Positions 1 to 64,000 of a stretch of 64,000 nucleotides of DNA are shown in pieces. The translations under genes were made by a program, and so were the position numbers. The notes under the pieces are model-generated. The model did no database searches, had not been told where the DNA came from, and worked only from the letters and a program-made list of their open reading frames with translations. The stretch spans positions 14,487 through 78,486 of the forward strand of contig CAZGEX010000007.1 of assembly GCA_964524385.1 (NCBI GenBank), read 5' to 3'. The DNA is from an uncultured Sangeribacter sp. Its GTDB lineage: Bacteria > Bacteroidota > Bacteroidia > Bacteroidales > Muribaculaceae. Numbering within the stretch: the first letter of the stretch is position 1; each line of letters starts with the position of its first letter.

Positions 1-162
1 TTCCACTGTCATTAGAGTCATCTACAGTGAATGTTAAGAGTGTCTGCAGGATAATGATAATATAAACATTATATCTGACAATTATAAATGCAATCCCATT
101 ACATGATTTACTCGACTTATGTTAATCTAAAAGACAGTTCACAAAGATAGTATGTTTTTTCA

Positions 163-197
163 AAATAAAAAAGTCCTCGACATCTCGCCGAGGACTT
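163..197 (-). terminator. Rho-independent terminator downstream of the inositol-3-phosphate synthase gene
   Basis: Perfect 9-bp stem aagtcctcg/cgaggactt (171-179 / 189-197). On the minus strand it is followed by a T-run (the A-run just left of the stem on plus). It lies 29 nt past the stop at 226. Confidence 0.7.
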
Positions 198-225
198 TGA
201 CAGATTTATATTTAGGTAGAAAATA

Positions 226-1533
226 TTAATCGATTTCTTCGTCTGCTTCATAACCACCCATAACGCGGATAGCGTTTTTAAGCATAACATATTGTTGGAA
301 AAGATGATTAACAGGGATTTCATCTTGAGTATAGTCATGCATTGGGCTCTTAAGGAAGAAGCTGAGGAATCTTTGAGTTCCATACCAACCTGCACGAGCA
401 GCGAGGTCGCTGAGCAACACAAGGTCAAGACACAAAGGAGCAGCGAGGATAGAGTCGCGACAAAGGAAGTCGATCTTGATTTGCATTGGGTAACCCATCC
501 AACCAAAGATGTCGATGTTGTCCCATCCTTCTTTATCGTCGTTGCGAGGTGGATAGTAGTTAATACGTACTTTGTGATAGTAATCATTGTAAAGATCCGG
601 TTGATTTTCCGGTACAAGGATAGATTCCAAAGTAGAAAGTTTACTTACTTCTTTTGTACGGAAGTTTGCAGGTTCATCAAGTACAAGACCATCGCGGTTA
701 CCAAGGATGTTAGTAGAGAACCAACCGTTAAGACCGAGGCAACGAGTGCCAATAATAGGAGCAAAGCCTGATTTTACGAGAGTTTGACCTGTTTTGAAAT
801 CTTTACCGGCAATAGGCATTTTAGTTTTTTCTGCGAGTTCCCACATTGCAGGGATGTCAACAGTTGTGTTAGGAGCACCCATAATGAATGGAGCACCTTC
901 CATAAGTGCAGCATAAGCATAGCACATTGAAGGAGCGATATTTTCTTTATCATCAGCCTTCATTGCCGCTTCAAGATCAGCGATAGTGTAGTGAACTTTT
1001 TCATTTACCGGAACATACACTTCAGTAGAAGCGGCCCAAAGCACAACAACACGTTCTACGCCTGTTTCTTTTTTGAAGTTGCGAATATCTTCGCGAACTT
1101 GTTCTGTCATATCCCAACGGTCTTTGCATTCTTTTACATTATCGCCATCAAGACGTTTTGCAAAATTTTTATCGAATGCAGCTTTCATTGGAACGATTTT
1201 AACGAGTTCATCTTTTACCGGTTCAATATCTTTTGCTTTAAGCACTTCGCAGTGAACAGCTGATTCGTAAGCATTTGCAGGATATACATCCCATGCTCCG
1301 AACACGATGTCGTTAAGATCTGCGATTGGAACGATATCTTTATAGTGTAGATATTTTTTTTCTGCACCACGTCCTACGCGAATTTTGTCGTACTGAGTCA
1401 TTGAACCTACAGGTTTTGTCAAACCTTTACGAGCCATCAATACTCCGGTCATAAATGTTGAGCTTACTGCTCCAAGACCTACTACGAGTACACCTAATTT
1501 ACCATTAGATTTTTGTACTATACATTCTGCCAT
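226..1533 (-). CDS. ino1: myo-inositol-1-phosphate (inositol-3-phosphate) synthase
   Basis: 435 aa. The N-terminal Rossmann motif VVGLGAVSS and the overall sequence are typical of bacterial/archaeal MIPS. It heads a cluster with CDP-alcohol phosphatidyltransferase, HAD and NTP-transferase genes. Confidence 0.9.
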   Translation of the reverse strand: MAECIVQKSNGKLGVLVVGLGAVSSTFMTGVLMARKGLTKPVGSMTQYDKIRVGRGAEKKYLHYKDIVPIADLNDIVFGAWDVYPANAYESAVHCEVLKAKDIEPVKDELVKIVPMKAAFDKNFAKRLDGDNVKECKDRWDMTEQVREDIRNFKKETGVERVVVLWAASTEVYVPVNEKVHYTIADLEAAMKADDKENIAPSMCYAYAALMEGAPFIMGAPNTTVDIPAMWELAEKTKMPIAGKDFKTGQTLVKSGFAPIIGTRCLGLNGWFSTNILGNRDGLVLDEPANFRTKEVSKLSTLESILVPENQPDLYNDYYHKVRINYYPPRNDDKEGWDNIDIFGWMGYPMQIKIDFLCRDSILAAPLCLDLVLLSDLAARAGWYGTQRFLSFFLKSPMHDYTQDEIPVNHLFQQYVMLKNAIRVMGGYEADEEID

Positions 1534-1603
1534 AATTCTTTTTAATTTTATGTCGTTATTTGTTATTTCGTAATCCTAAAACTATGTTTTTAAAATTGCT
1601 CGC

Positions 1604-1611
1604 CAAAGTTA
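1604..1611 (-). promoter_or_regulatory. Candidate Bacteroidetes -7 promoter box (TAnnTTTG) for ino1
   Basis: Minus-strand TAACTTTG about 70 nt upstream of the ino1 ATG, inside a 253-nt intergenic gap. Matches the Bacteroides sigma-ABfr -7 consensus. Confidence 0.4.
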
Positions 1612-1786
1612 CTACTTTTTTACCGAATAAAAAAGTGTTTTTTACTTCTTTGACACATCCATTATGTAAAAGTTTCTTAAACAGCGGTCTTTTTAGTTAA
1701 ATTTTACAAATTTATATCCATTATAAACAAATTTGTTAAATTTTACAAAATAAGCACGTCGCTATTTTACTTATTATTCCGACAAA

Positions 1787-2518
1787 TCAGACATTCAAAA
1801 TTTTTTCTATCTCATTAAGTGAGGAAATGATATTTGAATGCATCTGTGCATCTTCTTCTGCCGTCCAACCTTTACCTTTTATCCACAACACTTGACAGCC
1901 TATTGTCTCTGCCGGGACTATATCTTTGCGATAGCTATCGCCAATAACCAACACTTGCGATGGTTCTAATTGAAGAGCCTCAACTCCTAATTCAAAAATT
2001 TTAGGATCCGGCTTTCTGACCCCCACTACTGCACTTTCGACAATTTCTTTAAAATATCTTTTCAAATCAAAGTCTTCAAGCACAGCTTCGACATTGCCAT
2101 AAAAATTTGAAACTAAAACAAGCGGATAATTATTATATAATTTTTCTATCACCGGACGTGCATCTTCTATGCTTGATTTTGCAGCTTCATAGCAATAGCC
2201 TGCTATTTCAATTGCTTTTGCATCCAATGATTGCTGATTTAGAGAGATTACATTCTGCTCTACTAATCTCTTCAACTCGATTTTCATTTTTATGAGTAAG
2301 AGATCATAGAATGTGTGATGAGGTAAAATATGCCGAGTTTTTGCAAGTTCACGCTCTGCATATACATACGCCTCTCTGAAAGCATCCTTTGGGATTATAA
2401 TTACTGCTTTTTTATAAGCATCCCATATCACTTCGCTCCAATGGTCGCCTCGACTATCTATTGTACCACCATAATCGAATATTATTCCGCGAAGTAAATC
2501 TTTATTAATATTTGCCAT
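1787..2518 (-). CDS. HAD-superfamily hydrolase/phosphatase (candidate inositol-phosphate or PI-phosphate phosphatase)
   Basis: 243 aa. HAD motif I-like IIFDYGGTI, motif III K (VRKPDP) and motif IV VIGDSYRKD. The specific substrate is inferred from cluster context only. Confidence 0.75.
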   Translation of the reverse strand: MANINKDLLRGIIFDYGGTIDSRGDHWSEVIWDAYKKAVIIIPKDAFREAYVYAERELAKTRHILPHHTFYDLLLIKMKIELKRLVEQNVISLNQQSLDAKAIEIAGYCYEAAKSSIEDARPVIEKLYNNYPLVLVSNFYGNVEAVLEDFDLKRYFKEIVESAVVGVRKPDPKIFELGVEALQLEPSQVLVIGDSYRKDIVPAETIGCQVLWIKGKGWTAEEDAQMHSNIISSLNEIEKILNV

Positions 2519-3473
2519 TATCTATTTCTTCTACAAAATTAGCACATATTTTCTCGTGACGCATCATCATGTAAATGAGCATCACATTGAGCACTGTCAA
2601 TTCAAATGCAAAATATAGCCACGGCATTCCAATGAATATTGCTGCGAATAAGGCAAAGCATCTGGTATTAAACGACAGCATATTAGTGTATTTCATCAGA
2701 GGCTTGCTCTTCAATCGGAAGTCATCTCTGAATGTTTGAGGTATTTTTTCGCCGAAACAATTTCTTATTCTGTCGCGAAGAACTTGCATTTTGGGCGTAC
2801 GTCGCTCTTGACCGACAGTATAATTCAAATAAAACATCATAAAGAATTTCTGTATGAAATCATTTTTCCAACTTAATGATGCATATTTCTCTTTCATAGG
2901 TTCTGAAGAATCAAGCTCGCTACCTTCTTTCCCTTTTAAAAAGAAAAGGTGGAATTGACGATAATAATCTGCCATCGCCGCTTGAGAAGCGTGACACACT
3001 CCGGTTATTACTGCTATCAGCCAAATCAGCCATGGGCGTTCGGCAAAGAATGGATTATTGAGGTTTTCTCTCATACAAATTGCAATGTAGATAGCAGCAA
3101 ACCAAAAATCTCCACTCACACCATCTAATATTCTCCCTAATCGCGAATATTGTCCTGTCATTCTCGCCAATTGGCCATCAGCACTATCAAATGAATTGGC
3201 CCACACTAACAACAAAACACCTATAAGGTTATAGCATACATCATTGGGATAAAACATAACTCCGGCACCTACACCAAGAAATATCGATGCTATTGTGATT
3301 GCATTAGGGGTTATGCCTAATTTCTTTGCAAGCAACGCCCACATATATCCTATTGGACGATAGAAAATCAAGTCGAAAGTTTCCTCAGTATCCATCGACT
3401 TTAAAGTCGATTTATAAGTTGATTCTTTTTTATCTGTTTTTTTCATTTTTTCCTCTCCACTCTTTGACTTCAT
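2505..3473 (-). CDS. CDP-alcohol phosphatidyltransferase family membrane protein (candidate phosphatidylinositol / PI-phosphate synthase)
   Basis: Signature DSADGQLAR...G...D...D and multiple TM segments. The start is uncertain: ATGs at 3473, 3446 and 3395. The longest form overlaps the upstream ATP-grasp gene by 44 nt. Confidence 0.85.
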   Translation of the reverse strand: MKSKSGEEKMKKTDKKESTYKSTLKSMDTEETFDLIFYRPIGYMWALLAKKLGITPNAITIASIFLGVGAGVMFYPNDVCYNLIGVLLLVWANSFDSADGQLARMTGQYSRLGRILDGVSGDFWFAAIYIAICMRENLNNPFFAERPWLIWLIAVITGVCHASQAAMADYYRQFHLFFLKGKEGSELDSSEPMKEKYASLSWKNDFIQKFFMMFYLNYTVGQERRTPKMQVLRDRIRNCFGEKIPQTFRDDFRLKSKPLMKYTNMLSFNTRCFALFAAIFIGMPWLYFAFELTVLNVMLIYMMMRHEKICANFVEEIDNGKY

Positions 3474-4314
3474 TTATTACACATTTTGCAATCATTGGGG
3501 CGGCTTCCATTCTGCATGGAGCGAAACTTGGCCAATCGTTAAAATCGATTATACGGATTGAGCCATCTGTACCGACAATACAATCACCACCATAAATTTT
3601 AACATCAAGGACATCGGATGCTCTTTGACATATTTCTTTTAGATATTCCTCATCGAATTTCAATCCTTGCGATTTACCATTGATTGCTTCATGTCCGTAT
3701 TTGCTATGTCCGCTTTCAAATGGATAGAACCAATGAAAGAACGGCATGCCACTGACACCATAGAATTTTATCAAATCGCCTTCAAGATGGCGATTAATTA
3801 CAGCTCGTTTGATACCTCGATAGAAATATTCTTGTAACACCTCTTGAGCTTCTTGTACATGGCGACAATAACTGACATCTTCTTTGTGCATGGCATGAAA
3901 ATCTCCTCTTTTTATCCAACACACATTGAAGCCACCTTCTTTAAGTTCTTCTCTGATTTCTTGGTTAGTGTCAACCATCAGACTTTCAGGATAAGGAATG
4001 TTATTGGCAAGTAAAAGTCGTGTCATTCGTTCACGTGTACAATTTTCAATACCATAGCCTGAATTAATCACTAATTTACCTTGATCCTCTAATTCCTGCA
4101 AACGACTGATCGAACCGGATTCTCTGCACATATTGAGAATTACCTCTTCTTCTATATCTTTTGTACGGAATTCTTCCTCGCTATATATATTTACTTCGCA
4201 TCCGCGTTTTCTAAGTTGCTCCGCCACTGCATTAAAGATTGCAGCGTCATTACCTATATGATTGGGAGAATATGCACCGGCTCTCATCACACCGGCTATT
4301 CTTATTTCTGCCAT
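3430..4314 (-). CDS. ATP-grasp fold protein of unknown specificity
   Basis: 294 aa. The layout resembles RimK / inositol-polyphosphate-kinase type ATP-grasp enzymes: central KRGDFHAMHKEDV, C-terminal GGDCIV...IRIIDFNDWPSF. Embedded in the inositol cluster. Confidence 0.6.
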   Translation of the reverse strand: MAEIRIAGVMRAGAYSPNHIGNDAAIFNAVAEQLRKRGCEVNIYSEEEFRTKDIEEEVILNMCRESGSISRLQELEDQGKLVINSGYGIENCTRERMTRLLLANNIPYPESLMVDTNQEIREELKEGGFNVCWIKRGDFHAMHKEDVSYCRHVQEAQEVLQEYFYRGIKRAVINRHLEGDLIKFYGVSGMPFFHWFYPFESGHSKYGHEAINGKSQGLKFDEEYLKEICQRASDVLDVKIYGGDCIVGTDGSIRIIDFNDWPSFAPCRMEAAPMIAKCVINEVKEWRGKNEKNR

Positions 4315-4327
4315 TTCTACAACTTTT

Positions 4328-5041
4328 TTATTGTGCTTCTTTTATAAATTTTTCTGCAGTTTGTATGTCACCGGCGTGATCTACATCTACTATTTTTTCA
4401 AATGGATACCCCTTGAGTTTAAGACCTGACGACACTAATGCCCGTTGATAATTTCTCATTCGACTTACGCCTTTTTCAATACATTCTTCAAGCACATCGA
4501 TTGCAGGCTCTGACAATCCATATATTCCACCTGAAATGTATTTTACTTCCGGCCAAGACTCATCTCTGAAGTTTAGTATATAATTTGCATCGTCGACTTC
4601 TATGTATAGAGGTTTTTCGTCATCAATAAATGATGTCATCGGCATCATTCCGTCAATTTCCGAAGATGACTCAAATGCTTCTACATATTGTTTAAATTCC
4701 TGCTCGCGAAATATTGTATCGACTGTGGTCAAAACAAACTTTCCACGTCCTTTCATCACTCTACTTAATTCGTAGAAACTATGCATCGAACTTGGAGTAG
4801 TTTTAACTACAATTTTAAGTTCCACTGAAATCTTAGTTTTAAGTTGTTCTAAGAAATCTCTTACCTGAGTCATCTGTTCGTTTACAATCACGCTGATTGA
4901 CTCTGCATTTGCAGCCATAAAAAGACGAATTAGACGTTCAATCATAGGGACTCCATTGAGTTCTACTAATGGTTTTGGCTTAGCTATACCTTCTTGTACT
5001 AATCTTGAACCTTCTCCGGCAGCAATTATTCCGTAATTCAT
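4328..5041 (-). CDS. Nucleotidyltransferase (NTP transferase domain; candidate inositol-phosphate cytidylyltransferase)
   Basis: 237 aa. N-terminal GIIAAGEGSRL...KPL sugar/alcohol-phosphate nucleotidylyltransferase motif. Function inferred from context. Confidence 0.75.
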   Translation of the reverse strand: MNYGIIAAGEGSRLVQEGIAKPKPLVELNGVPMIERLIRLFMAANAESISVIVNEQMTQVRDFLEQLKTKISVELKIVVKTTPSSMHSFYELSRVMKGRGKFVLTTVDTIFREQEFKQYVEAFESSSEIDGMMPMTSFIDDEKPLYIEVDDANYILNFRDESWPEVKYISGGIYGLSEPAIDVLEECIEKGVSRMRNYQRALVSSGLKLKGYPFEKIVDVDHAGDIQTAEKFIKEAQ

Positions 5042-5055
5042 AGTTATTCTCTTAA

Positions 5056-6159
5056 TTAAATTTCTTGATCGTCATCTTTTGTAAGGTCGAGTACTTCTTT
5101 ATCTCCACTTCTGTCAACATATTGTTTTTTGAGTGGATTTGCTTTACTTCCGATATAAGTCATTCGATTGCGATATAAATCGACTGCTTTATACACTGCT
5201 TCTCGCATTGATGTGGGATCTGCCATATTTTTCCCGGCGATGTCATACCCTGTACCATGTCCGGGCGATGTTCTTATAAATGGCAATCCCGCAGTTAAAT
5301 TCACTGAAGTTTCACATGCCAAGGCTTTAAATGGAGCTAATCCCTGGTCGTGATACATTGCTATCACTCCATCAAATTTTTCATACATTTTCGATGCAAA
5401 AAATCCGTCAGCAGAATATGGCCCGAATGTCACTATTTTCTGATTATTAGCTTCTTCTATTGCCGGAACTATACTTTCTTTTTCTTCACTTCCTATCAAT
5501 CCATTGTCACCCGCATGCGGATTTAACGACAAAACTGCGATTTTGGGTCGCTCTATGGCAAAATCCTTCCTGAGGGTATTGCTCATATTGCGTATTTTTT
5601 CCAAAACAGAATCTTTTGTTATGGCTGAAGCCACATCCTTAATAGGAAGGTGAGTTGTCACCAATGCTATTCTTAAGTCATCGTTAAAAAGCAACATCAT
5701 CGCCTTATAACCATTTCCATATTCTTGCTCTAAATATTCTGTATGACCTGCGAATTTAAATTCGTCTGACTGAATGGCATTTTTGCTAATCGGAGCAGTT
5801 ACCAACACATCTATATATCCCGACTTTAAAGCATCTACGGCAGCCGACAATGACAGAAATGCAGCTCTACCCGATTCCGGAGTAGCCTGTCCCATATCAA
5901 CTTTAAATTCTTCGTCGCTAATATTTATAAGATTGCACGTACCCTCCTCAATATCCTCAACTGACTTGACCGGAGTGTAATTGAAACCTTCAGCTTCTAC
6001 CACATTTTTATAGTAAGCAATAAGTTTTGCAGAGCCAAAGATGACAGGAGTGCATAGCTCCATCATTCTATCATCTGCAAAAGTTTTCATTATTACTTCA
6101 TATCCTATGCCATTTATATCGCCATGGGTAATCCCAACTCTTACTAATCTCGACATCAT
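5056..6159 (-). CDS. pdxA: 4-hydroxythreonine-4-phosphate dehydrogenase
   Basis: 367 aa. VGITHGDINGIGYEV, GHTEYL and TSPGHGT motifs typical of PdxA. Confidence 0.9.
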   Translation of the reverse strand: MMSRLVRVGITHGDINGIGYEVIMKTFADDRMMELCTPVIFGSAKLIAYYKNVVEAEGFNYTPVKSVEDIEEGTCNLINISDEEFKVDMGQATPESGRAAFLSLSAAVDALKSGYIDVLVTAPISKNAIQSDEFKFAGHTEYLEQEYGNGYKAMMLLFNDDLRIALVTTHLPIKDVASAITKDSVLEKIRNMSNTLRKDFAIERPKIAVLSLNPHAGDNGLIGSEEKESIVPAIEEANNQKIVTFGPYSADGFFASKMYEKFDGVIAMYHDQGLAPFKALACETSVNLTAGLPFIRTSPGHGTGYDIAGKNMADPTSMREAVYKAVDLYRNRMTYIGSKANPLKKQYVDRSGDKEVLDLTKDDDQEI

Positions 6160-6183
6160 ATTTTATTTATAGCAATTTTACTT

Positions 6184-7260
6184 TCAATTCTTTTTCTCTC
6201 CCTTGCCCGCAAGCATTCCGCAAGCAGCCATTATATCTTCTCCGCGAGAAGCTCGTATCGTACAAATAATACCTTTGGAATTCAAATAATTACGGAATAT
6301 TGCCATTTTTTCATCACTTGACGACACTAATTCCACACCCGGTATAGCATGAAAACGAATTAAATTGACGCGACAATCATTCTTTCCAATTAATGAAATC
6401 AACATATCTGCATGTGCCAAATCGTCGTTGACGTTTCGCCACATTATATATTCGAGTGACAATCGTCGTTGATGCGAAAAATCATAGCTTGATAATAACT
6501 TCATTACTGCCGAAATCGGAAATGCTTTTTGAATCGGCATCATTGATGCTCGCTGTTCCGGATCAGCAGAATGAACGCTTACTGCTATATGTACTTGTGT
6601 TTTATCCAAAAGGTCTTTTAATTCAGTCAGTTTTCCAACTGTTGATACAGTGATTCGTTTCGGGCTCCACGCCATCCCCCAAGGAGCAGTCATGATCTCC
6701 AAAACGGTCATCAATTCATGCAAATTATCCAATGGCTCACCCATCCCCATAAAAACCACATTGGTAAGTTCATTCATTGCATCTGACTCAACTGATTTCT
6801 TGGGAGGAATACTCAATATTTGGTTGATTATCTGTGCAGCAGTTAAATTCCCTTTAAAGCCTTGCTTTCCTGTCATACAAAAATAGCAATTCATTCTGCA
6901 CCCTACTTGTGATGACACACACAATGTAGCTCTTTCTTTATCAGGGATATAGACCGATTCAATTTTCTTGCCGCCTCCAACATCGAAAAGATATTTCACT
7001 GTGCCATCAGTTGATTTTAGATTAGAGACCGGCTCTTTGCGACCTATTTCATAATATTCTGACAACCACTCTTTATTCTTCTTGGATATGTTTGCCATCT
7101 CATCAAACGATGTAACACGCTTATCATAAAGCCATTGAGCTAATTGCCTAGCGACAAAGCGAGGCATTCCTCCTTCTTTTACGACTGCCTCCAATTCCGT
7201 CAACGTCATACCTATCAACGGACTTTTAACTCTCTTTTTGCTATTATCGTTTGATTCCAT
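6184..7260 (-). CDS. rlmN: 23S rRNA (adenine2503-C2)/tRNA methyltransferase, radical SAM
   Basis: 358 aa. CVSSQVGCRMNCYFCMTG radical-SAM cluster motif and RlmN-like N- and C-terminal regions. Confidence 0.9.
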   Translation of the reverse strand: MESNDNSKKRVKSPLIGMTLTELEAVVKEGGMPRFVARQLAQWLYDKRVTSFDEMANISKKNKEWLSEYYEIGRKEPVSNLKSTDGTVKYLFDVGGGKKIESVYIPDKERATLCVSSQVGCRMNCYFCMTGKQGFKGNLTAAQIINQILSIPPKKSVESDAMNELTNVVFMGMGEPLDNLHELMTVLEIMTAPWGMAWSPKRITVSTVGKLTELKDLLDKTQVHIAVSVHSADPEQRASMMPIQKAFPISAVMKLLSSYDFSHQRRLSLEYIMWRNVNDDLAHADMLISLIGKNDCRVNLIRFHAIPGVELVSSSDEKMAIFRNYLNSKGIICTIRASRGEDIMAACGMLAGKGEKKN

Positions 7261-7347
7261 ACTATGAAAATCTGATGTTTATTTTTAGTTAAAAGAGTAC
7301 CGACCTTTATTAAGGACGGTACTCAATTACTTTATTATATTTTATTT

Positions 7348-9255
7348 TTATTCAGAAACAAAATTGAAGATTTTATTTTCAATCTTTTTACCATCTCTGA
7401 GCAACAAGTTCAGATTTGGTTGGAATTTTTGAAGATATTTGTTCTTATATGCATCTTCATAAAACTCAGAAGTAACTGTATTTTGAGCTTTTACTTCGTA
7501 AGCATATACTCCGTCAGTTGCTTTAACGACTACAACTTTGCCCGGTTGTGTTCCTACCATTTTTCCTATCACTTTCGGATCACGAACTTCGCGACTTGCT
7601 ATACGGAATTGCTCTACACTTTGAGGTTCTACACCCATTGCCTCTGCTGTTGATTCGATAGATCCTTTGCCTGAGTATTGTTTTACCAATTCATCTCCTG
7701 CCTTAGATGCACGAACAGACATTTCCAATTGTTCTTTAACTTGCTTGTCTGTATATGGAACGTATTCATCATATTCATCCACTACAGCAGCCACATAGAA
7801 CATCGGAGCATTAGCATCACCATTATCATAGATTTCTGACACTTGCCCTTTTTCAGCATCCATAACAGCCCATTTTACAATAGCTTTTGTCGCCGGGTAG
7901 TAACCCATATAACCTTGCATAATTGCAGGTGTCGATGCTGTTACTTTTACAGGAGTGATGTTAGCATATCCTTCTTTCACTGCGTTTTCCGCGAATTTAG
8001 CGGCAGTATTGTTTGCAGTTATAAATTTTTGCAGCTTTGATTTTGCTTCGCTGACAGTCTTTTCACTTGGAACCAAAGAGTAAGATGCAACATCATAATT
8101 ATAAACTTCGATAGAATCTTTCATTTCTTTTGCTCCCATTCTAACTACAGTAAATCCAAGATTAGTATGACCAACCACAGCTACTGAATCTTGTGGTGCA
8201 GATTTTACAAAGTTTTTAACTGCAGGATTTTTGATGTCTGCTTCCGCGAATTTTTCTTTTTTCAATTCCACACCGGCACCTACGAGTTTCTTAGACAATT
8301 TAGCATTTTCGTCTAATTCACTTACTGTTTGTTTAGCAAGTTCTTGAGCTGCTTTTTTATCCTCGTCAGAAGGAGTAACACTTACTGCGATAAAGTCCAA
8401 TGATTTCATCGGCTCTACAACCTTGTAAAGATTTTTATCTTTTTCGTATTCAGCCTTAAGTTCTTCGTCAGATACTGTGTATTTCTTTTCATCAAGAGTC
8501 CCGAATGGTTTGAAAGCCATCACTACGTTCAATGAATTGTTTTCATCATCAAACATTGCTTTTGCATCAAGCTTGTTTGCTTTATAACAATTTGCCAACA
8601 ATGCTTGATAAGTCATTTGCTTAATCATGTCAGCAGTTTCAACTTCAAAAGCGAGCCACATACTTTTGTATGGAGCAACTTGTTCTTCAGTAAAACCACT
8701 ATTTTGTGGGTTAAACAACACTTCGTAAGCATTCGGAATTAAACCGATTAATGCATCTGAATATTCTTGATTTGCTTTTTGGATTGATTGTTCGTCGCCT
8801 GCTTCTACAAGCTTTTTAACATTATCTTCCACATTTTTAGGAAGCATCAACAATCCATTTTGTTGCATTTGAGCCACTAATTGAACAAGATTTTGATTGA
8901 TTGGATTTTCCAATGTATAATATGTAATTTGCTCATTACTTGCCTCGATGCCGAGTTCATCAAGTGATTGATCGAAAAGGCGTTCAAAAATTAAAGCATC
9001 AATAGCTTGTTGACTTAAAGTTTGTTCATCAACTTTTTGTCCGCGACTTTCTGCCATTTCAGAAATTTCGGAAATTTTGTTTTGATACTGAGTGATGTCG
9101 ATTTTTTCGCCATCTACATCTACTACTGTTGTTTGATCGCCAAGGAGGCTTCTGCCATTTGTCAAAGCATCACCAAGGATGAAAGCCAAGAGTGCCGCAA
9201 AAATTACTACGACAAGCAAGACTGATTTGTTTCTGATTTTTTCTAATGTTGCCAT
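7348..9255 (-). CDS. Periplasmic chaperone, PpiD/SurA-N-domain family, membrane anchored
   Basis: 635 aa. N-terminal IRNKSVLLVVVIFAALLAFILGD anchor typical of PpiD-like proteins. A rotamase motif was not clearly recognised. Confidence 0.7.
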   Translation of the reverse strand: MATLEKIRNKSVLLVVVIFAALLAFILGDALTNGRSLLGDQTTVVDVDGEKIDITQYQNKISEISEMAESRGQKVDEQTLSQQAIDALIFERLFDQSLDELGIEASNEQITYYTLENPINQNLVQLVAQMQQNGLLMLPKNVEDNVKKLVEAGDEQSIQKANQEYSDALIGLIPNAYEVLFNPQNSGFTEEQVAPYKSMWLAFEVETADMIKQMTYQALLANCYKANKLDAKAMFDDENNSLNVVMAFKPFGTLDEKKYTVSDEELKAEYEKDKNLYKVVEPMKSLDFIAVSVTPSDEDKKAAQELAKQTVSELDENAKLSKKLVGAGVELKKEKFAEADIKNPAVKNFVKSAPQDSVAVVGHTNLGFTVVRMGAKEMKDSIEVYNYDVASYSLVPSEKTVSEAKSKLQKFITANNTAAKFAENAVKEGYANITPVKVTASTPAIMQGYMGYYPATKAIVKWAVMDAEKGQVSEIYDNGDANAPMFYVAAVVDEYDEYVPYTDKQVKEQLEMSVRASKAGDELVKQYSGKGSIESTAEAMGVEPQSVEQFRIASREVRDPKVIGKMVGTQPGKVVVVKATDGVYAYEVKAQNTVTSEFYEDAYKNKYLQKFQPNLNLLLRDGKKIENKIFNFVSE

Positions 9256-9384
9256 TTTGTTATAGCTATAAATTTTTAATTATCTGATTGTTAGGCTCAA
9301 AACAGACGGCACAAATGCGATTTCACTGCACACTAATCCATTTTTAAGCACGCAAAGATAACATCTTTTACGGAATTAAACAAC

Positions 9385-10713
9385 TTATTTTAAGTTTTTT
9401 ATTCCAAATGCATCTTTCACCTTATCTACATAATCCAATTTCTCCCAAGCGAAAAGCTCTACCTCTATTGTTTTATCTGCCTCGTAACGGGAGCGGAATG
9501 TTTTAGTTATCACTTTCGGGGTTCGTCCCATATGTCCGTAAGCGGCAGTTTCTCTGTAGATTGGAGTCCTTAGATTGAAACGTCGTTCTATTGCAAACGG
9601 ACGCATATCGAAAATTTTACTTACTTTTTGAGCTATTTCTGCATCTGTCATATTTACTTTTGCTTTGCCATAAGTATTTACGCATAGGCTGACCGGCTCT
9701 GCCACACCAATCGCGTATGCAACTTGCACAAGCACTTCATCGGCAACACCCGCTGCCACAAGATTTTTCGCCACGTGACGTGCCGCGTAGGCTGCAGAAC
9801 GGTCCACTTTAGATGGGTCTTTGCCGGAAAATGCTCCACCTCCATGGGCTCCACGACCACCGTATGTATCCACTATAATTTTTCTTCCTGTCAATCCTGT
9901 ATCTCCATGAGGACCACCTATCACAAATTTACCGGTCGGATTTACATGTAATATCAGTTTGTCATCAAATAAGGATTTGATTTTTTTCGGCATCTTTGCT
10001 ATTACTCTTGGTAATAGTACTTTCTGAACATCTTCTCTGATTTTGTTCAACATTGCTTCATCTGCCGCTAATTGTGCTTCTCTACTATCGCCAATCGGAG
10101 CTACAAACTCATCATGCTGCGTAGAAACGACAATTGTATGAATTCTTTGAGGCACACCGTTTTCTGAATATTCCACTGTAACTTGGCTTTTGGAATCCGG
10201 GCGAAGATATGTAGCCAATTTGCCTTTACGTTCATACACCATTTCTTTTCCTTCTCTACGTATCGCAGCCAATTCTTTTAATAACACGTGCGACAATTCA
10301 AGTGTCAACGGCATATAATTTTCAGTCTCGGCTGTGGCATAACCAAACATCATACCTTGGTCGCCTGCACCTTGCAACTCTGCAGACTCACGTTCTACCC
10401 CACGATTAATATCATCGCTTTGTTCATGAACAGCTGAAAGCACACCGCAAGCATCGCCATCAAACATATAAGCACCTCTGTTATAGCCTATTTTATTGAT
10501 AACGTCCCTTGCCACTGTCTGCAAATCTACATAAGAATTGCTTTTCACTTCGCCTGCAATTACCACTTGTCCTGTGGTACACAGCGTTTCAATTGCCACT
10601 TTTGATTGCGGATCGTGTGCAAGAAATTCATCAAGCAACGCATCGCTGATTTGGTCGGCCACTTTATCCGGATGTCCTTCCGATACCGACTCTGATGTAA
10701 ACAAATAATTCAT
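9385..10713 (-). CDS. metK: S-adenosylmethionine synthetase
   Basis: [18 protein letters not shown] start and GGGAFSGKD motif. I place the start at the internal ATG 10713, which matches the canonical MetK N-terminus, not the ORF-track start at 10749. Confidence 0.95.
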
Positions 10714-10985
10714 CGTATATCTATAATTTATTTTACACAAAAAAAGCATTATCCTATAGCGGACAATGCCAAAACTCTATAATTTCATCCTAATAGGATA
10801 AAATTTTTATTGAGCAGTTTTAGCATTTTTTTCAGTGGTTGCAAGCAGCCAAATTTTTCCACTTCGTATATCCCTTCGGAAATTTGTTGCAAAGGTAGTA
10901 TTTTTTTTGCATTTAAACTCATTATTGGCATTATTTAACATTTACACCTATCTTTTTTATTCTCATTTTTATTATCTTTGCATTG

Positions 10986-11729
10986 ATGAAAGAAAAATTG
11001 AGAGGGATTGTCCTTGGCACCGTCAAACATTCCGACAAAAATAATATCGTAACAATTTATACTGCCGAATACGGACGAATGGCTTTCATTTCCAAATGTG
11101 GCAGTGGCACAAAAAGACATTCTCAAAATGCTCTTTTGATGCCGTTGTCTATTATTGAAATCAATACCTCTATTCACAAGAACAAAGACTTGCAACTGCT
11201 CGGACAGATCACACCATTGGCTGTCTATCGCGACATCTATTTCAATCCGATTAAAAATTGTATAGGCATATTTATTGCTGATTTCTTAAATCGAGTACTA
11301 AGAGACACTCCTCCGGACTCATTAATGTGGAAATATATAGCCGATTCATTATTATATTTCGATTTCACAAAAACAGGAATAGCCAATTTTCATATCGCTT
11401 TCATTTTCAGTCTTAGTTCATTCTTAGGCATACAACCCGACACTACCGGCTGGCAAGAAGGTTCCATATTTGATATGCAAGCCGGGAGATACACCACGTT
11501 ATCGCCTGTCCATTCCAACACAATCTGCGGAGAAGAAGCGAAAATGCTGTTAAAACTAAGTCGGATGAACTATGCAAATTCACATCTATTCAGATTTAAT
11601 CAAGAGATTCGCAATCGTATAATTGATCACATCTTACATTATTACGAACTACACATCCCCGGAGTAGCCGGTATGAAATCTACAGAAATTCTTCGCTCTC
11701 TATTTGATTTATCAACTCAAAACATCTAA
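10986..11729 (+). CDS. recO: DNA repair protein RecO
   Basis: About 247 aa. The N-terminal OB-fold region KLRGIVLGTVKHSDKNNIVTIYT is typical of Bacteroidetes RecO. The ORF-track start at 10983 is TTG; the ATG is at 10986. Confidence 0.85.
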   Translation: MKEKLRGIVLGTVKHSDKNNIVTIYTAEYGRMAFISKCGSGTKRHSQNALLMPLSIIEINTSIHKNKDLQLLGQITPLAVYRDIYFNPIKNCIGIFIADFLNRVLRDTPPDSLMWKYIADSLLYFDFTKTGIANFHIAFIFSLSSFLGIQPDTTGWQEGSIFDMQAGRYTTLSPVHSNTICGEEAKMLLKLSRMNYANSHLFRFNQEIRNRIIDHILHYYELHIPGVAGMKSTEILRSLFDLSTQNI

Positions 11730-11922
11730 ATCAGATACATAATTTATTTAAGCGAAATCACAAAAAACTTTAAATTCTGATTAAAATTTGGCAATTCAAT
11801 ATTTTTGAAGTAATTTTGTGGCGTAAAACATATTATGAAGGCGATAATCGCCCAAAAAGGGTCTTTCGAGGAGAAAAGATTCTTTTATTTTTTATTAATT
11901 TTAGAAAACACAATTATAAGTA

Positions 11923-12387
11923 ATGGCAACGTACCTAACACAAGAAGGTTACAACAAAAAGATGGAAGAATTGGCTGAATTGGAGGCACAGCGTCCTGCA
12001 ATTAAACTTGCCATAGCAGAAGCACGCGACAAAGGAGACTTGTCGGAAAATGCTGAATACGATGCAGCAAAAGAGGCACAAGGTATGCTCGAAATGAAAA
12101 TTGCTAAAATAAAAGAATTGATTGCTTCAGCACGTATCATTGACGACAGCAAGCTTAACACTGACGAAGTGCAATTACTAAATAAAGTCACTATCAAGAA
12201 CGTAGCTAACGGAATGACAATGAGCTACACCATAGTAACTGAAAACGAAGCAAATCTTCGCGAGCAAAAGATTGCTTCCAACACTCCTATTGCACAAGGT
12301 CTTTTAGGACACAAAGTCGGCGATATTGTCCAAGTAAAAGTCCCTGCAGGCACAATTAATTTTGAAATTCTTAAAATCGAAATTTAA
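11923..12387 (+). CDS. greA: Transcription elongation factor GreA
   Basis: 154 aa. Coiled-coil with DLSENAEYDAAKE and a C-terminal FKBP-like domain. Confidence 0.95.
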   Translation: MATYLTQEGYNKKMEELAELEAQRPAIKLAIAEARDKGDLSENAEYDAAKEAQGMLEMKIAKIKELIASARIIDDSKLNTDEVQLLNKVTIKNVANGMTMSYTIVTENEANLREQKIASNTPIAQGLLGHKVGDIVQVKVPAGTINFEILKIEI

Positions 12388-12399
12388 AACAATCTTATT

Positions 12400-12792
12400 A
12401 TGACTATTTTCAGCAAAATCATCAACGGCGAAATCCCATGCTACAAGATAGCTGAGAATGACAAATTTTTCGCTTTTCTTGACATCAACCCTGTCAATTG
12501 GGGACATACATTAGTTGTACCGAAACGCGAAGAGGACTATATTTTCGACCTCGAAGACGATGAATTGGCAGAAATGATGGTCTTTGCCAAACGTGTAGCA
12601 AAAGCTTTGAAAACCGCTATTCCTTGCAAAAAAATAGGCGTTACCGTTTTGGGTTTGGAAGTTCCCCATGCTCACATTCATCTTGTACCCTTGAAAGCTG
12701 AAGGGGATATGGATTTCAAGAACAAAATTTCTGACCCTGATTCGGAAAAGATGAAGCAAATAGCTTCTGCTGTCAGCGAATGTTTCGCCTGA
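12400..12792 (+). CDS. HIT (histidine triad) family protein
   Basis: 130 aa. HAHIHLVP histidine triad and FLDINPVNWGHTLVVPK. Confidence 0.9.
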   Translation: MTIFSKIINGEIPCYKIAENDKFFAFLDINPVNWGHTLVVPKREEDYIFDLEDDELAEMMVFAKRVAKALKTAIPCKKIGVTVLGLEVPHAHIHLVPLKAEGDMDFKNKISDPDSEKMKQIASAVSECFA

Positions 12793-12877
12793 AACAAGTA
12801 AATAGTAATTAATATCAATCTTGTCCGAATCTGTTTTCCTACGGAGACCGATTCGGATTTTTATCTTTATAAAACCA

Positions 12878-14056
12878 ATGGAAAACTTCATTTATTATTC
12901 TCCTACAGAATTTGTATTCGGCAAAAACACTCAATCTGAAACCGGCAAACTTGTCGCAAAATATGGTGGCAAACGAGTTTTAATTGTATATGGTGGAGGT
13001 TCGGTGGTCAAAAGCGGGCTACTTTCGACTGTCATTTCCTCGCTTGAGGAACAAAACATCTCATTTGTAGAGCTAAAAGGCATTAAGCCAAACCCAACAG
13101 ACGATCGCGTCTATGAAGGTATTGAATTAGCACGAAAGGAAAATGTCGATTTCATTTTGGCTGTCGGGGGTGGCTCGGTAATCGACACTGCTAAAGGGAT
13201 AGCTATCGGCACAGTCTATAACGGCGATTTTTGGGATTTCTATTCAAAAAAAGCCGTACCTCAAAAGTCATTACCAATAGGAGTTGTTCTTACTATTCCT
13301 GCAGCCGGCAGCGAAGGTAGTGGCAATTCAGTCATTACGAAAAAGGATGGACTTCACAAAATCAGTGTCCGCTACCCTATGATTTTACGCCCTCGCTTCG
13401 CAGTAATGAATCCGGAACTCACCTACACTTTACCATGGTTCCAAACTGCTTGTGGCATAGTAGATATGATTTGCCATATCCAAGAACGCTATTTTTCAAA
13501 CACCAAAGGAGCAAATTTGACCGATTCTATTGCTGAAACAATAATGCGTAATGTGATACAAAATGCTCGAATATTGAAAGATAATCCTAACGACTACGAT
13601 GCACGTGCAAATGTGATGTGGGCAGGCACACTCGCTCACAATGGTTTGTGTGGCAACGGCAAAGAAGAGGATTGGTCGTCTCACCGACTTGAACACGAAT
13701 TATCAGCCATCTACGACGTGGCTCATGGTGCAGGTCTTGCCGTTATGGTTCCGGCATGGATGAAATTCGTGGCTGCAAAAAATCCATGGAAGGTAAAAGA
13801 ATTCGCGACCAACATAATGGGAATTAGCACAGAAGGAAAAACCGATGAGCAAATCATAGCTGAAGGCATTGAAGCTCTCAAATCGTTCTATCACGAACTC
13901 GGTTTGACAACTTCTATCCGTGAGCTTACCGGAGTAGCCGAACCCGACATCGAAGCTTTAGTGAAATCTCTTAACGGAAATATGGGCGACACACTCGGTT
14001 TTTATGTGCCTTTAAGCATGGACGATTGTGCCGAAATCTATCGTTCAGCCCTCTAA
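12878..14056 (+). CDS. Iron-containing (group III) alcohol dehydrogenase, butanol-dehydrogenase-like
   Basis: GGGSVIDTAKG NAD motif and HGAGLA metal-site region. ATG at 12878 (MENFIYYSPTEFVFG) is preferred over the TTG at 12821. Confidence 0.9.
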   Translation: MENFIYYSPTEFVFGKNTQSETGKLVAKYGGKRVLIVYGGGSVVKSGLLSTVISSLEEQNISFVELKGIKPNPTDDRVYEGIELARKENVDFILAVGGGSVIDTAKGIAIGTVYNGDFWDFYSKKAVPQKSLPIGVVLTIPAAGSEGSGNSVITKKDGLHKISVRYPMILRPRFAVMNPELTYTLPWFQTACGIVDMICHIQERYFSNTKGANLTDSIAETIMRNVIQNARILKDNPNDYDARANVMWAGTLAHNGLCGNGKEEDWSSHRLEHELSAIYDVAHGAGLAVMVPAWMKFVAAKNPWKVKEFATNIMGISTEGKTDEQIIAEGIEALKSFYHELGLTTSIRELTGVAEPDIEALVKSLNGNMGDTLGFYVPLSMDDCAEIYRSAL

Positions 14057-14080
14057 CACCACTATTCTCAAATATAATAG

Positions 14081-14110
14081 AGCGGAGTATAGTTAACACT
14101 ATATTCTGCT
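14081..14110 (+). terminator. Hairpin downstream of the alcohol dehydrogenase gene
   Basis: agcggagtatagt/actatattctgct 13-bp stem with two G-U pairs, so it forms only in plus-strand RNA, and a TAAC loop. It starts 25 nt after the stop. The following T-tract is weak (ctcttt). Confidence 0.5.
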
Positions 14111-14328
14111 CTTTAAATTAATACACATAATTGTTTGGTTATAAATTTAGTTTTTGCTACCTTTGTCGGCGGATCGGAGTAATTCCGTCCGCAATTTTTT
14201 TGATTTATCGAAGCGTTATGTCTTCTTGTATGTGAAAAACGTAGGAAACTTAATCGCAATGAGTACAAGAGACGGCTTAACTGTTTTCACACATATCGGC
14301 GTGGGGACTGTTATTTCCACATCTGTAC
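14081..14328 (+). repeat. Direct repeat A, copy 1 (248 bp), left flank of AAA ATPase gene 1
   Basis: Hand alignment to 15855-16106 gives 9 substitutions plus two indels (1 and 3 nt). Contains the hairpin above, a TACCTTTG -7 box (14158-14165) and a second hairpin plus T7 run (14169-14201). Confidence 0.9.
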
Positions 14329-14497
14329 ATAGTAGTTTTCTTCGCATGATGGATTCTCCGCAATATTATCTGACTACAGCTTTCTTAAAAGCTCTCTCAA
14401 ACCCAACCTCAGCTCTTAGTATTACCGCATTAACATATTTTAAGATAGTTATGGGAATAAACTGGCATAAAAACTTGCCAATATGGGAATGAATCGA

Positions 14498-14505
14498 TAA
14501 CTTTG
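14498..14505 (+). promoter_or_regulatory. Candidate -7 promoter box (TAACTTTG) for AAA ATPase gene 1
   Basis: Exact TAnnTTTG match 44 nt upstream of the ATG at 14549. Confidence 0.4.
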
Positions 14506-14548
14506 CACCTGTAACAATATAATTGCAACTCACAAAAGCTCTTTCATT

Positions 14549-15820
14549 ATGACAATAGAACAATTCGTTCGCATAGTAGCAGAACAAAAGGAAGAACTGT
14601 TCAGTGAAGATTATTCACGCTTTTGTTCTCGTCCTGAGGAAATGCAACTTTCACTCACAAGTAATCTTGCACAAGTAGTGATAGGTGTTCGTCGATGTGG
14701 GAAATCCACTCTTTGCACAAAATTTCTTATGGATAAGAAACTGAAATGCGGATATGTAAGCCTTGATGATGAACGACTTGCAGAGGTCTCCGCAGAAAAT
14801 CTAAACAATCTTCTTGAGGCAATGTATATTGTGTACGGGACAGATATCGAGTACCTCTTTTTTGACGAGATACAAAATGCACAAGCATGGCCTTTGTTTG
14901 TCAACAGACTACTTCGCCAAAAGAAACATATATTTGTAACAGGGAGCAATAGCAAGCTTTTATCAAATGAGCTAATGACTCACCTTACAGGTCGCCACAA
15001 TGCAATTTCACTATATCCCTTTTCATATAGTGAATTTTGTAATATTAAAGGTATTGATATGAATGGCGTAACCACCAAGGCAGAAGCAAGGCGAATAGAG
15101 TATTTACATAAATACCTTAATCAAGGAGGTATGCCGGAGCTTATGAACGAACAAAACAAGAGAAAATACATATCATCTCTTTTGAATACAATAGTGCGTA
15201 ATGATATTGCCAAACGCTTTAAGATTCAGAATGTAGACGCACTACATAAAATAGCAACCTACCTTGTAGATAATTATGGTCAAGAGTTTGTTGCAAAAAA
15301 AATAGGTGAATTATTTGACATCAGCCACAAAACAGCCGCCAACTATTTTCGCTATCTTAAAGAAGCATTTTTATTAATAGGTGTCCCTAAATTTTCTTTC
15401 AAGGCACAAGAACGTATAAGAAATGAGAAATGCTATGTTGTAGACCTTGCTTTTCCTCAAGAACATGACAATTGCTTTTCACTTGAGAATCTTGGCTGGA
15501 AATTGGAAAATGTAGTTTGCGTCGAATTGTTGAGACGTTATAAGAACCGGCAAGCAGATGTTTTCTACTATAAAGAAAAAACTTTTGAGTGTGATTTCGT
15601 TATCGCTGACGGTTCTCGAGTTCTTGAACTCATACAAGTCAGCTATGACATATCGTCACCCAAAACTCGCAAACGCGAAATAAACGGACTTCTTCGTGCC
15701 GCTAAAGCACTGCACTGCAACAATCTGACTCTTATAACATTCTCATCCTCCAAAGAAATAGAGGAAGCCGGATTTAGAATTAAGGTGAGTGGAGCTTCAG
15801 ATTGGCTGAAAAATAATTAG
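14549..15820 (+). CDS. AAA+ ATPase with DUF4143-type C-terminal wHTH / restriction-endonuclease-like region
   Basis: 423 aa. Walker A GVRRCGKST and Walker B LFFDEIQ. The C-terminal ENVVCVELL...ECDFVI...ELIQVSY matches the layout of the AAA_14/DUF4143 orphan ATPase family. Confidence 0.8.
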   Translation: MTIEQFVRIVAEQKEELFSEDYSRFCSRPEEMQLSLTSNLAQVVIGVRRCGKSTLCTKFLMDKKLKCGYVSLDDERLAEVSAENLNNLLEAMYIVYGTDIEYLFFDEIQNAQAWPLFVNRLLRQKKHIFVTGSNSKLLSNELMTHLTGRHNAISLYPFSYSEFCNIKGIDMNGVTTKAEARRIEYLHKYLNQGGMPELMNEQNKRKYISSLLNTIVRNDIAKRFKIQNVDALHKIATYLVDNYGQEFVAKKIGELFDISHKTAANYFRYLKEAFLLIGVPKFSFKAQERIRNEKCYVVDLAFPQEHDNCFSLENLGWKLENVVCVELLRRYKNRQADVFYYKEKTFECDFVIADGSRVLELIQVSYDISSPKTRKREINGLLRAAKALHCNNLTLITFSSSKEIEEAGFRIKVSGASDWLKNN

Positions 15821-15854
15821 CAAACAGAGAAGAATTTAATTTTAACAATTTATT

Positions 15855-16106
15855 AGCGGAGTATAGTTAACACTATATTCTGCTCTTTAAATTAATACAC
15901 GTTATTGTTTGGTTATAAATTTAGTTTTTGCTACCTTTGTCGGCGGATCGGAGTAATTCAGTCCGCAGATTTATTTGATTTATAGAAGCGTTATGTCTTC
16001 TTCTTGTATGTGAAAAGCGTAGGAAACTTAATCACAATGAGTACGAGAGACGGCTTAACTGTTTTCACGCATATCGGCGTGGGGACTGTTATTTCCACAT
16101 CTGTAC
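15855..16106 (+). repeat. Direct repeat A, copy 2 (252 bp), right flank of AAA ATPase gene 1
   Basis: See copy 1. In this copy the second hairpin is weakened (attcagtcc) and the T-run is interrupted (gatttatttg). Confidence 0.9.
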
Positions 16107-16214
16107 TCAAAGGTATTCCTACCACCTTCACATTAAGACGTGGCATTCAGCTCCACGCTTCTGTTTTTGTAATTTAAATTCCTTTCGGGAGTTGGTGGAA
16201 TTTCAAAATCAATT

Positions 16215-16766
16215 ATGAAAAGATTATTACTGTTTTTATCAGTGCTTGCCATTGCAATTTCATTGCACGCACAAAATGATGTAACAAAATTCATGGGAAT
16301 TCCGGTAGATGGAACTAAACAAGAAATGATACGCAAACTCAAAGCTAAAGGATTCACTCCGGCTGAATCATACGAAGGAGGAGATTTAAAAGGAGAATTT
16401 AATGGTAAAAATGTAACATTAACTTTGCAAACCGTAAACGATAAAGTATGGAGGGTTATTGTGTTATATCTTATGACTGATAACGAATCAACAATTATCT
16501 CCACATTCAACAATTTAATCTATCAATTTGAAAACAACAGCAACTATTTAGCCGAAGATAATGAAGAAATACCTTCAAACGAAGATATTTCTTACGAAAT
16601 TTCTGTAAGAAACAAACGTTATCAAGCATCTTTCTATCAATTAGGCACAACGGACTTATTCAATAGCCTTGTTTGGTTTACAATAGGTGATGGTATATAT
16701 GATAGATTTTGTCTTGTCATTTATTATGAAAACGGATTCAATGCAGCTAACGGACAAGATTTGTAG
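16215..16766 (+). CDS. Hypothetical secreted protein
   Basis: 183 aa. Signal peptide MKRLLLFLSVLAIAISLHAQ. No recognisable domain. Its last ~57 nt are duplicated at 18509-18573. Confidence 0.6.
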   Translation: MKRLLLFLSVLAIAISLHAQNDVTKFMGIPVDGTKQEMIRKLKAKGFTPAESYEGGDLKGEFNGKNVTLTLQTVNDKVWRVIVLYLMTDNESTIISTFNNLIYQFENNSNYLAEDNEEIPSNEDISYEISVRNKRYQASFYQLGTTDLFNSLVWFTIGDGIYDRFCLVIYYENGFNAANGQDL

Positions 16767-16773
16767 CATCAAT
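16709..16773 (+). repeat. Direct repeat B, copy 1 (65 bp; 3' end and stop of the secreted-protein gene)
   Basis: 62/65 identical to 18509-18573 by hand alignment. A few more nt on the left may align if one indel is allowed. Confidence 0.85.
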
Positions 16774-16797
16774 TCTCGACAATAACAATAAACGTAG

Positions 16798-16824
16798 GAG
16801 GGTGTCTCAAAACGAGGCATCCTC
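16798..16824 (+). terminator. Terminator hairpin of the secreted-protein gene (member of a repeated hairpin family)
   Basis: gagggtgtctc/gaggcatcctc 11-bp stem with two G-U pairs, so it is plus-strand specific. The same two arms recur inverted at 57898-57927. Confidence 0.6.
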
Positions 16825-16866
16825 TTGTAGTTATTGTAAGCACATAAAAAGGGGAGAATTTATAAA

Positions 16867-18282
16867 TTATACGAACAAATCATCTAACGTGACCTCGCTT
16901 TGGACGATGCCTGAGTGAGAGTTCTGTCGCACACCATATATTGTTACCATCGTCAAGAGAACAGCTTTACGTGTTTTTGTCGCGTCGATGAATGTAGCTT
17001 TCTTATTGCGAAGGCTCTTTTCATAATCTGCATCTATAGCATACTCAGATAAAGAGTATTTCATTTCGCACAAATTAATTACTTGATCATTGCGATCAAT
17101 AAGCATATCAATCTGCACTCCGCTACTATATTCGTCAGCTTCTTTCCTCCATGAATAGACATTGCTTAAAACGCCGGCAATGCCTAATCCGACTTTGATT
17201 TGTTGCGTATGAGCCATACACAAACGCTCGAATGCCAATCCACTCCATGCACGATGCATGGATGAATCGATAGATACCGACCAGAAATGCTCATCGTTAT
17301 TATGGTTTTGCTGAATAAACTTAAAGTAGAAAAGCGTATAGTTATCGATTAGCTGATATATTGCCTGCTTGCTTTTCTTGCCATACCCATTATATTTACG
17401 CACGAAACCACAATACTCCAATTCGTCAAGCACCTTGCTCAATGCACCATTGCTTTGCTGATTGGTTGCAGTCATAATCTCTTCACGCGTCATACCTGCC
17501 TTTTTCTTGCCTAATGCTGTTACAATATTTATATATTGTCCCGGTGATCTGAATAACGAGGCATAAAGTTGATTAAACTCGTTTGATAGTTTGCCATTTC
17601 TTGAAAAGAATATTTTGTCGATGTTTTGAGCAAGGCTCAATCCTTTTTCCAACAAGCTCCAATAAAATGGGATGCCTCCAAGCACCATATAGCACTCTGC
17701 TATCTGATAACGACTCATTTCAAGACCTTTGCTTTGTGCAAACATTTCACACTCTCGCAATGTAAATGGTTGCAAAGCAATCTGCCGGGTAACTCGATTG
17801 TGCAAACCTCCATGGTCGTTAATCACTTTATTGATAATCCATGATGTGGCTGAGCCACAAATTATCAATACGATATCCTTGCGAGCTGAAGCCCAACCAT
17901 TCCAAAAATGTTCAAAAGCAGATATGAAGTTGGAGCGAGATGTATCCATCCAAGGCAATTCATCAAGAAATACAACCTTCTTCTCATCAGTTGAGTTTCT
18001 TAAGAAAACAGAAAGCATACTAAATGCTTCTAACCACGATTTCGGTACAGGACAATCATCATAACCGGCATCTCGCAAAGAAACAGCAAAGCTAAAAAGT
18101 TGTTCTTTGGTGTTTCCTTTAGCCAAACCTGTATGCTGGAAAGTAAACTTATAGCCAAACGTTTCGCGAATAAGATATGTCTTACCAATGCGTCTGCGAC
18201 CATAGACAGCAATAAATTCTGAATACTCTGACTGCACTGCTGAAAGCAATATATTCTGCTCCTCTTTTCTTCCGATTATCAT
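16867..18282 (-). CDS. AAA+ ATPase, archaeal-ATPase/DUF234 type, with C-terminal PD-(D/E)xK-like motif
   Basis: Walker A GRRRIGKT and Walker B VVFLDELPW. C-terminal QIDMLID...INLCEMKYS (D...E-x-K). Start placed at ATG 18282 (MIIGRKEEQ) rather than 18378. Confidence 0.8.
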   Translation of the reverse strand: MIIGRKEEQNILLSAVQSEYSEFIAVYGRRRIGKTYLIRETFGYKFTFQHTGLAKGNTKEQLFSFAVSLRDAGYDDCPVPKSWLEAFSMLSVFLRNSTDEKKVVFLDELPWMDTSRSNFISAFEHFWNGWASARKDIVLIICGSATSWIINKVINDHGGLHNRVTRQIALQPFTLRECEMFAQSKGLEMSRYQIAECYMVLGGIPFYWSLLEKGLSLAQNIDKIFFSRNGKLSNEFNQLYASLFRSPGQYINIVTALGKKKAGMTREEIMTATNQQSNGALSKVLDELEYCGFVRKYNGYGKKSKQAIYQLIDNYTLFYFKFIQQNHNNDEHFWSVSIDSSMHRAWSGLAFERLCMAHTQQIKVGLGIAGVLSNVYSWRKEADEYSSGVQIDMLIDRNDQVINLCEMKYSLSEYAIDADYEKSLRNKKATFIDATKTRKAVLLTMVTIYGVRQNSHSGIVQSEVTLDDLFV

Positions 18283-18508
18283 GTTGTTGATGTTTTGTAT
18301 AGTGCAAATATAATAAGAAAAACTCGTATAATCTGCCAAATCGTATAAAAAACATGAGATTTGGCAAACTATACGCATTTACCGAACTGATTTTGGAGCA
18401 AAATTGACTATTGCGACAACTTTTGAGAAAAAAATTTTCCTGTTATTATTTTGGCTATACTTTCAATTATATTGTTATCCGGTAAAAATTAATGAGTTGG
18501 TAATAGTA

Positions 18509-18573
18509 TTGTCTTGTCATTTATTATGAAAACGGATTTAATGCAGCTAACAGACAGGATTTGTAGCATCAAT
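18509..18573 (+). repeat. Direct repeat B, copy 2 (orphan copy of the 3' end of gene 16215-16766)
   Basis: Encodes ...LVIYYENGFNAANRQDL-stop in frame, with no upstream gene body. It is followed by its own hairpin, ggacagcc...ggctgccc. Confidence 0.85.
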
Positions 18574-18661
18574 CTTTATAACGATAATAAAATAGGACAG
18601 CCTAAGAGAATCGGCTGCCCTATTTTCATCGCTGAAATATTCAGTTTTAATTATTTCTATC

Positions 18662-19051
18662 TTATTGGTTTTCGCGGAGATGCAAATTCCATAAATCCTG
18701 ATATGTTATCTCACGAAGCCCCGGTGGAATTTCTCTACCTATTTTTGCATACGATGCTTCGTATCTTTTCAGAATACCCGGTTTATCATCGTTATTAAAA
18801 TTATCGGCATAGTAGGATATTTGAGCCGCATTATAAAGATGCTTAAATAATTCTTTATTTAATGCTTCGTAACATTCATCGATTTTACCTGTCGCATACA
18901 AGTATCGAGGTGTATCTGTGATTAATGTCTCTTCTTTAGCGACAACTTGTTTCAACCTTTTAATATCGTTGGTTGCCACCCAAATTTTAAAGAATAGAAT
19001 AATCACTAAAATCGACCATACTATGCTCAATATCAATAATAGTACATTCAT
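18662..19051 (-). CDS. Hypothetical small membrane protein
   Basis: 129 aa. Single N-terminal TM (LLLILSIVWSILVIILFF). No recognisable domain. Confidence 0.5.
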   Translation of the reverse strand: MNVLLLILSIVWSILVIILFFKIWVATNDIKRLKQVVAKEETLITDTPRYLYATGKIDECYEALNKELFKHLYNAAQISYYADNFNNDDKPGILKRYEASYAKIGREIPPGLREITYQDLWNLHLRENQ

Positions 19052-19068
19052 CTTGAGTTGAGTTTAAA

Positions 19069-20121
19069 TTATCGAAGTACCAACATAGCATCACCATAAG
19101 CTCCAAAAGCATATTTTTCTTTGATAGCTACGTCGTAGGCATTAAGCACATGTTCGTAACCACCAAAAGCAGCTACCATCATCAACATTGTACTGAGTGG
19201 CATATGGAAGTTGCTGACCAACGCGTTGCAAACAGTAAAGTCGTAAGGAGGGAATATAAACTTGTTGGTCCATCCTTCATAGGTCATTATATGTCCATTC
19301 ATACACACAGCACTTGCAATTCCACGAAGTACGGATGTGCCGACTGCACACACTTTTGATTCGCGATCTTTTGCAGCATTCACGATGTCGACCAAATCGC
19401 TGTCAACTACCATTTCTTCGCTATCCATACGGTGTTTTGTGAGGTCTTCCACATCTATTTCACGATAATTTCCGCGACCCGAATGAAGAGTAAGGAATGC
19501 ACGTTCCACACCTTTAATTTCCATACGTTTGAGCAATTCCCGGCTGAAATGCATACCTGCAGCCGGAGCTACCACTGCCCCCTCTTTTTGTGCAAATATA
19601 CATTGATAGCGTTCTTCATCTTCCGGCTCCACCGGACGGGTTATATAGTCCGGGAGGGGAGTTTCTCCCAACGCATATAATGCACTTTTAAACTCATCAT
19701 GAGGACCATCGTATAAGAAACGCAATGTCCGTCCGCGAGAAGTAGTATTGTCGATTACTTCCGCTACCATAGAATCGTCATTTCCCAAATATAGTTTATT
19801 ACCAATTCTTATTTTACGAGCCGGTTCGACAAGCACATCCCAAAATTTATGTTCTTTATTCAACTCACGAAGCAAGAACACTTCGATGCGAGCTCCGGTC
19901 TTCTCTTTATTGCCATAAAGACGAGCCGGGAACACTTTTGTGTCATTGAATATCATCACATCGCCTTCGTCAAAGAATTGTAATATATCTTTAAAGACAA
20001 GGTGCTGAATATCACCTGTTTTGGCATCTAAGACCATTAAGCGACATTCATCTCTGTTTTTTGAGGGATGCTGAGCTATCAGTTCATCCGGAAGTTTGAA
20101 TTTGAATTGAGACAGTTTCAT
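19069..20121 (-). CDS. queA: S-adenosylmethionine:tRNA ribosyltransferase-isomerase
   Basis: 350 aa. [19 protein letters not shown] start and typical QueA sequence throughout. Confidence 0.95.
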
Positions 20122-20173
20122 GTGGCAATCCTTTTTATATTGTTGATATTATATACTTATAGTTATCTCTTTA

Positions 20174-20887
20174 TTATTTCTGCCAATCTTCAGGGAAAGT
20201 TAATTCGACCTCATCAATTAGTTTAAGAGCATCATTTATACTTAAACAATCTGAAATCGAAATTTCACCTACACTAATACGTTGCAACCCGACAAGATGA
20301 GCTCCGCTACCGAGAGCTTCTCCGATATCGCGTGCAAGAGCTCGAATATATGTACCCTTGCTACACACCACTCTGATTTTAATAATGGGCAAACTAAATT
20401 CGAGCAATTCTATTTCGCTAATCGACAAAGGTTTGGCTTTAAGCTCCACTTCTTTCCCTTTTCGAGCATACTTATAAGCACGACGTCCATCGATTTTTAC
20501 AGCTGAGAAAATCGGTGGCACTTGCATTATAGCTCCTTGAAAACGGGCAAGAGCTTCATTTGTCATATCCTCTGTAATATGTTCGTACGGATACGTATTA
20601 TCCACTTCTGTTTCGAGATCATAACTTGGCGTAGTCGCTCCTAATCTGACTTCTGCCACATATTCTTTCTCTCCACTTTGCAACTCTTCTATTTTGCGAG
20701 TGGCTCGTCCGGTGCATACTATCAACACTCCTGTTGCAAGAGGATCAAGCGTACCGGCATGACCTACCTTGAATTTTTTTACACCTAACCGTCTTTGAAT
20801 AGCTCCTCGCAGACGCTTTACCGCATCAAAGGAAGTCCACTTCAATGGCTTATCAATAGCTATTATTTCACCTGAAACAAAATCCAT
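20174..20887 (-). CDS. truB: tRNA pseudouridine(55) synthase
   Basis: IDKPLKWTSFD and GHAGTLDPLATGVL catalytic Asp motif. ATG at 20887; the ORF-track start at 20890 is GTG. Confidence 0.95.
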   Translation of the reverse strand: MDFVSGEIIAIDKPLKWTSFDAVKRLRGAIQRRLGVKKFKVGHAGTLDPLATGVLIVCTGRATRKIEELQSGEKEYVAEVRLGATTPSYDLETEVDNTYPYEHITEDMTNEALARFQGAIMQVPPIFSAVKIDGRRAYKYARKGKEVELKAKPLSISEIELLEFSLPIIKIRVVCSKGTYIRALARDIGEALGSGAHLVGLQRISVGEISISDCLSINDALKLIDEVELTFPEDWQK

Positions 20888-20909
20888 CACACTACATTAA
20901 TTTATTGCT

Positions 20910-21743
20910 TTACCATATTATGCAAATCACTCCGACAATCAGGCAATATAGAGCAAACCAAATCAACTTGCCTTTTTTTACAATATTTATCATCCATTTG
21001 CACGCTGCACATCCTACTAAAAATGAGGATATAAACCCTATTATTAGTGGTACTATACCGACAGTTTGACTTGCTAATTCCGAAGTTTCAGCACCTAACA
21101 TATCTTTTAAGTCCAACAACGCTTCACCTAATATTGGCAACACGACCATTAAGAATGAAAATGAAGCTACTTGACCACGTTTATCGCCAAGCAATATCCC
21201 TGTGGCAATGGTAGTTCCGGAACGACTTAATCCCGGCAAGACAGCTATCGCTTGCGAGCATCCTATTATAAATGCATCCCACCATGATATATCTCTACCT
21301 TTGTCGGCCGAAACCACTTGTTTGGTTTTACGGTCAAATCCTGAATAATAAGCAAATGAGAGCAACATCGCTGTCACGCAAAGACAAATTCCAACAGTAA
21401 ACAAACCATTTCCGAAGAATTGTTCTACGTAATCTTTGAAAAACACGCCAACAATCCCCACAGGCACACATGACAGCAATATTTTACACACATAGTAAAA
21501 ATCATTGTCACGTTTAAATGTAAAAAAGCTTTTACACAATTTACTGAACACTGGCCAAAGAATTACCAACGTACTACACACCGTCGCAGCATGAACTATC
21601 ACATCAAACTGCAATGTTTTATCGGCAGGCAAATCTAAGCCAAGTATCTCTCTACATATTTCCAAATGTCCGCTTGAGCTAATCGGCAAATATTCCGATA
21701 GACCTTGCACTATACCTAAAATCAATGCTTGTAACCAATCCAT
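20910..21743 (-). CDS. uppP: Undecaprenyl-diphosphate phosphatase
   Basis: 277 aa. GLSEYLPISSSGHL and PGLSRSG motifs, polytopic membrane protein. Confidence 0.95.
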   Translation of the reverse strand: MDWLQALILGIVQGLSEYLPISSSGHLEICREILGLDLPADKTLQFDVIVHAATVCSTLVILWPVFSKLCKSFFTFKRDNDFYYVCKILLSCVPVGIVGVFFKDYVEQFFGNGLFTVGICLCVTAMLLSFAYYSGFDRKTKQVVSADKGRDISWWDAFIIGCSQAIAVLPGLSRSGTTIATGILLGDKRGQVASFSFLMVVLPILGEALLDLKDMLGAETSELASQTVGIVPLIIGFISSFLVGCAACKWMINIVKKGKLIWFALYCLIVGVICIIW

Positions 21744-21759
21744 GAGATTTCAGTTAAAA

Positions 21760-22074
21760 TTAGTTTTTACTCTTCTTGGGAGTATAAATTATTGCAAAAG
21801 CCATTCCTAAAAAACCTAAAAACGCCAATGACGGCGCTACTACTGTGCGTAGCGAACTGAATATATCCGGATTGAATCCCTCTTCTACACTGCTACCTTT
21901 ACCGACCATAAGTACAAAACCTATTACAATCAATGCTACACAAACAAGCATTAATATAATATTTATTCGTGAAAATGGGCGACAATTTTGCTGTATAATA
22001 TTGTTTTCGCCTCCGGATTGTTGTGAAGTCGCTGTGGATGTTCCACCCGACTTGCTGTTGTTTGTTGTTGCCAT
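21760..22074 (-). CDS. DUF3098-like small membrane protein
   Basis: 104 aa with two TM segments. Sits in the conserved Bacteroidetes position between ftsX and uppP. Confidence 0.65.
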   Translation of the reverse strand: MATTNNSKSGGTSTATSQQSGGENNIIQQNCRPFSRINIILMLVCVALIVIGFVLMVGKGSSVEEGFNPDIFSSLRTVVAPSLAFLGFLGMAFAIIYTPKKSKN

Positions 22075-22085
22075 TCTATCTAAAG

Positions 22086-22964
22086 TTATCTAAACAATTC
22101 GTCGTATTTTTTTCTAAGATATTTATTCGTTGCCATCCAAGCCGCTATACCACATATCAGTGAAGATAGAAGGAATAAAGCGACAAATATAATTAACACA
22201 CTTTCCCAATTCAAATAGTCGGAAAAATCAGGTATTCCTGAATCACTGACGTAAAACACCACACCTGACAACAACACACATGCCACTGCCGATGAGATAA
22301 GCCCTGCCAAAAGATTATTTTTGATGAAAGGACGTCGAATAAATCCATTTGTTGCACCGACAAGCTGCATTGTGTGAATTGTAAATCGTTTGGCATAGAT
22401 TGTCAAATGCACGGTATTATTTATCAGTACAAACGAAATTATAATCAGTGCCAACGCAATTACACCCATAATAATACTCCACCATTCTATCGTGCTATTC
22501 ATCTTATTTACCATTTCAGAATCAGGCACCACCACTTCTGCCACTTCTTCAAACGAGGCTAATTCGCTTTTGATGACTGCAATACTATCCGGATGCGTAA
22601 AATCAGCTTTTAGAGTCAGACTGATTTCCGGCGACAATGGGTTGCAACCTGCTATTTCCATAAGATTATCCCCTGTCTGCTTTTCCCAATCAGCCAATGC
22701 ATCTTCTTTGCTTATGAAATTACTTGAATTAACATAGCGTTTTGATTGTAACTCTGTCAACAATGGCATTGCTTGTTCGTTTTCGACATTATCTGCCATT
22801 ATCAGACTGATTTCTATCTGCTGTTTTATTTGCTTGGTGGCATTAGAGGCACTGATTGAAATCATTGCAATTACACCCACTATTATCAATACTAAACTGA
22901 CACTTATGATTGTCGGCAAATGTGCTGTGAAATATGATATTTTAGCTTCCTTTGTTTCTTTCAT
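22086..22964 (-). CDS. ftsX: Cell division protein FtsX-like permease
   Basis: 292 aa. N-terminal TM, periplasmic domain and a C-terminal 3-TM FtsX module. Confidence 0.85.
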   Translation of the reverse strand: MKETKEAKISYFTAHLPTIISVSLVLIIVGVIAMISISASNATKQIKQQIEISLIMADNVENEQAMPLLTELQSKRYVNSSNFISKEDALADWEKQTGDNLMEIAGCNPLSPEISLTLKADFTHPDSIAVIKSELASFEEVAEVVVPDSEMVNKMNSTIEWWSIIMGVIALALIIISFVLINNTVHLTIYAKRFTIHTMQLVGATNGFIRRPFIKNNLLAGLISSAVACVLLSGVVFYVSDSGIPDFSDYLNWESVLIIFVALFLLSSLICGIAAWMATNKYLRKKYDELFR

Positions 22965-23137
22965 TTTGATATAGAGATGGCTTTAATTTGCAAAGTTAAT
23001 AAATCAACACCCCCATTGTCAAGTATTTAACGTAAAAAAAACAAATTTAACATTCAAAAAAGATGTCGAATATGAATTTCGACATCTTTTTTACGGTATT
23101 AAAATATTGTATGTTTAGACTTTTTACTGTCTGTCAA

Positions 23138-23734
23138 TTATTTTTTACGGCTTTTTTGACCGGTTTTTGCCTCAATACCAACTGCTATTTCCGCAAATAT
23201 TTCATCCACAACACCTTTACCATTAATTGCGATATATTTACCTTCTGAGATATAATATTCCTTGAGAGGCATAGTTTGATTTCGATAGACATCCATACGA
23301 TTTTTTATTGTATCGATATTGTCATCAGCTCGTCCTGCTTGCTTTCCGCGTTTAAGCATTCTATCAAACAACTCTTCTTCAGGCACTTCCAACCCTATTA
23401 CGGCATGTAACTCAGTATCACGCTTTTTGAGGAGTACTTTTAAAGCTTCTGCTTGTGGAATTGTGCGTGGGAAGCCATCAAATACTACTCCCAACTTCCC
23501 GTTCATATTTTTTTCCAATACATCGTCTAATATCTGAATCATCAGTTCATCGGGTATTAAATTTCCCTTAGAGATGTATGAATCTGCTATTTTTCCGAGT
23601 TCGGATTGTTGCGAAATTTGAGTTCTAAGCACTTCTCCGGTCGAGATATGGTATAATCCATATTCGTCAATCAATTTTGCACTTTGTGTGCCTTTACCGC
23701 TTCCCGGAGCTCCGAATATCACTAAATTCAACAT
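23138..23734 (-). CDS. adk: Adenylate kinase
   Basis: FGAPGSGKGTQS P-loop and short-LID type. Confidence 0.95.
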   Translation of the reverse strand: MLNLVIFGAPGSGKGTQSAKLIDEYGLYHISTGEVLRTQISQQSELGKIADSYISKGNLIPDELMIQILDDVLEKNMNGKLGVVFDGFPRTIPQAEALKVLLKKRDTELHAVIGLEVPEEELFDRMLKRGKQAGRADDNIDTIKNRMDVYRNQTMPLKEYYISEGKYIAINGKGVVDEIFAEIAVGIEAKTGQKSRKK

Positions 23735-23746
23735 TTTTATATATTT

Positions 23747-24301
23747 TTAATCATCATAATCTTCTGTATTCACATATATATCCGGAAGGTTTCTAACTTT
23801 TCCGTCAAGATCAAGCCCATAACCAATAATAAATTTTGGTTCTATCGCAAATGCGACATAATCGGGGACAAATCCTGTTTTTGAACTTTCCGGCTTGTGT
23901 AGCAATGTGGCGAATTTTATCCTATTAGGATTTTTCTTTTGTAGTTCTTCCACCATTTTAACAGCAGTCAAACCTGTATCGACAATATCCTCTATTATAA
24001 CCACATCTTTTCCCTCAATATTTTCAGTAAGCCCAAGCATAGTTTTTACACTTCCTGTTGATGATGTCCCACTATAGCTGGAATATCTTACAAAATTTAT
24101 TGTTGACGTATTGATTCCAATCTCGCGATAGAGGTCGGCAGCAAACATAAATGCTCCATTTAGCACACAAACAAACACCGGAGAACTGTCAGCGAAATCT
24201 CTGCGGATTTCTTCAGCAACTCGCTTCACCTGCTTTTGAATCTCTTCCCGACTTATGTATGGGACAAAAGTCAGACCATTTACAGTCAATCGATTTTCCA
24301 T
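23747..24301 (-). CDS. hpt: Hypoxanthine phosphoribosyltransferase
   Basis: VVIIEDIVDTGLT PRPP-binding motif, 184 aa. Confidence 0.9.
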   Translation of the reverse strand: MENRLTVNGLTFVPYISREEIQKQVKRVAEEIRRDFADSSPVFVCVLNGAFMFAADLYREIGINTSTINFVRYSSYSGTSSTGSVKTMLGLTENIEGKDVVIIEDIVDTGLTAVKMVEELQKKNPNRIKFATLLHKPESSKTGFVPDYVAFAIEPKFIIGYGLDLDGKVRNLPDIYVNTEDYDD

Positions 24302-24420
24302 TTAGCATAAAAAAATTTGGCACAAAATTAACGAATATTTTTTAAATTTCCAATCACATCCTCGCTCTTTTATTATTCTTTAGCTTTTTAGTTACTATTT
24401 CATACCTATAATTCTTTGAT

Positions 24421-24460
24421 AAAAAAACAGTGTCGCAAGTTTGTTGTAACCTTGCGACAC
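24421..24460 (-). terminator. Rho-independent terminator after the C69 dipeptidase gene
   Basis: gtgtcgcaag/cttgcgacac 10-bp perfect stem (24430-24439 / 24451-24460), followed on the minus strand by T7. Confidence 0.7.
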
Positions 24461-24518
24461 AATCATCTATGATGTAAAAAAAATTACAATTTTGATTTAA
24501 CAATCCGATTCCGACAGA

Positions 24519-26198
24519 TTATTTTTTTAATGGTGCTATATTTTTGCCTTTGTTGATAAAATGTTCACCTGTTGCTTTCACAATATTTTCATAGTATTCC
24601 TTATTATATCCCGGGAAATCAGGAGTCAAAGCTACACCATATTCTGTGCGAAGGAAATTGCCTTTGTCATCGACTTTCTTTACATTTCCATCTATAAATT
24701 TCACTAATAAATATTGTCCTAATTCACGATAAGCAGTTGTTGCTTCTTTAGCCACATCCGCACCTTGTTTGTTGACTGCTGTTATAAATGCAGAATGGTC
24801 GGTTGCGAGCAATTTTTGCAATTCTTTTTCAACCTCTTCTCTGCCATTTTGGAATTTGCTTTCCAATCCGTTTTGCACCTTTCTCACATCAGGAATCATA
24901 AGGTCATAACGATTATATGCTTGATTTGCCACCCAATTTGTCATCCAAAAATTAGAATCCCAAGAGAATGTAAGCATATCTCCGTTGCCATGTCTCACTT
25001 CGTAAGGTATTTGTGTCATTGAGCAATAGAATGGCATATAAACACAAGTATTTGCATCATCTGTTCCAAACCAAACGACTCCGCCCACAGCATCGGGAAG
25101 ATAAGAACGAGATTGGCTCACGAAACTCCAACCGGTCTGTTGTGTAGCAATAGCACGCTCATGAACATATGTTCTACCGTCTACATCATAACCCATTGGA
25201 CGCCATCTGTAAGGCACTTTATTAGGACCGGCTCCAAGATCGTTATTCATATCGAAAGGAGTATCTTCAAAATGGTCTCTCATTCTCTCTTGCATATCGG
25301 CAAGCGATACTTTACGATCAGGTATTACATAAAGAGGCATCGGCTCGTCTGATTCACCATTACACCATGCAAAATATTTTTCAGCATCTTTATTGAATCG
25401 GCGGAAGAATGACCATACTCGAGCATCGCATTGACGTAATGCACCATAATCCCATTCGCCGTATGTCATTGCGAATGAAAAATCCTCTTTCTTACCATCA
25501 AACCATCCTCGTTTGCGAGCAAATTCTACTACATCCTTGGAATATCTGACATTATTTTTATCTTTCCAATCGATTTTATGAATTCGTGGATGATTGGCAT
25601 GTCCGGAAATTGCATTATCGGGAATTCGCACAGCTACCCACACAGCACCTTTTTCAGCACCTTTACCAATGAGTTCCATTACCCACACTTCATTTTTATC
25701 AGCAATAGAGAATGACTCTCCACTACTTGCATAGCCATATTTTTCCACTAAGTCGGTCATCACATCGATTGCTTCGCGAGCGGTTTTGGAACGCTGTAAT
25801 GCCACATAGATAAGCGAGCCATAGTCCATAATGCTATTTCCTGTAGTATCGACCAATTCCTCTCTTCCACCCCATGTACTTTCAGCAATTACAACTTGAA
25901 ATTCATTCATATTTCCGACCACATTATATGTCTGTTCCACTTCAGGAATTTCACCGAGAGGTTTACCGGTATCCCATTCTACAATTTTACGCATTGTACC
26001 CGGCAAATGTCGTGCTGCCGGCTGATGATATAGTTCGCCGTAGAGAGTATGTGAGTCTGCTGCATAAGTTACCATTACAGAAGAATCTGTTGTAGCATCC
26101 TTACCTGCTATCAAATTTGTACACGCATCGACTTCCACCATAGGAGACATTGTGAATAATACCAATATTGGCAATAATTGTTTTTTCATGATTGTCAT
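24519..26198 (-). CDS. Peptidase family C69 dipeptidase, secreted
   Basis: Signal peptide followed by the nucleophile context DACTNLIAGKDAT. Length and sequence are typical of C69 dipeptidases. An alternative start MKKQ is at 26189. Confidence 0.85.
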   Translation of the reverse strand: MTIMKKQLLPILVLFTMSPMVEVDACTNLIAGKDATTDSSVMVTYAADSHTLYGELYHQPAARHLPGTMRKIVEWDTGKPLGEIPEVEQTYNVVGNMNEFQVVIAESTWGGREELVDTTGNSIMDYGSLIYVALQRSKTAREAIDVMTDLVEKYGYASSGESFSIADKNEVWVMELIGKGAEKGAVWVAVRIPDNAISGHANHPRIHKIDWKDKNNVRYSKDVVEFARKRGWFDGKKEDFSFAMTYGEWDYGALRQCDARVWSFFRRFNKDAEKYFAWCNGESDEPMPLYVIPDRKVSLADMQERMRDHFEDTPFDMNNDLGAGPNKVPYRWRPMGYDVDGRTYVHERAIATQQTGWSFVSQSRSYLPDAVGGVVWFGTDDANTCVYMPFYCSMTQIPYEVRHGNGDMLTFSWDSNFWMTNWVANQAYNRYDLMIPDVRKVQNGLESKFQNGREEVEKELQKLLATDHSAFITAVNKQGADVAKEATTAYRELGQYLLVKFIDGNVKKVDDKGNFLRTEYGVALTPDFPGYNKEYYENIVKATGEHFINKGKNIAPLKK

Positions 26199-26395
26199 AT
26201 AAATTTGAATTTAGATTTATCAAAAAAATAAAATTTACCGTACGAAATTACAATATTTTACAGACTTCTCCAAAAAAGTTATAGATTTATAAAGATTTAT
26301 GATTAATTTTGTGGAGAATTATCAATTTGGAATAATATCGTCTTACCGATAATCGTGTGATTCGATAGTAATCCATTATCACCAAATTTAAACGA

Positions 26396-28321
26396 ATGAC
26401 GACATTTGACCATTTAGGAATTAGAGAAGACATCCTCAAAGCCATTAAAGAACTTGGTTTTGAAACACCAATGCCTATACAAGAGATGGTAATTCCACAC
26501 CTTTTGGAAAAGGACGGCGACGTAGTAGGCTTGGCTCAAACAGGGACCGGGAAAACAGCCGCATTCGGGCTGCCCGTACTACAACGCATCGATTATTCTA
26601 AAGAGATACCACAAGCCCTCATCATAGCACCGACTCGCGAATTATGTCTTCAAATAGCAGGCGACCTCGCAGATTTTGCAAAATATATTGATAATTTACG
26701 AATTCTTCCTGTCTATGGGGGGTCAAGCATCGAAAGCCAAATCCGCTCTCTAAAGAAAGGGGTGCAAGTAATAGTTGCCACTCCGGGTCGTTTGATCGAC
26801 TTGATTAAACGCTCTGTCGTCAATCTTTCAGACATACACACTGTGATTCTTGACGAAGCAGATGAAATGCTGAATATGGGATTCTTAGATGATATTAACG
26901 AAATTCTATCCTACGTTCCTTCAGAGAGAAAAATGTTGATGTTCTCTGCCACTATGCCCAAAGAAATTGCAGGCATAGCCAAACAATTTATGAACAATCC
27001 GGTGGAATTCGTTGCCGGGACAAGAAACGAAGGTGCAAAGAATGTAAAACACATTTACTATCTTGTAAAAGCCCAAGATAAATATTTAGCACTCAAACGC
27101 ATAGCTGACAACAACCCAAATATTTACGGCATAATCTTCTGTCGCACCCGTAAAGAAACGCAAGAAATTGCCGACAAACTTATCGCTGACGGTTATAATG
27201 CAGATTGTCTGCACGGCGACCTCTCTCAAGCCCAACGCGACTTTGCCATGAAAAAATTTCGCGACCACAACACTCGTTTGCTTGTTGCCACTGATGTCGC
27301 TGCAAGAGGGCTTGACGTCGATGACTTGACACATGTAGTCAATTTTGGATTACCCGATGATGTGGCTGTATACACTCACCGTTCGGGGCGTACAGGTCGA
27401 GCCAACAAAACCGGTGTTTCTATTGCAATACTACACTCTCGTGAAAAGGGCAAACTGAAAATTATCGAAAAGAAGATTGGCAAGACTTTCGAACTTAAGC
27501 AAGTTCCAACACCGGAGCATATCATCGAAAAACAACTTTACAATCTCGCTGACCGCCTTGAACGTGTGGAAGTCAATGAAGATGAGATGAGCAAATATTT
27601 TACCGGGGTAAAGAAAAAATTAGATTGGCTGACCGGCGAAGATCTCCTCAAACGTGTCTTGTCATTGGAATTTAATCGATTACTCCAATATTATAAAGAT
27701 ATGCCCAATATCGATTTAAACGACTCTTCAAAAAAAGAAGATAAGAAATCGAATGAAAAGAAAGACAAAAATCGACGTGTGGCAGAATCAGGCTATGAAA
27801 GAATATATCTTAACATAGGCAAATCTCAAGGTTTCTTCCCCGGCACCCTCATGGACACTATCAACAAAAATTGCAATGGAGGTCATCCGGAAATAGGTCG
27901 AATCGATTTGCTATCAGACTACATTCTTTTCGATGTAAAGAAATCTGATGCTCAAATGGTTATTAAAGGATTAAAAAATGCAGACTTCTATGGCACTCGT
28001 CTTTACGCAGAAATAGCTGACCCGATTAAAGACTATTCTAATTCAAAACAGAAAGGCAGAAATAGAAAATTCAACGACTCTCCTACTCGAAAAGGGGGTA
28101 AAGAATCACTTATCAACGAGAAAAGAACAAAATCGAATCAAACCGACAAAGCAAAAAACGTCAAAGAAAAATCTCGCAAACAAAATCAACTTCCACCAAT
28201 CGACTTTTTTGACGACTTTCCAAGAATATCGAAAAAGGCAAAAAAACGTCAAGACAAATCAGAGAAATCATCATCTAAGAAGCATGGCAATTTCGACATA
28301 TTTATAAAAAAGAAAAAATGA
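26396..28321 (+). CDS. DEAD-box ATP-dependent RNA helicase with DbpA-type RNA-binding domain and Lys-rich tail
   Basis: AQTGTGKT, DEAD, SAT and HRSGRTGR motifs, C-terminal DbpA-like domain, then a highly basic K/S/N tail. Confidence 0.9.
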   Translation: MTTFDHLGIREDILKAIKELGFETPMPIQEMVIPHLLEKDGDVVGLAQTGTGKTAAFGLPVLQRIDYSKEIPQALIIAPTRELCLQIAGDLADFAKYIDNLRILPVYGGSSIESQIRSLKKGVQVIVATPGRLIDLIKRSVVNLSDIHTVILDEADEMLNMGFLDDINEILSYVPSERKMLMFSATMPKEIAGIAKQFMNNPVEFVAGTRNEGAKNVKHIYYLVKAQDKYLALKRIADNNPNIYGIIFCRTRKETQEIADKLIADGYNADCLHGDLSQAQRDFAMKKFRDHNTRLLVATDVAARGLDVDDLTHVVNFGLPDDVAVYTHRSGRTGRANKTGVSIAILHSREKGKLKIIEKKIGKTFELKQVPTPEHIIEKQLYNLADRLERVEVNEDEMSKYFTGVKKKLDWLTGEDLLKRVLSLEFNRLLQYYKDMPNIDLNDSSKKEDKKSNEKKDKNRRVAESGYERIYLNIGKSQGFFPGTLMDTINKNCNGGHPEIGRIDLLSDYILFDVKKSDAQMVIKGLKNADFYGTRLYAEIADPIKDYSNSKQKGRNRKFNDSPTRKGGKESLINEKRTKSNQTDKAKNVKEKSRKQNQLPPIDFFDDFPRISKKAKKRQDKSEKSSSKKHGNFDIFIKKKK

Positions 28322-28995
28322 ATAAAATCTTTTTAATATCGACATTTCTGCTTTTTGCGTTTCTATCTTACGCAAAAACTTCCACAAATCCCGGTGACAC
28401 AAAATCAGGTCAATTACTCGCAAAGGATGTATTTATCAACATCACAACAAGCGAATACGAAATCTTAAAAAAGGATAACAGACTTGATATGTGCGACTAT
28501 TACACACAAGCCGACAGTATTTGGCACTCCCCAAACGAACTCGGTGGCACTTCGCATATTGATACCCTGACCACCGATTTTTGCAAAGTCAAAATATCGG
28601 ATGCAAGTTCTTTAACTATTCGCTTGCTTCCACAGGACAAAAAGGATTCTATTGTCGCAATTATAAACACCATTTATGGTCCGGCAGCAGATAGTAGTCT
28701 GTCGTTTGTAAATAGCTCCTTAGAGCCGCTACCGACAAAAAAATATTTCACTCAACCAAAGTTAAAGGATTTTTTCGATCTTCCCAAAGGATGTCTAACA
28801 ACTATGGACGAAATAGAAAATATGATCGGCTTCACAGCAATTGAATATTCTATCAATCCTGAATCTACCGATCTTATTGCACGCCTTTCAATTGGCGATT
28901 ATATCAATCAAGATGACTACAACATCATAAAAATATTCCTCATTGACAAATTAGTCTATAAATGGGATGGTAAAAAATACAAACAAGTAAAATAA
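28318..28995 (+). CDS. Hypothetical secreted protein (possibly DUF3256 family)
   Basis: 225 aa with a signal peptide. 4-nt overlap with the helicase stop. The family assignment is from memory only. Confidence 0.5.
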   Translation: MNKIFLISTFLLFAFLSYAKTSTNPGDTKSGQLLAKDVFINITTSEYEILKKDNRLDMCDYYTQADSIWHSPNELGGTSHIDTLTTDFCKVKISDASSLTIRLLPQDKKDSIVAIINTIYGPAADSSLSFVNSSLEPLPTKKYFTQPKLKDFFDLPKGCLTTMDEIENMIGFTAIEYSINPESTDLIARLSIGDYINQDDYNIIKIFLIDKLVYKWDGKKYKQVK

Positions 28996-29016
28996 CAATA
29001 TCAAGACAATTATATT

Positions 29017-30537
29017 ATGGAAAGAAAAGTAAGAGTAAGATTTGCACCATCACCGACAGGTCCACTTCACATAGGCGGTGTGCGTACAGCTTTATACAAT
29101 TATCTATTCGCCCGTCAAAATGACGGTGATATGATACTACGTATAGAAGACACCGACAGCCAACGTTTTGTGCCGGGAGCAGAAGATTACATCAACGAAT
29201 CGCTCAAATGGCTCGGAATCGGGATTGATGAAGGTGTAAGAGAAGGTGGCGACTATGGACCATATAAACAAAGCGAACGCAAGGAAATCTATAAGAAATA
29301 TGTAGACCAACTTCTTAATGACGATAAAGCATACATCGCATTTGATACTCCGGAAGAGCTAAACGCAGCTCGCGAGGCACAAGCCAATTTTCAATACGAC
29401 GCTTCAACTCGCAACTCTATGCGAAATTCATTGACTTTAAGTAAAGAAGAAGTCGAAGCCCTTATCAACGATGGCACACAATATGTGGTACGTTTTAAAA
29501 TTGAGCCAAACAATGATGTAGAAGTAGATGATTTAATTCGTGGCAAAGTAATCATTAATTCTTCAATTCTCGACGACAAAGTGCTTTACAAAAGTGCAGA
29601 CAATCTTCCAACTTACCATTTGGCAAATATTGTCGATGACCACTTGATGGAAGTCACTCACGTAATTCGAGGCGAAGAATGGTTGCCTTCTGCTCCGTTG
29701 CACAAACTATTGTACCAAGCATTCGGTTGGGAAGATACAATGCCACAATTTGTGCATCTTCCACTATTGCTAAAACCTGTAGGCAACGGCAAACTAAGCA
29801 AACGCGACGGCGATAAATTAGGATTCCCCGTATTCCCTCTCGAATGGCATGATCCTAAATCAGGTGAAATCTCAAGTGGATACCGCGAGAAAGGTTACTT
29901 GCCGGAAGCTGTAGTGAATTTCCTCGCATTGTTAGGTTGGAATCCGGGCGATGACACAGAATTGATGACAATGGATGAACTTATCAAAAAATTCTCGTTT
30001 GCACATTGTTCGAAAAGCGGAGCTAAATTCGACTATCAAAAAGGCATCTGGTTCAACCACGAATACCTTATCAAAATGGACGATGAAGCCCTCGCACAAT
30101 TGTTCATTCCTGTACTCATAGAAAATGGTGTTGAAAATCCCGACTTAACCTATACAGCAAAAGCTGTCAGCATGATCAAAGGTCGTATCAATTTCGTACG
30201 CGACCTCTGGGAACAAGGTGATTTCTTCTTCAAAGCTCCTGAAACATACGCAGAAAAAGATGTAAAAAAACGTTGGGGCGAAGACACTCCGCGAATTATG
30301 GCAGAACTTATCGAAGTGATTCGTCAAATTGACGATATGACATCAGCCAACGCAGAAAAAATCGTACTCGATTGGATTGCATCAAAGGAATATCATCTTG
30401 GAAACGTGATGAATGCATTCCGACTTGCAATAGTAGGTGCTTGCCGTGGACCTCACATGTTTGACATCACAGAATTGATGCCTAAAGAAGAGGTCATCAA
30501 ACGTATCAACAACGCAATCGACAACATTAAAAAGTAA
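29017..30537 (+). CDS. gltX: Glutamate--tRNA ligase
   Basis: [14 protein letters not shown] (HIGH) and KLSKRD (KMSKS) motifs. Confidence 0.95.
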
Positions 30538-30548
30538 CAAACGAAACG

Positions 30549-31838
30549 ATGAGATTTTTTGCTGATATACTACATTTTATCTCAAAATGCAGCCGACAAA
30601 TTTTCGAACCATTATTTTATGGCTTCGGCATTAGTATTTATGCCGGAGCCATCCGCTTTGCAAGTTTGTGGAATCACAAAGCCAAATTAATGATTTCAGG
30701 GCATAAAGAGATCCGGGCTAAATTAGAAAATGTAATCGACAAAAAATCTAAATATATTTGGATTCACGCCGCATCACTCGGAGAATTTGAACAAGGACGT
30801 CCATTAATCGAGAAACTACGAAGAGAGAAACCGGATTACAAAATAGTATTGACCTTTTTCTCCCCTTCAGGCTATGAAGTGCGAAAGAACTACAAAGAAG
30901 CTGATCTTGTGATTTACCTACCGTTCGACACCCGAAAAAATGCCCGAAAATTCCTTTATGCCGTAAACCCGGAGATGGCGATTTTCGTCAAATACGAATT
31001 TTGGCGAAATTATTTATTAGAAACCAGTCGTAGAAATATCCCATCCTATCTCATTTCTGCAGTTTTTCGAAAGGACCAACTTTTTTTTAAACGATATGGA
31101 GGTTGGTATCGTCGACTACTTCATCATTTCAACCATATTTTTGTACAAGATGAAGATAGCAGAAAACTGCTTCATAATATCGGAGTAGAAAAAGTCACAG
31201 TGGCAGGAGATACTCGTTTTGATCGCGTTACCGACGTAATGCGTCAAACAAGTGTCAAAATTCCATGGGCAGAAGAAAACAATTTCATTTTGGTTGTCGG
31301 CAGCAGCTGGGAAAAAGATGAAGAAATCTACATCGATTGGATTAATCGTCATCCTCAAATAAAAGCCATTATCGCCCCTCATGAATTTGACAACGACCGA
31401 TTACTAAAGCTACAAAATCGTCTTATTCAACCAAGTGTACGTTTCTCCGAACTATCCAAAAATTCCAACAATAATGATGTAACAAAAACACAAACTCTCA
31501 TCATCGATTGTTTCGGATTATTATCACAACTCTACCGTTATGCATCAGTTGCATACATCGGTGGAGGCTTTGGAGCCGGAATTCACAACATCAACGAGGC
31601 TGCAGTATATGGCAAACCTGTCATCTTCGGTCCAAAACATTATAAATTTATAGAAGCTCGTGAAGTGATTGATGCCAAAGGCGGGTTCTCTGTTACATCA
31701 AAAGAAGATTTCAATTCTATTATGGACAAAATATACACCGACTCTGAATTCAGACTTCGTAGCGGAGAGAATGCCGGCAATTATATCAAATCAAAATTAG
31801 GAGCCACAGAAAAAATTTACACGCATATATTTAAATAA
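30549..31838 (+). CDS. waaA: 3-deoxy-D-manno-octulosonic acid (Kdo) transferase
   Basis: WIHAASLGEFEQGRPLIE motif and GT30 layout. Confidence 0.9.
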   Translation: MRFFADILHFISKCSRQIFEPLFYGFGISIYAGAIRFASLWNHKAKLMISGHKEIRAKLENVIDKKSKYIWIHAASLGEFEQGRPLIEKLRREKPDYKIVLTFFSPSGYEVRKNYKEADLVIYLPFDTRKNARKFLYAVNPEMAIFVKYEFWRNYLLETSRRNIPSYLISAVFRKDQLFFKRYGGWYRRLLHHFNHIFVQDEDSRKLLHNIGVEKVTVAGDTRFDRVTDVMRQTSVKIPWAEENNFILVVGSSWEKDEEIYIDWINRHPQIKAIIAPHEFDNDRLLKLQNRLIQPSVRFSELSKNSNNNDVTKTQTLIIDCFGLLSQLYRYASVAYIGGGFGAGIHNINEAAVYGKPVIFGPKHYKFIEAREVIDAKGGFSVTSKEDFNSIMDKIYTDSEFRLRSGENAGNYIKSKLGATEKIYTHIFK

Positions 31839-31879
31839 TCATTAATTATCATCCACATAACTATAATAAAGAACGAATC

Positions 31880-33265
31880 ATGAAAAAACAGATCATTAGT
31901 TTTATGCTTGTGACATCAATAGCAATGGTGCTATCACAAGAAACAAGAAGTGAAGAATTCACACGAGTTTTCACTCCATTCGATTCAGTTGCATTTTATG
32001 ATGGCTACAACGAAACCATTGTAGATGCCGACCTTGATGACGGAATATTACGTCATCGCAACTCTCTTTATGCAAAAAAACTTACCGACACACAACTTGA
32101 ATGGTTTGGAGAAGAACTTGATTTAAAAATCACCATAGGAGCGTTATGCGACAATTATGACCGCATAGGTAATCTCAATTTGTCACTCGTACCCAAAGGC
32201 GAAACAAGCTACGACCCATTTAAAGTTGACCGCATAGAATTGGCTCGCTTTATCACTCCATTTATGGATAAGAACAAATGGCCGGATGAAGTCAGCTATA
32301 AATATGACATAACTTCTGCGAGCTATATTTTCCGCGATAAGACATTACGCGACAAATATGATTATTGGTTGGAATTTGAAGTATTTGGAATTCCTTATGC
32401 CGCAAACACACAAATTTTAGGATGTCGCGACCGCAACGATGTATTTAACGGAACAGTAGAATTCATCAGCTCAGAGACAGCAGCCGAAGCTACCGATAAC
32501 CACGTATTCGTGCCAATCGTTATGAAAAAGCCCGAATATATCAGTTCCAACCTCAACAATTACAACGAAAATGGAACTGACACCATTGGCAAATGCACAA
32601 AAACATATAAGTTCAACGTACCTCAAAAAGTATCCGACTCGCAAATAGTGCTTATAACATCCAATCATGGAGCAAATGCATACGGAGAGGAATATAATCG
32701 TCGTCTGCATTTAGTATATCTCAATGGCGAACTTATCACTACTTACACTCCCGGAGGCGTCAGCTGCGAACCATTCCGCTATCTCAATACACAAACTAAT
32801 GGTATTTATGGAAACTCAAGAAGCGAAGTCAGCTGGAGAAATCAATCCAATTGGTGTCCCGGCGACCTTATCCCTATCAGATACCTCAATTTGGGTGAAC
32901 TTGAAGCCGGCGATTATGAAATCATGATTCGCGTACCGGATGCAGTGTTCCCTGAATCACAAGGCGACATCCCCGTATCGATGTATTTTCAAGGATTTAA
33001 AGAAGGAAATCTCCCTGTCGAAGTAGAAAGTGTCGAAATCGATGATTCCAAAACAAGAGTTTACCAACGAGGTAATAATGTCTATATCGATTCTCCGAAT
33101 ACGGTAACTGAAATCAGCATTTATACCTATGACGGCAAATTTGTCTACGGAAGTCATAACTCAATCAACAACGTCGACCTCAACGAATTTGAACAAGGTA
33201 TTTATCTTGTCAATTTTATGACAGATGACGGAATGATAACAACATATAAAGCAATTCGTAAATAA
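31880..33265 (+). CDS. Peptide-N-glycosidase F-like protein with T9SS C-terminal sorting domain
   Basis: CDNYDRIGNLNL...RFITPF and NWCPGD resemble the PNGase F CDEWDRYANVYV...RFITPY and GWCPGM segments. The last ~70 aa (ISIYTYDGKFVY...GIYLVNFMTDDG...KAIRK) look like a type-A T9SS CTD. Confidence 0.7.
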   Translation: MKKQIISFMLVTSIAMVLSQETRSEEFTRVFTPFDSVAFYDGYNETIVDADLDDGILRHRNSLYAKKLTDTQLEWFGEELDLKITIGALCDNYDRIGNLNLSLVPKGETSYDPFKVDRIELARFITPFMDKNKWPDEVSYKYDITSASYIFRDKTLRDKYDYWLEFEVFGIPYAANTQILGCRDRNDVFNGTVEFISSETAAEATDNHVFVPIVMKKPEYISSNLNNYNENGTDTIGKCTKTYKFNVPQKVSDSQIVLITSNHGANAYGEEYNRRLHLVYLNGELITTYTPGGVSCEPFRYLNTQTNGIYGNSRSEVSWRNQSNWCPGDLIPIRYLNLGELEAGDYEIMIRVPDAVFPESQGDIPVSMYFQGFKEGNLPVEVESVEIDDSKTRVYQRGNNVYIDSPNTVTEISIYTYDGKFVYGSHNSINNVDLNEFEQGIYLVNFMTDDGMITTYKAIRK

Positions 33266-33268
33266 CCA

Positions 33269-33967
33269 ATGAAAGAGATATTCGATTTCTTACGCCGCTT
33301 GAAAGAAAACAACAATCGAGAATGGTTTAACAACAACAAATCAGAATATCTGAAAATACGGGAGAACTTCGACAAATTTGTCGAAGCTCTCCTTGCTATT
33401 ATATCAACATTCGACCCCTCGGTAGTCCACCTCAGTGTCAAAGACTGCACTTATCGCATCTATAGAGACGTAAGATTTTCTGCCGATAAATCTCCATATA
33501 AAACCCATATGGGGATATTTATAAATCCTCCCTATGGTAAAAAAAACAATACTTGTGGCTACTACATTCATTTAGAACCGAACAATTGCTTCGTATGTGC
33601 CGGAACTATCTGCTTGGAGTCTAAAATTATTAAGGCTATACGTCAATCCATTTATGATAACATTGACGAATACAGAGCAATTGTCGAAGATTTACAATTC
33701 CAAAAACATTTCGACAAACTCGGTGATAATTTTCTAAAAACAGCACCTAAGGGATTTCCTAAAGATTGGGAATTTATAGATTACATTCGCCCAAAAGATT
33801 TCTTGGCTTATCACAATCTTTCTGAAGATTTTTTTATCGACAATCCGGTAAAAAAACTATTACCTTATTTGCAACAAGCAAAACGCTTCAACGACTTCAT
33901 AAATTTCACTATCGAAGATTTCATCTCCGATAACAATGAATCGGAATTAATCCCCCATATATACTAA
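33269..33967 (+). CDS. DUF2461 (TIGR02453-type) family protein
   Basis: FLRRLKENNNREWF and YRIYRDVRFSADKSPYKTHMG are hallmark segments. Confidence 0.85.
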   Translation: MKEIFDFLRRLKENNNREWFNNNKSEYLKIRENFDKFVEALLAIISTFDPSVVHLSVKDCTYRIYRDVRFSADKSPYKTHMGIFINPPYGKKNNTCGYYIHLEPNNCFVCAGTICLESKIIKAIRQSIYDNIDEYRAIVEDLQFQKHFDKLGDNFLKTAPKGFPKDWEFIDYIRPKDFLAYHNLSEDFFIDNPVKKLLPYLQQAKRFNDFINFTIEDFISDNNESELIPHIY

Positions 33968-34287
33968 CATTTAGCAAATTAATGTTAATCTACCCACAAA
34001 CAACACTTAATACTGTTAAATGTTATTAATATTTAGCGAAAATTATATGTTTTATAACATTGTTTTAGAAAATATAATTAACTTTGCATTGAGTTTTCAT
34101 GGTATTAGATTTTAAGGTTAACACATGGATTGGTTGTCGTGAGACAATCAATTTTTTTTGCGACAACCATCAGGAGTTATTTTCACCATTTGAATCTGAT
34201 TATAAAACACACACGTAAAAATCAAATACAACTAAAAAAATCGTTACAATAAAATTCAAAAGATTAGGTAATTACAAAAAAAAAGAG

Positions 34288-34295
34288 TAATTTTG
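34288..34295 (+). promoter_or_regulatory. Candidate -7 promoter box (TAATTTTG) for the pseudouridine synthase gene
   Basis: Exact TAnnTTTG match 143 nt upstream of the ATG at 34438. Confidence 0.35.
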
Positions 34296-34437
34296 CATCA
34301 CAAAATTATTTTAGCTGACAATATTGAACAATTAATAATTATTGATGTTAAATTTTTAAATTTAGTTATAAACGAAAAACAATCAATCGCAAGCAACAGA
34401 GATGCTGTAAAGCGATAATTTCAAAATTTATTACGCA

Positions 34438-35916
34438 ATGGAAGAAAAAAAAGCAAAACGACCAAGAATCGGTGCTACATTAAGTGCTTCTGCATCTGAA
34501 AATGGCGAAGGGGAAACTCGCTACGAAAAAGTAAATTATCCTGCAGAACGTGCAGCACAATCGACTGAACGTCCTCAATACCGTTCAAACTACAACGACC
34601 GTCCTTACCAACCACGCCAACAACAAAACAACTATCAACGTCAAAGCGGATATAACAACAACCGATATAACAACTACGGTCAACAACAAAGCTATTATCA
34701 ACAACACCATAATTTTGAATCTCGTCAAGAGTTGTCATCTGAACAATCAGTAGCAACCGACAATATTCAATCAAACTTAAGTCAATCAGAAGGAGGCTAT
34801 ATCCCTCGTCAACAATATAACAACTACCAACAACGTCCTTATAACAACAATCGCCAAGGAGATTACAACAACTATCACAACAACCGATATAATAACTATC
34901 AGCGTCCTTACAACAATGATGGCGACATGCAAGACAATGGTTACACACCACGTCATAATCGTCAAGGAGGTTACAACAATAATCGCCAAGGAGGCTATAA
35001 TAATCGTCAAGGAGGTTACAACAATCGTCAAGGAGGTTACAACAATCGTCAAGGAGGTTACAATAACAATCGCCAAGGAGGTTATAACAATAATCGTCAA
35101 CAAAAGAACCGCAATAATGGAGACTACAATCCACAAGGAATGCGATTCACTCCACGCCCTAAAGCAGTGGAGTATGTACTTAACGACATCGATCCTAACG
35201 AACCAATTCGCTTGAACAAGTTCATGGCAAATTCCGGCGTTTGCTCTCGTCGCGAAGCTGACGAATACATTGCAGCAGGATTAGTAAAAGTCAATGGCGA
35301 AATTGTAACAGAACTCGGCACAAAAATTTCACGCTCAGATGTGGTAGAATACAATGAAAAAGTAGTAACCCCTGAACGTAAATGCTACATCCTTCTCAAT
35401 AAGCCCAAAGACTGCGTCACTACTACCGACGATCCTAACGGACGCAAAACAGTACTCGACTTAGTCAAAAATGCTTGTCAAGAAAGAATTTACCCGGTAG
35501 GACGTCTTGACCGTAACACCACAGGCGTACTTCTTCTTACCAACGACGGCGACCTCGCATCTAAATTGACTCATCCAAAATTTGTAAAGAAAAAAATCTA
35601 CCACGTTTGGACAGACAAAGACATCAGCGAAGACGATATGCAACGCATCGCCGACGGCATAGAACTTGAAGACGGCGAAATTCACGCAGATGCAATAAGC
35701 TATGTAACAGAAAAAGACCGCAACCAAGCAGGAATCGAAATTCACTCCGGACGAAATCGTATTGTTCGTCGCATTTTCGAATCACTCGGCTATCGCGTAA
35801 CAAAACTTGATCGTGTCTACTTCGCAGGATTAACTAAAAAGAACCTTCCTCGCGGAAAATGGAGATACCTATCACAAGAAGAAGTGAATTATCTTCGTCA
35901 AGGTTCATTCGAATAA
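34438..35916 (+). CDS. rluB: RluB/RsuA-family rRNA pseudouridine synthase with ~255-aa N/Q/R/G/Y-rich N-terminal extension
   Basis: S4 domain IRLNKFMANSGVCSRREADEYI and catalytic GRLDRNTTGVLLLTNDG. The N-terminus is low complexity, with six NRQGGYN(N) repeats. Confidence 0.85.
   Translation: MEEKKAKRPRIGATLSASASENGEGETRYEKVNYPAERAAQSTERPQYRSNYNDRPYQPRQQQNNYQRQSGYNNNRYNNYGQQQSYYQQHHNFESRQELSSEQSVATDNIQSNLSQSEGGYIPRQQYNNYQQRPYNNNRQGDYNNYHNNRYNNYQRPYNNDGDMQDNGYTPRHNRQGGYNNNRQGGYNNRQGGYNNRQGGYNNRQGGYNNNRQGGYNNNRQQKNRNNGDYNPQGMRFTPRPKAVEYVLNDIDPNEPIRLNKFMANSGVCSRREADEYIAAGLVKVNGEIVTELGTKISRSDVVEYNEKVVTPERKCYILLNKPKDCVTTTDDPNGRKTVLDLVKNACQERIYPVGRLDRNTTGVLLLTNDGDLASKLTHPKFVKKKIYHVWTDKDISEDDMQRIADGIELEDGEIHADAISYVTEKDRNQAGIEIHSGRNRIVRRIFESLGYRVTKLDRVYFAGLTKKNLPRGKWRYLSQEEVNYLRQGSFE
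34957..35100 (+). repeat. In-frame 21/24-bp tandem repeat inside rluB
   Basis: Six consecutive units aatcg(t/c)caaggagg(t/c)ta(t/c)aa(c/t)aa(t...) encoding NRQGGYN(N). Confidence 0.9.
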
Positions 35917-35970
35917 TCCAACAATTTTAAAACATTATGGTGAAAATCCACCATTCCAAATATAAAAAAA

Positions 35971-37374
35971 ATGAAAAATATAAAACGAATCAGAATATCC
36001 GAGCTTCTAAATAATGGCGATAGCCTTGTTGGACAAGAAGTTGATGTAAAAGGATGGGTACGAACACGTCGCGGAAACAAAAATGTGCAATTCGTGGCTC
36101 TCAACGACGGTTCTACAATCAAAAATTTGCAAATCGTATTTGACCTCACACAATTCGATGAAGAGACATTGAAACCTATCACAACCGGTGCAAGTATCCA
36201 CGTACAAGGAGAATTAGTGGCATCACAAGGGAAAGGGCAAAGTGTTGAGATTTCAGCAAAAGAATTGCAAATCTATGGCACAGCAAGCACAGAAGACTAT
36301 CCTCTTCAAAAGAAAGGACACTCACTCGAATTCCTTCGTGAAAAGGCACACCTTCGTCCTCGCACCAACACATTCGGTGCAGTGCTTCGTATTCGCCACG
36401 CATTAGCTTTTGCAATTCATAAATTCTTTAACGACAAGGGGTTCTATTATTTCCATACACCGCTTATCACTGCATCCGATTGCGAAGGTGCCGGAGCGAT
36501 GTTCCAAGTGACAACATTAGATATGGAGAATCCGCCTCGTACTGAAGACGGAAAAATCGATTATACTCAGGATTTCTTCGGCAAACAAGCAAGTCTTACA
36601 GTATCCGGTCAGTTGGAAGGTGAATTAGGTGCTACCGCTTTAGGATGCATCTACACATTCGGTCCTACTTTCCGTGCCGAAAACTCCAATACTCCTCGAC
36701 ACCTGTCTGAATTCTGGATGATTGAACCGGAAATGTCATTCTATGAGATTGCCGACAATATGGATTTAGCCGAAGAATTCATCAAATACTGTATCAAATA
36801 CGCTCTCGAACATTGTGCCGATGACATTCAATTCCTCAACGATATGTTCGACAAAGAATTGATTGAACGTCTTAAATTTGTAATCGACAACGATTTTGTA
36901 CGCCTTTCTTACACTGATGGTATTAAAATCCTTGAAGAAAGCGGCACAAAGTTCGAATTCCCTGTCTATTGGGGTGTAGACCTCGCATCAGAGCATGAAC
37001 GCTACTTAGTGGAACAACACTTCAAAAAACCGGTTATTCTCACAGATTACCCTAAAGAAATCAAAGCGTTCTATATGAAGATGAACGACGATAATAAAAC
37101 AGTACGTGCAATGGACGTATTATTCCCAAAAATCGGCGAAATCATCGGAGGCTCGCAACGTGAAGAAGATCTTGATAAACTCACAAAACGCATCGAAGAA
37201 CTAAATATCCCGATGAAAGATATGTGGTGGTATCTCGATACTCGTCGTTTCGGCACCGTACCTCACTCAGGTTTCGGACTTGGATTTGAACGTTTGATAT
37301 TATTTGTTACCGGAATACAAAATATCCGCGATGTGATTCCATTCCCTCGCTACCCGAACAACTGCGAATTTTAA
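35971..37374 (+). CDS. asnS: Asparagine--tRNA ligase
   Basis: 467 aa. OB-fold N-domain and class II motifs ([30 protein letters not shown]). Confidence 0.95.
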
Positions 37375-37472
37375 ACGCAGTTTCTACATATACAGTGGCG
37401 GAGGAGTTTGCTATAATTCAACTTCTCCGCCATTAATTTATTAGTATTATCACACTTCACTCATTAGCAATT

Positions 37473-38405
37473 ATGACAGACAAGAAAAATAATTTTTGGT
37501 TTCACATCATCGTAATTATCGTCGTATCAATTTGGGGTACAACTTACATTTCAACATCAATCCTTCTTGATGGCGGACTTGAAGACACCTCCTCCGGCGG
37601 ACTGAAACCGATACAAATCTACACTTTACGGAGCATCATTGCCTATATCGGCTTGCTAATTGCCTGTCATAAACAAATCTTGGTCTCAAGCCTTCGCGAC
37701 GAACTGACTTTCATAGTTTTGGGACTTACAGGAGGAACTATTTACTATCTGTGTGAAAACACTGCCGTAGAACTTGGAAACACATCTAACGTTTCGCTCA
37801 TTATCTCCACCGTTCCAATAGCGACAATGCTACTGACAGCCGCAGTGCATAAGAAGAAAATTTCATCCCTGATGATAGTTGGTTCGCTGATTGCACTCAC
37901 AGGGATTACGTGTGTTATCTTAGCCGACAACAATAAATTCAGCATCGGATTTGATGCATTCAGAGGCGATTTGCTTGCCCTCGCCGCCGTTGGTTCTTGG
38001 GCCATCTATAGCGTAATCATTCCTACGATGTTCGACCGCTACTCCTCTTTGTTTGTAACTCGCAAGGTATTTTTCTATGGGATGCTGTCAGCTGTAATTA
38101 TTTTGATTGTCTCCGGTCAAGATATATTCCCTATTGAAATCATTTCTCGCCCAATTGTGGCAAGCAATCTCCTATATCTCGGATTAATCGCATCTCTTTT
38201 ATGCTTTTGGGTATTCAATATTGCAATTCAAAGAATCGGGATAGTCGTCACCAACAACTATGGCTATCTTACACCGGTAGTTACCTTTATATTTGCCATT
38301 CTAATTCTCGGGGATGAATTTAATTGGTACGGAATTATCGGAATATCCATTACTCTACTCGGATTGTGCATCGCACAACGTAACGACACAAGCCTCAAAT
38401 CCTAA
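37473..38405 (+). CDS. DMT superfamily (EamA-type) transporter
   Basis: 310 aa, about 10 TM segments, two EamA-like halves. Confidence 0.8.
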   Translation: MTDKKNNFWFHIIVIIVVSIWGTTYISTSILLDGGLEDTSSGGLKPIQIYTLRSIIAYIGLLIACHKQILVSSLRDELTFIVLGLTGGTIYYLCENTAVELGNTSNVSLIISTVPIATMLLTAAVHKKKISSLMIVGSLIALTGITCVILADNNKFSIGFDAFRGDLLALAAVGSWAIYSVIIPTMFDRYSSLFVTRKVFFYGMLSAVIILIVSGQDIFPIEIISRPIVASNLLYLGLIASLLCFWVFNIAIQRIGIVVTNNYGYLTPVVTFIFAILILGDEFNWYGIIGISITLLGLCIAQRNDTSLKS

Positions 38406-38623
38406 CCTTCTAAGTAAATCCATAAGGCATATTTTATAAATTGAACGCTTTCAAATCGTTAATTTTCAATTTAGTATCCAGAGTGTATTCAGAACAATTT
38501 TTGAAACACAAAACCACATTATCACAAATTTTAAAAGAAGCTTTCACACTGTTCTAAATATCCTTTTTTTGGTCAATATAGAACAAAAAACATAAACGCT
38601 AATCATTTATTAAAAATCTTTAT

Positions 38624-38631
38624 TATATTTG
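38624..38631 (+). promoter_or_regulatory. Candidate -7 promoter box (TATATTTG) for the RiPP operon
   Basis: TAnnTTTG match 41 nt upstream of the precursor ATG at 38672. No ATG occurs anywhere in the 266-nt gap after eamA. Confidence 0.4.
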
Positions 38632-38671
38632 CCTTAGAATATATATTTCACAACTTTTAAATAATAATATC

Positions 38672-38956
38672 ATGAGTACTAAAAAAATTTTTGACATTCC
38701 TGAATTGACAAGGGATGAGGCAGGAAAACTTTTTGGAGGATTTGTATCATTAGATCCAAGTGGAGGTGTTGACTCTTCGGGAATAAACATTCTTTGCACA
38801 AACACTAATTGTAGCTGTCCGTCCAACCCGATTTCTACATGCGGAGAAACTAATTCTCAATCATGCACATCAAACCCCTCATCTTGCACTACCAACAATG
38901 GTTGTCCCACTAACTTTATCGGTTGTTCTACAAATGTAGTTGAAGGATGCGATTAA
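38672..38956 (+). CDS. RiPP precursor peptide: double-glycine leader plus Cys/Thr/Ser/Asn-rich core
   Basis: 94 aa. Leader MSTKKIFDIPELTRDEAGKLFGG, with a second GG at residues 31-32. The core has 9 Cys and no basic residue. It lies immediately upstream of a radical-SAM/SPASM gene and a C39-peptidase ABC exporter. Confidence 0.85.
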   Translation: MSTKKIFDIPELTRDEAGKLFGGFVSLDPSGGVDSSGINILCTNTNCSCPSNPISTCGETNSQSCTSNPSSCTTNNGCPTNFIGCSTNVVEGCD

Positions 38957-38991
38957 AATTTAACTAAATTGAACTCTATAATTTTTGTGTA

Positions 38992-40281
38992 ATGAAATGG
39001 AATAAATTCATTAGTGTTATAAAACAACCCCAAAACTCGAATAACAGCTACATTATAAACTATTATAACGGGCAGTTAATTTATGTTGTTGATAAATTAG
39101 CAGAATTAGTCATAAATAATACTAACAATATAGAAAACATATTTGAAACACATCCAACATTTGCACAAGAATTATATAAAAAGGGATTCATTGTAGATAA
39201 AAATTTAGACATCCCAAAGATGTGCATTGAAAAACTGAACAACTATTATACTGACAGAAGCGAAATTCGACTCACAATTAACCCTACCTTAGACTGTAAT
39301 TTAAGATGTTGGTACTGCTACGAGGAACACAAAAACGGTACAAAAATGAGTGCAGACATAATAGAAAGCATACTCAAATATTTAGAACTCCAACTTATTT
39401 ATCCTACGAAAAAGTTGATACTCTCATTCTTTGGTGGCGAACCTTTAATTTGTTATAATGATGTAGTTCTAATATTATGCTCCAAGATTAAGGAACTTTG
39501 TACAAGAAACAACATTGAACTGATTATTTCGTTTACAACAAATGGAACATTACTAACTAAATCAAGAATTGAGAAATTACTTTCAATCCACAACAATTTA
39601 TTTTTTCAAATCCCATTTGATGGAAGTGGCGACACTCATAATCTCACAAAACATTTTAAGAACAAAAATGGGAGTTACGACTTAATTTTAAAAAACGTAA
39701 AAAGTGCAATAACACATAAAGGAGTTGAAATTAATATTAGATGCAACTATACCTTAAATAATATTGAATCATTCCGCGAATTAATTAATGAATTTAAAAC
39801 ATATACCGATTACTCTAATTTTTATTTTGATTTTCATCGAGTATGGCAAGAAAAGGAAACCTCAATTCTTAAATCTAAATTAATTGAAATCCAACAATAT
39901 ACCATTAACACTTTAAGCAAAAATCATTTATTAACAATAAAACCCACTCGATGTTATGCAGACAATTATCATAACATCATAATAAACTATGATGGAGGCA
40001 TTTACAAGTGTACTGCCAGAGATTTCAACGACCGACATATTATTGGGCATATTAACAAAAACGGTACAATTACTCAAATATTTCGTAAAATTGAAGATCG
40101 AAATTCTAAATTTATTCTTCCTTGCTGCAAAGAATGTAAAATTCTTCCTATATGTAATATCTGCGGACAAAAGAAAGATGAGTTTATTGATGGTAATTGT
40201 CCATTTATAGATAACTCCGACTATCATCACCAATTAATTTACAACTACTTACAAAAACTATTAACTAATTCTATTTTATAA
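38992..40281 (+). CDS. Radical SAM / SPASM-domain peptide maturase
   Basis: 429 aa. CNLRCWYC (Cx3Cx2C) at residues 102-109. C-terminal C-x14-GGIYKC and CCKECKILPICNIC auxiliary-cluster motifs. About 90 aa precede the core and could be a peptide-recognition element. Confidence 0.85.
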   Translation: MKWNKFISVIKQPQNSNNSYIINYYNGQLIYVVDKLAELVINNTNNIENIFETHPTFAQELYKKGFIVDKNLDIPKMCIEKLNNYYTDRSEIRLTINPTLDCNLRCWYCYEEHKNGTKMSADIIESILKYLELQLIYPTKKLILSFFGGEPLICYNDVVLILCSKIKELCTRNNIELIISFTTNGTLLTKSRIEKLLSIHNNLFFQIPFDGSGDTHNLTKHFKNKNGSYDLILKNVKSAITHKGVEINIRCNYTLNNIESFRELINEFKTYTDYSNFYFDFHRVWQEKETSILKSKLIEIQQYTINTLSKNHLLTIKPTRCYADNYHNIIINYDGGIYKCTARDFNDRHIIGHINKNGTITQIFRKIEDRNSKFILPCCKECKILPICNICGQKKDEFIDGNCPFIDNSDYHHQLIYNYLQKLLTNSIL

Positions 40282-40284
40282 ATT

Positions 40285-42369
40285 ATGAATAGACATCTTT
40301 TATTTGTAACTACCATAATCATTTCTTTAAATGCGGTTGCAAAGTCTACCGACAATCATTCGAATGATACAACATATAAAGAATTAAAGGAATTTGTTGT
40401 AGAAGGACAATCTTCATTTATAACAGATAATGGAATGATATTTATTCCAAACAAACAAGTAAAAAATGCCTCTAATGATGCTATCTCACTCTTGAGGAAT
40501 ATGGCAATTCCTGTGCTTCAGATAGATCCATTAGGAAATTCTGTTAAAAACATTTCAAATTCTGATGTCAACATTTTCATCGATTTTCAACCTGCTACCC
40601 AACAAGAAATTTTGGGTATGCGTACAAAAGATGTAGTCCGAGTGGAATATTATGACAATCCGACAGACCCAAGATTCAAGGGTTCGAGAGCTGTTGTAAA
40701 TTTTATAATGAAGAAATATCAATATGGTGGTTATTTAAAACTAAATGCAGGACAATCATTTTTTTATAATGCCGGTGACTATCGTCTGTATTCAAAAATC
40801 AGTCATAAACGAATGACATACGACATTTCGTTAGGAGCAAAATATGCCATAGACAACGGTAAAAGAGTGTCTTCTCTTCACAACTATCATTTTGTTGATG
40901 ATTTTACCGAAAAATACACAATTCAAAGAATATCTGAAGGGGAGGGGAGGGATAAATCCAACACTGCATACGCATCTTTTAGAGCGAGATACTCTACCAA
41001 TAAAATATTAATATCCAACGAAATAGGCTTAACCGGGAACAAAAAGCCCTACTCTTTTATCAATGGGGAAGTCGCTTTTAACTCACTGCCATACAGCGAT
41101 TTCAACAACAACAATACATCTCAATCACTCTCCCCATATTTTAGCGGTAATTACTTTTTTGTTCTATCTAACAGAAGTACATTAAGTGCATCCGTAAACT
41201 TCTCTTACTCGAGAAACAAATCATGGCAAAACTACATTTCCGGTAAATCCGAACCTATTGTCAACAATTCTGACGAACACGTATATTCGCCTAACATTTC
41301 CATCAATTATAACTATAATCTCGGACATAACAATTCTTTTAACCTTGATATTTGGAGTGCAAATAATATTTACAAAAGCGACTATCGCGGATCTTTTGAA
41401 GGCAAACAGTCATTCATCACAAACGATAATTTAATAATCCCATCTTACACTCACAGAATTGGAAATAAAATAAATTTATATGCACGATTAGGACTGCTTG
41501 TTAGTACATTTGACGTAAACGGCAACAAATACTCTCAACTCAACCCACGCATAGGAGCACAACTATCATACACTATTAACAATAAAAATAACCTAAATTT
41601 TCAATTTTGGTTAGCAAGTTCAAATGTACCATTTTCATACATCAATGATGTACTTATGCAAGTCAACGAAATTGAATGGAAACAAGGGAACAATAGTCTT
41701 AAAGGTATGCCATGGTATATGACTACATTAGCCTATACATGGTTGCCAACAAATAAGTTTAGTCTTGCCACATCTTCTTATTTTGAATGCTACACAAATA
41801 AATTTATGCCTGTCTATAATCAATTCGACGACCATATGATTGTCAAATACATCAATAAAGGCGGATGGATAAGATTACGCGAAACCATACAAGCTACCTA
41901 CCGTCCAATAAAAGAAATCACTCTATCCGGATGGTGCCAATATGGCAACTATTTCTGTTACGATGGGAACTATGCAAGAGTTTCAAAAATAATGGGAGGA
42001 CTTAATGCCACCGGCTATTGGAAAAACTTTAGTCTCAATTTATTTTATAGGACTGAAATAACAGATCTAAGTACCCGCTCGGAAAAAGTAACCGTTCCTC
42101 ATCAATACGGATTAGTACTAAGTTACGGCAATTCAAATTGGTGGGCACAACTTAGTGTAATCAACATATTTGATTCTCAAAATTACCGCAATACAATTAT
42201 CGATGTTCCTAATTTTAATTCGAACGAAACCATCTACAGTAATTCAGGAGGGCGAAGCATCGGACTTTCTATTAGCTACACATTTGATTTTGGAAAGAAA
42301 ATAAATCATAGCGACGAATTAAAAGCCCCATCTGAAAACAAATCGGCTATCATGAAAGTAGCAGAATAA
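40285..42369 (+). CDS. Outer-membrane beta-barrel protein (TonB-dependent-receptor-like / OMP_b-brl_3-like)
   Basis: 694 aa. Signal peptide, plug-like N-region (KELKEFVVEGQS...VVRVEYYDNP) and alternating beta-strand pattern ending in SISYTFDF, then a 25-aa tail. Confidence 0.7.
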   Translation: MNRHLLFVTTIIISLNAVAKSTDNHSNDTTYKELKEFVVEGQSSFITDNGMIFIPNKQVKNASNDAISLLRNMAIPVLQIDPLGNSVKNISNSDVNIFIDFQPATQQEILGMRTKDVVRVEYYDNPTDPRFKGSRAVVNFIMKKYQYGGYLKLNAGQSFFYNAGDYRLYSKISHKRMTYDISLGAKYAIDNGKRVSSLHNYHFVDDFTEKYTIQRISEGEGRDKSNTAYASFRARYSTNKILISNEIGLTGNKKPYSFINGEVAFNSLPYSDFNNNNTSQSLSPYFSGNYFFVLSNRSTLSASVNFSYSRNKSWQNYISGKSEPIVNNSDEHVYSPNISINYNYNLGHNNSFNLDIWSANNIYKSDYRGSFEGKQSFITNDNLIIPSYTHRIGNKINLYARLGLLVSTFDVNGNKYSQLNPRIGAQLSYTINNKNNLNFQFWLASSNVPFSYINDVLMQVNEIEWKQGNNSLKGMPWYMTTLAYTWLPTNKFSLATSSYFECYTNKFMPVYNQFDDHMIVKYINKGGWIRLRETIQATYRPIKEITLSGWCQYGNYFCYDGNYARVSKIMGGLNATGYWKNFSLNLFYRTEITDLSTRSEKVTVPHQYGLVLSYGNSNWWAQLSVINIFDSQNYRNTIIDVPNFNSNETIYSNSGGRSIGLSISYTFDFGKKINHSDELKAPSENKSAIMKVAE

Positions 42370-42374
42370 AGACA

Positions 42375-44570
42375 ATGAAAAAGTTTACCTTTGTCAAACA
42401 AAAAGACTCGATGCAATGTGGTGTTGCTTGCTTGAAAATGATATGTCAACATTATGGTAAAAACATAAATATCGACTATCTTGAAAATCTATGCAATACT
42501 ACAATTCAAGGTGTGTCAATACTTAATTTATGTGACACAGCCGAACACATCGGATTTCATACTATTGCCGGACGTCTAACTATTCAGCAACTCATTGAAT
42601 CGACTAAACCGGTTGTCTTACATTGGCATCAAAATCATTTTGTCGTACTATATCGAGTGACCGGACAAGGTAAAAAATTCTATATTGCAGACCCGGGAAT
42701 AGGACTAATAAAATATTCACGCCACGATTTCGAAAAAGCGTGGATAAGTTCTAATACCAATAATGAGGATAGAGGTATTGCTCTACTATTACAACCTACC
42801 CCTTCATTTTTCTCTCACGACTTCAATCTTGAAAAGGTCGAAACACGATCATTCCGCTTTTTGTTTGGATACATCAAACAATATAAGCATTATTTTAGCC
42901 AAATTATTCTCGGGCTACTTATAGGTAGTGTTTTGCAATTAGTTTTCCCTTTTCTAACACAGTCTATTGTGGATGTCGGCATATTTGATAACGATATTAA
43001 CTTCATCCTACTTGTTCTTGTCGCACAACTTATGCTCACGCTTGGTTATGCATCTGTAGGATTCATACGTCGGTGGATATTACTACATGTCGGCATCAGA
43101 ATAAACATCTCATTATTAAGCGATTTTTTCATAAAATTACTAAAGCTCCCGATGAATTTTTTCGACACAAAATTAATGGGAGACATAATGCAAAGAATGA
43201 ATGATCACCAACGAATTCAAACCTTTCTTACATCATCAGTATTGGAAATCACTTTTTCAATAATTAGCTTTATTGTATTAGGCATTGTACTTTTCTTTTA
43301 TAATCCGATTATATTTAGCATCTTAATTCTCGAGAGCATTCTATACGCAATTTGGACTATTCATTTTATGTCAAGACGAAAAGTACTTGACTATATGCTA
43401 TTTGAAAAAAGAGCCAAAAACAGCAATAACACATATCAGTTCATTACATCTATGCAAGAAATAAAACTTCAAGATTGTGAACGTCGGCGTCGTTGGGAAT
43501 GGGAAGATGTACAAGCTGATATGTTTGAAGTTGACATTAAATTATTAAAATTACAACAAACACAAGAAGCCGGAAGTCTGCTTATTAACGAAATTAAAAA
43601 TATTGTTATTACTATATTATCCGCTATAGCTGTAATAGATGGGGAAATGACATTGGGGATGATGCTTGCCGTGCAATATATAATAGGACAACTTAATACC
43701 CCTGTAAAACAACTTATGAATTTCCTATATTCACTCCAAGATGTAAAAATAAGCCTTGAACGAATTAATGACATTCAAGGACAGACAGAAGAAGATGCCA
43801 AATATGGTAATAACACAGATTTTTCAAGAGGTGGTGACATCTGCCTTTCTAATATCTCATTTCGCTATGACCTTTCACTCAGAAAGAATATACTGAACAA
43901 TATTTCCATAATAATACCTGAGGGTAAAGTTACAGCAATAGTAGGAGCAAGTGGAAGTGGCAAAAGCACTTTATTAAAATTAATTCTTGGTTTCTACCCG
44001 GCTACTTCAGGCAACATTACAATAGGCGGTATAAATATTTTAGAATATAACATACGTTGGTGGCGACGACAATGCGGTGTTGTGATGCAAGATGGTGTTA
44101 TATTTTCCGAATCAATAGCACATAATATTGCAGTAAACGACGAGGAAATTGATATGCATCGTCTAGAAGAAGCCGCACAAATGGCCGGCATCACAGATTT
44201 CATAAATTCACTACCTCTAAAATATAACACTATAATAGGAAGAGATGGAATTGGAATAAGTCAAGGTCAACGACAACGTATATTAATAGCAAGAGCAATC
44301 TATAAGCATCCTAAATACATATTTCTGGATGAAGCAACAAATTCTCTTGATGCTAACAATGAACGTCGAATTACTGAAAATCTTGAAAATTTCTATAAAC
44401 ACAGAACCGTCTTTATCATAGCACATCGTCTTAGCACAGTAAAAAAAGCCGATCAAATTATCGTACTTGACAACGGAGAAGTAATTGAAACCGGCAATCA
44501 TAACCAATTAATATCAAAAAAGGGTAAATACTTTCATTTAGTCAAAGACCAACTTGAATTAGAAGCATGA
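42375..44570 (+). CDS. Peptidase-C39-domain ABC transporter (bacteriocin-processing exporter, PCAT type)
   Basis: 731 aa. C39 motifs QCGVACLKM (Cys), HFVVLY (His) and IADPG (Asp). Six-TM domain. Walker A GASGSGKST, signature LSQGQRQR, Walker B IFLDEATNSLD. Confidence 0.9.
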   Translation: MKKFTFVKQKDSMQCGVACLKMICQHYGKNINIDYLENLCNTTIQGVSILNLCDTAEHIGFHTIAGRLTIQQLIESTKPVVLHWHQNHFVVLYRVTGQGKKFYIADPGIGLIKYSRHDFEKAWISSNTNNEDRGIALLLQPTPSFFSHDFNLEKVETRSFRFLFGYIKQYKHYFSQIILGLLIGSVLQLVFPFLTQSIVDVGIFDNDINFILLVLVAQLMLTLGYASVGFIRRWILLHVGIRINISLLSDFFIKLLKLPMNFFDTKLMGDIMQRMNDHQRIQTFLTSSVLEITFSIISFIVLGIVLFFYNPIIFSILILESILYAIWTIHFMSRRKVLDYMLFEKRAKNSNNTYQFITSMQEIKLQDCERRRRWEWEDVQADMFEVDIKLLKLQQTQEAGSLLINEIKNIVITILSAIAVIDGEMTLGMMLAVQYIIGQLNTPVKQLMNFLYSLQDVKISLERINDIQGQTEEDAKYGNNTDFSRGGDICLSNISFRYDLSLRKNILNNISIIIPEGKVTAIVGASGSGKSTLLKLILGFYPATSGNITIGGINILEYNIRWWRRQCGVVMQDGVIFSESIAHNIAVNDEEIDMHRLEEAAQMAGITDFINSLPLKYNTIIGRDGIGISQGQRQRILIARAIYKHPKYIFLDEATNSLDANNERRITENLENFYKHRTVFIIAHRLSTVKKADQIIVLDNGEVIETGNHNQLISKKGKYFHLVKDQLELEA

Positions 44571-44770
44571 ACAAACAAAAAGAAAAAAATGAAATGCATA
44601 GTAGTAAGGTTCGAAACATTTTGCAACAACGTCCGATTTGGTTGGTTCGAAATGGTATCGCTATAATTTTTATAGTATTAATTATAATGCTTGCAATTGC
44701 TACTTTTATCAATTTAGATGATAATAAAACATTTATCGACAAAATCTTTATTCATAGCCATTTACTCTGA
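44567..44770 (+). pseudogene. Truncated HlyD-family periplasmic adaptor (N-terminal 67 aa only)
   Basis: ATGA overlap with the ABC gene. The sequence SKVRNILQQRPIWLVRNGIAIIFIVLIIMLAIATFI matches the N-terminal TM anchor of Bacteroidetes HlyD adaptors, but the ORF stops after 67 aa. Only 78 nt remain before the convergent GSCFA gene. Confidence 0.55.
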
Positions 44771-44848
44771 CGCCAATGAATTTTCACATTGCATATATTT
44801 TAAAACGACATACAATGGCGACTTTATAATAATCATTAAAATTGCTTT

Positions 44849-45826
44849 TTATTTTATTGCAGGGATATTTAGATAGGGATGGTTTGCTTTGAAATCGGTT
44901 AGCAATCGCATCGTTTCTGACTTAAATGCTTCGATTTTTAACGTATCATCTGTGATGGGACGATGGTGTATTCTCCTATATAATTTTAAAGCTTCCGACA
45001 TTAATTGCTTTGTCGATTGTGACATAAATTTGTCACAAAATTTTTGCCAAATGTAATCGATTGCCACTTGTGAGGGATGCAGCATATCCGATTCATAGAA
45101 ACGATAGTCTCGCAGATCATCAAGCATAATTTCATATGCAGGGAAATAATAAGCATTATCCACACTGTTTATCAGCGATTCGACAGCCATCAAAAGTGTC
45201 GATTTAGACAACGTGTTTTCGAATGCTCCATCTTTAAAATGCCGAATAGGACTTACGGTGAAAATTAGTTTTATATTCGGATTTATGCTACGTAATTCTG
45301 CGATGAGATATTTCCACTGCGACACAATTTCCTCAACGCTCATTTTTCGACGCACAAATTTAGATGACGGGAATTTATGACAGTTTGCAACGATTTCAGA
45401 TGTATCGACTAATTCATATATTCCGGCAGTGCCAAAAGTAACGATTAATGCCTGAGATGTTTGCAGATAGTCGGAGGTTAAATCTAATGCATCGTTCATT
45501 TTTTTCAAAGCATCGCCGGTAGACACAGAACTAAAATGTGAATCAAACAGCCACGACAGATATTTGTCGTCATGATTCACTAATTCTGATTCACTCACAG
45601 GTATTTTCCGCAATGCCCTTTGCAACAAAGCAACAATACTTGCCGGATTATACAACACCCCGCAAGGATTGGCGGCCACATTCCACATGACATTTTCGAA
45701 ACGCATCCCAACATTATCTGTAAAACACGACCCCATAAGGATTATTTTCTTATCCGGGACAAGTTCGAAATCGGCTTTGGATATTGGCACTATAGTGCGA
45801 AAAATCATATCGTCAGAACATTTCAT
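44849..45826 (-). CDS. GSCFA-domain protein
   Basis: 325 aa. LMGSCFTDNVG motif and SGNH-like layout. Confidence 0.8.
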   Translation of the reverse strand: MKCSDDMIFRTIVPISKADFELVPDKKIILMGSCFTDNVGMRFENVMWNVAANPCGVLYNPASIVALLQRALRKIPVSESELVNHDDKYLSWLFDSHFSSVSTGDALKKMNDALDLTSDYLQTSQALIVTFGTAGIYELVDTSEIVANCHKFPSSKFVRRKMSVEEIVSQWKYLIAELRSINPNIKLIFTVSPIRHFKDGAFENTLSKSTLLMAVESLINSVDNAYYFPAYEIMLDDLRDYRFYESDMLHPSQVAIDYIWQKFCDKFMSQSTKQLMSEALKLYRRIHHRPITDDTLKIEAFKSETMRLLTDFKANHPYLNIPAIK

Positions 45827-47798
45827 AGTCGATAGAAGTTACTTGAAATTCTGTACGGCGATTCACTTGGTCAGCTGCTTCTTGGTCCTCTTCTGAAAGT
45901 GTTTCAATAAATTCTTCCGTCAATTCCGTTCCCTCCGCGAATTGGGGATATTCGCGATTAATCTTCTTAGTCACCACCTTCGGACGACTTTCGCCATAAC
46001 CTTGGTGTTTTAATCTGTCGGGAGCCACACCGGCTTCTATCAAATAATCGACTACACTTTTTGCACGACGATGACTAAGGTCAATGTTATATTCATCTGT
46101 TCCCCAACGATCGGTATGTGATGACATTTCTATTGTCACATTCGGATTGTCATGGAGCATCTGAGCCATTTCGTCGAGGGCTTCTTTCGATTCAGGGCGT
46201 AAAGTCGCTTTATCGAAATCATAGAAAATATTTTCCACAACTTGAGGTTTATGAATAGCGGCAAGTATAAAATCCACACCATATTCTGCATCTTCCTCAG
46301 CTATATCCGATTCAAATTCCTGTTTTACATTCAAATAACCTTTTGCCCCCGCCATCATCACATATTTCACTCCTCTTTCGAGATTAAATTTGAATGAGCC
46401 ATCATCGCGAGCAATCTCTTTTTTATTTGAGCCATCATCTCCCACGATTCTTATTACAGCATTCGGCACCGGCTCTTCATCCTTATCTAACACCCACCCT
46501 GAAATAGTAATTTTAAGATCGGGTAACACAAACGAATATATATGGTCATATCCGCGACCATCGCCTCGGTTCGAGCTAAAGAATCCATCTTCACCGGCAC
46601 CAAATGTGATACCGAAATCATCGGCTTGAGAATTGATAGGCGTACCCATATTTTCTATGCTCCAGCGATCTCCTGTACTGTTAAGCCGAGCCTTAAACAA
46701 GTCTAATCCGCCAAAGCCGGGATGACCGTCTGATGCAAAATATAACACAGTGTCCATTCTTGAATATGGAAACATTTCATCGCCGGCTGTATTAATTTGC
46801 GGACCAAGATTTTCCAACGAGCCTACCTTATCGAGCAAATTTACTCTCCAAATATCTTTACCTCCATAGCCCCCCGGCATATCTGATGCGAAATAAAGGA
46901 ATTTACCATCGGGTGAAACTGCGGGATGACCTACGGCTGATATTGTATCATTGATTATTTCATACTTGACAGGAGCACTCCATGTCGCATCACTACGTTG
47001 TGATGTAAATATTTCCACAGATGTATTTGATGCTACTTCCCGACGTGCTTTAGTTAAATACATAGTCTGACCATCGGGAGAAAAGCTCATAATACCTTCG
47101 TCGAACTCTGAATTCAATTCGCCTTCGACCGGTTCGGGACGTTGCCACTCACCCAACTCATTTTTCTTCGCAAAATATATATCGGCTTTTTTCATCCCTG
47201 TAATTTCCGATTTGTTTTCGCCCATTACTTTTTCGTTGGTCGATGCAAAATAAAGTTGGTCGTAATTTTTATCTAAATACATCGGGGCAAAATCCGCCCT
47301 ACGCGAATTAAATAGTTTTGCATTTTTTACCACATAGCGTGTGGTTTTCTTCCCTTTATTTTCAATAGCTTTCCGGCATCCGGCAATCCCCTCTTTTGCA
47401 AGTTCATTTTCAGGCTTATAGGTCAAATACGTCTCATATGCCGTAATCGCTTGAGCATATTTTCCATCGGCTTGAAGAGAACGACCAAGATAATAAAACA
47501 CCACCGAATCAGGATAATTATATCTGACTGCATTTTGATATGCTGCTGAAGCCCGAGCAAACTGATTGAGCTTCGTGTAACACGTTCCGAGTTGATATGC
47601 CACCTCACCACGAAGTGGTCTATCTTCTTTCTTCGTCATCTTGTTATACACCTTTCGATAGGTCTTCGATGCATCGTGATATTCCCCTCGCTCAAATTGT
47701 TCATGGGCTGTCGACAGTTTTGCTCCCTTACAAGCAGGCAAGCCTACTATTGCCACTATCGACACAAAATATAATATGTAGATTAATTGCTTTTTCAT
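45813..47798 (-). CDS. OmpA-family protein with TPR and PD40/WD40-like beta-propeller repeats
   Basis: Lipoprotein-like signal (start MKKQLIY at 47798), TPR region, PD40-like repeats (SPDG...LYF), and a C-terminal OmpA peptidoglycan-binding domain (NIDLSHRRAKSV...NRRTEF). Confidence 0.85.
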   Translation of the reverse strand: MKKQLIYILYFVSIVAIVGLPACKGAKLSTAHEQFERGEYHDASKTYRKVYNKMTKKEDRPLRGEVAYQLGTCYTKLNQFARASAAYQNAVRYNYPDSVVFYYLGRSLQADGKYAQAITAYETYLTYKPENELAKEGIAGCRKAIENKGKKTTRYVVKNAKLFNSRRADFAPMYLDKNYDQLYFASTNEKVMGENKSEITGMKKADIYFAKKNELGEWQRPEPVEGELNSEFDEGIMSFSPDGQTMYLTKARREVASNTSVEIFTSQRSDATWSAPVKYEIINDTISAVGHPAVSPDGKFLYFASDMPGGYGGKDIWRVNLLDKVGSLENLGPQINTAGDEMFPYSRMDTVLYFASDGHPGFGGLDLFKARLNSTGDRWSIENMGTPINSQADDFGITFGAGEDGFFSSNRGDGRGYDHIYSFVLPDLKITISGWVLDKDEEPVPNAVIRIVGDDGSNKKEIARDDGSFKFNLERGVKYVMMAGAKGYLNVKQEFESDIAEEDAEYGVDFILAAIHKPQVVENIFYDFDKATLRPESKEALDEMAQMLHDNPNVTIEMSSHTDRWGTDEYNIDLSHRRAKSVVDYLIEAGVAPDRLKHQGYGESRPKVVTKKINREYPQFAEGTELTEEFIETLSEEDQEAADQVNRRTEFQVTSIDYEMF

Positions 47799-47997
47799 TA
47801 ATATTTTAACGTCAACAAACACTTTATATTGTATAACACAATCTATATTAAGCGACTACAATCTATATTCGCCATGAAATCATCGGTTGTCTATATTGTC
47901 ATAGTTCATTACCTTTGCCGAAAAATTGGTGCAGGAATTGAACTATGATTCGAGGGGAGGGATGTGAAATTTATTTGGTAATTTCGTCGGTCTGCAC

Positions 47998-48005
47998 TAA
48001 CTTTG
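47998..48005 (+). promoter_or_regulatory. Candidate -7 promoter box (TAACTTTG) for murF-alr
   Basis: Exact TAnnTTTG match 27 nt upstream of the ATG at 48032. A second match, TACCTTTG, is at 47910-47917. Confidence 0.45.
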
Positions 48006-48031
48006 CATCGTAAAAATCAAGGTAACGGATT

Positions 48032-50515
48032 ATGAATTACAAAATTTCTGACATTGTAGATATTATCAATCCTAAATACGCCATTGGCAATACTAATTCC
48101 GATAAAGAAATATCAATTTTACTGACAGATTCTCGCTCGTTGACTTATGCCGAATCTTCATTGTTTTTTGCTCTATGCGGCAAGGGAAACGATGGGCATA
48201 GATACATAGAATCTCTTTATAATGAAGGTGTTAGAAGCTTTGTAGTTACATCTGTCCCGGAGCATCTTATTTCAACCAAAGATGCTTGTTTTATTGTCGT
48301 CGATGACACGACAAAAGCACTTCAACGTTTAGCGTCATTCCACCGAGGAAAGCATAATTGCCCTATGGTGGCAATCACCGGCAGCAAAGGAAAAACTACC
48401 GTCAAAGAATGGATTTACCAACTTCTTGAGAAGGATTTCAAGATAGCGAGAAGTCCACGAAGCTATAATTCTCAGATAGGTGTACCATTATCTTTGTGGG
48501 AATTGAACTCCGATTCGCAGTTAGCCATTATAGAAGCCGGTATATCCAAACCGAACGAGATGACATCGTTAGAACAAATGATTCGCCCCGATATAGCAAT
48601 TATCACTAATATCGAGGTTGAAACTTCCGACGAATTTAGCAACATCGAAGAAAAGGCTAACGAGAAAGCTATAATAACCCGCAAATGCAAATCTGTGATT
48701 TACAATTCCGACAATGTTCTTATTGAAGCTGCCGTTAAAAATAATGCTTCCAACGATTGCAATTTGCTCGGATGGTCGAGAATAAAAAAAGATGCTACTC
48801 TTTATGTAGAAACCACTCAAGATAATGTCGATTCTACAACAATCAGATACGTTTACAACGACATAAGCGGCACTTTACAACTACCATTCACTTTAAGTGA
48901 GGATGTAGAAAACGGCATCAATGCTCTTGCATTGTTTCTGTTCCTAAACATTGAACCCGACAAGATAGCCGAACGCTTTTCTAAATTACATCACATCGGC
49001 ACTCGACTTAACGTAATAGAAGGAGTCAACAATTGCTCGCTTATTTTTGATTCTTACACAAGTGATTTCAGTTCATTATGGTCGGCACTCGACTTCATGA
49101 AGCGTCGCACCACCAACGACAAAAGTCTCACATTGATACTAAGCGACTTAAATCCGGAATCGTCGACCGATGATAGAATCTACTATCGTATAGCCGAACT
49201 AATCAAAATTACAGGCATCACACGTCTGATTGGCATTGGAGAAAATCTATCGGCAAACGCAGATTGTTTCGACGGCAATGCGAGATTTTTCAATACCACT
49301 GAAGAATTTGCCAAGACACTTTCTACATCCGATTTCAACAACGAACTTATTTTAATCAAAGGTTCGCCTCAATTTAAGTTTGGAGAAATTGCCGAAAATT
49401 TAGAAGCACGCAAACACGAAACCGTATTAGAAGTAAATCTTGACTCGGTGGTAAAAAATTTTAATTACTTTCGTCAACAACTACCTACCGGCACAGGCTT
49501 AGTGGCTATGGTAAAGGCTTCAGGCTACGGAGCCGGCAGCTATGAAATAGCGAAATCCTTGCAAGCTCAAGGTGCTACATATCTTGCGGTGGCCGTACTT
49601 GATGAAGGCATTGACCTCCGAAACGCCGGTATCACTATGCCTATTATGGTAATGAACCCGAAAGTAGTGAACTATAAATCAATGTTTGCCTACCACCTCG
49701 AACCGGAAATCTATAATATGGAAATGCTACAAGATGTCATCAAAGAAGCCGCAAAATACAATATCCGCCAATATCCGGTTCACATCAAATTAGACACCGG
49801 CATGCACCGCATGGGATTCATAGAGAGCGAATTATCTGAACTAATGCAACTCCTTAATAACCAAGACAACATCGTGGCTTCTTCCGTATTTTCACATCTC
49901 GCCACAGCAGATTGCATTGATATGGACGACTACACACTTTCTCAATTGAGAAAATTTGACCGATTGACCACATATATGCAGTCAAATTATTCTCGTCCTA
50001 TCCTTCGACACATTCTTAATTCTGCCGGCATTCTTCGTTTCCCTCAATATCACTACGATATGGCACGACTTGGCATAGGTCTATATGGAGCCAACACACT
50101 CCCGTCGGAAATCGAACGACCATTAGCCACTGTATCCACTCTACGCACAGTGATAATCGGCATCAGAGAATGGAATGAAGGTGAGACTATCGGCTACGGC
50201 AGAAAGGGTGTGCTAAAACGTAAATCTCGCATTGCCACCATTCCTATAGGATATGCAGACGGTATGAATCGACATTTTGGCAACGGCAATAGTCGCGTTT
50301 ACATCAATGGAGAATACGCACCGACAATAGGCAACATCTGTATGGATGCTTGCATGATAGACGTTACCGACATCCCTTGCTCAGTTGGCGACCACGTGGA
50401 AATTTTTGGAGAACACGTCAGTATTCAAGAACTTGCAGATACACTTCAGACCATACCTTACGAAATACTGACATCTGTATCTCCACGAGTGAAACGCATC
50501 TACTTCCGCGAATAA
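48032..50515 (+). CDS. murF-alr: Bifunctional UDP-MurNAc-tripeptide--D-Ala-D-Ala ligase / alanine racemase fusion
   Basis: 827 aa. N-half is a Mur ligase (ITGSKGKTT). C-half is an alanine racemase (VKASGYGAG PLP-Lys motif, ...GYADG...). Confidence 0.9.
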   Translation: MNYKISDIVDIINPKYAIGNTNSDKEISILLTDSRSLTYAESSLFFALCGKGNDGHRYIESLYNEGVRSFVVTSVPEHLISTKDACFIVVDDTTKALQRLASFHRGKHNCPMVAITGSKGKTTVKEWIYQLLEKDFKIARSPRSYNSQIGVPLSLWELNSDSQLAIIEAGISKPNEMTSLEQMIRPDIAIITNIEVETSDEFSNIEEKANEKAIITRKCKSVIYNSDNVLIEAAVKNNASNDCNLLGWSRIKKDATLYVETTQDNVDSTTIRYVYNDISGTLQLPFTLSEDVENGINALALFLFLNIEPDKIAERFSKLHHIGTRLNVIEGVNNCSLIFDSYTSDFSSLWSALDFMKRRTTNDKSLTLILSDLNPESSTDDRIYYRIAELIKITGITRLIGIGENLSANADCFDGNARFFNTTEEFAKTLSTSDFNNELILIKGSPQFKFGEIAENLEARKHETVLEVNLDSVVKNFNYFRQQLPTGTGLVAMVKASGYGAGSYEIAKSLQAQGATYLAVAVLDEGIDLRNAGITMPIMVMNPKVVNYKSMFAYHLEPEIYNMEMLQDVIKEAAKYNIRQYPVHIKLDTGMHRMGFIESELSELMQLLNNQDNIVASSVFSHLATADCIDMDDYTLSQLRKFDRLTTYMQSNYSRPILRHILNSAGILRFPQYHYDMARLGIGLYGANTLPSEIERPLATVSTLRTVIIGIREWNEGETIGYGRKGVLKRKSRIATIPIGYADGMNRHFGNGNSRVYINGEYAPTIGNICMDACMIDVTDIPCSVGDHVEIFGEHVSIQELADTLQTIPYEILTSVSPRVKRIYFRE

Positions 50516-50579
50516 AATCGTAAAACACCGAGGTATCATATCCCTTAATAGGGATATAATCGCTTTTTAACTCTATTAC

Positions 50580-51575
50580 TTAGAAATTCAACATTTTACA
50601 ACGATAAACAAAAGACAACCAATATTGTTTTTGTAATTCAGGTGTAAGGAAAGAACGTTTAAGCAAATCTTTTACTGCAGATTGTTCAGTAGCAAACTTA
50701 TCAATCTCTTGCTTTATTACTTTTTCCGGAAGCCCTATACGTCGTCCAAATTCCTCAAAATCAGACCTGCGAATTGTTCGTGTATCAGAAAACGACATAC
50801 CCTCCTTAAACAATCCTTTATCTAAAGCAAAAATATGCGGTTCACGCAATTGCAATGAAGTATTAATAAGATCGTAAGCCGGTGATAGACGATATTCGCC
50901 ATTACGTTCAATTAACGAAAAATTTTTAATGTGAGCATCATCATTTAGTGTAACAAAGTTGAATAATATTAACCGGAAGAATCTGCGAATATCAATCATT
51001 GCAGCTTTAACATATCGATGAATCACCTCGGCACACTCTTCATAACTCGCCCTATCATATTTATAGTTAGACCCTGCATTATCTTTTGTGTACCCCATTA
51101 ATGCAGCAAAGTCCTCTTGCTTATATTTCCCTTTGCTATGCACATCAAAACGACGAGTAATATACCCCGGCACACCATTATCGAAAAAACATAGTGCATT
51201 TGTGGCTGTCTCAATACCATAAACTTGCGATGCAATTTGCATTGTCACATGCTCATTAGCCACACAAAATTCTTTATTTATAATTTGATAACCGTCAGGT
51301 CGAGGTTTGAGGATGAATGTTCCTTGTTCTCCACTACGAGCATAACGCATTCTATCGTTATCTACTACGACAGAGAATTTTGATTGCACCCCGGAAAGCG
51401 ATACTCGCGTTACACTTTTAATAGCCATATAAGCATCTTCATTTTCTGCATCCGGATACGGCTCGGAAAAGATATGAGAAACATCTTTACCATCAAATAG
51501 TACTTTTTGTGCCATCCGCGAATAAGTAGTATAGCCATCTTTAAGTAATGACGGACAAACTTTTATCTCTTTCAT
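50580..51575 (-). CDS. hipT: HipA-family Ser/Thr kinase toxin lacking the N-subdomain (HipT-like)
   Basis: 331 aa. Gly-rich loop SLSGVQSKF, catalytic DDAHIKNFS, and AYDLINT. Confidence 0.8.
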   Translation of the reverse strand: MKEIKVCPSLLKDGYTTYSRMAQKVLFDGKDVSHIFSEPYPDAENEDAYMAIKSVTRVSLSGVQSKFSVVVDNDRMRYARSGEQGTFILKPRPDGYQIINKEFCVANEHVTMQIASQVYGIETATNALCFFDNGVPGYITRRFDVHSKGKYKQEDFAALMGYTKDNAGSNYKYDRASYEECAEVIHRYVKAAMIDIRRFFRLILFNFVTLNDDAHIKNFSLIERNGEYRLSPAYDLINTSLQLREPHIFALDKGLFKEGMSFSDTRTIRRSDFEEFGRRIGLPEKVIKQEIDKFATEQSAVKDLLKRSFLTPELQKQYWLSFVYRCKMLNF

Positions 51576-51898
51576 TGCGTTACAGGTTTTACTGTGATTG
51601 CACCTATAGTATCAAATTGACAAGTTGACAATAAAATTCCAAAATCATCGTCTGCATCTATACGCATTAATTGCGATTGAACTTTACGATTCGCTCCTTC
51701 CGAAAGCATATTGGCAAACACTGAGAATAAATATGGCGAATGATATGGTTCCAAACGAAGAGGAAGAGTCAAACTCACTGCTTCGCAATTATCACTCAAA
51801 AGATAGGTCTTGTCGTAGGAGAAAGTAAACTCCCGACTATCACTCTCAGTCAAAATGCCGACCATAATTCCATGTAGATAAACCTCACATTGTCGCAT
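51572..51898 (-). CDS. hipS: HipA N-terminal-subdomain protein (HipS-like)
   Basis: 108 aa from ATG 51898 (MRQCEVYLHGIMVGILTE...), the classic HipA N-terminal coupling-domain start. 4-nt overlap with the kinase gene. Confidence 0.75.
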   Translation of the reverse strand: MRQCEVYLHGIMVGILTESDSREFTFSYDKTYLLSDNCEAVSLTLPLRLEPYHSPYLFSVFANMLSEGANRKVQSQLMRIDADDDFGILLSTCQFDTIGAITVKPVTQ

Positions 51899-51903
51899 AA
51901 TTT

Positions 51904-52101
51904 TTAACCCTTTATTTTTGTTATAAGTTGTAAACCAAGCACATTGCAAACAGACAATACTGTCGCAATTCGGGGATTACCGACTCCTCTTTCTACGGCA
52001 ACTATCGTATTTATGCTTACTCCCGCCAAATCAGCCAATTCTTGCTGAGTAATTTTAAGGACGAGCCTACGATGTTTAATATCTTTGCCTATTTCTTCCA
52101 T
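51904..52101 (-). CDS. hipB: XRE-family HTH regulator (HipB-like)
   Basis: 65 aa from ATG 52101. ITQQELADLAGVSINTIVAVERG helix-turn-helix. The longer ORF-track form (to 52281) would run through the operator repeats. Confidence 0.75.
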   Translation of the reverse strand: MEEIGKDIKHRRLVLKITQQELADLAGVSINTIVAVERGVGNPRIATVLSVCNVLGLQLITKIKG

Positions 52102-52102
52102 A

Positions 52103-52275
52103 TTCACAACATATTGGGATTTTTTGCAAATATAATAGATATAATTCATAACCGCAACACAAAAATCACAATATATTGGGATTTTAGCTATTTTTTCTAC
52201 TTTAGCAGATATTTCTAATGACAAAATCCCAATATATTGTGATTTTATCATTAGAAAATTCACAATTTTGGGTAT
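52103..52275. promoter_or_regulatory. Operator array and promoter of the hipBST-like operon
   Basis: Motif TCACAA(C/T)ATATTGGGATTTT at 52103-52123 and 52165-52185. Its exact inverse is at 52223-52243 and a partial copy at 52259-52275. Minus-strand -7 box TATATTTG at 52127-52134, 26 nt upstream of hipB. Confidence 0.65.
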
Positions 52276-52422
52276 AAACAACTTGCACTCAGGCCGGTTC
52301 TATTTATAAAGCCTGCTTAGGAAACATTCAATCACATAAAAAAAGCCAAGTCGCAAAAATCTCACGATTTCCACGACCTGCTGTAAATAATAAACTTAAT
52401 TAAAAATTCACGTGAATTTATA

Positions 52423-52770
52423 TCATAAGATTGGATAACAAGATAATAGTCGTTCCCATTTTCTATCGCTTTTCCATACCTTTTTCGCTTCCATAACTCC
52501 TATCAAAAAATCTGTTTCTGATATTGTATTTGTTTCAGAGTAACCGGCTTTCTCATTTTTTTGCTTTAATTCTATAAGCTTGAATACATACTCAAAGTCG
52601 TCCGGCAATTCGATGCTAATTTCCAACATTGTAAGAATATCAAAACTCTTATCTTTTGTCAAACCTCTCATTTCCCGCCCGGACTGAAGACCAAGACAGA
52701 ATATCAAGCCAAAAATTCTGCCACTATACCTTTCACACGATATTTTATTATTCTTGTTAAGCATTATCAT
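52423..52770 (-). CDS. Hypothetical protein (start uncertain)
   Basis: 115-aa ORF with no recognisable domain. A minus-strand TACCTTTG -7 box lies at about 52789-52796, just upstream. Confidence 0.35.
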   Translation of the reverse strand: MIMLNKNNKISCERYSGRIFGLIFCLGLQSGREMRGLTKDKSFDILTMLEISIELPDDFEYVFKLIELKQKNEKAGYSETNTISETDFLIGVMEAKKVWKSDRKWERLLSCYPIL

Positions 52771-52886
52771 TTTGATGATTCTTAGGGCAAAGGTAGACAG
52801 AAATTACGGGTTTACCCCCCCCGAAATGTTAATTATTGTTAAATATGTTATACAACATATTTTCCTGCTTCTTGTCGCTATTCGAC

Positions 52887-52920
52887 ACAAAAAAACCTTG
52901 CGAGATGATGTCGCAAGGTT
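52887..52920 (-). terminator. Rho-independent terminator after the coiled-coil protein gene
   Basis: aaccttgcga/tcgcaaggtt 10-bp perfect stem (52894-52903 / 52911-52920), followed on the minus strand by T7. Confidence 0.75.
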
Positions 52921-52978
52921 AGAGATATGCAAGTATATGCTTGGGAAAAGTTCTATAAATAGGACCTGTCCCGGATGA

Positions 52979-53905
52979 TTATTTGTCCTTTACAAATTTA
53001 CGAGTAGCAAGGCGATTGTCATCGCAGAATATTTCGACAGTGTACTCACCTTTTGTCAATGAAGTGTTTACATCCCAATAGATGGTAGTAGAGAGTTCTT
53101 CGTTGGCATATTCCACTTGTCGTTTGGCAGTGTATTCTATCATTGCACCATCAAACTCGAAACTTCCATTCCCTTTGAGAAGATTGCCTTCCGGCGAAGT
53201 GATTCTGACGTAGACATTCTTCAGACCGGGTTGAGCCGTATTGTTAGGAGAAATTGTAAAGCTGACGCCGAGACTTTTGGCTTTATGGATTTTCTTTTCG
53301 TTTTTTCCTTTTTTGTTATAAGCATTCAGCGACACCCCTGTTACGTTTAATTTTTCTGCGAGCTGCACCTTCTGAGATAATTCTTCATTCTGTGCAGTTG
53401 CTGATGACACTTGCGAAGCAAGCTGTTCGTTTTGCTGTTTTACTTGCGCATTTTCTTGACGAAGTCCTTCATTTTCTTCGTTGAGAGCGGCAATTCTTGA
53501 CAGCAAATCTTTGCAATAGTTTTTGAGCGAAGATATTTGCCCTTCCAACTGCTTTATTTTCTCGCGGTTGCGAGAGTTTGATTTTTTCTCAGCATTCAAC
53601 TCTTTGAGCAAACCTTCGATTTTGTTGCGAGCTTCATTATATTTAGCCACGATAGAATCGTTGCCTAAGGAGATATTTTTACCTTCGGCAAAATCCAATT
53701 GTGAGGGCAAGCTATCCAAGGAATGGGTGAGATTGGCAATTTGAAGTTGGTCGTTGGCAAACTGCACGCTGTCTAATTGAGCCTGCATACGCTCCATTTC
53801 CGAATTACTTTTCGAATTCCCCACTATTAAAAATATCACCATTGCAATCAGAGCCACACCGACACCGATTGCCGCAAACAAAATCATTTTCTGCTTCTTA
53901 TCCAT
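52979..53905 (-). CDS. Membrane-anchored coiled-coil protein of unknown function
   Basis: 308 aa. N-terminal TM (ILFAAIGVGVALIAMVIFLIV), about 150 aa of heptad-like Q/E/L/N-rich sequence, and a C-terminal beta-rich domain. Confidence 0.6.
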   Translation of the reverse strand: MDKKQKMILFAAIGVGVALIAMVIFLIVGNSKSNSEMERMQAQLDSVQFANDQLQIANLTHSLDSLPSQLDFAEGKNISLGNDSIVAKYNEARNKIEGLLKELNAEKKSNSRNREKIKQLEGQISSLKNYCKDLLSRIAALNEENEGLRQENAQVKQQNEQLASQVSSATAQNEELSQKVQLAEKLNVTGVSLNAYNKKGKNEKKIHKAKSLGVSFTISPNNTAQPGLKNVYVRITSPEGNLLKGNGSFEFDGAMIEYTAKRQVEYANEELSTTIYWDVNTSLTKGEYTVEIFCDDNRLATRKFVKDK

Positions 53906-54001
53906 AATGCTTAATATTTGGAGACAAAAGTAGTTAAAAATATTGACGATACACCAATATTCGTGAGCAATTTATCTTAATATTCGTTAATATTGTTCGG
54001 A

Positions 54002-54346
54002 TTAACGAACGTAATGAGGCATTTCTTCCGGAATAATCATAGAAATTTCCACCATACCTGCAATTTTTCCATCTTTTCGCCAAGGAGATTGATATATCAT
54101 TTTTCTCAACCCGCCTTTAGAAATGGTATAGGCATTGCTATTACCGGAGGTCAACATTTCATGGATTTTATCTTTGGAAGACTGTTTGTGGCAATTCATC
54201 AAATTTTTTCCGATAAGATCGCCATGAGCGGCAAAAGTTTCACGAGCTTTTTCGTTCATATACAGAATTACACCATCAGCATCGCAAACAGTGATAGCAC
54301 AATTCATTTGCATAGCCCAATCGGGAATATTTTCAACAAAATTCAT
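54002..54346 (-). CDS. Stand-alone PAS domain protein
   Basis: About 114 aa from ATG 54346. ITVCDADGVILYMNEKARETF...GKNLMNCH is typical of a PAS fold. Confidence 0.7.
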   Translation of the reverse strand: MNFVENIPDWAMQMNCAITVCDADGVILYMNEKARETFAAHGDLIGKNLMNCHKQSSKDKIHEMLTSGNSNAYTISKGGLRKMIYQSPWRKDGKIAGMVEISMIIPEEMPHYVR

Positions 54347-54420
54347 AGTAATCAAAATTAAAAAATAAACCGACCCTATCACTGTGACAGAGTCGGTTAA
54401 ATTTTCCTTTTTCGCTATAA

Positions 54421-54669
54421 TTATTTAGCAACTTCTTCAGCTTTAGGAGCTTCTTCAGCTGGAGCTTCAGTTGTAGCTTCTTCAGCTTTAACTTCTTCAC
54501 CTTCAACAGCAGGAGCAACTTCTTCAGCTTTAACTTCTTCAGCTGGAACTTCAGTTGTTGCTTCAGTAGCAGCAGCTTCTTCAGCTGGAGCTTCTTCTTT
54601 AGCTGCGTTGTTGCAAGATACCATAGCTACGCTGAATAATACAGCGAGAGATAAAATTACTTTTTTCAT
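54421..54669 (-). CDS. Small lipoprotein with Glu/Ala/Lys/Val-rich repetitive tail
   Basis: 82 aa. Signal peptide plus lipobox (AMVSC), then AEEVKAEE-type low-complexity repeats. Confidence 0.6.
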   Translation of the reverse strand: MKKVILSLAVLFSVAMVSCNNAAKEEAPAEEAAATEATTEVPAEEVKAEEVAPAVEGEEVKAEEATTEAPAEEAPKAEEVAK

Positions 54670-55066
54670 TTCCTTAAAATTTTAAAATAATAAAACAATA
54701 TTTTTTGCTATCAAAAACGATGCAAAGTTAATGCTTTTTTTTTACGTGCAAGCATTTACCCCTAAAAAAAACAAAAAAAACATCACATTTAACATTTTTA
54801 AACCTCTACTGTTAATCCTTGCTGTATTTTTAACAATTTTATCACCGACAATCACAGACAAACCAACAGACATAATTCAAATTATCTTGATTTATACTAA
54901 AAAAATCAGCCAAACATCGCCCTTTATCTATTACCAAATTATATATATTACAGATTTTGCCTATTCCGAATATTTTGAGTAATTTTGCATCGCAGTTCAA
55001 CTACCATATCAGCATTATGCAAAGAATAAAAAACAACAATAACAACAACTTTAAAATTTAGCTTAA

Positions 55067-57808
55067 ATGAAATCTTACATTTCGACGCTACTAATAATAG
55101 TAGCAGCTGTATTCGGAGTAAAAGCACAAGTTGTAACAACAACTCCGACACCTCTACAAGAGAACAGCGAAAACGTAGTGATCTATTTTCATGCCGACCA
55201 AGGGAGCAAAGGACTAAACAACCAAGCATCAAGTGCGGCAATTTATGCACACACAGGTGTAATCACCGACAAAAGCACATCAAGCGGCGACTGGAAATAC
55301 GTTCCTGCCGATTGGACTGTAAACATCGACAAATGCAAAATGGAATATGTCAGTGCCAACCTTTGGAAACTTAACATTGGTAATATTCGCGAATATTATG
55401 GAGTACCCGAAGGAGAGACAGTCAATCAACTTGCATTCGTATTCCGTAGTGCAGACGGCAAAAAAGAAGGTAAGACAGCTGAAGGTGGCGACATCTTTGT
55501 AGAAGTATTCAAAGAAGGTGTTCACGTGACTTTATCATCTGACAACGAAGGCACAATCATCACAGATTCTAAAAAGACTGTTACATTCACAGCATCTTGC
55601 ACCACAAAAGCCAATCTTTCAATTCTTGTCAACGGTACAGAAATAGCTTCTCAAAGCAACACTACATTTGTATCAAAAAGTTATACATTCAGCGAACGTG
55701 CCAACTATACAATAACCGCAAAAGCAGTTGTCGGTGGAGAAGAATACGTTGATGAAGCAGTTTATTGCTATCCTGTAGCTTCTACACAAGAGAACTATCC
55801 CGGTGGAGTTCCTAAAATGGGTGCCGTTAAAAATTCAGATGGCTCAGTCACATTCTGTCTCGCCGCCCCCGGAAAAACATCCGTTATGCTTGTTCCATCA
55901 TGGGATGACTATGCACAACTCAACGAAAACGTAATGAAATATCAAGACTACAATGGCAATCGCTATTTCTGGATTACAGTAAAAGGTCTTGAAGCAGGCA
56001 AGCAATACCCATACTATTACTATGTGGACAACACATACAAAGTAGGCGACCCATATGCGAAACTTATCCTCGACCCATGGAATGACAAATACATAAAATC
56101 AGAAGTATATCCTGACCTTATCCCATATCCGATTCAACTTGGCAACGTGATGCTCGCTGTCTATGACGATGACATCAACGATTATAATTGGGAAGTAAAA
56201 GATTTCAAAGGTGTAGACAAAAACGACCTTATCATCTATGAGCTTTTATTCCGCGACTTTACAGGCACCGAAGGCAAGTCAGAAGGTAATGGTACTATCC
56301 AAATGGCACTTGACAAACTTCCATATCTCAAAGAACTCGGCGTGAACGCAATCGAATTGATGCCAATTATGGAATTTAACGGCAACAACTCATGGGGCTA
56401 TAACACTAACTTCTATTTTGCTCCTGACAAAGCATACGGAACACCTGACGATTACAAAGAATTCATCGATGCTTGCCACAAAGAAGGTATTGCAGTGATC
56501 CTTGACATCGTATTCAACCAATCAGACGGTCTGCATCCATGGTATCAGATGTATCCAATTGCATCCAACCCATTCTACAATCAAACTGCACCACACGACT
56601 ACAGCGTACTTAACGACTGGAAACAAGATAATGCACTTGTACAACAACACTTTAAGGATGTATTGAAATATTGGATTGAAGAGTATAAAATCGACGGCTA
56701 TCGTTTTGACCTTGTAAAAGGGCTTGGCGACAACAACAGCTACGGTTCAGGCACAGAAGCATTCAATCAATCACGTATCAACCGTATGAAGAGCTTCCAC
56801 GACGCCATAAAAGAAGTTAAACCGGATGCATATTTCATCAACGAGCATCTTGCCGGATATCAAGAAGAAAATGAAATGGCAAAAGATGGCGAGATGAATT
56901 GGGCTAACGTTAACCACGCGGCATGCCAATTCGTTATGGGCTATTCTTCAGAATCAGATGCAAATCGTTTCTATGCACCAAAAGATTCTCGCACATGGGG
57001 CAGCACAGTATCTTACTGCGAAAGCCACGACGAAGAACGTATGGCATACAAACAAAAACAATACGGAGCAGCGGGTGTCAAAGGCAACCACGCAGCTTCA
57101 ATGCTTCGTCTTGCAAGCATAGCCGGACAAATGATTCTTTCACCGGGAGCTCACATGATTTGGCAATTTGGCGAACTTGGTAACGACCAAACTACAAAAA
57201 AAACCGATGGAAGCAACAATACTGACCCTAAATTAGTGAAATGGTCAGACTTAGATGATACTGACCGCAAAGGGCTTTACGACAGCTATCGCGACTTCAT
57301 TTACATCAGAAATGAAAATCCTGATTTGTTTAAAGAAAGTGTTACACCGACAATGTCATGCGGAGCATCTAACTGGGCAAACGGACGTTACATCTACCTT
57401 AGCAATGACACAAAAGAACTTATCTTCGTAGTGAATCCAAATACTTCAGGTTCCAAGAAATTCTACGCTACATTCAAAACTAACGATAATGCCAACTATA
57501 AGCTTGCATCAAAAGGCTATAACACAGAAGTATCGTTTGATGCAGCAGCAGGCACAGTAACAGTACCTGCCAATAGCTATGCATTAATCGTCAGCAACAG
57601 CATCAGTGGCATTGAAGGCATAGTCAACGACTACGACCAAAATGCTGTGGCAGTTCATGGACTTGAAGGAGAAATCGAAATTACAGGTGCTTACGACAAT
57701 GTTGAAATCTACAATGCAGCAGGCGTTCGTTACAATACGACAAATGTGCCTGCAGGCATCTATATCGTCAGAGTTGACGGCAACATCTACAAAGTAGCAG
57801 TACGCTAA
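55067..57808 (+). CDS. GH13 alpha-amylase-family glycoside hydrolase with T9SS C-terminal sorting domain
   Basis: 913 aa. Signal peptide, GH13 regions DGYRFDLVKG, FINEH and CESHDEERM. The last ~70 aa (VEIYNAAGVRY...GIYIVRVDGNIYKVAVR) are CTD-like. Confidence 0.85.
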   Translation: MKSYISTLLIIVAAVFGVKAQVVTTTPTPLQENSENVVIYFHADQGSKGLNNQASSAAIYAHTGVITDKSTSSGDWKYVPADWTVNIDKCKMEYVSANLWKLNIGNIREYYGVPEGETVNQLAFVFRSADGKKEGKTAEGGDIFVEVFKEGVHVTLSSDNEGTIITDSKKTVTFTASCTTKANLSILVNGTEIASQSNTTFVSKSYTFSERANYTITAKAVVGGEEYVDEAVYCYPVASTQENYPGGVPKMGAVKNSDGSVTFCLAAPGKTSVMLVPSWDDYAQLNENVMKYQDYNGNRYFWITVKGLEAGKQYPYYYYVDNTYKVGDPYAKLILDPWNDKYIKSEVYPDLIPYPIQLGNVMLAVYDDDINDYNWEVKDFKGVDKNDLIIYELLFRDFTGTEGKSEGNGTIQMALDKLPYLKELGVNAIELMPIMEFNGNNSWGYNTNFYFAPDKAYGTPDDYKEFIDACHKEGIAVILDIVFNQSDGLHPWYQMYPIASNPFYNQTAPHDYSVLNDWKQDNALVQQHFKDVLKYWIEEYKIDGYRFDLVKGLGDNNSYGSGTEAFNQSRINRMKSFHDAIKEVKPDAYFINEHLAGYQEENEMAKDGEMNWANVNHAACQFVMGYSSESDANRFYAPKDSRTWGSTVSYCESHDEERMAYKQKQYGAAGVKGNHAASMLRLASIAGQMILSPGAHMIWQFGELGNDQTTKKTDGSNNTDPKLVKWSDLDDTDRKGLYDSYRDFIYIRNENPDLFKESVTPTMSCGASNWANGRYIYLSNDTKELIFVVNPNTSGSKKFYATFKTNDNANYKLASKGYNTEVSFDAAAGTVTVPANSYALIVSNSISGIEGIVNDYDQNAVAVHGLEGEIEITGAYDNVEIYNAAGVRYNTTNVPAGIYIVRVDGNIYKVAVR

Positions 57809-57830
57809 TCTTAACATAGCATCGACCGAC

Positions 57831-57870
57831 AAAATGAGGGTGTATCGAAATTCTGATGCACCCTCATTTT
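57831..57870 (+). terminator. Rho-independent terminator after the GH13 gene
   Basis: aaaatgagggtg/caccctcatttt 12-bp stem (57831-57842 / 57859-57870) ending in TTTT. Confidence 0.75.
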
Positions 57871-57897
57871 GTACACTGCTTAAAGCCATAAAACAAA

Positions 57898-57927
57898 GAG
57901 GATGCCTCTTTTTGGAGACACCCTCAT
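57898..57927 (-). terminator. Terminator hairpin after xseB (second member of the repeated hairpin family)
   Basis: The minus strand reads gagggtgtctc-caaaaa-gaggcatcctc followed by tttgtttt. Both arms are identical to 16798-16824. Confidence 0.65.
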
Positions 57928-57960
57928 ATTCTTAGTCAAGCAAGATTTAATTTGAAAAAT

Positions 57961-58158
57961 TCAGCCTAATTCCGCGAGTATTTTTTTTAACTCATCGTCT
58001 GTTTTTAGCAATTTGGCTTTACACACCTTAAGCAATTCTAGCGACCGAGCTGTGTAGGCAGCCAAATTATCTATATCGCAATTATCTGACTGCATTTTAG
58101 CCAAAATTTGTTCTAATTCGGCAATTGCCTGATTGTAGGATAATTCGTTTGTTCCCAT
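57961..58158 (-). CDS. xseB: Exodeoxyribonuclease VII small subunit
   Basis: 65 aa. SYNQAIAELEQILAKMQ is typical of XseB. Directly downstream of xseA. Confidence 0.9.
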   Translation of the reverse strand: MGTNELSYNQAIAELEQILAKMQSDNCDIDNLAAYTARSLELLKVCKAKLLKTDDELKKILAELG

Positions 58159-58171
58159 ATCTTAAATTCAT

Positions 58172-59554
58172 TTATTTTACAATTGATGTTATTTTGCCAT
58201 CAGACAAGGTCGTAGTAATGACATCTCCGGGCTTAATTTCAGATTCGGATTTGACAGCTTTGCCATTAATTCTTGTAATGGAGTATCCACGTTTAAGCGT
58301 GTTATGCGGCGAAAGGATTTCCACCATATTTTCCGCCTGTCGCAACTTCTGAGATTCTCTTTGGATAACCATATTTACCGACTGTGCAATCGATTGTCGC
58401 TTTAAATCCAGACACCCATTCTCTTTAATCAATATCTGTTTAGCCGACATTTGAATTTTCGAAGACAACGCATCTAAAGTCTTATCAACACTGACTAAAC
58501 GGTTTTTTATAATCAGAGGTAAGGACGAAGCAAGATTATCAAGGCGATTTCTATTTACTGACAGTTGTTTTGCAACAGCCAAAGGAATCATTCCCTCCAA
58601 ATATGAAAGTTGCTGACGACTACCACTGATTTTATCAGTTGCTACGCGTGTGATATTTTCGACTAACGAGCAAGTCCGTTCGAAAACATCTTGTAAGCAA
58701 GAAATCAAAAATTCTGCAGCCGCTGTGGGAGTCTTAACTCGGGTATGAGCAATTTCATCAAGAACAGTTCTATCGCGTTCGTGGCCGATACCGACTACTA
58801 CAGGCAACTGAAATGTGGCTACTCTTCGTGCCAATTCAAGATTGTCAAAACCCTCAAGGTCGCTTGAAGCACCACCCCCTCTTATAATCACCACATAGTC
58901 CCATAAATCGATCGACATTTCTATCTCATCTAAGGCATTGAGGACAGAAGCAGCGGTACGCTCACCTTGTACAACCGCCTCAAATAGATGTGTATAAAAT
59001 ATAAAGCCAGCTTGATTCGACACCAACTGATTCATGAAATCACCATAGCCTGCCGCTTGTGGAGCTGATATAACAGCAATCCTTTGTGGAGCAATCGGAG
59101 CAGGAAGTGCTTTATTATTGTTAATCACACCTTCACGAGTGAGTTGCATGATGATTTCTCGCCGAATTCGTTCCATATCTCCCATTGTGTAGGACGGATC
59201 AATGTCTGTGATATTAAACGACAGGCCGAATTGTTCATGGAAATTCGCCGAGCCACAGACCATTACCTTTATACCTTTGGAAAGGGGCTTACGTGTGGCT
59301 GATTCAAATTTTGGTTTCACATAATTTGCAAACCTCGATGCCCAAATAGTGGCTCTTAATTTTGCGATAGTCGTCCCGGCATCATCCTTTTCAATCAACT
59401 CCAAATAGCAATGTCCACCTCTGACAGCGACGTCACTAAGTTCGGCAATAACCCACCGATTTTGCGTGATTTGACTGCTATGAATCAACCTCGCCAAATC
59501 AGATGTGAATTGGCGAAGAGTGGACGCTTGGGAATTTAATGAGTTTGAAAACAC
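58172..59554 (-). CDS. xseA: Exodeoxyribonuclease VII large subunit
   Basis: 460 aa. OB-fold N-domain (GHCYLELIEKD), catalytic region (IRGGGASSDLEGFDN) and coiled-coil tail. Confidence 0.9.
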   Translation of the reverse strand: MFSNSLNSQASTLRQFTSDLARLIHSSQITQNRWVIAELSDVAVRGGHCYLELIEKDDAGTTIAKLRATIWASRFANYVKPKFESATRKPLSKGIKVMVCGSANFHEQFGLSFNITDIDPSYTMGDMERIRREIIMQLTREGVINNNKALPAPIAPQRIAVISAPQAAGYGDFMNQLVSNQAGFIFYTHLFEAVVQGERTAASVLNALDEIEMSIDLWDYVVIIRGGGASSDLEGFDNLELARRVATFQLPVVVGIGHERDRTVLDEIAHTRVKTPTAAAEFLISCLQDVFERTCSLVENITRVATDKISGSRQQLSYLEGMIPLAVAKQLSVNRNRLDNLASSLPLIIKNRLVSVDKTLDALSSKIQMSAKQILIKENGCLDLKRQSIAQSVNMVIQRESQKLRQAENMVEILSPHNTLKRGYSITRINGKAVKSESEIKPGDVITTTLSDGKITSIVK

Positions 59555-59571
59555 TATCTAACAGGTTTGGA

Positions 59572-60666
59572 TTACTCTTCAGATACATTAACGACTCCTA
59601 TATCTTCGATAGCACCTGTAGTAGGGTCAAATATTACATAGGAAGGTTCCTTTTTAGAATTGAACAACGACGGATTTAGTCCGAAATTAACGCCAAATTG
59701 TGAGAAAGGATGCACTTCATCATATAAAGTCTGACCGAGAAAAGAGATATTGACCGATGCCTCTCCCGGCAGTGTATAGATCACAGCATCTTTAGGCAAT
59801 TTTTTCTCTTCTCCTTTTTCATTTACAGGCAATTCTGCACGTCTGACAATATCGACATCAATATAGACAGGATCGCCCGAATAGTCATCTGCATCGACAA
59901 AACCGGCGAAATCACTTAGACGGAATAGTACGACTTTCGAATCTGACGTATCTGAAGGTACATAGACAAATTTCTTCACAACTGTTTCAGTTTGTACTGT
60001 TCCTACAAAAGCGTCGGTAATTGATTGTTCTTGCTGAGCCAACGAGGCGAGCATCAACTCCAACTGATGGCCATCAGTCGGCATAGATTCAGCCGTACCA
60101 CGCGATAAGCTCAATTTTGCATCACGAATTTCCATTAGTGATTGTGCCAAAATTTGAGCTTTTTTCGCCGATGATTGGCTTACCAAAAAATCTTCAGTAA
60201 CATATTTTAAATATTCATTATCATCGAGTGATGACGGTTGCATTTTTTTAGGGGTAAAACCGACGTTATCGGGCAATTCTTCCGGCTCAACGTTGATGGA
60301 ACGAATCATGCCCGATTCATCTACATAAATCGATGTTAACGCCCCGGATTTCAACTGCATCAGATAGTCTTGCCCGCTATTGATACCGAAGCGACGCACA
60401 TTAAGTCCGGTCAAAGTCCAACTTTCTTTGTCTGCAATTATAACATCAGAAGTACCTATATATTTTTTTGCATAGCTATAAAACGGACCGGATTTTTCCA
60501 CACGATGAGTCACTTCCACTTCAATTTCCAAAGCGGTGGAAGGCAGAGAATAGACTAACCCATATTCGTTATGTTTATCTGCAGTCAAACGTTTAGTCTG
60601 TTGAGCTGAGACAGAACAGAAGATTGATGCAATCACAGCCAACAAAAATGCAAACCTAATTTTCAT
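59572..60666 (-). CDS. Secreted protein, probably DUF4831 family
   Basis: 364 aa with a signal peptide. The family assignment comes from memory of the conserved neighbour of xseA in Bacteroidales. Confidence 0.55.
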   Translation of the reverse strand: MKIRFAFLLAVIASIFCSVSAQQTKRLTADKHNEYGLVYSLPSTALEIEVEVTHRVEKSGPFYSYAKKYIGTSDVIIADKESWTLTGLNVRRFGINSGQDYLMQLKSGALTSIYVDESGMIRSINVEPEELPDNVGFTPKKMQPSSLDDNEYLKYVTEDFLVSQSSAKKAQILAQSLMEIRDAKLSLSRGTAESMPTDGHQLELMLASLAQQEQSITDAFVGTVQTETVVKKFVYVPSDTSDSKVVLFRLSDFAGFVDADDYSGDPVYIDVDIVRRAELPVNEKGEEKKLPKDAVIYTLPGEASVNISFLGQTLYDEVHPFSQFGVNFGLNPSLFNSKKEPSYVIFDPTTGAIEDIGVVNVSEE

Positions 60667-60820
60667 ATCAATAATTTATTTAAGGCAGTTTCCATAAATA
60701 GAACGCTGCAATGTTTAATTTTCAATTTAGTTTTATATCAAGTTTATGGTCGCTTTTGATTTTTATCGATAGTTTTTTTAAAACTCAAAATCTTACCAAA
60801 ATTATTTTATAAAACCTACC

Positions 60821-62347
60821 TTAATTGTTTTTATTCTCAAAAATTTGACGAATGGCAATTCCAATATTATCAATAATATCTGTTGCAATCAGCCCGAACT
60901 CACCTACTTTTTCGGCGGCGATGTCTCCGGCTTTTCCATGCACAAACACACCGATAGCGGCAGCCATCTCAGGCTTATATCCTTGCGAAATAAACGCTGC
61001 AATCACTCCTGTCAAGACATCCCCTGAACCGGCAGTTGCCATACCCGGATTGCCTGTCGGATTGAAATAGACATCTCCGTCCGGACGTATTATTGCAGTG
61101 TAACGACCTTTTAATACAATTATAATCTTGTAATATTGAGCCATTTCAATAGCTTTCTGCAGACGCTCTTCAGAATTTAAATGTTCTCCAAACAATCTGT
61201 CAAATTCGCCGGCATGCGGAGTGATGACGCTCATCGTAGGAATCATCGTCAGCAAAGCCGGACGTCGAGCGATGCAATTTAGTGCATCGGCATCAAGCAC
61301 AAGAGGATTCTTCGAATTTTTTAATAGTCCTTCCAATGCATTTATAGTGTCATCATACACGCCGATACCCGGACCTACGGCTACAGCTCTATGGTCATGA
61401 TGAATACGCATATCGACAATATTACGTTCACTCCTGTCAGGTTCAAACATCACTTCAGGCATAGCAGTTTGAAGCGTATTCATGCCTGTTCTGGCACTAT
61501 GCACAGTGACCAATCCGGCACCGGCACGCATTGCGGCTTTTGAAGCCATTACAGCCGCCCCCATCATTCCCATACTTCCGGCAAACATCAAGACAGAACC
61601 GTAATCACGCTTACCGGAAAATTTTGCTCTCGGTCGCAGCACATTCTTAATCTCCTTCTCTTCTATCAAATAGAAATCGGTTGGAGTAGTCTTTTTAGCC
61701 TCTGCATCAAGTTCTAAATCGATATATTTAATTTCTCCAAGCACATGTTCATACTCTTTGAAAAAGAATGAGAGACGAGGAAATTCAATAGCCAAGGTCA
61801 AATCAGCATGAATCATATATCTTTGACTACACTCACTATTCCATTCTCCAAACATTCCCGAAGGGACATCTATCGACACGACATAAGCACCACTTTCATT
61901 TACATATTCCACAAGCGACTTGAATCCGCCTTGCAAAGGTTCTCTGAGCCCGGAGCCGAACAAACCATCAAGCACCACATCATTTTTGCTTAAATCAGGT
62001 GGAGAAAATTCACGTGTCACCTCGGTGAAATCCACATTATCAAGTGTAATCAAGCGTTTACGTTCCTCATCACAATCGTGCGATAATTTTCCTTTTACAT
62101 TAAACAAAAATATCTCGATATTTCTAAAACCTTGTTCTATCAACATTCTTGCAGTAGCAAGAGCATCTCCACCATTATTCCCCGGTCCGGCAATCACGAC
62201 AATCCGTTTTCCGGGTCGAAATTTAGACATTATTTCGACGCTGATTGCCGATGCTGCTTGCTCCATTAATTCTAAAGAATCAATATTTCGGGCATTGCAA
62301 GTGGCTTTATCTATCTGTTTTATTGCTTGTGAAGTAAATATTTTCAT
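60821..62347 (-). CDS. nnr: Bifunctional NAD(P)H-hydrate repair enzyme (epimerase / ADP-dependent dehydratase)
   Basis: 508 aa. YjeF-N motif AGPGNNGGDA and C-terminal carbohydrate-kinase motif GSGDVLTG. Confidence 0.9.
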   Translation of the reverse strand: MKIFTSQAIKQIDKATCNARNIDSLELMEQAASAISVEIMSKFRPGKRIVVIAGPGNNGGDALATARMLIEQGFRNIEIFLFNVKGKLSHDCDEERKRLITLDNVDFTEVTREFSPPDLSKNDVVLDGLFGSGLREPLQGGFKSLVEYVNESGAYVVSIDVPSGMFGEWNSECSQRYMIHADLTLAIEFPRLSFFFKEYEHVLGEIKYIDLELDAEAKKTTPTDFYLIEEKEIKNVLRPRAKFSGKRDYGSVLMFAGSMGMMGAAVMASKAAMRAGAGLVTVHSARTGMNTLQTAMPEVMFEPDRSERNIVDMRIHHDHRAVAVGPGIGVYDDTINALEGLLKNSKNPLVLDADALNCIARRPALLTMIPTMSVITPHAGEFDRLFGEHLNSEERLQKAIEMAQYYKIIIVLKGRYTAIIRPDGDVYFNPTGNPGMATAGSGDVLTGVIAAFISQGYKPEMAAAIGVFVHGKAGDIAAEKVGEFGLIATDIIDNIGIAIRQIFENKNN

Positions 62348-62460
62348 TATCTTCGATGCTTTTTATAATTTCAAACTACAAAGATAATCAATCGATTGCA
62401 CTTTGCAAAATCATTTTTAAGGCTTCGGATTCTTTTTGAGAATATTGCTCCTCGCCAAAT

Positions 62461-62497
62461 ACAAAAAGAGGAAAAAGCATTTCAACTTTTTCCTCTT
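62461..62497 (-). terminator. Rho-independent terminator after tRNA-Leu
   Basis: aagaggaaaaag/ctttttcctctt 12-bp perfect stem (62466-62477 / 62486-62497), followed on the minus strand by tttttgt. Confidence 0.75.
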
Positions 62498-62501
62498 GCG
62501 G

Positions 62502-62583
62502 TACCCAGACCCGGGATCGAACCGGGATGGGTTGCCCCACTGGTGTTTGAGACCAGCGCGTCTACCGATTCCGCCATCTGGGC
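62502..62583 (-). tRNA. tRNA-Leu (anticodon CAA), class II with long variable arm
   Basis: The reverse complement folds by hand into a cloverleaf. Acceptor GCCCAGA/TCTGGGT (G1-U72 wobble), D-arm GCG-GAATCGGTAGA-CGC, anticodon arm CTGGT-CTCAAAC-ACCAG, 13-nt variable arm, T-arm CCCGG-TTCGATC-CCGGG, discriminator A. CCA is not fully encoded. Confidence 0.9.
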
Positions 62584-62652
62584 TTTTGCGAGTGCAAAGT
62601 TAGTGAAAGTTTTTTATTCCTACAACTGTTTTGCTACTCTTTTTTGCATTTT

Positions 62653-63447
62653 TTATTTTTTCGAATGATTTTGAGATATTTCGTTCATCCAATCATCAAT
62701 CATTTTTCGGGCTAAACTTGGATATGACGGAATTTCAGGGAGATGTTCGACATCGAAAAATTCACCTGCATCAAGTTCTTCATCTACGAAATTAATTTCA
62801 CCATTTTTATAGTCGGCAGTAAAGCCAATCATTAAATTCGCAGGGAATGGCCAGGGCTGACTTCCCACATACTTCACATTTTCTATTTCGAGGGAGGTCT
62901 CCTCTCTTACTTCTCTGACCACACACTCTTCGAGCGATTCTCCCGTTTCTACAAATCCTGCTACGAGTCCGAAAAATGGTCGTGAAAATGTTTTTGCATG
63001 TACGAGCAATGCTTTTTCGTTTTTTCTCACCAACACAAGGATAGCAGGTGATAGTTGTGGAAATATTTCATTATGACAATTATCGCAAATTTTGCTGATT
63101 TCTGTATGACGATGCATTGGTGTGCCACATCTTCCGCAAAATTTATTCTGTTTATGCCAAAAGATTAATTCTCGTCCTTTGCCGGACATTCGGTATTCTT
63201 TTGGAGAAATATTTGGATAAGAAGAACGAAGTTCAATCAGACACATATTGTTGTCACGAATAAAATCTTCATCGACAGAACGCAGTTCGGCAGCACAACA
63301 ACAGCACTCGCTATCTCCGACATTAAATATTTCATCATCCACATCTAATGGAGGTCTATCCCATTGCGGTAGAGAATATTTTCCGTCCTTAATTTTCACC
63401 AAGAGATTACCTCCATTAAATAATACCCAATTTTTAATTTCAGACAT
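62653..63447 (-). CDS. nudC: NADH pyrophosphatase, NUDIX hydrolase with zinc ribbon
   Basis: Zinc ribbon CGRCGTPM...CDNCHN and Nudix box GFVETGESLEECVVREVREETSL. Start placed at ATG 63447 (MSEIKNW). Confidence 0.85.
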   Translation of the reverse strand: MSEIKNWVLFNGGNLLVKIKDGKYSLPQWDRPPLDVDDEIFNVGDSECCCCAAELRSVDEDFIRDNNMCLIELRSSYPNISPKEYRMSGKGRELIFWHKQNKFCGRCGTPMHRHTEISKICDNCHNEIFPQLSPAILVLVRKNEKALLVHAKTFSRPFFGLVAGFVETGESLEECVVREVREETSLEIENVKYVGSQPWPFPANLMIGFTADYKNGEINFVDEELDAGEFFDVEHLPEIPSYPSLARKMIDDWMNEISQNHSKK

Positions 63448-63515
63448 AAATACAAATTTTAAAAGCACAGGAGACTGCAATGCAATCTCCTGTGATATAG
63501 TTTATTATATAGTAT

Positions 63516-64000
63516 TTATTCACCTCGACCGTGACAATTCTTATATTTCTTACCCGAACCACAAGGACAAGGATCGTTTCTTCCGATTTTCGGACCTGCC
63601 TTAATCGGTTGAACTTTTTGATTTGCTCCCGGCTGATTGTTGGCAGCGGCACGCTGAGCATTTTGTCCTTCGTAAGATTCTCGAGTAGTGGAATAGTTTG
63701 CATAGTTAGTTGCATTTGAAGGAGCATATTCTCTGCGGATTTGCTGCTGTTGCTGCTTTCTGCGTTGTTCAGCTTCTTTTGCTTCCGCTGCGGCTTTAGC
63801 TTCTTCAAAATCCGGAATATTTAATTTACCTCTGAGCAAAGTAGCCACTGCTTTTGCATTCATATCTTCAAGCATCTTCTTCCAAAGCTCGTAAGCTTCG
63901 AGTTTATAAATCACGAGCGGATCTTTTTGCTCATAGCTTGCATTTTGCACAGATTTACGCAGTTCATCCATTTCACGAAGTTGTTCTTGCCATGCTTTAT
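63516..64000 (-). CDS. secA: Preprotein translocase subunit SecA, C-terminal part (runs off the window)
   Basis: C-terminal zinc-binding tail [17 protein letters not shown] and [19 protein letters not shown]. The frame stays open to position 64000. Confidence 0.9.

Follow-up and report, generated by a model that had tools for sequence, protein, structure and literature searches.

The window, by which we mean the whole 64,000-nucleotide stretch of DNA that was analyzed, carries a gene for a radical SAM enzyme within a five-gene operon (Table 1). The order of these genes follows a conserved module: a Cys-rich precursor peptide with a double-glycine (GG) leader, the radical SAM enzyme, an outer-membrane protein, a C39 ABC exporter and a small single-TM protein. 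The preliminary description had proposed a single tailoring enzyme, and this holds for the conserved five-gene module. The precursor gene ends 35 nt upstream of the enzyme gene, and ahead of the precursor gene lies an element that fits TAnnTTTG, the Bacteroidetes-type -7 promoter consensus; we list it as a candidate promoter.

Table 1. Features of the operon and domains of its radical SAM enzyme, in window coordinates.
Feature	Position	Strand	Description	Basis
Putative promoter element TATATTTG	38625..38632	+	~40 nt upstream of precursor ATG	Read from sequence
Precursor peptide, 94 aa	38672..38956	+	Leader end ...ELTRDEAGKLFGG	ORF; homologous peptides in relatives
Radical SAM enzyme, 429 aa	38992..40281	+		ORF
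Enzyme residues 1-88	38992..39255	+	β3α3 putative RiPP recognition element (RRE; residues 1-66) and linker helix (residues 74-87)	AF2 models, hhalign, NCBIfam N-terminal matches of relatives
Enzyme residues 89-315	39256..39936	+	Radical SAM partial TIM barrel	PF04055, invariant residues, Foldseek/HMMER matches to CteB, anSME, TigE
C102-x3-C106-x2-C109 motif	39295..39318	+	Cluster motif within barrel	
Enzyme residues 316-429	39937..40281	+	SPASM domain, seven invariant Cys	Cys kept in 82/82 relatives; Pfam SPASM sub-threshold
694-aa protein	40285..42369	+	Sits where relatives have PF14905 outer-membrane β-barrel proteins	Position conserved
C39 peptidase-domain ABC exporter (PCAT)	42375..44570	+		Pfam Peptidase_C39 (113 bits), ABC_membrane, ABC_tran
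67-aa single-TM protein	44567..44770	+	Overlaps PCAT stop codon	

Downstream of the enzyme, the 694-aa protein is 56% identical to the product of the equivalent gene of locus L001 and matched nothing in Pfam or NCBIfam, even at E ≤ 10. Since BLASTP found no similarity between this protein and the PF14905 barrel of locus L002, it is not assignable to OMP_b-brl_3, and we ruled that assignment out. The PCAT scored highly against NCBIfam bacteriocin-exporter models, yet under the model cutoffs; it is expected to cleave after the leader GG and to export the peptide. The 67-aa protein likewise had no Pfam or NCBIfam match (E ≤ 10). Small proteins of 48-170 aa encoded after the PCAT form a conserved family, to which it belongs; they have an N-terminal ...RSEKVRxIIGxxPxxLVRxG... 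TM segment in common and may resemble HlyD-type membrane fusion proteins at their N-terminus.

The precursor leader ends in ...GKLFGG and is followed by a 71-aa core. The nine Cys that the preliminary description had counted in the substrate were all found in this ORF, after the leader. Pfam and NCBIfam held no match to the precursor (E ≤ 10); GG-leader Cys-rich peptides directly upstream of the radical SAM gene are nonetheless present in Prevotella, Segatella, Muribaculaceae, Alistipes, Phocaeicola and Saprospiraceae relatives, with a conserved double-glycine leader pattern, L-[S/T]-x-D-E-x-G-x-L-x-G-G-F. The core in the window is built of repeated [S/T]-N-x(1-4)-C units, and Cys with an upstream Asn is the feature common to every core. 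Across the family cores, Asn occurred at -3 of Cys in 71 of 143 cases against 17.3 expected (50%, 4.1-fold; 0/2000 shuffles). In the window core, each of the nine Cys is preceded by an Asn between -5 and -3 (0/5000 shuffles), and for four of them this Asn is at exactly -3. Since Tandem Repeats Finder detected no DNA-level repeats in the coding part of the precursor gene, recent duplication does not account for the nine peptide units. Many typical four-Cys cores contain a conserved G-W-x-D segment; the window core lacks Trp, and two Phe are its only aromatic residues. Because the third and fourth Cys of the typical four-Cys cores are often without Asn at -3, Asn cannot be the acceptor for every Cys, and its enrichment could reflect recognition or product fold, not the crosslink site.

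We next describe the enzyme itself, for which Cys conservation was assessed in 42 database homologues and in 82 ORFs drawn from genomic loci. The CNLRCWYC motif, read directly from the ORF, occupies residues 102-109, as previously described. Together with this Cx3Cx2C motif, the Pfam Radical_SAM model (PF04055, 55.6 bits against a GA of 29.5) and a GGE SAM-binding motif place the enzyme in the radical SAM superfamily; GGE (residues 148-150) lies in FFGGEP (F146-F-G-G-E-P151), which is invariant among the 42 database homologues. The motif had been called unusually far from the N-terminus, a point that we do not retain: about 100 residues is typical of RiPP radical SAM maturases, the motif of CteB lies at ~104 in the HMMER alignment, and Cx3Cx2C starts at residue 90-110 in 73 of the 82 locus ORFs. 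The AF2 model of the full enzyme (pLDDT 92.3, pTM 0.88) shows a β3α3 domain at the N-terminus, then a partial TIM barrel and lastly the SPASM domain. We place the enzyme, as an uncharacterized member, in the known RRE-rSAM-SPASM class of RiPP maturases, and its architecture is canonical and ordinary for that class.

The C-terminal region contains two SPASM elements. The first had been given as RC-x14-GGIYKC; the element is there, with a spacing that is shorter by one (C321-x13-G335-x4-C340). The second is C378-C379-K-E-C382-KILPI-C388-NI-C391, then x11 to C403. C102, C106, C109, C321, C340, C379, C382, C388, C391 and C403 were kept in 100% of the 42 homologues and in 82/82 locus ORFs; less conserved were C378, the first of the 'CC' (2/82), C251 (38/82) and C170 (72/82). 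SPASM-like twin auxiliary cluster motifs, as first proposed, are thus borne out by seven invariant C-terminal Cys and by the fold match; poor conservation of these Cys in homologues had been named as evidence against them, and all seven were instead present throughout. The preliminary description had also singled out Cx2 in place of Cx3 at the last SPASM spacing. This spacing is real and is no anomaly: among the 82 relatives, 31 have x2, 49 have x3 and two have x4. We dropped it as a distinguishing feature; it is a subclade trait.

The C-terminal 120 aa scored 18.4 bits against Pfam SPASM (PF13186; E = 0.0026), below the gathering threshold of 21.5. Of two relatives, P0007 was above threshold at 24.4 and P0002 had no match. 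The sub-threshold score is a matter of borderline sensitivity of the sequence model and is outweighed by the fold match: the Cys pattern and fold similarity are those of a SPASM domain, and the PF13186 threshold is missed. Following the CX2CX5CX3C rule stated in PMC10878394, we infer that C321, C340 and C391 ligate AuxI and that C379, C382, C388 and C403 ligate AuxII. AuxI is typically held by three Cys and another Cys or substrate (PMC10878394), and in CteB the AuxI site is open and faces the substrate (PMC8326336). On this motif-rule reading of ligation, no fourth AuxI Cys is conserved among the 82 relatives, the seven SPASM Cys being the only invariant ones in that region, a pattern compatible with an open site; C251 was ruled out as a fourth ligand by its low conservation.

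The ~90-aa N-terminal extension that had been noted is seen throughout the family. AF2 models of the full-length enzyme and of the isolated domain, both with pLDDT >90 here, contain β-strands at residues 7-11, 18-23 and 28-33 and α-helices at 34-42, 47-53 and 55-63. This predicted β3α3 order is that of the RRE definition (three antiparallel β-strands, then three α-helices), and the structure prediction of the enzyme alone that the preliminary description had suggested gave a wHTH-type topology at high confidence. Among the 42 homologues, H54, just before α3, is invariant, and P55, N23, L36, F66 and E74 are near-invariant. We performed hhalign with the family profile of this domain and obtained a match to TigE residues 9-110 (Prob 73-77%, E 2-3e-5, score 29-30, 76 columns); 200 shuffled controls had a mean score of 10.9 and a maximum of 22.4, with 0/200 reaching the real score (z ~8.7). 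The crystallographic RRE of TigE comprises residues 3-85 (PMC10878394). Isolated N-terminal domains of relatives matched the N-termini of the CefB, TIGR04463, FlmE/OhkG and Clo7bot models; the window's own domain had no match to these four maturase models at E ≤ 1. From the models and sequence comparisons, we consider the domain a putative RRE-type wHTH that would bind the leader.

Foldseek of the enzyme model returned CteB (5WHY/5WGG) as the best match (E 3e-15, TM 0.67-0.69), in an alignment of 440-470 columns that spans the whole length, followed by anSME (8e-15), TigE (2e-12), SkfB (2e-11) and SuiB (3e-11), with ChlB also among the matches. A family profile HMM searched against PDB sequences matched CteB at 4e-26 and aligned TigE from profile position 3. 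With phmmer, the single protein matched only BtrN (1e-3) in the PDB, and CteB was reached only with the family profile. The best NCBIfam matches were TIGR04463, geopeptide, CefB, PapB, Clo7bot, FlmE/OhkG and CcpM, all Cys-rich-peptide or thioether maturases, and none reached its cutoff (score/cutoff: TIGR04463 134/525, CefB 122/600, PapB 118/340, Clo7bot 117/600). With curated cutoffs 3-5 times higher than these scores, function is not transferable by equivalog logic, and the family stands as a separate one with no curated model. Its members are named in databases only as "radical SAM protein" or "radical SAM/SPASM domain-containing protein."

To describe the extent of the family, we searched for homologues and found 3,688 protein clusters (E ≤ 0.001), with at least 579 family loci among species-representative genomes. 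Its members are concentrated in Bacteroidales of the gut, mouth and rumen, among them Prevotella, Segatella, Muribaculaceae, Alistipes, Phocaeicola and Bacteroides, and culturable carriers include Segatella salivae DSM 15606, Prevotella falsenii DSM 22864, Phocaeicola sartorii DSM 21941 and Paraprevotella xylaniphila YIT 11841. Modified peptides of Bacteroidales are hardly characterized (PMC10352776). Our literature searches for characterized Bacteroidales radical SAM RiPPs, CefB, Clo7bot, CcpM and TIGR04463 yielded nothing relevant beyond a 2023 bioinformatic survey, and no biochemical data on any family member were found in them. The analysis established domain architecture and the conservation of motifs, operon and substrate motif.

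From these results, we infer leader binding, thioether chemistry, acceptor residue, iterativity and export route. It is very likely that the enzyme is the peptide maturase for the adjacent peptide. That its chemistry is thioether-forming we hold with moderate confidence, and the proposal that Asn Cβ is the acceptor is a tentative one, possible rather than expected. The double-glycine leader of the upstream peptide would be bound by the N-terminal domain in its β3/α3 groove, and the Cys-rich core would thread into the barrel. There, a core Cys thiolate could ligate the open AuxI iron, which would have three conserved protein ligands only. The C102/C106/C109 cluster would cleave SAM reductively to generate 5'-dA•, which would take an H atom from the acceptor residue; the resulting carbon radical would combine with the coordinated sulfur to form the thioether, and the electron would exit via AuxI and AuxII. 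This cycle may run again for up to nine Cys, and we consider the enzyme probably an iterative thioether synthase. The likeliest acceptor would be the Asn 3-5 residues N-terminal of each Cys, giving NxxC-type Cβ thioethers and hence several small rings in a row. The PCAT would then cut off the leader after GG and export the product, with the outer-membrane protein and the small TM protein of the operon finishing its passage. Taken as a whole, we lean towards a three-domain RiPP maturase that is the sole tailoring enzyme in a Bacteroidales peptide operon of five genes and that crosslinks core Cys by thioethers.

The same architecture and cluster-assisted mechanism would serve a sactisynthase, which joins Cys sulfur to the acceptor Cα (sactionine), with the conserved Asn left to recognition or folding. 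We think this improbable, even though the RRE-rSAM-SPASM/twitch architecture is common to both, SkfB is among the Foldseek and profile matches, and a Cys-rich GG-leader substrate suits bacteriocin-like sactipeptides. Cα, Cβ and Cγ regiochemistry is not separable by sequence; the nearest solved structure is nevertheless the ranthipeptide synthase CteB and not SkfB (Foldseek E 3e-15 vs 2e-11; TM 0.68 vs 0.47), and the best NCBIfam matches include PapB, an enzyme that forms Cβ thioethers. In known sactipeptides, donor Cys are N-terminal to distant acceptors, in hairpins, whereas the short local N-x2-4-C periodicity here is closer to NxxC and CxxxD small rings. A chemistry other than thioether formation (epimerization, C-C/C-O crosslinking, or anSME-like Cys/Ser oxidation), with the Cys going into disulfides or metal binding after export, has a similarly low probability in our view. 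Near-identical SPASM folds do carry out varied chemistry, as in TigE (cyclopropylglycine), SuiB (Lys-Trp links) and anSME (formylglycine); the G-W-x-D segment of many four-Cys cores is a possible C-C crosslink site, and export into an oxidizing compartment allows disulfides. Against this stand the Trp-free window core with its two Phe, the Cys with upstream Asn that all cores share, and the nearest curated families, all of which act on Cys-rich peptides. Further, with seven SPASM Cys and not eight, AuxI would have an open site like that of enzymes that bind a thiolate. No GYW motif of the TigE type occurs in the 429-aa sequence, and we ruled out a cyclopropyl synthase of the TvgB/TigE type on that ground.

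A further alternative concerns the N-terminal domain, which might be a structural cap or dimerization module, with the leader recognized elsewhere, for instance by the barrel or the SPASM domain, or by the PCAT alone. Here the evidence on the earlier suggestion of a fused RRE divides. Among 37 N-terminal domains, neither Pfam PqqD (PF05402) nor another RRE family was found at E ≤ 10, and an HMMER profile of the domain searched against all PDB sequences gave chance-level matches only, with neither TigE nor CteB among them. Foldseek of the isolated domain was not significant (best E 0.3), with TM of only 0.37-0.43 to known RREs; as RRE proteins head its list, with TbiB1, LynD, McbB and CteB in the top 50, we did not read this result as a negative. 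In TigE and SkfB, moreover, the RRE groove is filled by the enzyme's own C-terminal tail (PMC10878394). On the other side, solved RREs themselves superpose poorly (TigE vs SuiB 12 Å, TigE vs SkfB 6 Å; PMC10878394), the β3α3 order fits the RRE definition, the hhalign match to the TigE RRE is far beyond the shuffles, and the domain is kept across the family with its invariant His directly before α3 (residues 55-63). The PqqD/RRE and SPASM profile comparison that had been recommended was thus productive for the TigE RRE by hhalign, with no hit to Pfam PqqD and a Pfam SPASM score under GA. We judge a role other than leader binding to be unlikely, and retain the putative RRE.

The enzyme architecture alone is textbook for its class. 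What we report is a large gut-Bacteroidales family without curated model or known product, and we regard it as a moderate genome-mining lead. Because its substrate motif is defined (Asn 3 before Cys) and carriers are culturable, the chemistry is directly testable. Should the links prove to be Asn-Cys thioethers, a modification so far described for a single streptococcal peptide would reach a major microbiome group, and an iterative, repeat-tolerant crosslinking enzyme would be gained. At its most specific, and as a doubtful possibility, the family could represent an undescribed RiPP class, in which one RRE-rSAM-SPASM enzyme turns N-x-N-C and [S/T]N-x(1-4)-C units into a series of small thioether rings from Asn Cβ to Cys (nine in the window peptide, two to four in typical members); Gram-negative export would follow an unusual route of its own, through the PCAT, the outer-membrane barrel of the operon and a 'mini' membrane-fusion-like protein of 50-170 aa.

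Finally, we compared the operon with known systems. Bacteroidales rSAM-PCAT-OMP RiPP clusters were described in a bioinformatic survey (Front Microbiol 2023, PMC10352776) that detailed a YcaO-containing Porphyromonas cluster; rSAM-only regions were the commonest type in Prevotellaceae (152 regions, 195 genomes). These clusters resemble ours in their GG-motif precursors, rSAM/SPASM enzyme, PCAT and OMP, and in having no recognizable full-length MFP. The nearest curated models are TIGR04463, CefB (NF038107), FlmE/OhkG (NF052473), Clo7bot (TIGR04334) and geopeptide (TIGR04280), at 110-134 bits. Homology reaches the N-terminal domain for CefB, TIGR04463, FlmE/OhkG and Clo7bot, and the full-length geopeptide alignment begins at residue 1. 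Several of these families are, by name, paired with Cys-rich peptides, and they are themselves uncharacterized. The literature on OhkA/FlmA concerns peptide arginases.

TigE (cyclopropylglycine synthase, 8VPO) is similar in its RRE, which aligns with the N-terminal domain, in its seven-Cys SPASM domain and in its repetitive core, which TigE modifies iteratively. It differs in its diagnostic GYW, the Tyr of which ligates AuxI (PMC10878394), in a substrate without Cys and in forming C-C bonds. The PapB model (NF047865) matched enzyme residues 95-402 at 118 bits, far under its cutoff of 340. Its product freyrasin (Paenibacillus polymyxa), with a repetitive core that bears six Cβ thioethers from Cys to Asp, provides an iterative precedent (PMC8326336); the acceptor there is Asp, in contrast to the conserved upstream Asn here.

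CteB (thermocellin/SCIFF ranthipeptide synthase, 5WGG/5WHY) has in common with our enzyme an N-terminal RRE (putative in ours), a radical SAM barrel, a seven-Cys SPASM domain and a Cys-rich substrate; AuxI of CteB is open for substrate Cys (PMC8326336), and the Cys pattern of the window enzyme is compatible with such a site. The two are only 18% identical, and the last SPASM spacing is CX2C here and CX3C in CteB. CteA has one shown Cys-Thr Cγ link (PMC8326336), whereas the window peptide has up to nine sites and a leader of the double-glycine type, which the PCAT of a Gram-negative would process. In substrate logic there is a parallel with NxxcB (Streptococcus orisratti), which joins Cys23 to Cβ of Asn20 in NxxcA (PMC8326336, PMC9389541), again with Asn at -3 of Cys; this likeness is one of substrate motif. 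NxxcA has a single link and a Gram-positive, quorum-sensing-regulated operon, whereas in the peptides described here N-x-N-C and [ST]N-x(1-4)-C units of variable spacing recur up to nine times.

The 429-aa radical SAM enzyme (rSAM) carries CNLRCWYC at residues 102-109, as the preliminary description stated, and although that description called this position unusually far from the N-terminus, about 100 residues in is normal for maturases that join a RiPP recognition element (RRE), an rSAM domain and a SPASM domain. FFGGEP, the GGE SAM-binding motif, follows at residues 146-151, and the C-terminus reads C321-x13-G335-x4-C340 ... C379-x2-C382-x5-C388-x2-C391-x11-C403; the element earlier written as RC-x14-GGIYKC is present, with its spacing off by one. 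An alignment with 42 database homologues (31-51% identity) showed no variation at ten Cys, at G335 or in the GGE motif. Among ORFs extracted from the genomic loci of relatives (~30-51% identity), the ten Cys were conserved in 82/82, including all seven SPASM Cys, whose loss in homologues had been named as counting against the SPASM reading. The remaining Cys vary (C378, the first of a 'CC' pair, 2/82; C251, 38/82; C170, 72/82). The short last SPASM spacing is likewise real, but is a subclade trait: x2 occurred in 31 relatives, the canonical x3 in 49 and x4 in 2. All sequence features in the preliminary description are present, and they are not chance occurrences. Pfam Radical_SAM scored 55.6 bits (GA 29.5), and the Pfam SPASM model scored 18.4 bits, below its GA of 21.5, with one relative above it at 24.4.

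We built an AlphaFold2 model of the enzyme alone with the 42-sequence alignment (pLDDT 92.3, pTM 0.88). It confidently places three N-terminal β-strands (7-11, 18-23, 28-33) and three helices (34-42, 47-53, 55-63) before a linker helix (74-87), a β/α barrel from residue 91 and a C-terminal β-hairpin/helix domain bearing the seven Cys. The best Foldseek match in the PDB was the thioether synthase CteB (5WHY/5WGG; E 3e-15, TM 0.67-0.69), a match that takes in the N-terminal domain since 440-470 columns aligned, followed by anSME (core plus SPASM only), TigE, ChlB, SkfB and SuiB. A family-profile search of PDB sequences also returned CteB (4e-26), and its TigE alignment begins at profile position 3.

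The RRE consists of 'three antiparallel β-strands and three α-helices', residues 3-85 in TigE, and the order in our model is exactly that of the TigE structure paper (PMC10878394). Using hhalign, the family alignment of N-terminal domains matched TigE residues 9-110 (Prob 73-77%, E 2-3e-5, 76 columns), with a score of 29.2 against 10.9 ± 2.1 (maximum 22.4) for 200 shuffles of the TigE segment. Among 37 isolated N-domains of the family, those of relatives matched four curated peptide-maturase models in their N-terminal portions: CefB (21/37, best 4.5e-8), TIGR04463 (17/37), FlmE/OhkG (16/37) and Clo7bot (5/37), none of which the window enzyme's own N-domain reached at E ≤ 1. Nor did Pfam PqqD match any of the 37, HMMER searches of PDB sequences with the N-domain find a match, or Foldseek of the isolated N-domain model (pLDDT 92.1) return anything under E 0.3; its top 50 nevertheless includes the RREs of TbiB1 (ranks 1, 4 and 6), LynD (TM 0.40-0.43), McbB and CteB. 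Because solved RREs superpose mutually at only 2-12 Å (PMC10878394), we regard such low structural scores as usual for this fold. The domain is kept family-wide, with H54 invariant and P55 near-invariant directly before α3, the helix that lines one side of the canonical groove for the leader in RREs (PMC10878394). By homology and predicted topology, the N-terminal domain is an RRE-type wHTH, as proposed earlier, and a putative leader binder; some other role for it is improbable.

Homologues of the enzyme form 3,688 clusters (E ≤ 0.001), and species-representative genomes hold at least 579 of their loci; hosts include Prevotella, Segatella salivae, Muribaculaceae, Alistipes, Phocaeicola sartorii, Bacteroides, Tannerellaceae and even Saprospiraceae. 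Nearly all loci are labelled Bacteroidota; a 39%-identical homologue on a contig labelled Flexilinea sp. (Chloroflexota; CAVJZJ010000009.1, locus L011) could reflect mis-binning or horizontal transfer. In relatives, peptides directly upstream of the rSAM share the leader L-[S/T]-x-D-E-x-G-x-L-x-G-G-F and typically a four-Cys core, N-x-N-C ... [T/D]-N-x-N-C-x(1-3)-C-x2-C. The window precursor, whose core does contain the nine Cys first described, and that of L001 (the locus of a 51%-identical relative) are expanded, with nine Cys as [S/T]-N-x(1-4)-C units; no DNA-level tandem repeat was found in the window precursor gene. Over 30 non-identical cores (143 Cys), Asn stood at -3 of Cys in 71 cases, compared with 17.3 expected from composition-preserving shuffles (0/2000 reached the count), and at -1 in 52. 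In the window core, 9/9 Cys have Asn within -5 to -3 (0/5000 shuffles). Many four-Cys cores share G-G-G-W-[FGV]-D-[TS]-N-T-N-C, with a seemingly invariant Trp; this segment, absent from the window peptide, may mark another site of modification or have a structural role in the mature product. A second precursor type (leader ...FIESLP...S(T/A)LLSTNM...GG), whose cores are again Cys- and Asn-rich (6-9 Cys), accompanies the rSAM of more distant relatives (~33-35% identity), so that one enzyme clade serves at least two leader families. Two MAGs carry tandem paralogous precursor genes with double-glycine leaders upstream of a single rSAM, which suggests that one enzyme matures several variants.

In this class, the RRE holds the leader while the rSAM cluster cleaves SAM to 5'-dA•; with three protein Cys on the auxiliary cluster AuxI, the open iron takes a substrate Cys in CteB, and H-abstraction at the acceptor carbon precedes C-S coupling, the electron leaving through the auxiliary clusters (PMC8326336, PMC9389541, PMC10878394). 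We infer that the N-domain would bind the leader here too. Since the invariant SPASM Cys number exactly seven across the 82 relatives, with no conserved eighth, CteB is closest and the nearest curated families target Cys-rich peptides, the enzyme probably forms thioethers; there is only a slim chance that it carries out chemistry other than thioether formation, disulfides then arising once the peptide is exported. In NxxcA, Cys23 is joined to Asn20 Cβ (PMC8326336), and because the Asn-at--3 signature matches this linkage, we tentatively propose Asn Cβ as a possible favoured acceptor; that sactionine (Cα) links are made instead seems unlikely. The sequence has no GYW motif, which makes a TigE-like cyclopropanase unlikely too. 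With freyrasin and its six thioethers (PMC8326336) as precedent for one enzyme at nine sites, catalysis would be iterative, as the preliminary description held. The C39 peptidase-domain ABC exporter (PCAT) would presumably cleave the precursor after G23 and export the product.

The enzyme gene belongs to five tightly packed plus-strand genes (38.6-44.8 kb), and the close relatives that we examined repeat their order: precursor, rSAM, outer-membrane protein, PCAT, small TM protein. The promoter-like element TATATTTG, which matches the Bacteroidetes -7 consensus, lies about 40 nt before the first ORF. The drop in GC over the operon (0.31-0.34 in 38000-44800 vs 0.37-0.42 on either side), together with differing neighbors in the closest relative, suggests a horizontally mobile cassette: the operon is flanked here by genes for transport or housekeeping functions (an EamA transporter and, by inspecting translations, an asparagine-tRNA ligase-like gene), and in L001 by a hexapeptide-repeat protein and PorZ. 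Neither Pfam nor NCBIfam matched the protein in the outer-membrane protein (OMP) position, even at E ≤ 10, and BLAST showed it to have no similarity to the PF14905 barrels holding the equivalent position in other loci. It is 56% identical to its L001 counterpart and represents a divergent protein family, without annotation, that goes with the subclade of nine-Cys peptides. In relatives from several genera, a single-TM protein (48-170 aa) directly follows PCAT, often overlapping its stop codon. Its conserved N-terminus (...ELRSEKVRxIIGxxPxxLVRxG, then the TM helix), without a Pfam match, presumably resembles that of HlyD-type membrane fusion proteins (MFPs) without their periplasmic domains. 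This may explain why a survey of Bacteroidales RiPP clusters detected no MFP (PMC10352776).

Coordinates of features in the window and in the loci of relatives (L numbers)
Locus	Position	Strand	Feature
window	34438-35916	+	492-aa ORF; ~250-aa N-terminal extension with Q/N/Y/G-rich low-complexity repeats (...NNRQGGYNN... ~7x); C-terminal half presumably S4-domain RluB/RsuA-type pseudouridine synthase-like (GRLD motif)
window	38672-38956	+	94-aa precursor peptide
window	38992-40281	+	429-aa rSAM
window	40285-42369	+	694-aa protein, OMP position
window	42375-44570	+	731-aa PCAT (Peptidase_C39, Pfam, 113 bits)
window	44567-44770	+	67-aa single-TM post-PCAT protein, overlaps exporter stop codon
L001	6043-6258		post-PCAT protein
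L002	11821-12024		post-PCAT protein
L004	5075-5581		post-PCAT protein
L009	12846-13325		post-PCAT protein
L010	9857-10060		post-PCAT protein
L012	12592-12753		post-PCAT protein
L021	10497-10667		post-PCAT protein
L007	2448-2684		four-Cys precursor, Trp segment
L009	6720-6914		four-Cys precursor, Trp segment
L012	6696-6923		four-Cys precursor, Trp segment
L015	1445-1666		four-Cys precursor, Trp segment
L047	1985-2293		second-type precursor
L051	6567-6836		second-type precursor
L058	6478-6873		second-type precursor
L068	6507-6800		second-type precursor
L072	6550-6849		second-type precursor
L082	6532-6792		second-type precursor
L084	234-518		second-type precursor
L056	5801-6763		three tandem precursor genes (Bacteroidota MAG)
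L061	5264-6795		six tandem precursor genes (Saprospiraceae MAG)

The interpretation of the enzyme as an RRE-SPASM maturase is supported computationally, and interest lies in the substrate motif and the prevalence of the family in the microbiome rather than in the enzyme layout. A bioinformatic survey (PMC10352776) has covered Bacteroidales rSAM-PCAT-OMP clusters that contain GG-motif precursors but lack a recognisable MFP; our literature search found no chemical characterisation of them, and database sources label the relatives 'radical SAM protein' only. It is rather doubtful, though conceivable, that multi-ring Asn-Cys thioether peptides form a new class with a dedicated Gram-negative export set. 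The architecture is that of a canonical RRE-rSAM-SPASM maturase and the enzyme falls outside all curated equivalog families (best NCBIfam score 134 bits vs a cutoff of 525); we therefore regard it as an uncharacterised member of a known maturase class.

What the first reader, a model, noticed from the sequence alone, without database searches (positions are those of the whole stretch)
40285..42369. Plug-and-barrel outer-membrane protein encoded inside the RiPP operon, between maturase and exporter
Gram-negative class-II-like bacteriocin and RiPP export normally uses PCAT + HlyD + a TolC-like channel. Here the gene between the maturase and the PCAT is a 694-aa protein with a signal peptide, a TonB-dependent-receptor-like plug region and a long beta-barrel ending in ...SISYTFDF. 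Two readings are possible. It may be a dedicated outer-membrane exit route, or an immunity or re-uptake component for the peptide. Alternatively the Cys-rich anionic product may be a metallophore-like molecule re-imported through this barrel, analogous to TonB-dependent uptake genes in methanobactin-type clusters. Either way the coupling of an rSAM RiPP to a barrel of this class is not explained by known models.
Basis: inference. Interest (0 to 1): 0.65.

Follow-up and report, generated by a model that had tools for sequence, protein, structure and literature searches.

The report
TonB-type barrel in peptide operon
A gut Muribaculaceae bacterium encodes a plug-and-barrel outer-membrane transporter inside an operon that makes a cross-linked peptide; related operons almost always carry such a barrel and never a normal export adaptor, so it probably moves the peptide across the outer membrane, direction unproven.

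Summary
Window 40285-42369 (+) is a 694-aa gene, 3 nt after the radical-SAM maturase and 5 nt before the peptidase-ABC exporter (PCAT). It has no Pfam or NCBIfam hit. The AlphaFold model (pLDDT 85) matches only TonB-dependent transporters in the PDB, and iterative searches tie it to Pfam PF14905.

The coupling is not chance. Among 48 informative clusters of maturase homologues, 40 have a PF14905-superfamily barrel directly after the maturase and 4 more have one just upstream. No cluster examined showed a full HlyD adaptor or TolC. The gene after the PCAT is a stump of HlyD, 67 aa in the window. A sister strain carries the same island in decay. Relatives at 93% AsnRS identity lack it.

The direction of transport is not settled. 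I favour an outer-membrane exit gate in a two-step route (about 0.4). Re-uptake or sensing of the peptide comes next (about 0.33). The metallophore idea has no direct support.

One paper noted "PCAT + OMP, no MFP" in Bacteroidales clusters without explaining it.

Verdict: real, conserved and functionally uncharacterised. It is a new variant of known kinds. Interest 0.6.

The parts
38624..38631 (+). TATATTTG, a match to the Bacteroidota -7 promoter consensus TAnnTTTG, 41 nt before the precursor ATG. Likely the operon promoter.
   Evidence: pattern scan; sequence. The function is inferred only.
38672..38956 (+). Precursor peptide, 94 aa. It has a GG-type leader (...EAGKLFGG|F) and a Cys/Asn/Thr/Ser-rich anionic core with repeated (S/T)N-x2-4-C motifs.
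   Evidence: The alignment with precursors of six related clusters has invariant G18, L20, G22, G23, F24, C42, N44 and C47. No Pfam or NCBIfam hit.
38992..40281 (+). Radical SAM/SPASM peptide maturase, 429 aa.
   Evidence: Pfam Radical_SAM and Fer4_12. Partial NCBIfam matches, all below cut-off, to TIGR04463, geopeptide maturase, CefB and PapB. 3433 homologues at E<=1e-20.
40285..42369 (+). The finding: a 694-aa outer-membrane plug-and-barrel protein with a TonB-dependent-transporter fold, a divergent branch of the PF14905 superfamily.
40285..40341 (+). Signal peptide (aa 1-19, ...NAVA|K).
   Evidence: Read from the sequence. Helix at aa 3-21 in the model.
40384..40404 (+). TonB-box-like motif LKEFVVE (aa 34-40), at the end of a low-confidence, probably flexible segment (aa 20-39).
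   Evidence: Family consensus LxEVVVE, with L34 and V39 at least 90% conserved. pLDDT below 50 for aa 20-39. TonB binding was not tested.
40414..40710 (+). Plug-like N-terminal domain (aa 44-142).
   Evidence: Mixed strands and helices at pLDDT 79-91. Foldseek alignments to full-length TonB-dependent transporters span about 650-830 columns. Only 2 of 30 family members give a weak Pfam Plug hit.
40714..42303 (+). Beta-barrel (aa 144-673), ending in the strand ...SISYTFDF.
   Evidence: (DSSP).
42304..42366 (+). Conserved, disordered C-terminal tail after the last strand (GKKINHSDELKAPSENKSAIMKVAE; family consensus GKKV..GDE........SAI.K).
   Evidence: K671, K672, E678, S687 and I689 are at least 90% conserved. 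pLDDT is about 40. Function unknown.
42375..44570 (+). PCAT: C39 peptidase, ABC membrane domain and ATPase, 731 aa.
44567..44770 (+). 67-aa membrane-anchor protein. Its ATG overlaps the PCAT stop (ATGA). It is a remnant-sized relative of the N-terminus of HlyD-type adaptors ('mini-MFP').
   Evidence: It matches an HMM built from 11 equivalent post-PCAT ORFs of other clusters at E 6e-14 and was not part of that model. Longer family members (157-166 aa) hit Pfam HlyD_3 and the C-terminal part of TIGR01843.

Best explanation
Layer A (confidence about 0.9). The gene encodes a TonB-dependent-transporter-type outer-membrane protein: signal peptide, TonB-box-like motif, plug, large barrel. It is a divergent member of the Bacteroidota PF14905 'outer membrane beta-barrel' superfamily. 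It is a dedicated, conserved component of a family of GG-leader/radical-SAM peptide clusters in Bacteroidales, not a chance neighbour.

Layer B (the mechanism I commit to, confidence about 0.4). The barrel is the outer-membrane exit gate of a two-step secretion route.
1. The maturase cross-links the Cys/Asn-rich core, probably through thioethers.
2. The PCAT cleaves the leader after GG and pumps the roughly 70-aa product across the inner membrane.
3. The adaptor is reduced to a membrane anchor and has no part that could reach a TolC channel, so the peptide is released into the periplasm.
4. The barrel recognises the mature core and lets it out when its plug is displaced, probably by TonB energy. 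This is how the transporter Oar is proposed to release the PopC protease in Myxococcus.

Shown: gene order and spacing, fold, family relationship, conservation of the barrel, absence of a full adaptor or TolC from the clusters, and joint decay in a sister strain.

Inferred: the chemistry of the cross-links, periplasmic release, the direction of transport, and TonB dependence.
For: Fold and family:
- AlphaFold pLDDT is 85.
- The 50 PDB matches listed are all TonB-dependent transporters.
- 3 of 30 family members hit PF14905 and 6 of 30 carry an N-terminal CarboxypepD_reg domain.
- An iterative HMM started from PF14905-positive barrels recovers the window protein.
- Non-RiPP paralogues sit in operons of the form TonB_C protein, ECF sigma, FecR anti-sigma, barrel.

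Operon: gaps of 3 nt and 5 nt, and an ATGA overlap.

Conservation:
- The only close relative (56% identity) has the same five genes in the same order.
- 87 loci with maturase homologues (31-51% identity) collapse to 55 clusters, of which 48 are informative. Of these, 40 have a barrel right after the maturase, 4 have one upstream and 4 have none.
- 39 of 50 large ORFs found just downstream of a maturase homologue hit PF14905 directly, best E 3e-56.
- 25 of 31 informative barrel-bearing clusters also carry the PCAT.

No classical route:
- The gene after the PCAT is a 54-81-aa anchor, or a 157-166-aa anchor plus a HlyD beta-barrel domain.
- No full HlyD and no TolC was found among the cluster genes scanned or within about 10 kb in the window.

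Joint fate:
- A sister strain (95-98% nt identity) has the island with a 711-bp deletion in the maturase, a 1125-bp deletion removing the PCAT 3' end and most of the anchor gene, and a +1 frameshift in the barrel.
- Relatives at 93% AsnRS identity lack the island.

Precedent: Oar (PMC6434023). Also, the 'PCAT + OMP, no MFP' layout in Bacteroidales clusters prompted a published question about a distinct mechanism (PMC10352776).
Against: - Apart from Oar, to my knowledge every characterised transporter of this fold is an importer.
- The conserved TonB-box-like motif and the FecR/ECF-sigma context of paralogues are the classic signature of uptake or sensing.
- The barrel stays with precursor and maturase in 6 clusters that have room for a PCAT but lack one. 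It therefore tracks the peptide rather than the exporter.
- 4 clusters have a PCAT and no barrel, so the barrel is not strictly required next to the pump.
- No physical link between barrel, PCAT and anchor protein was tested.
- I had no model coordinates, so I could not check whether the plug occludes the pore.
- The census rests on metagenomic contigs, crude ORF calling and a self-built HMM.
- The frameshift in the sister strain could be an assembly error.
Confidence: 0.4

Rival explanations
1. Re-uptake or sensing receptor. The mature peptide leaves the cell by some other route and is bound and imported into the periplasm by this TonB-dependent barrel. It could act as a cell-cell signal, for example read by periplasmic TPR domains of membrane-anchored LuxR-type regulators. 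Or it could be a carrier that returns with a scarce cargo, metal included.
For: - The protein has a TonB-dependent-transporter fold with a conserved TonB-box-like motif.
- Paralogues lie in operons of TonB_C protein, ECF sigma, FecR and barrel, or next to GLPGLI proteins, as uptake systems do.
- The barrel follows precursor and maturase even where no PCAT is present.
- TPR/transmembrane/HTH regulators recur in about 10 related clusters.
- In-cluster transporters of this fold in methanobactin and some lasso-peptide clusters are read as re-uptake, and ranthipeptides have been linked to quorum sensing in clostridia (my knowledge, not checked here).
- Transporters of this fold can admit peptides and small proteins. 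One of the best fold matches is Cir bound to microcin V.
Against: - It leaves the outward crossing of the outer membrane unexplained, in clusters that lack both a TolC partner and a full adaptor.
- No FecR or ECF sigma gene lies in any of the maturase loci.
- The window cluster has no regulator.
Confidence: 0.33
2. Immunity by receptor variant. The peptide kills relatives by exploiting a barrel of this highly diversified family. The producer carries a resistant version next to the toxin genes, as described for Bacteroidales BSAP toxins and their neighbouring resistant receptor orthologues.
For: - The family is very large and has several paralogues per genome: 1341 representatives of 50%-identity clusters, and up to three copies on the contigs of one MAG.
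- RiPP-linked members are long, deep branches.
- No other immunity gene is visible in the five-gene cluster.
- The BSAP paradigm is recalled from memory.
Against: - Related genomes without the island have no barrel at this site, so nothing was replaced.
- An extra resistant copy does not protect a cell that keeps a sensitive receptor.
- Tight translational coupling between maturase and PCAT, and 92% retention across very divergent clusters, fit a machinery part better than an allele swap.
Confidence: 0.08
3. Independent nutrient transporter that merely travels with the mobile island, with no role in the peptide's life cycle.
For: - Most members of the closer subfamily are not next to RiPP genes: only 3 of 80 loci from species-representative genomes are next to a PCAT.
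- The island is low in GC and mobile.
Against: - 44 of 48 clusters keep a barrel across maturases only 31-51% identical to the window's, and across barrel types only 11-15% identical to the window's barrel.
- The position directly after the maturase is conserved.
- The barrel decays together with the RiPP genes in the sister strain.
Confidence: 0.05

Closest known systems
Pfam PF14905 (OMP_b-brl_3) 'outer membrane beta-barrel family' proteins of Bacteroidota, for example Fjoh_0545, annotated as a TBDT with PF07715 + PF13715 + PF14905 (PMC8115612)
   Same: - Same superfamily by transitive homology.
- Same plug-like domain plus large barrel plus conserved GKK... tail after the last strand.
- Some relatives carry the same CarboxypepD_reg N-terminal domain.
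- The barrels in most related RiPP clusters are direct PF14905 hits.
   Different: - The window protein does not reach the Pfam model at all.
- It lacks the CarboxypepD_reg domain.
- It belongs to a mainly Muribaculaceae subfamily with no curated model.
- I found no experimental function for any PF14905 protein in the searched literature.
Oar of Myxococcus xanthus, a TonB-dependent transporter required for secretion of the protease PopC (PMC6434023)
   Same: An outer-membrane protein of the same fold proposed to work outward, which would make a two-step secretion route. That is the mechanism I favour here.
   Different: - No detectable sequence relationship was tested or claimed.
- Oar's cargo is a folded protease and is not encoded next to it with a PCAT.
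- Export is experimentally supported for Oar and only inferred here.
MbnT in methanobactin clusters, and the TonB-dependent receptors beside lasso-peptide isopeptidase clusters (my knowledge)
   Same: A transporter of this fold encoded inside a RiPP cluster and thought to be specific for the cluster's product.
   Different: - Those clusters use other export systems, not a PCAT.
- Those products bind metal or are recycled after import.
- Here there is no periplasmic binding protein, isopeptidase, FecI/FecR pair or evidence of metal binding.
Classical Gram-negative PCAT secretion (colicin V CvaB-CvaA-TolC type I system)
   Same: GG-leader precursor and a C39-ABC transporter that cleaves and exports it.
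   Different: - The adaptor is reduced to 54-166 aa, without the helical hairpin that contacts TolC.
- No TolC-family gene is present.
- A plug-and-barrel protein is encoded in its place.
'PCAT + OMP, no MFP' layouts of Bacteroidales RiPP clusters BGC6-9 in Fernandez-Cantos et al. 2023 (PMC10352776)
   Same: The same qualitative observation in the same bacterial order. The authors ask whether transport follows a distinct mechanism.
   Different: - That paper does not say in its text what kind of OMP it is.
- It gives no census.
- It did not detect the stump adaptor.
- Its clusters combine rSAM with YcaO or LanM enzymes.
- Whether its OMPs are PF14905-type was not checked here.

Membership tests
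TonB-dependent transporter (TBDT) superfamily | Secreted outer-membrane protein with an N-terminal signal peptide | tested here: met
   The N-terminus MNRHLLFVTTIIISLNAVA|K reads as a signal peptide. It forms a helix at aa 3-21 in the model.
TonB-dependent transporter (TBDT) superfamily | TonB box near the mature N-terminus | tested here: inconclusive
   LKEFVVE (aa 34-40) fits the usual hydrophobic strand motif and is conserved in the family as LxEVVVE. It lies in a flexible segment. Binding to TonB cannot be tested here.
TonB-dependent transporter (TBDT) superfamily | Plug domain (Pfam PF07715) inside the barrel | tested here: inconclusive
   The protein has no Pfam Plug hit, and only 2 of 30 relatives hit weakly (E 0.03). 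The model has a roughly 100-aa mixed alpha/beta domain, and full-length structural alignments to TBDTs exist. I had no coordinates to confirm that it sits in the pore.
TonB-dependent transporter (TBDT) superfamily | 22-stranded barrel (Pfam PF00593) | tested here: inconclusive
   No PF00593 hit, and no PDB match by sequence even with a family profile. At fold level all 50 listed PDB matches are TBDTs, E about 1e-17 and TM 0.48-0.59. The strand number could not be counted reliably from the DSSP string.
TonB-dependent transporter (TBDT) superfamily | Transport depends on TonB-ExbBD and proton-motive force | not testable with these tools
   Only indirect evidence: paralogues lie beside TonB_C-domain, ECF sigma and FecR genes.
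Pfam PF14905 (OMP_b-brl_3) | Score above the Pfam gathering threshold | tested here: not met
   No hit at E<=0.01 for the window protein.
Pfam PF14905 (OMP_b-brl_3) | Homology to family members (superfamily level) | tested here: met
   3 of 30 subfamily members hit PF14905 (best E 2e-9). An iterative HMM seeded with three PF14905-positive barrels recovers the window protein and all 114 subfamily ORFs.
Type I secretion outer-membrane factor (TolC / OEP, PF02321) | Trimeric alpha-helical tunnel plus 12-strand barrel; OEP repeats | tested here: not met
   No OEP hit. The model is a single large barrel with an N-terminal plug-like domain.
Methanobactin-type uptake module (MbnT with MbnE/MbnM) | TBDT encoded with a metal-binding RiPP, a periplasmic binding protein and a MATE exporter | tested here: not met
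   The operon holds only the precursor, rSAM, barrel, PCAT and anchor protein. The flanking genes are housekeeping or unrelated. Metal binding by the product was not tested.
HlyD-type membrane fusion protein (for the 67-aa ORF at 44567-44770) | N-terminal anchor plus lipoyl, helical-hairpin and beta-barrel periplasmic domains | tested here: not met
   Only the anchor segment is present. The 157-166-aa relatives add just the HlyD_3 beta-barrel part.

The most novel reading that the evidence does not exclude
Bacteroidales have a previously undescribed two-step secretion route for modified peptides. A PCAT with a vestigial adaptor delivers the peptide to the periplasm. A peptide-specific, TonB-dependent-type PF14905 barrel, encoded next to the maturase and evolving with the peptide, then takes it across the outer membrane. 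This would be the first assigned function for the PF14905 superfamily, and the second case, with a first genetic signature, of outward transport by this fold.
Probability: 0.35. Interest if true: 0.8.

Novelty: new variant of a known kind. Interest (0 to 1): 0.6.

Why it matters
How Bacteroidota move PCAT-processed peptides across the outer membrane is not known. These clusters are abundant in gut and oral microbiomes. One relative of this cluster, on a mobilisable element, is indexed in more than 1,100 blocks of the contig collection.

The conserved module of precursor, maturase, plug-and-barrel protein, PCAT and stump adaptor gives a concrete, genetically testable candidate for that step.

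- If the barrel exports, the functional range of TonB-dependent transporters widens, and heterologous production of Bacteroidota RiPPs would need this part.
- If it imports, these thioether peptides are signals or carriers rather than simple bacteriocins. That would change how such clusters are read in microbiome mining.

Either result would give a first function to a very large uncharacterised outer-membrane family.

Tried and rejected
- **Direct family assignment.** Pfam and NCBIfam scans of the barrel gave nothing. PDB searches by sequence gave nothing useful, with the single protein or with a 30-sequence profile. Only fold search and iterative HMMs worked.
- **Chance neighbour.** Rejected by the census.
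- **One RiPP-specific clade of barrels.** A neighbour-joining tree of 95 subfamily members puts the RiPP-linked ones in at least four deep lineages. Most related clusters use PF14905 barrels only 11-15% identical to this one. A single recruitment is not supported, but the tree is crude.
- **Hidden classical export genes.** I scanned the larger unexplained genes near related PCATs. They were an arginine deiminase, transposase, glycosyltransferases, VapE-like protein, flavoprotein, cation-efflux protein and acetyltransferase, with no HlyD or TolC. The window flanks are housekeeping genes.
- **FecR/ECF sigma or Crp-type regulators in RiPP loci.** None found.
- **Expression evidence.** No public sequencing run could be listed for the region.
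- **Sigma-70 promoter and terminator scan.** Uninformative for a Bacteroidota genome.
- **Literature.** Searches for PF14905, the GG-Bacteroidales TIGRFAMs and combinations of RiPP, TonB and Bacteroid terms found no functional study of such a barrel.
- **Receptor-replacement immunity.** Considered and ranked low, because relatives without the island have no barrel at the site.
Full report
**1. What is in the window**

Between 38.6 and 44.8 kb the + strand carries five tightly packed genes:
- a 94-aa precursor (38672-38956) with a GG-type leader (...EAGKLFGG|F) and a Cys/Asn/Thr/Ser-rich, net-anionic core;
- a 429-aa radical SAM/SPASM maturase (38992-40281);
- the 694-aa protein of the finding (40285-42369);
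- a 731-aa C39-peptidase ABC transporter, or PCAT (42375-44570);
- a 67-aa membrane protein (44567-44770) whose ATG overlaps the PCAT stop.

The gaps around the barrel gene are 3 nt and 5 nt. A TAnnTTTG motif, the Bacteroidota -7 promoter consensus, lies 41 nt before the precursor ATG.

The block has 31-34% GC against 36-42% in the rest of the window.

The flanks are unrelated to peptide export:
- upstream: GluRS, Kdo transferase, a PNGase-like protein, DUF2461, pseudouridine synthase, AsnRS and an EamA transporter;
- downstream: GSCFA, a TPR/PD40/OmpA protein, a Mur ligase-alanine racemase fusion and a HipA-like kinase.

AsnRS is 92-93% identical to proteins of several Muribaculaceae MAGs, so the organism is an uncultured Muribaculaceae.

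**2. The observation**

The ORF and its coordinates are exact. The protein has no Pfam or NCBIfam hit. Neither the sequence nor a family profile matches a PDB transporter.

The following features support the plug-and-barrel reading:
- It starts with a type-I signal peptide.
- It carries LKEFVVE at aa 34-40, a TonB-box-like motif. The family consensus is LxEVVVE, with L34 and V39 at least 90% conserved.
- An AlphaFold2 model built on 30 homologues reaches pLDDT 85.1 and pTM 0.79. It shows a flexible aa 20-39, a roughly 100-aa mixed alpha/beta domain (aa 44-142) and an all-beta barrel to aa 673.
- The 50 matches listed by Foldseek against the PDB are all TonB-dependent transporters, among them BtuB, Cir, FpvA, FepA, FecA, XusA and PfeA (E 5e-18 to 6e-16, TM 0.48-0.59).

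After the terminal strand ...SISYTFDF there is a conserved, disordered 21-aa tail.

The 'plug' and 'barrel' labels rest on fold and remote homology, not on curated models.

**3. The family**

The protein has one close relative (56-57% identity). It then has a large cloud at about 25-34% identity:
- 1341 representatives of 50%-identity clusters match at E<=1e-3, and 538 at E<=1e-30.
- In species-representative genomes, at least 540 stretches encode relatives. Among the 80 best, most records are titled Muribaculaceae or its genera, and there are often several copies per genome.

Of 30 aligned members, 3 hit Pfam PF14905 (OMP_b-brl_3), 6 carry an N-terminal CarboxypepD_reg domain and 2 hit Plug weakly. 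An iterative HMM seeded with three PF14905-positive barrels pulls in the window protein and every subfamily ORF. It is thus a divergent branch of the PF14905 superfamily.

Most subfamily members are not in peptide clusters. Recurrent neighbours are an ECF sigma factor plus a FecR-type anti-sigma factor (12-14 of 85 loci, sometimes preceded by a TonB_C-domain protein), Crp-like regulators and GLPGLI proteins. These are contexts typical of TonB-dependent uptake or signalling systems.

**4. Is the coupling to the peptide cluster real?**

Yes.
- The 56% relative sits in the same five-gene arrangement on an unrelated backbone.
- Among the 80 loci from species-representative genomes, three have the barrel directly followed by a PCAT 55-59% identical to the window's (L077, L082, L037). 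Of these, L077 has a SPASM-domain protein and L037 a Cys-rich, SPASM-like fragment (no Pfam hit) just upstream.

The stronger test starts from the maturase.
- I collected 87 loci encoding its homologues (31-51% identity).
- I built HMMs for barrel, maturase and PCAT and collapsed the loci to 55 clusters at 90% maturase identity.
- Of 48 clusters with enough sequence, 40 have a PF14905-superfamily barrel immediately after the maturase or after an intervening precursor. Four more have one within about 4 kb upstream, and four have none.
- A Pfam scan of 50 large ORFs found just downstream of a maturase homologue gave 39 direct PF14905 hits, best E 3e-56.
- The precursors of these clusters form one family: the leader ...L-x-G-G-F and a conserved C-x-N-x-x-C core motif.
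- 25 of 31 informative barrel-bearing clusters also contain the PCAT. Six have room for one but lack it.

The barrel types are exchanged among clusters. Most are only 11-15% identical to the window's barrel. The RiPP-linked members of the closer subfamily fall into at least four deep lineages in a rough neighbour-joining tree.

**5. The missing adaptor**

In no cluster did I find a full-length HlyD-type adaptor or a TolC-type channel. The gene after the PCAT takes one of three forms.
- **A 54-81-aa anchor.** This is the form in the window. An HMM built from other clusters finds the window's 67-aa ORF at E 6e-14.
- **A 157-166-aa protein.** It has the same anchor plus only the C-terminal beta-barrel part of HlyD. 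It hits Pfam HlyD_3, and positions 307-406 of 422 of TIGR01843.
- **A 126-142-aa anchored protein** with no recognisable domain.

An anchor-type gene follows 12 of 24 complete PCATs. The lipoyl and helical-hairpin parts, which contact TolC in classical systems, are absent. This is the main reason to think the PCAT releases its product into the periplasm.

**6. Natural history**

- Two relatives with 93%-identical AsnRS have other cargo after the EamA gene (DUF1016/YhcG, an MFS transporter and, in one of them, a type I restriction system) and no peptide cluster.
- A sister strain (99% AsnRS identity, 95-98% nt identity) has the same island in decay:
  - a 711-bp deletion inside the maturase (window 39344-40054);
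  - a 1125-bp deletion taking the PCAT 3' end and most of the anchor gene (43559-44683);
  - a +1 frameshift in the barrel near 41524.

  The barrel thus degenerates with the rest. This is one case, and the single-base change could be an assembly error.
- A related cluster lies between mobilisation, partition and resolvase genes and is very widespread.

**7. How it most likely works**

With high confidence (about 0.9), the barrel is a product-dedicated outer-membrane transporter of the TonB-dependent type and belongs to the cluster. The direction of transport is not shown.

I favour export (about 0.4). The PCAT cleaves after GG and moves the roughly 70-aa cross-linked peptide to the periplasm. 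The vestigial adaptor cannot bridge to TolC. The barrel is the only outer-membrane component encoded, sits between maturase and pump, and would let the peptide out. A TonB-dependent transporter needed for secretion has a precedent in Oar and PopC (PMC6434023). This reading accounts for every gene in the operon without invoking unknown parts.

The main rival (about 0.33) is re-uptake or sensing.
- In favour: apart from Oar, to my knowledge every characterised transporter of this fold imports. Paralogues have FecR/ECF contexts. The barrel tracks precursor and maturase even without a PCAT. Membrane-anchored TPR/HTH regulators recur in about ten related clusters. In-cluster receptors of methanobactin and some lasso clusters are read this way (my knowledge).
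- Against: it leaves the exit route unexplained. No FecR or ECF sigma gene lies in any maturase locus.

The metal-carrier version is weak. The core's repeated (S/T)N-x2-4-C motifs and the maturase's partial matches to thioether-forming enzymes suggest that the cysteines are cross-linked.

Immunity by a resistant receptor variant (about 0.08) and a hitch-hiking nutrient transporter (about 0.05) fit the data poorly.

**8. Comparison with what is known, and novelty**

- The protein works like a TonB-dependent transporter but meets the curated definitions of neither PF00593/PF07715 nor PF14905. It is a superfamily member by remote homology.
- It is not a TolC-type factor.
- The cluster is not a methanobactin-type system.
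- The literature I could search has no functional study of PF14905 proteins. [quoted passage not shown]
- What this analysis adds is the identity of the barrel (TonB-dependent fold, PF14905 superfamily), a census showing about 92% retention, the vestigial adaptor and the joint decay.

I rate it a new variant of known kinds. It is real, conserved and uncharacterised, with a clean experimental test available.

**9. Limits**

It also relies on ORF-based gene calling, self-built HMMs and a 90% de-duplication threshold, so the numbers are estimates.
- The tree is a distance tree on a trimmed alignment.
- I had no access to model coordinates, no multimer prediction and no expression data.

Noticed in passing
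window 38672-38956; also L001:110-397, L102:7616-7897, L131:5891-6139, L123:7680-7907, L125:9319-9564, L166:2239-2517: The precursors form one family: leader ...L-x-G-G-F and an invariant C-x-N-x-x-C core motif. The window core repeats (S/T)N-x2-4-C seven times, which suggests a multi-ring Cys-Asn thioether (ranthipeptide-like) product. Many relatives end in Pro/Thr-rich tails. No curated model matches them.
   Followed up: partly
window 44567-44770 and the post-PCAT ORFs of L077, L086, L089, L092, L095, L099, L108, L116 and others: There is a family of vestigial HlyD-like proteins. It comes in 54-81-aa anchor-only and 157-166-aa anchor-plus-beta-barrel forms. It appears to have no curated model and would be missed by most gene callers and annotation pipelines.
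   Followed up: yes
window 38400-44850 compared with L171, L172 and L173: The site between the EamA and GSCFA genes is a variable hot spot. It holds the low-GC peptide island here and a decayed copy in a sister strain. Relatives at 93% AsnRS identity have other cargo after EamA instead: DUF1016/YhcG, an MFS transporter and, in one of them, a type I restriction-modification system. No flanking repeats or tRNA were looked for at the junctions. The only tRNA in the window is at 62500-62583.
   Followed up: partly
L089 and L090 (whole loci): A related cluster (precursor, maturase, 688-aa PF14905 barrel, 90-aa ORF, PCAT, 67-aa anchor) sits between Mob_Pre relaxase, ParA, ThiF, LuxR-type and resolvase genes. 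Its maturase is indexed in 1123 blocks of the contig collection. It looks like a very widespread mobilisable element in Muribaculaceae.
   Followed up: no
L077:7176-8849, L157:1242-2909, L086:171-1811 and weaker matches in L092, L093, L135, L145, L150 and L152: Proteins of about 550 aa with an N-terminal lipoprotein-like signal, TPR repeats, one membrane helix and a C-terminal HTH domain recur beside these clusters and beside non-RiPP barrels of the family. They could be one-component sensors with a periplasmic peptide-binding domain.
   Followed up: partly
L142:9301-13531; L088:7483-12331; L169: Some clusters carry two barrels, in tandem or flanking the maturase. L143 and L155 have a Branch-family glycosyltransferase between barrel and PCAT, which hints at glycosylated products.
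   Followed up: no
window 42304-42366 (aa 674-694) and the family alignments A1 and A3: These barrels do not end at the last strand. They carry a conserved, disordered tail (GKKV..GDE........SAI.K), which is unusual for outer-membrane barrels. It is present in RiPP-linked and unlinked members alike. Its function is unknown.
   Followed up: no
L021, L022, L025-L027, L031, L032, L035, L043 and L066 (upstream of the barrel): Non-RiPP paralogues of about 850 aa, with a CarboxypepD_reg domain, lie in operons of ECF sigma, FecR-type anti-sigma and barrel. In five loci a 146-164-aa TonB_C-domain protein lies upstream. Other paralogues are followed by GLPGLI (Porph_ging) proteins.
   Followed up: partly
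L077:8988-9935: The protein upstream of this PCAT-linked barrel keeps a SPASM domain and the end of a radical SAM domain. It begins with a signal-like hydrophobic segment and lacks the N-terminal part of the radical SAM domain, where the CxxxCxxC cluster motif normally sits. It is either a degenerate maturase or a pseudo-rSAM partner.
   Followed up: no
window 31880-33265: A PNGase F-like protein with a weak type IX secretion C-terminal sorting domain lies about 5 kb upstream. It is unrelated to the cluster.
   Followed up: no
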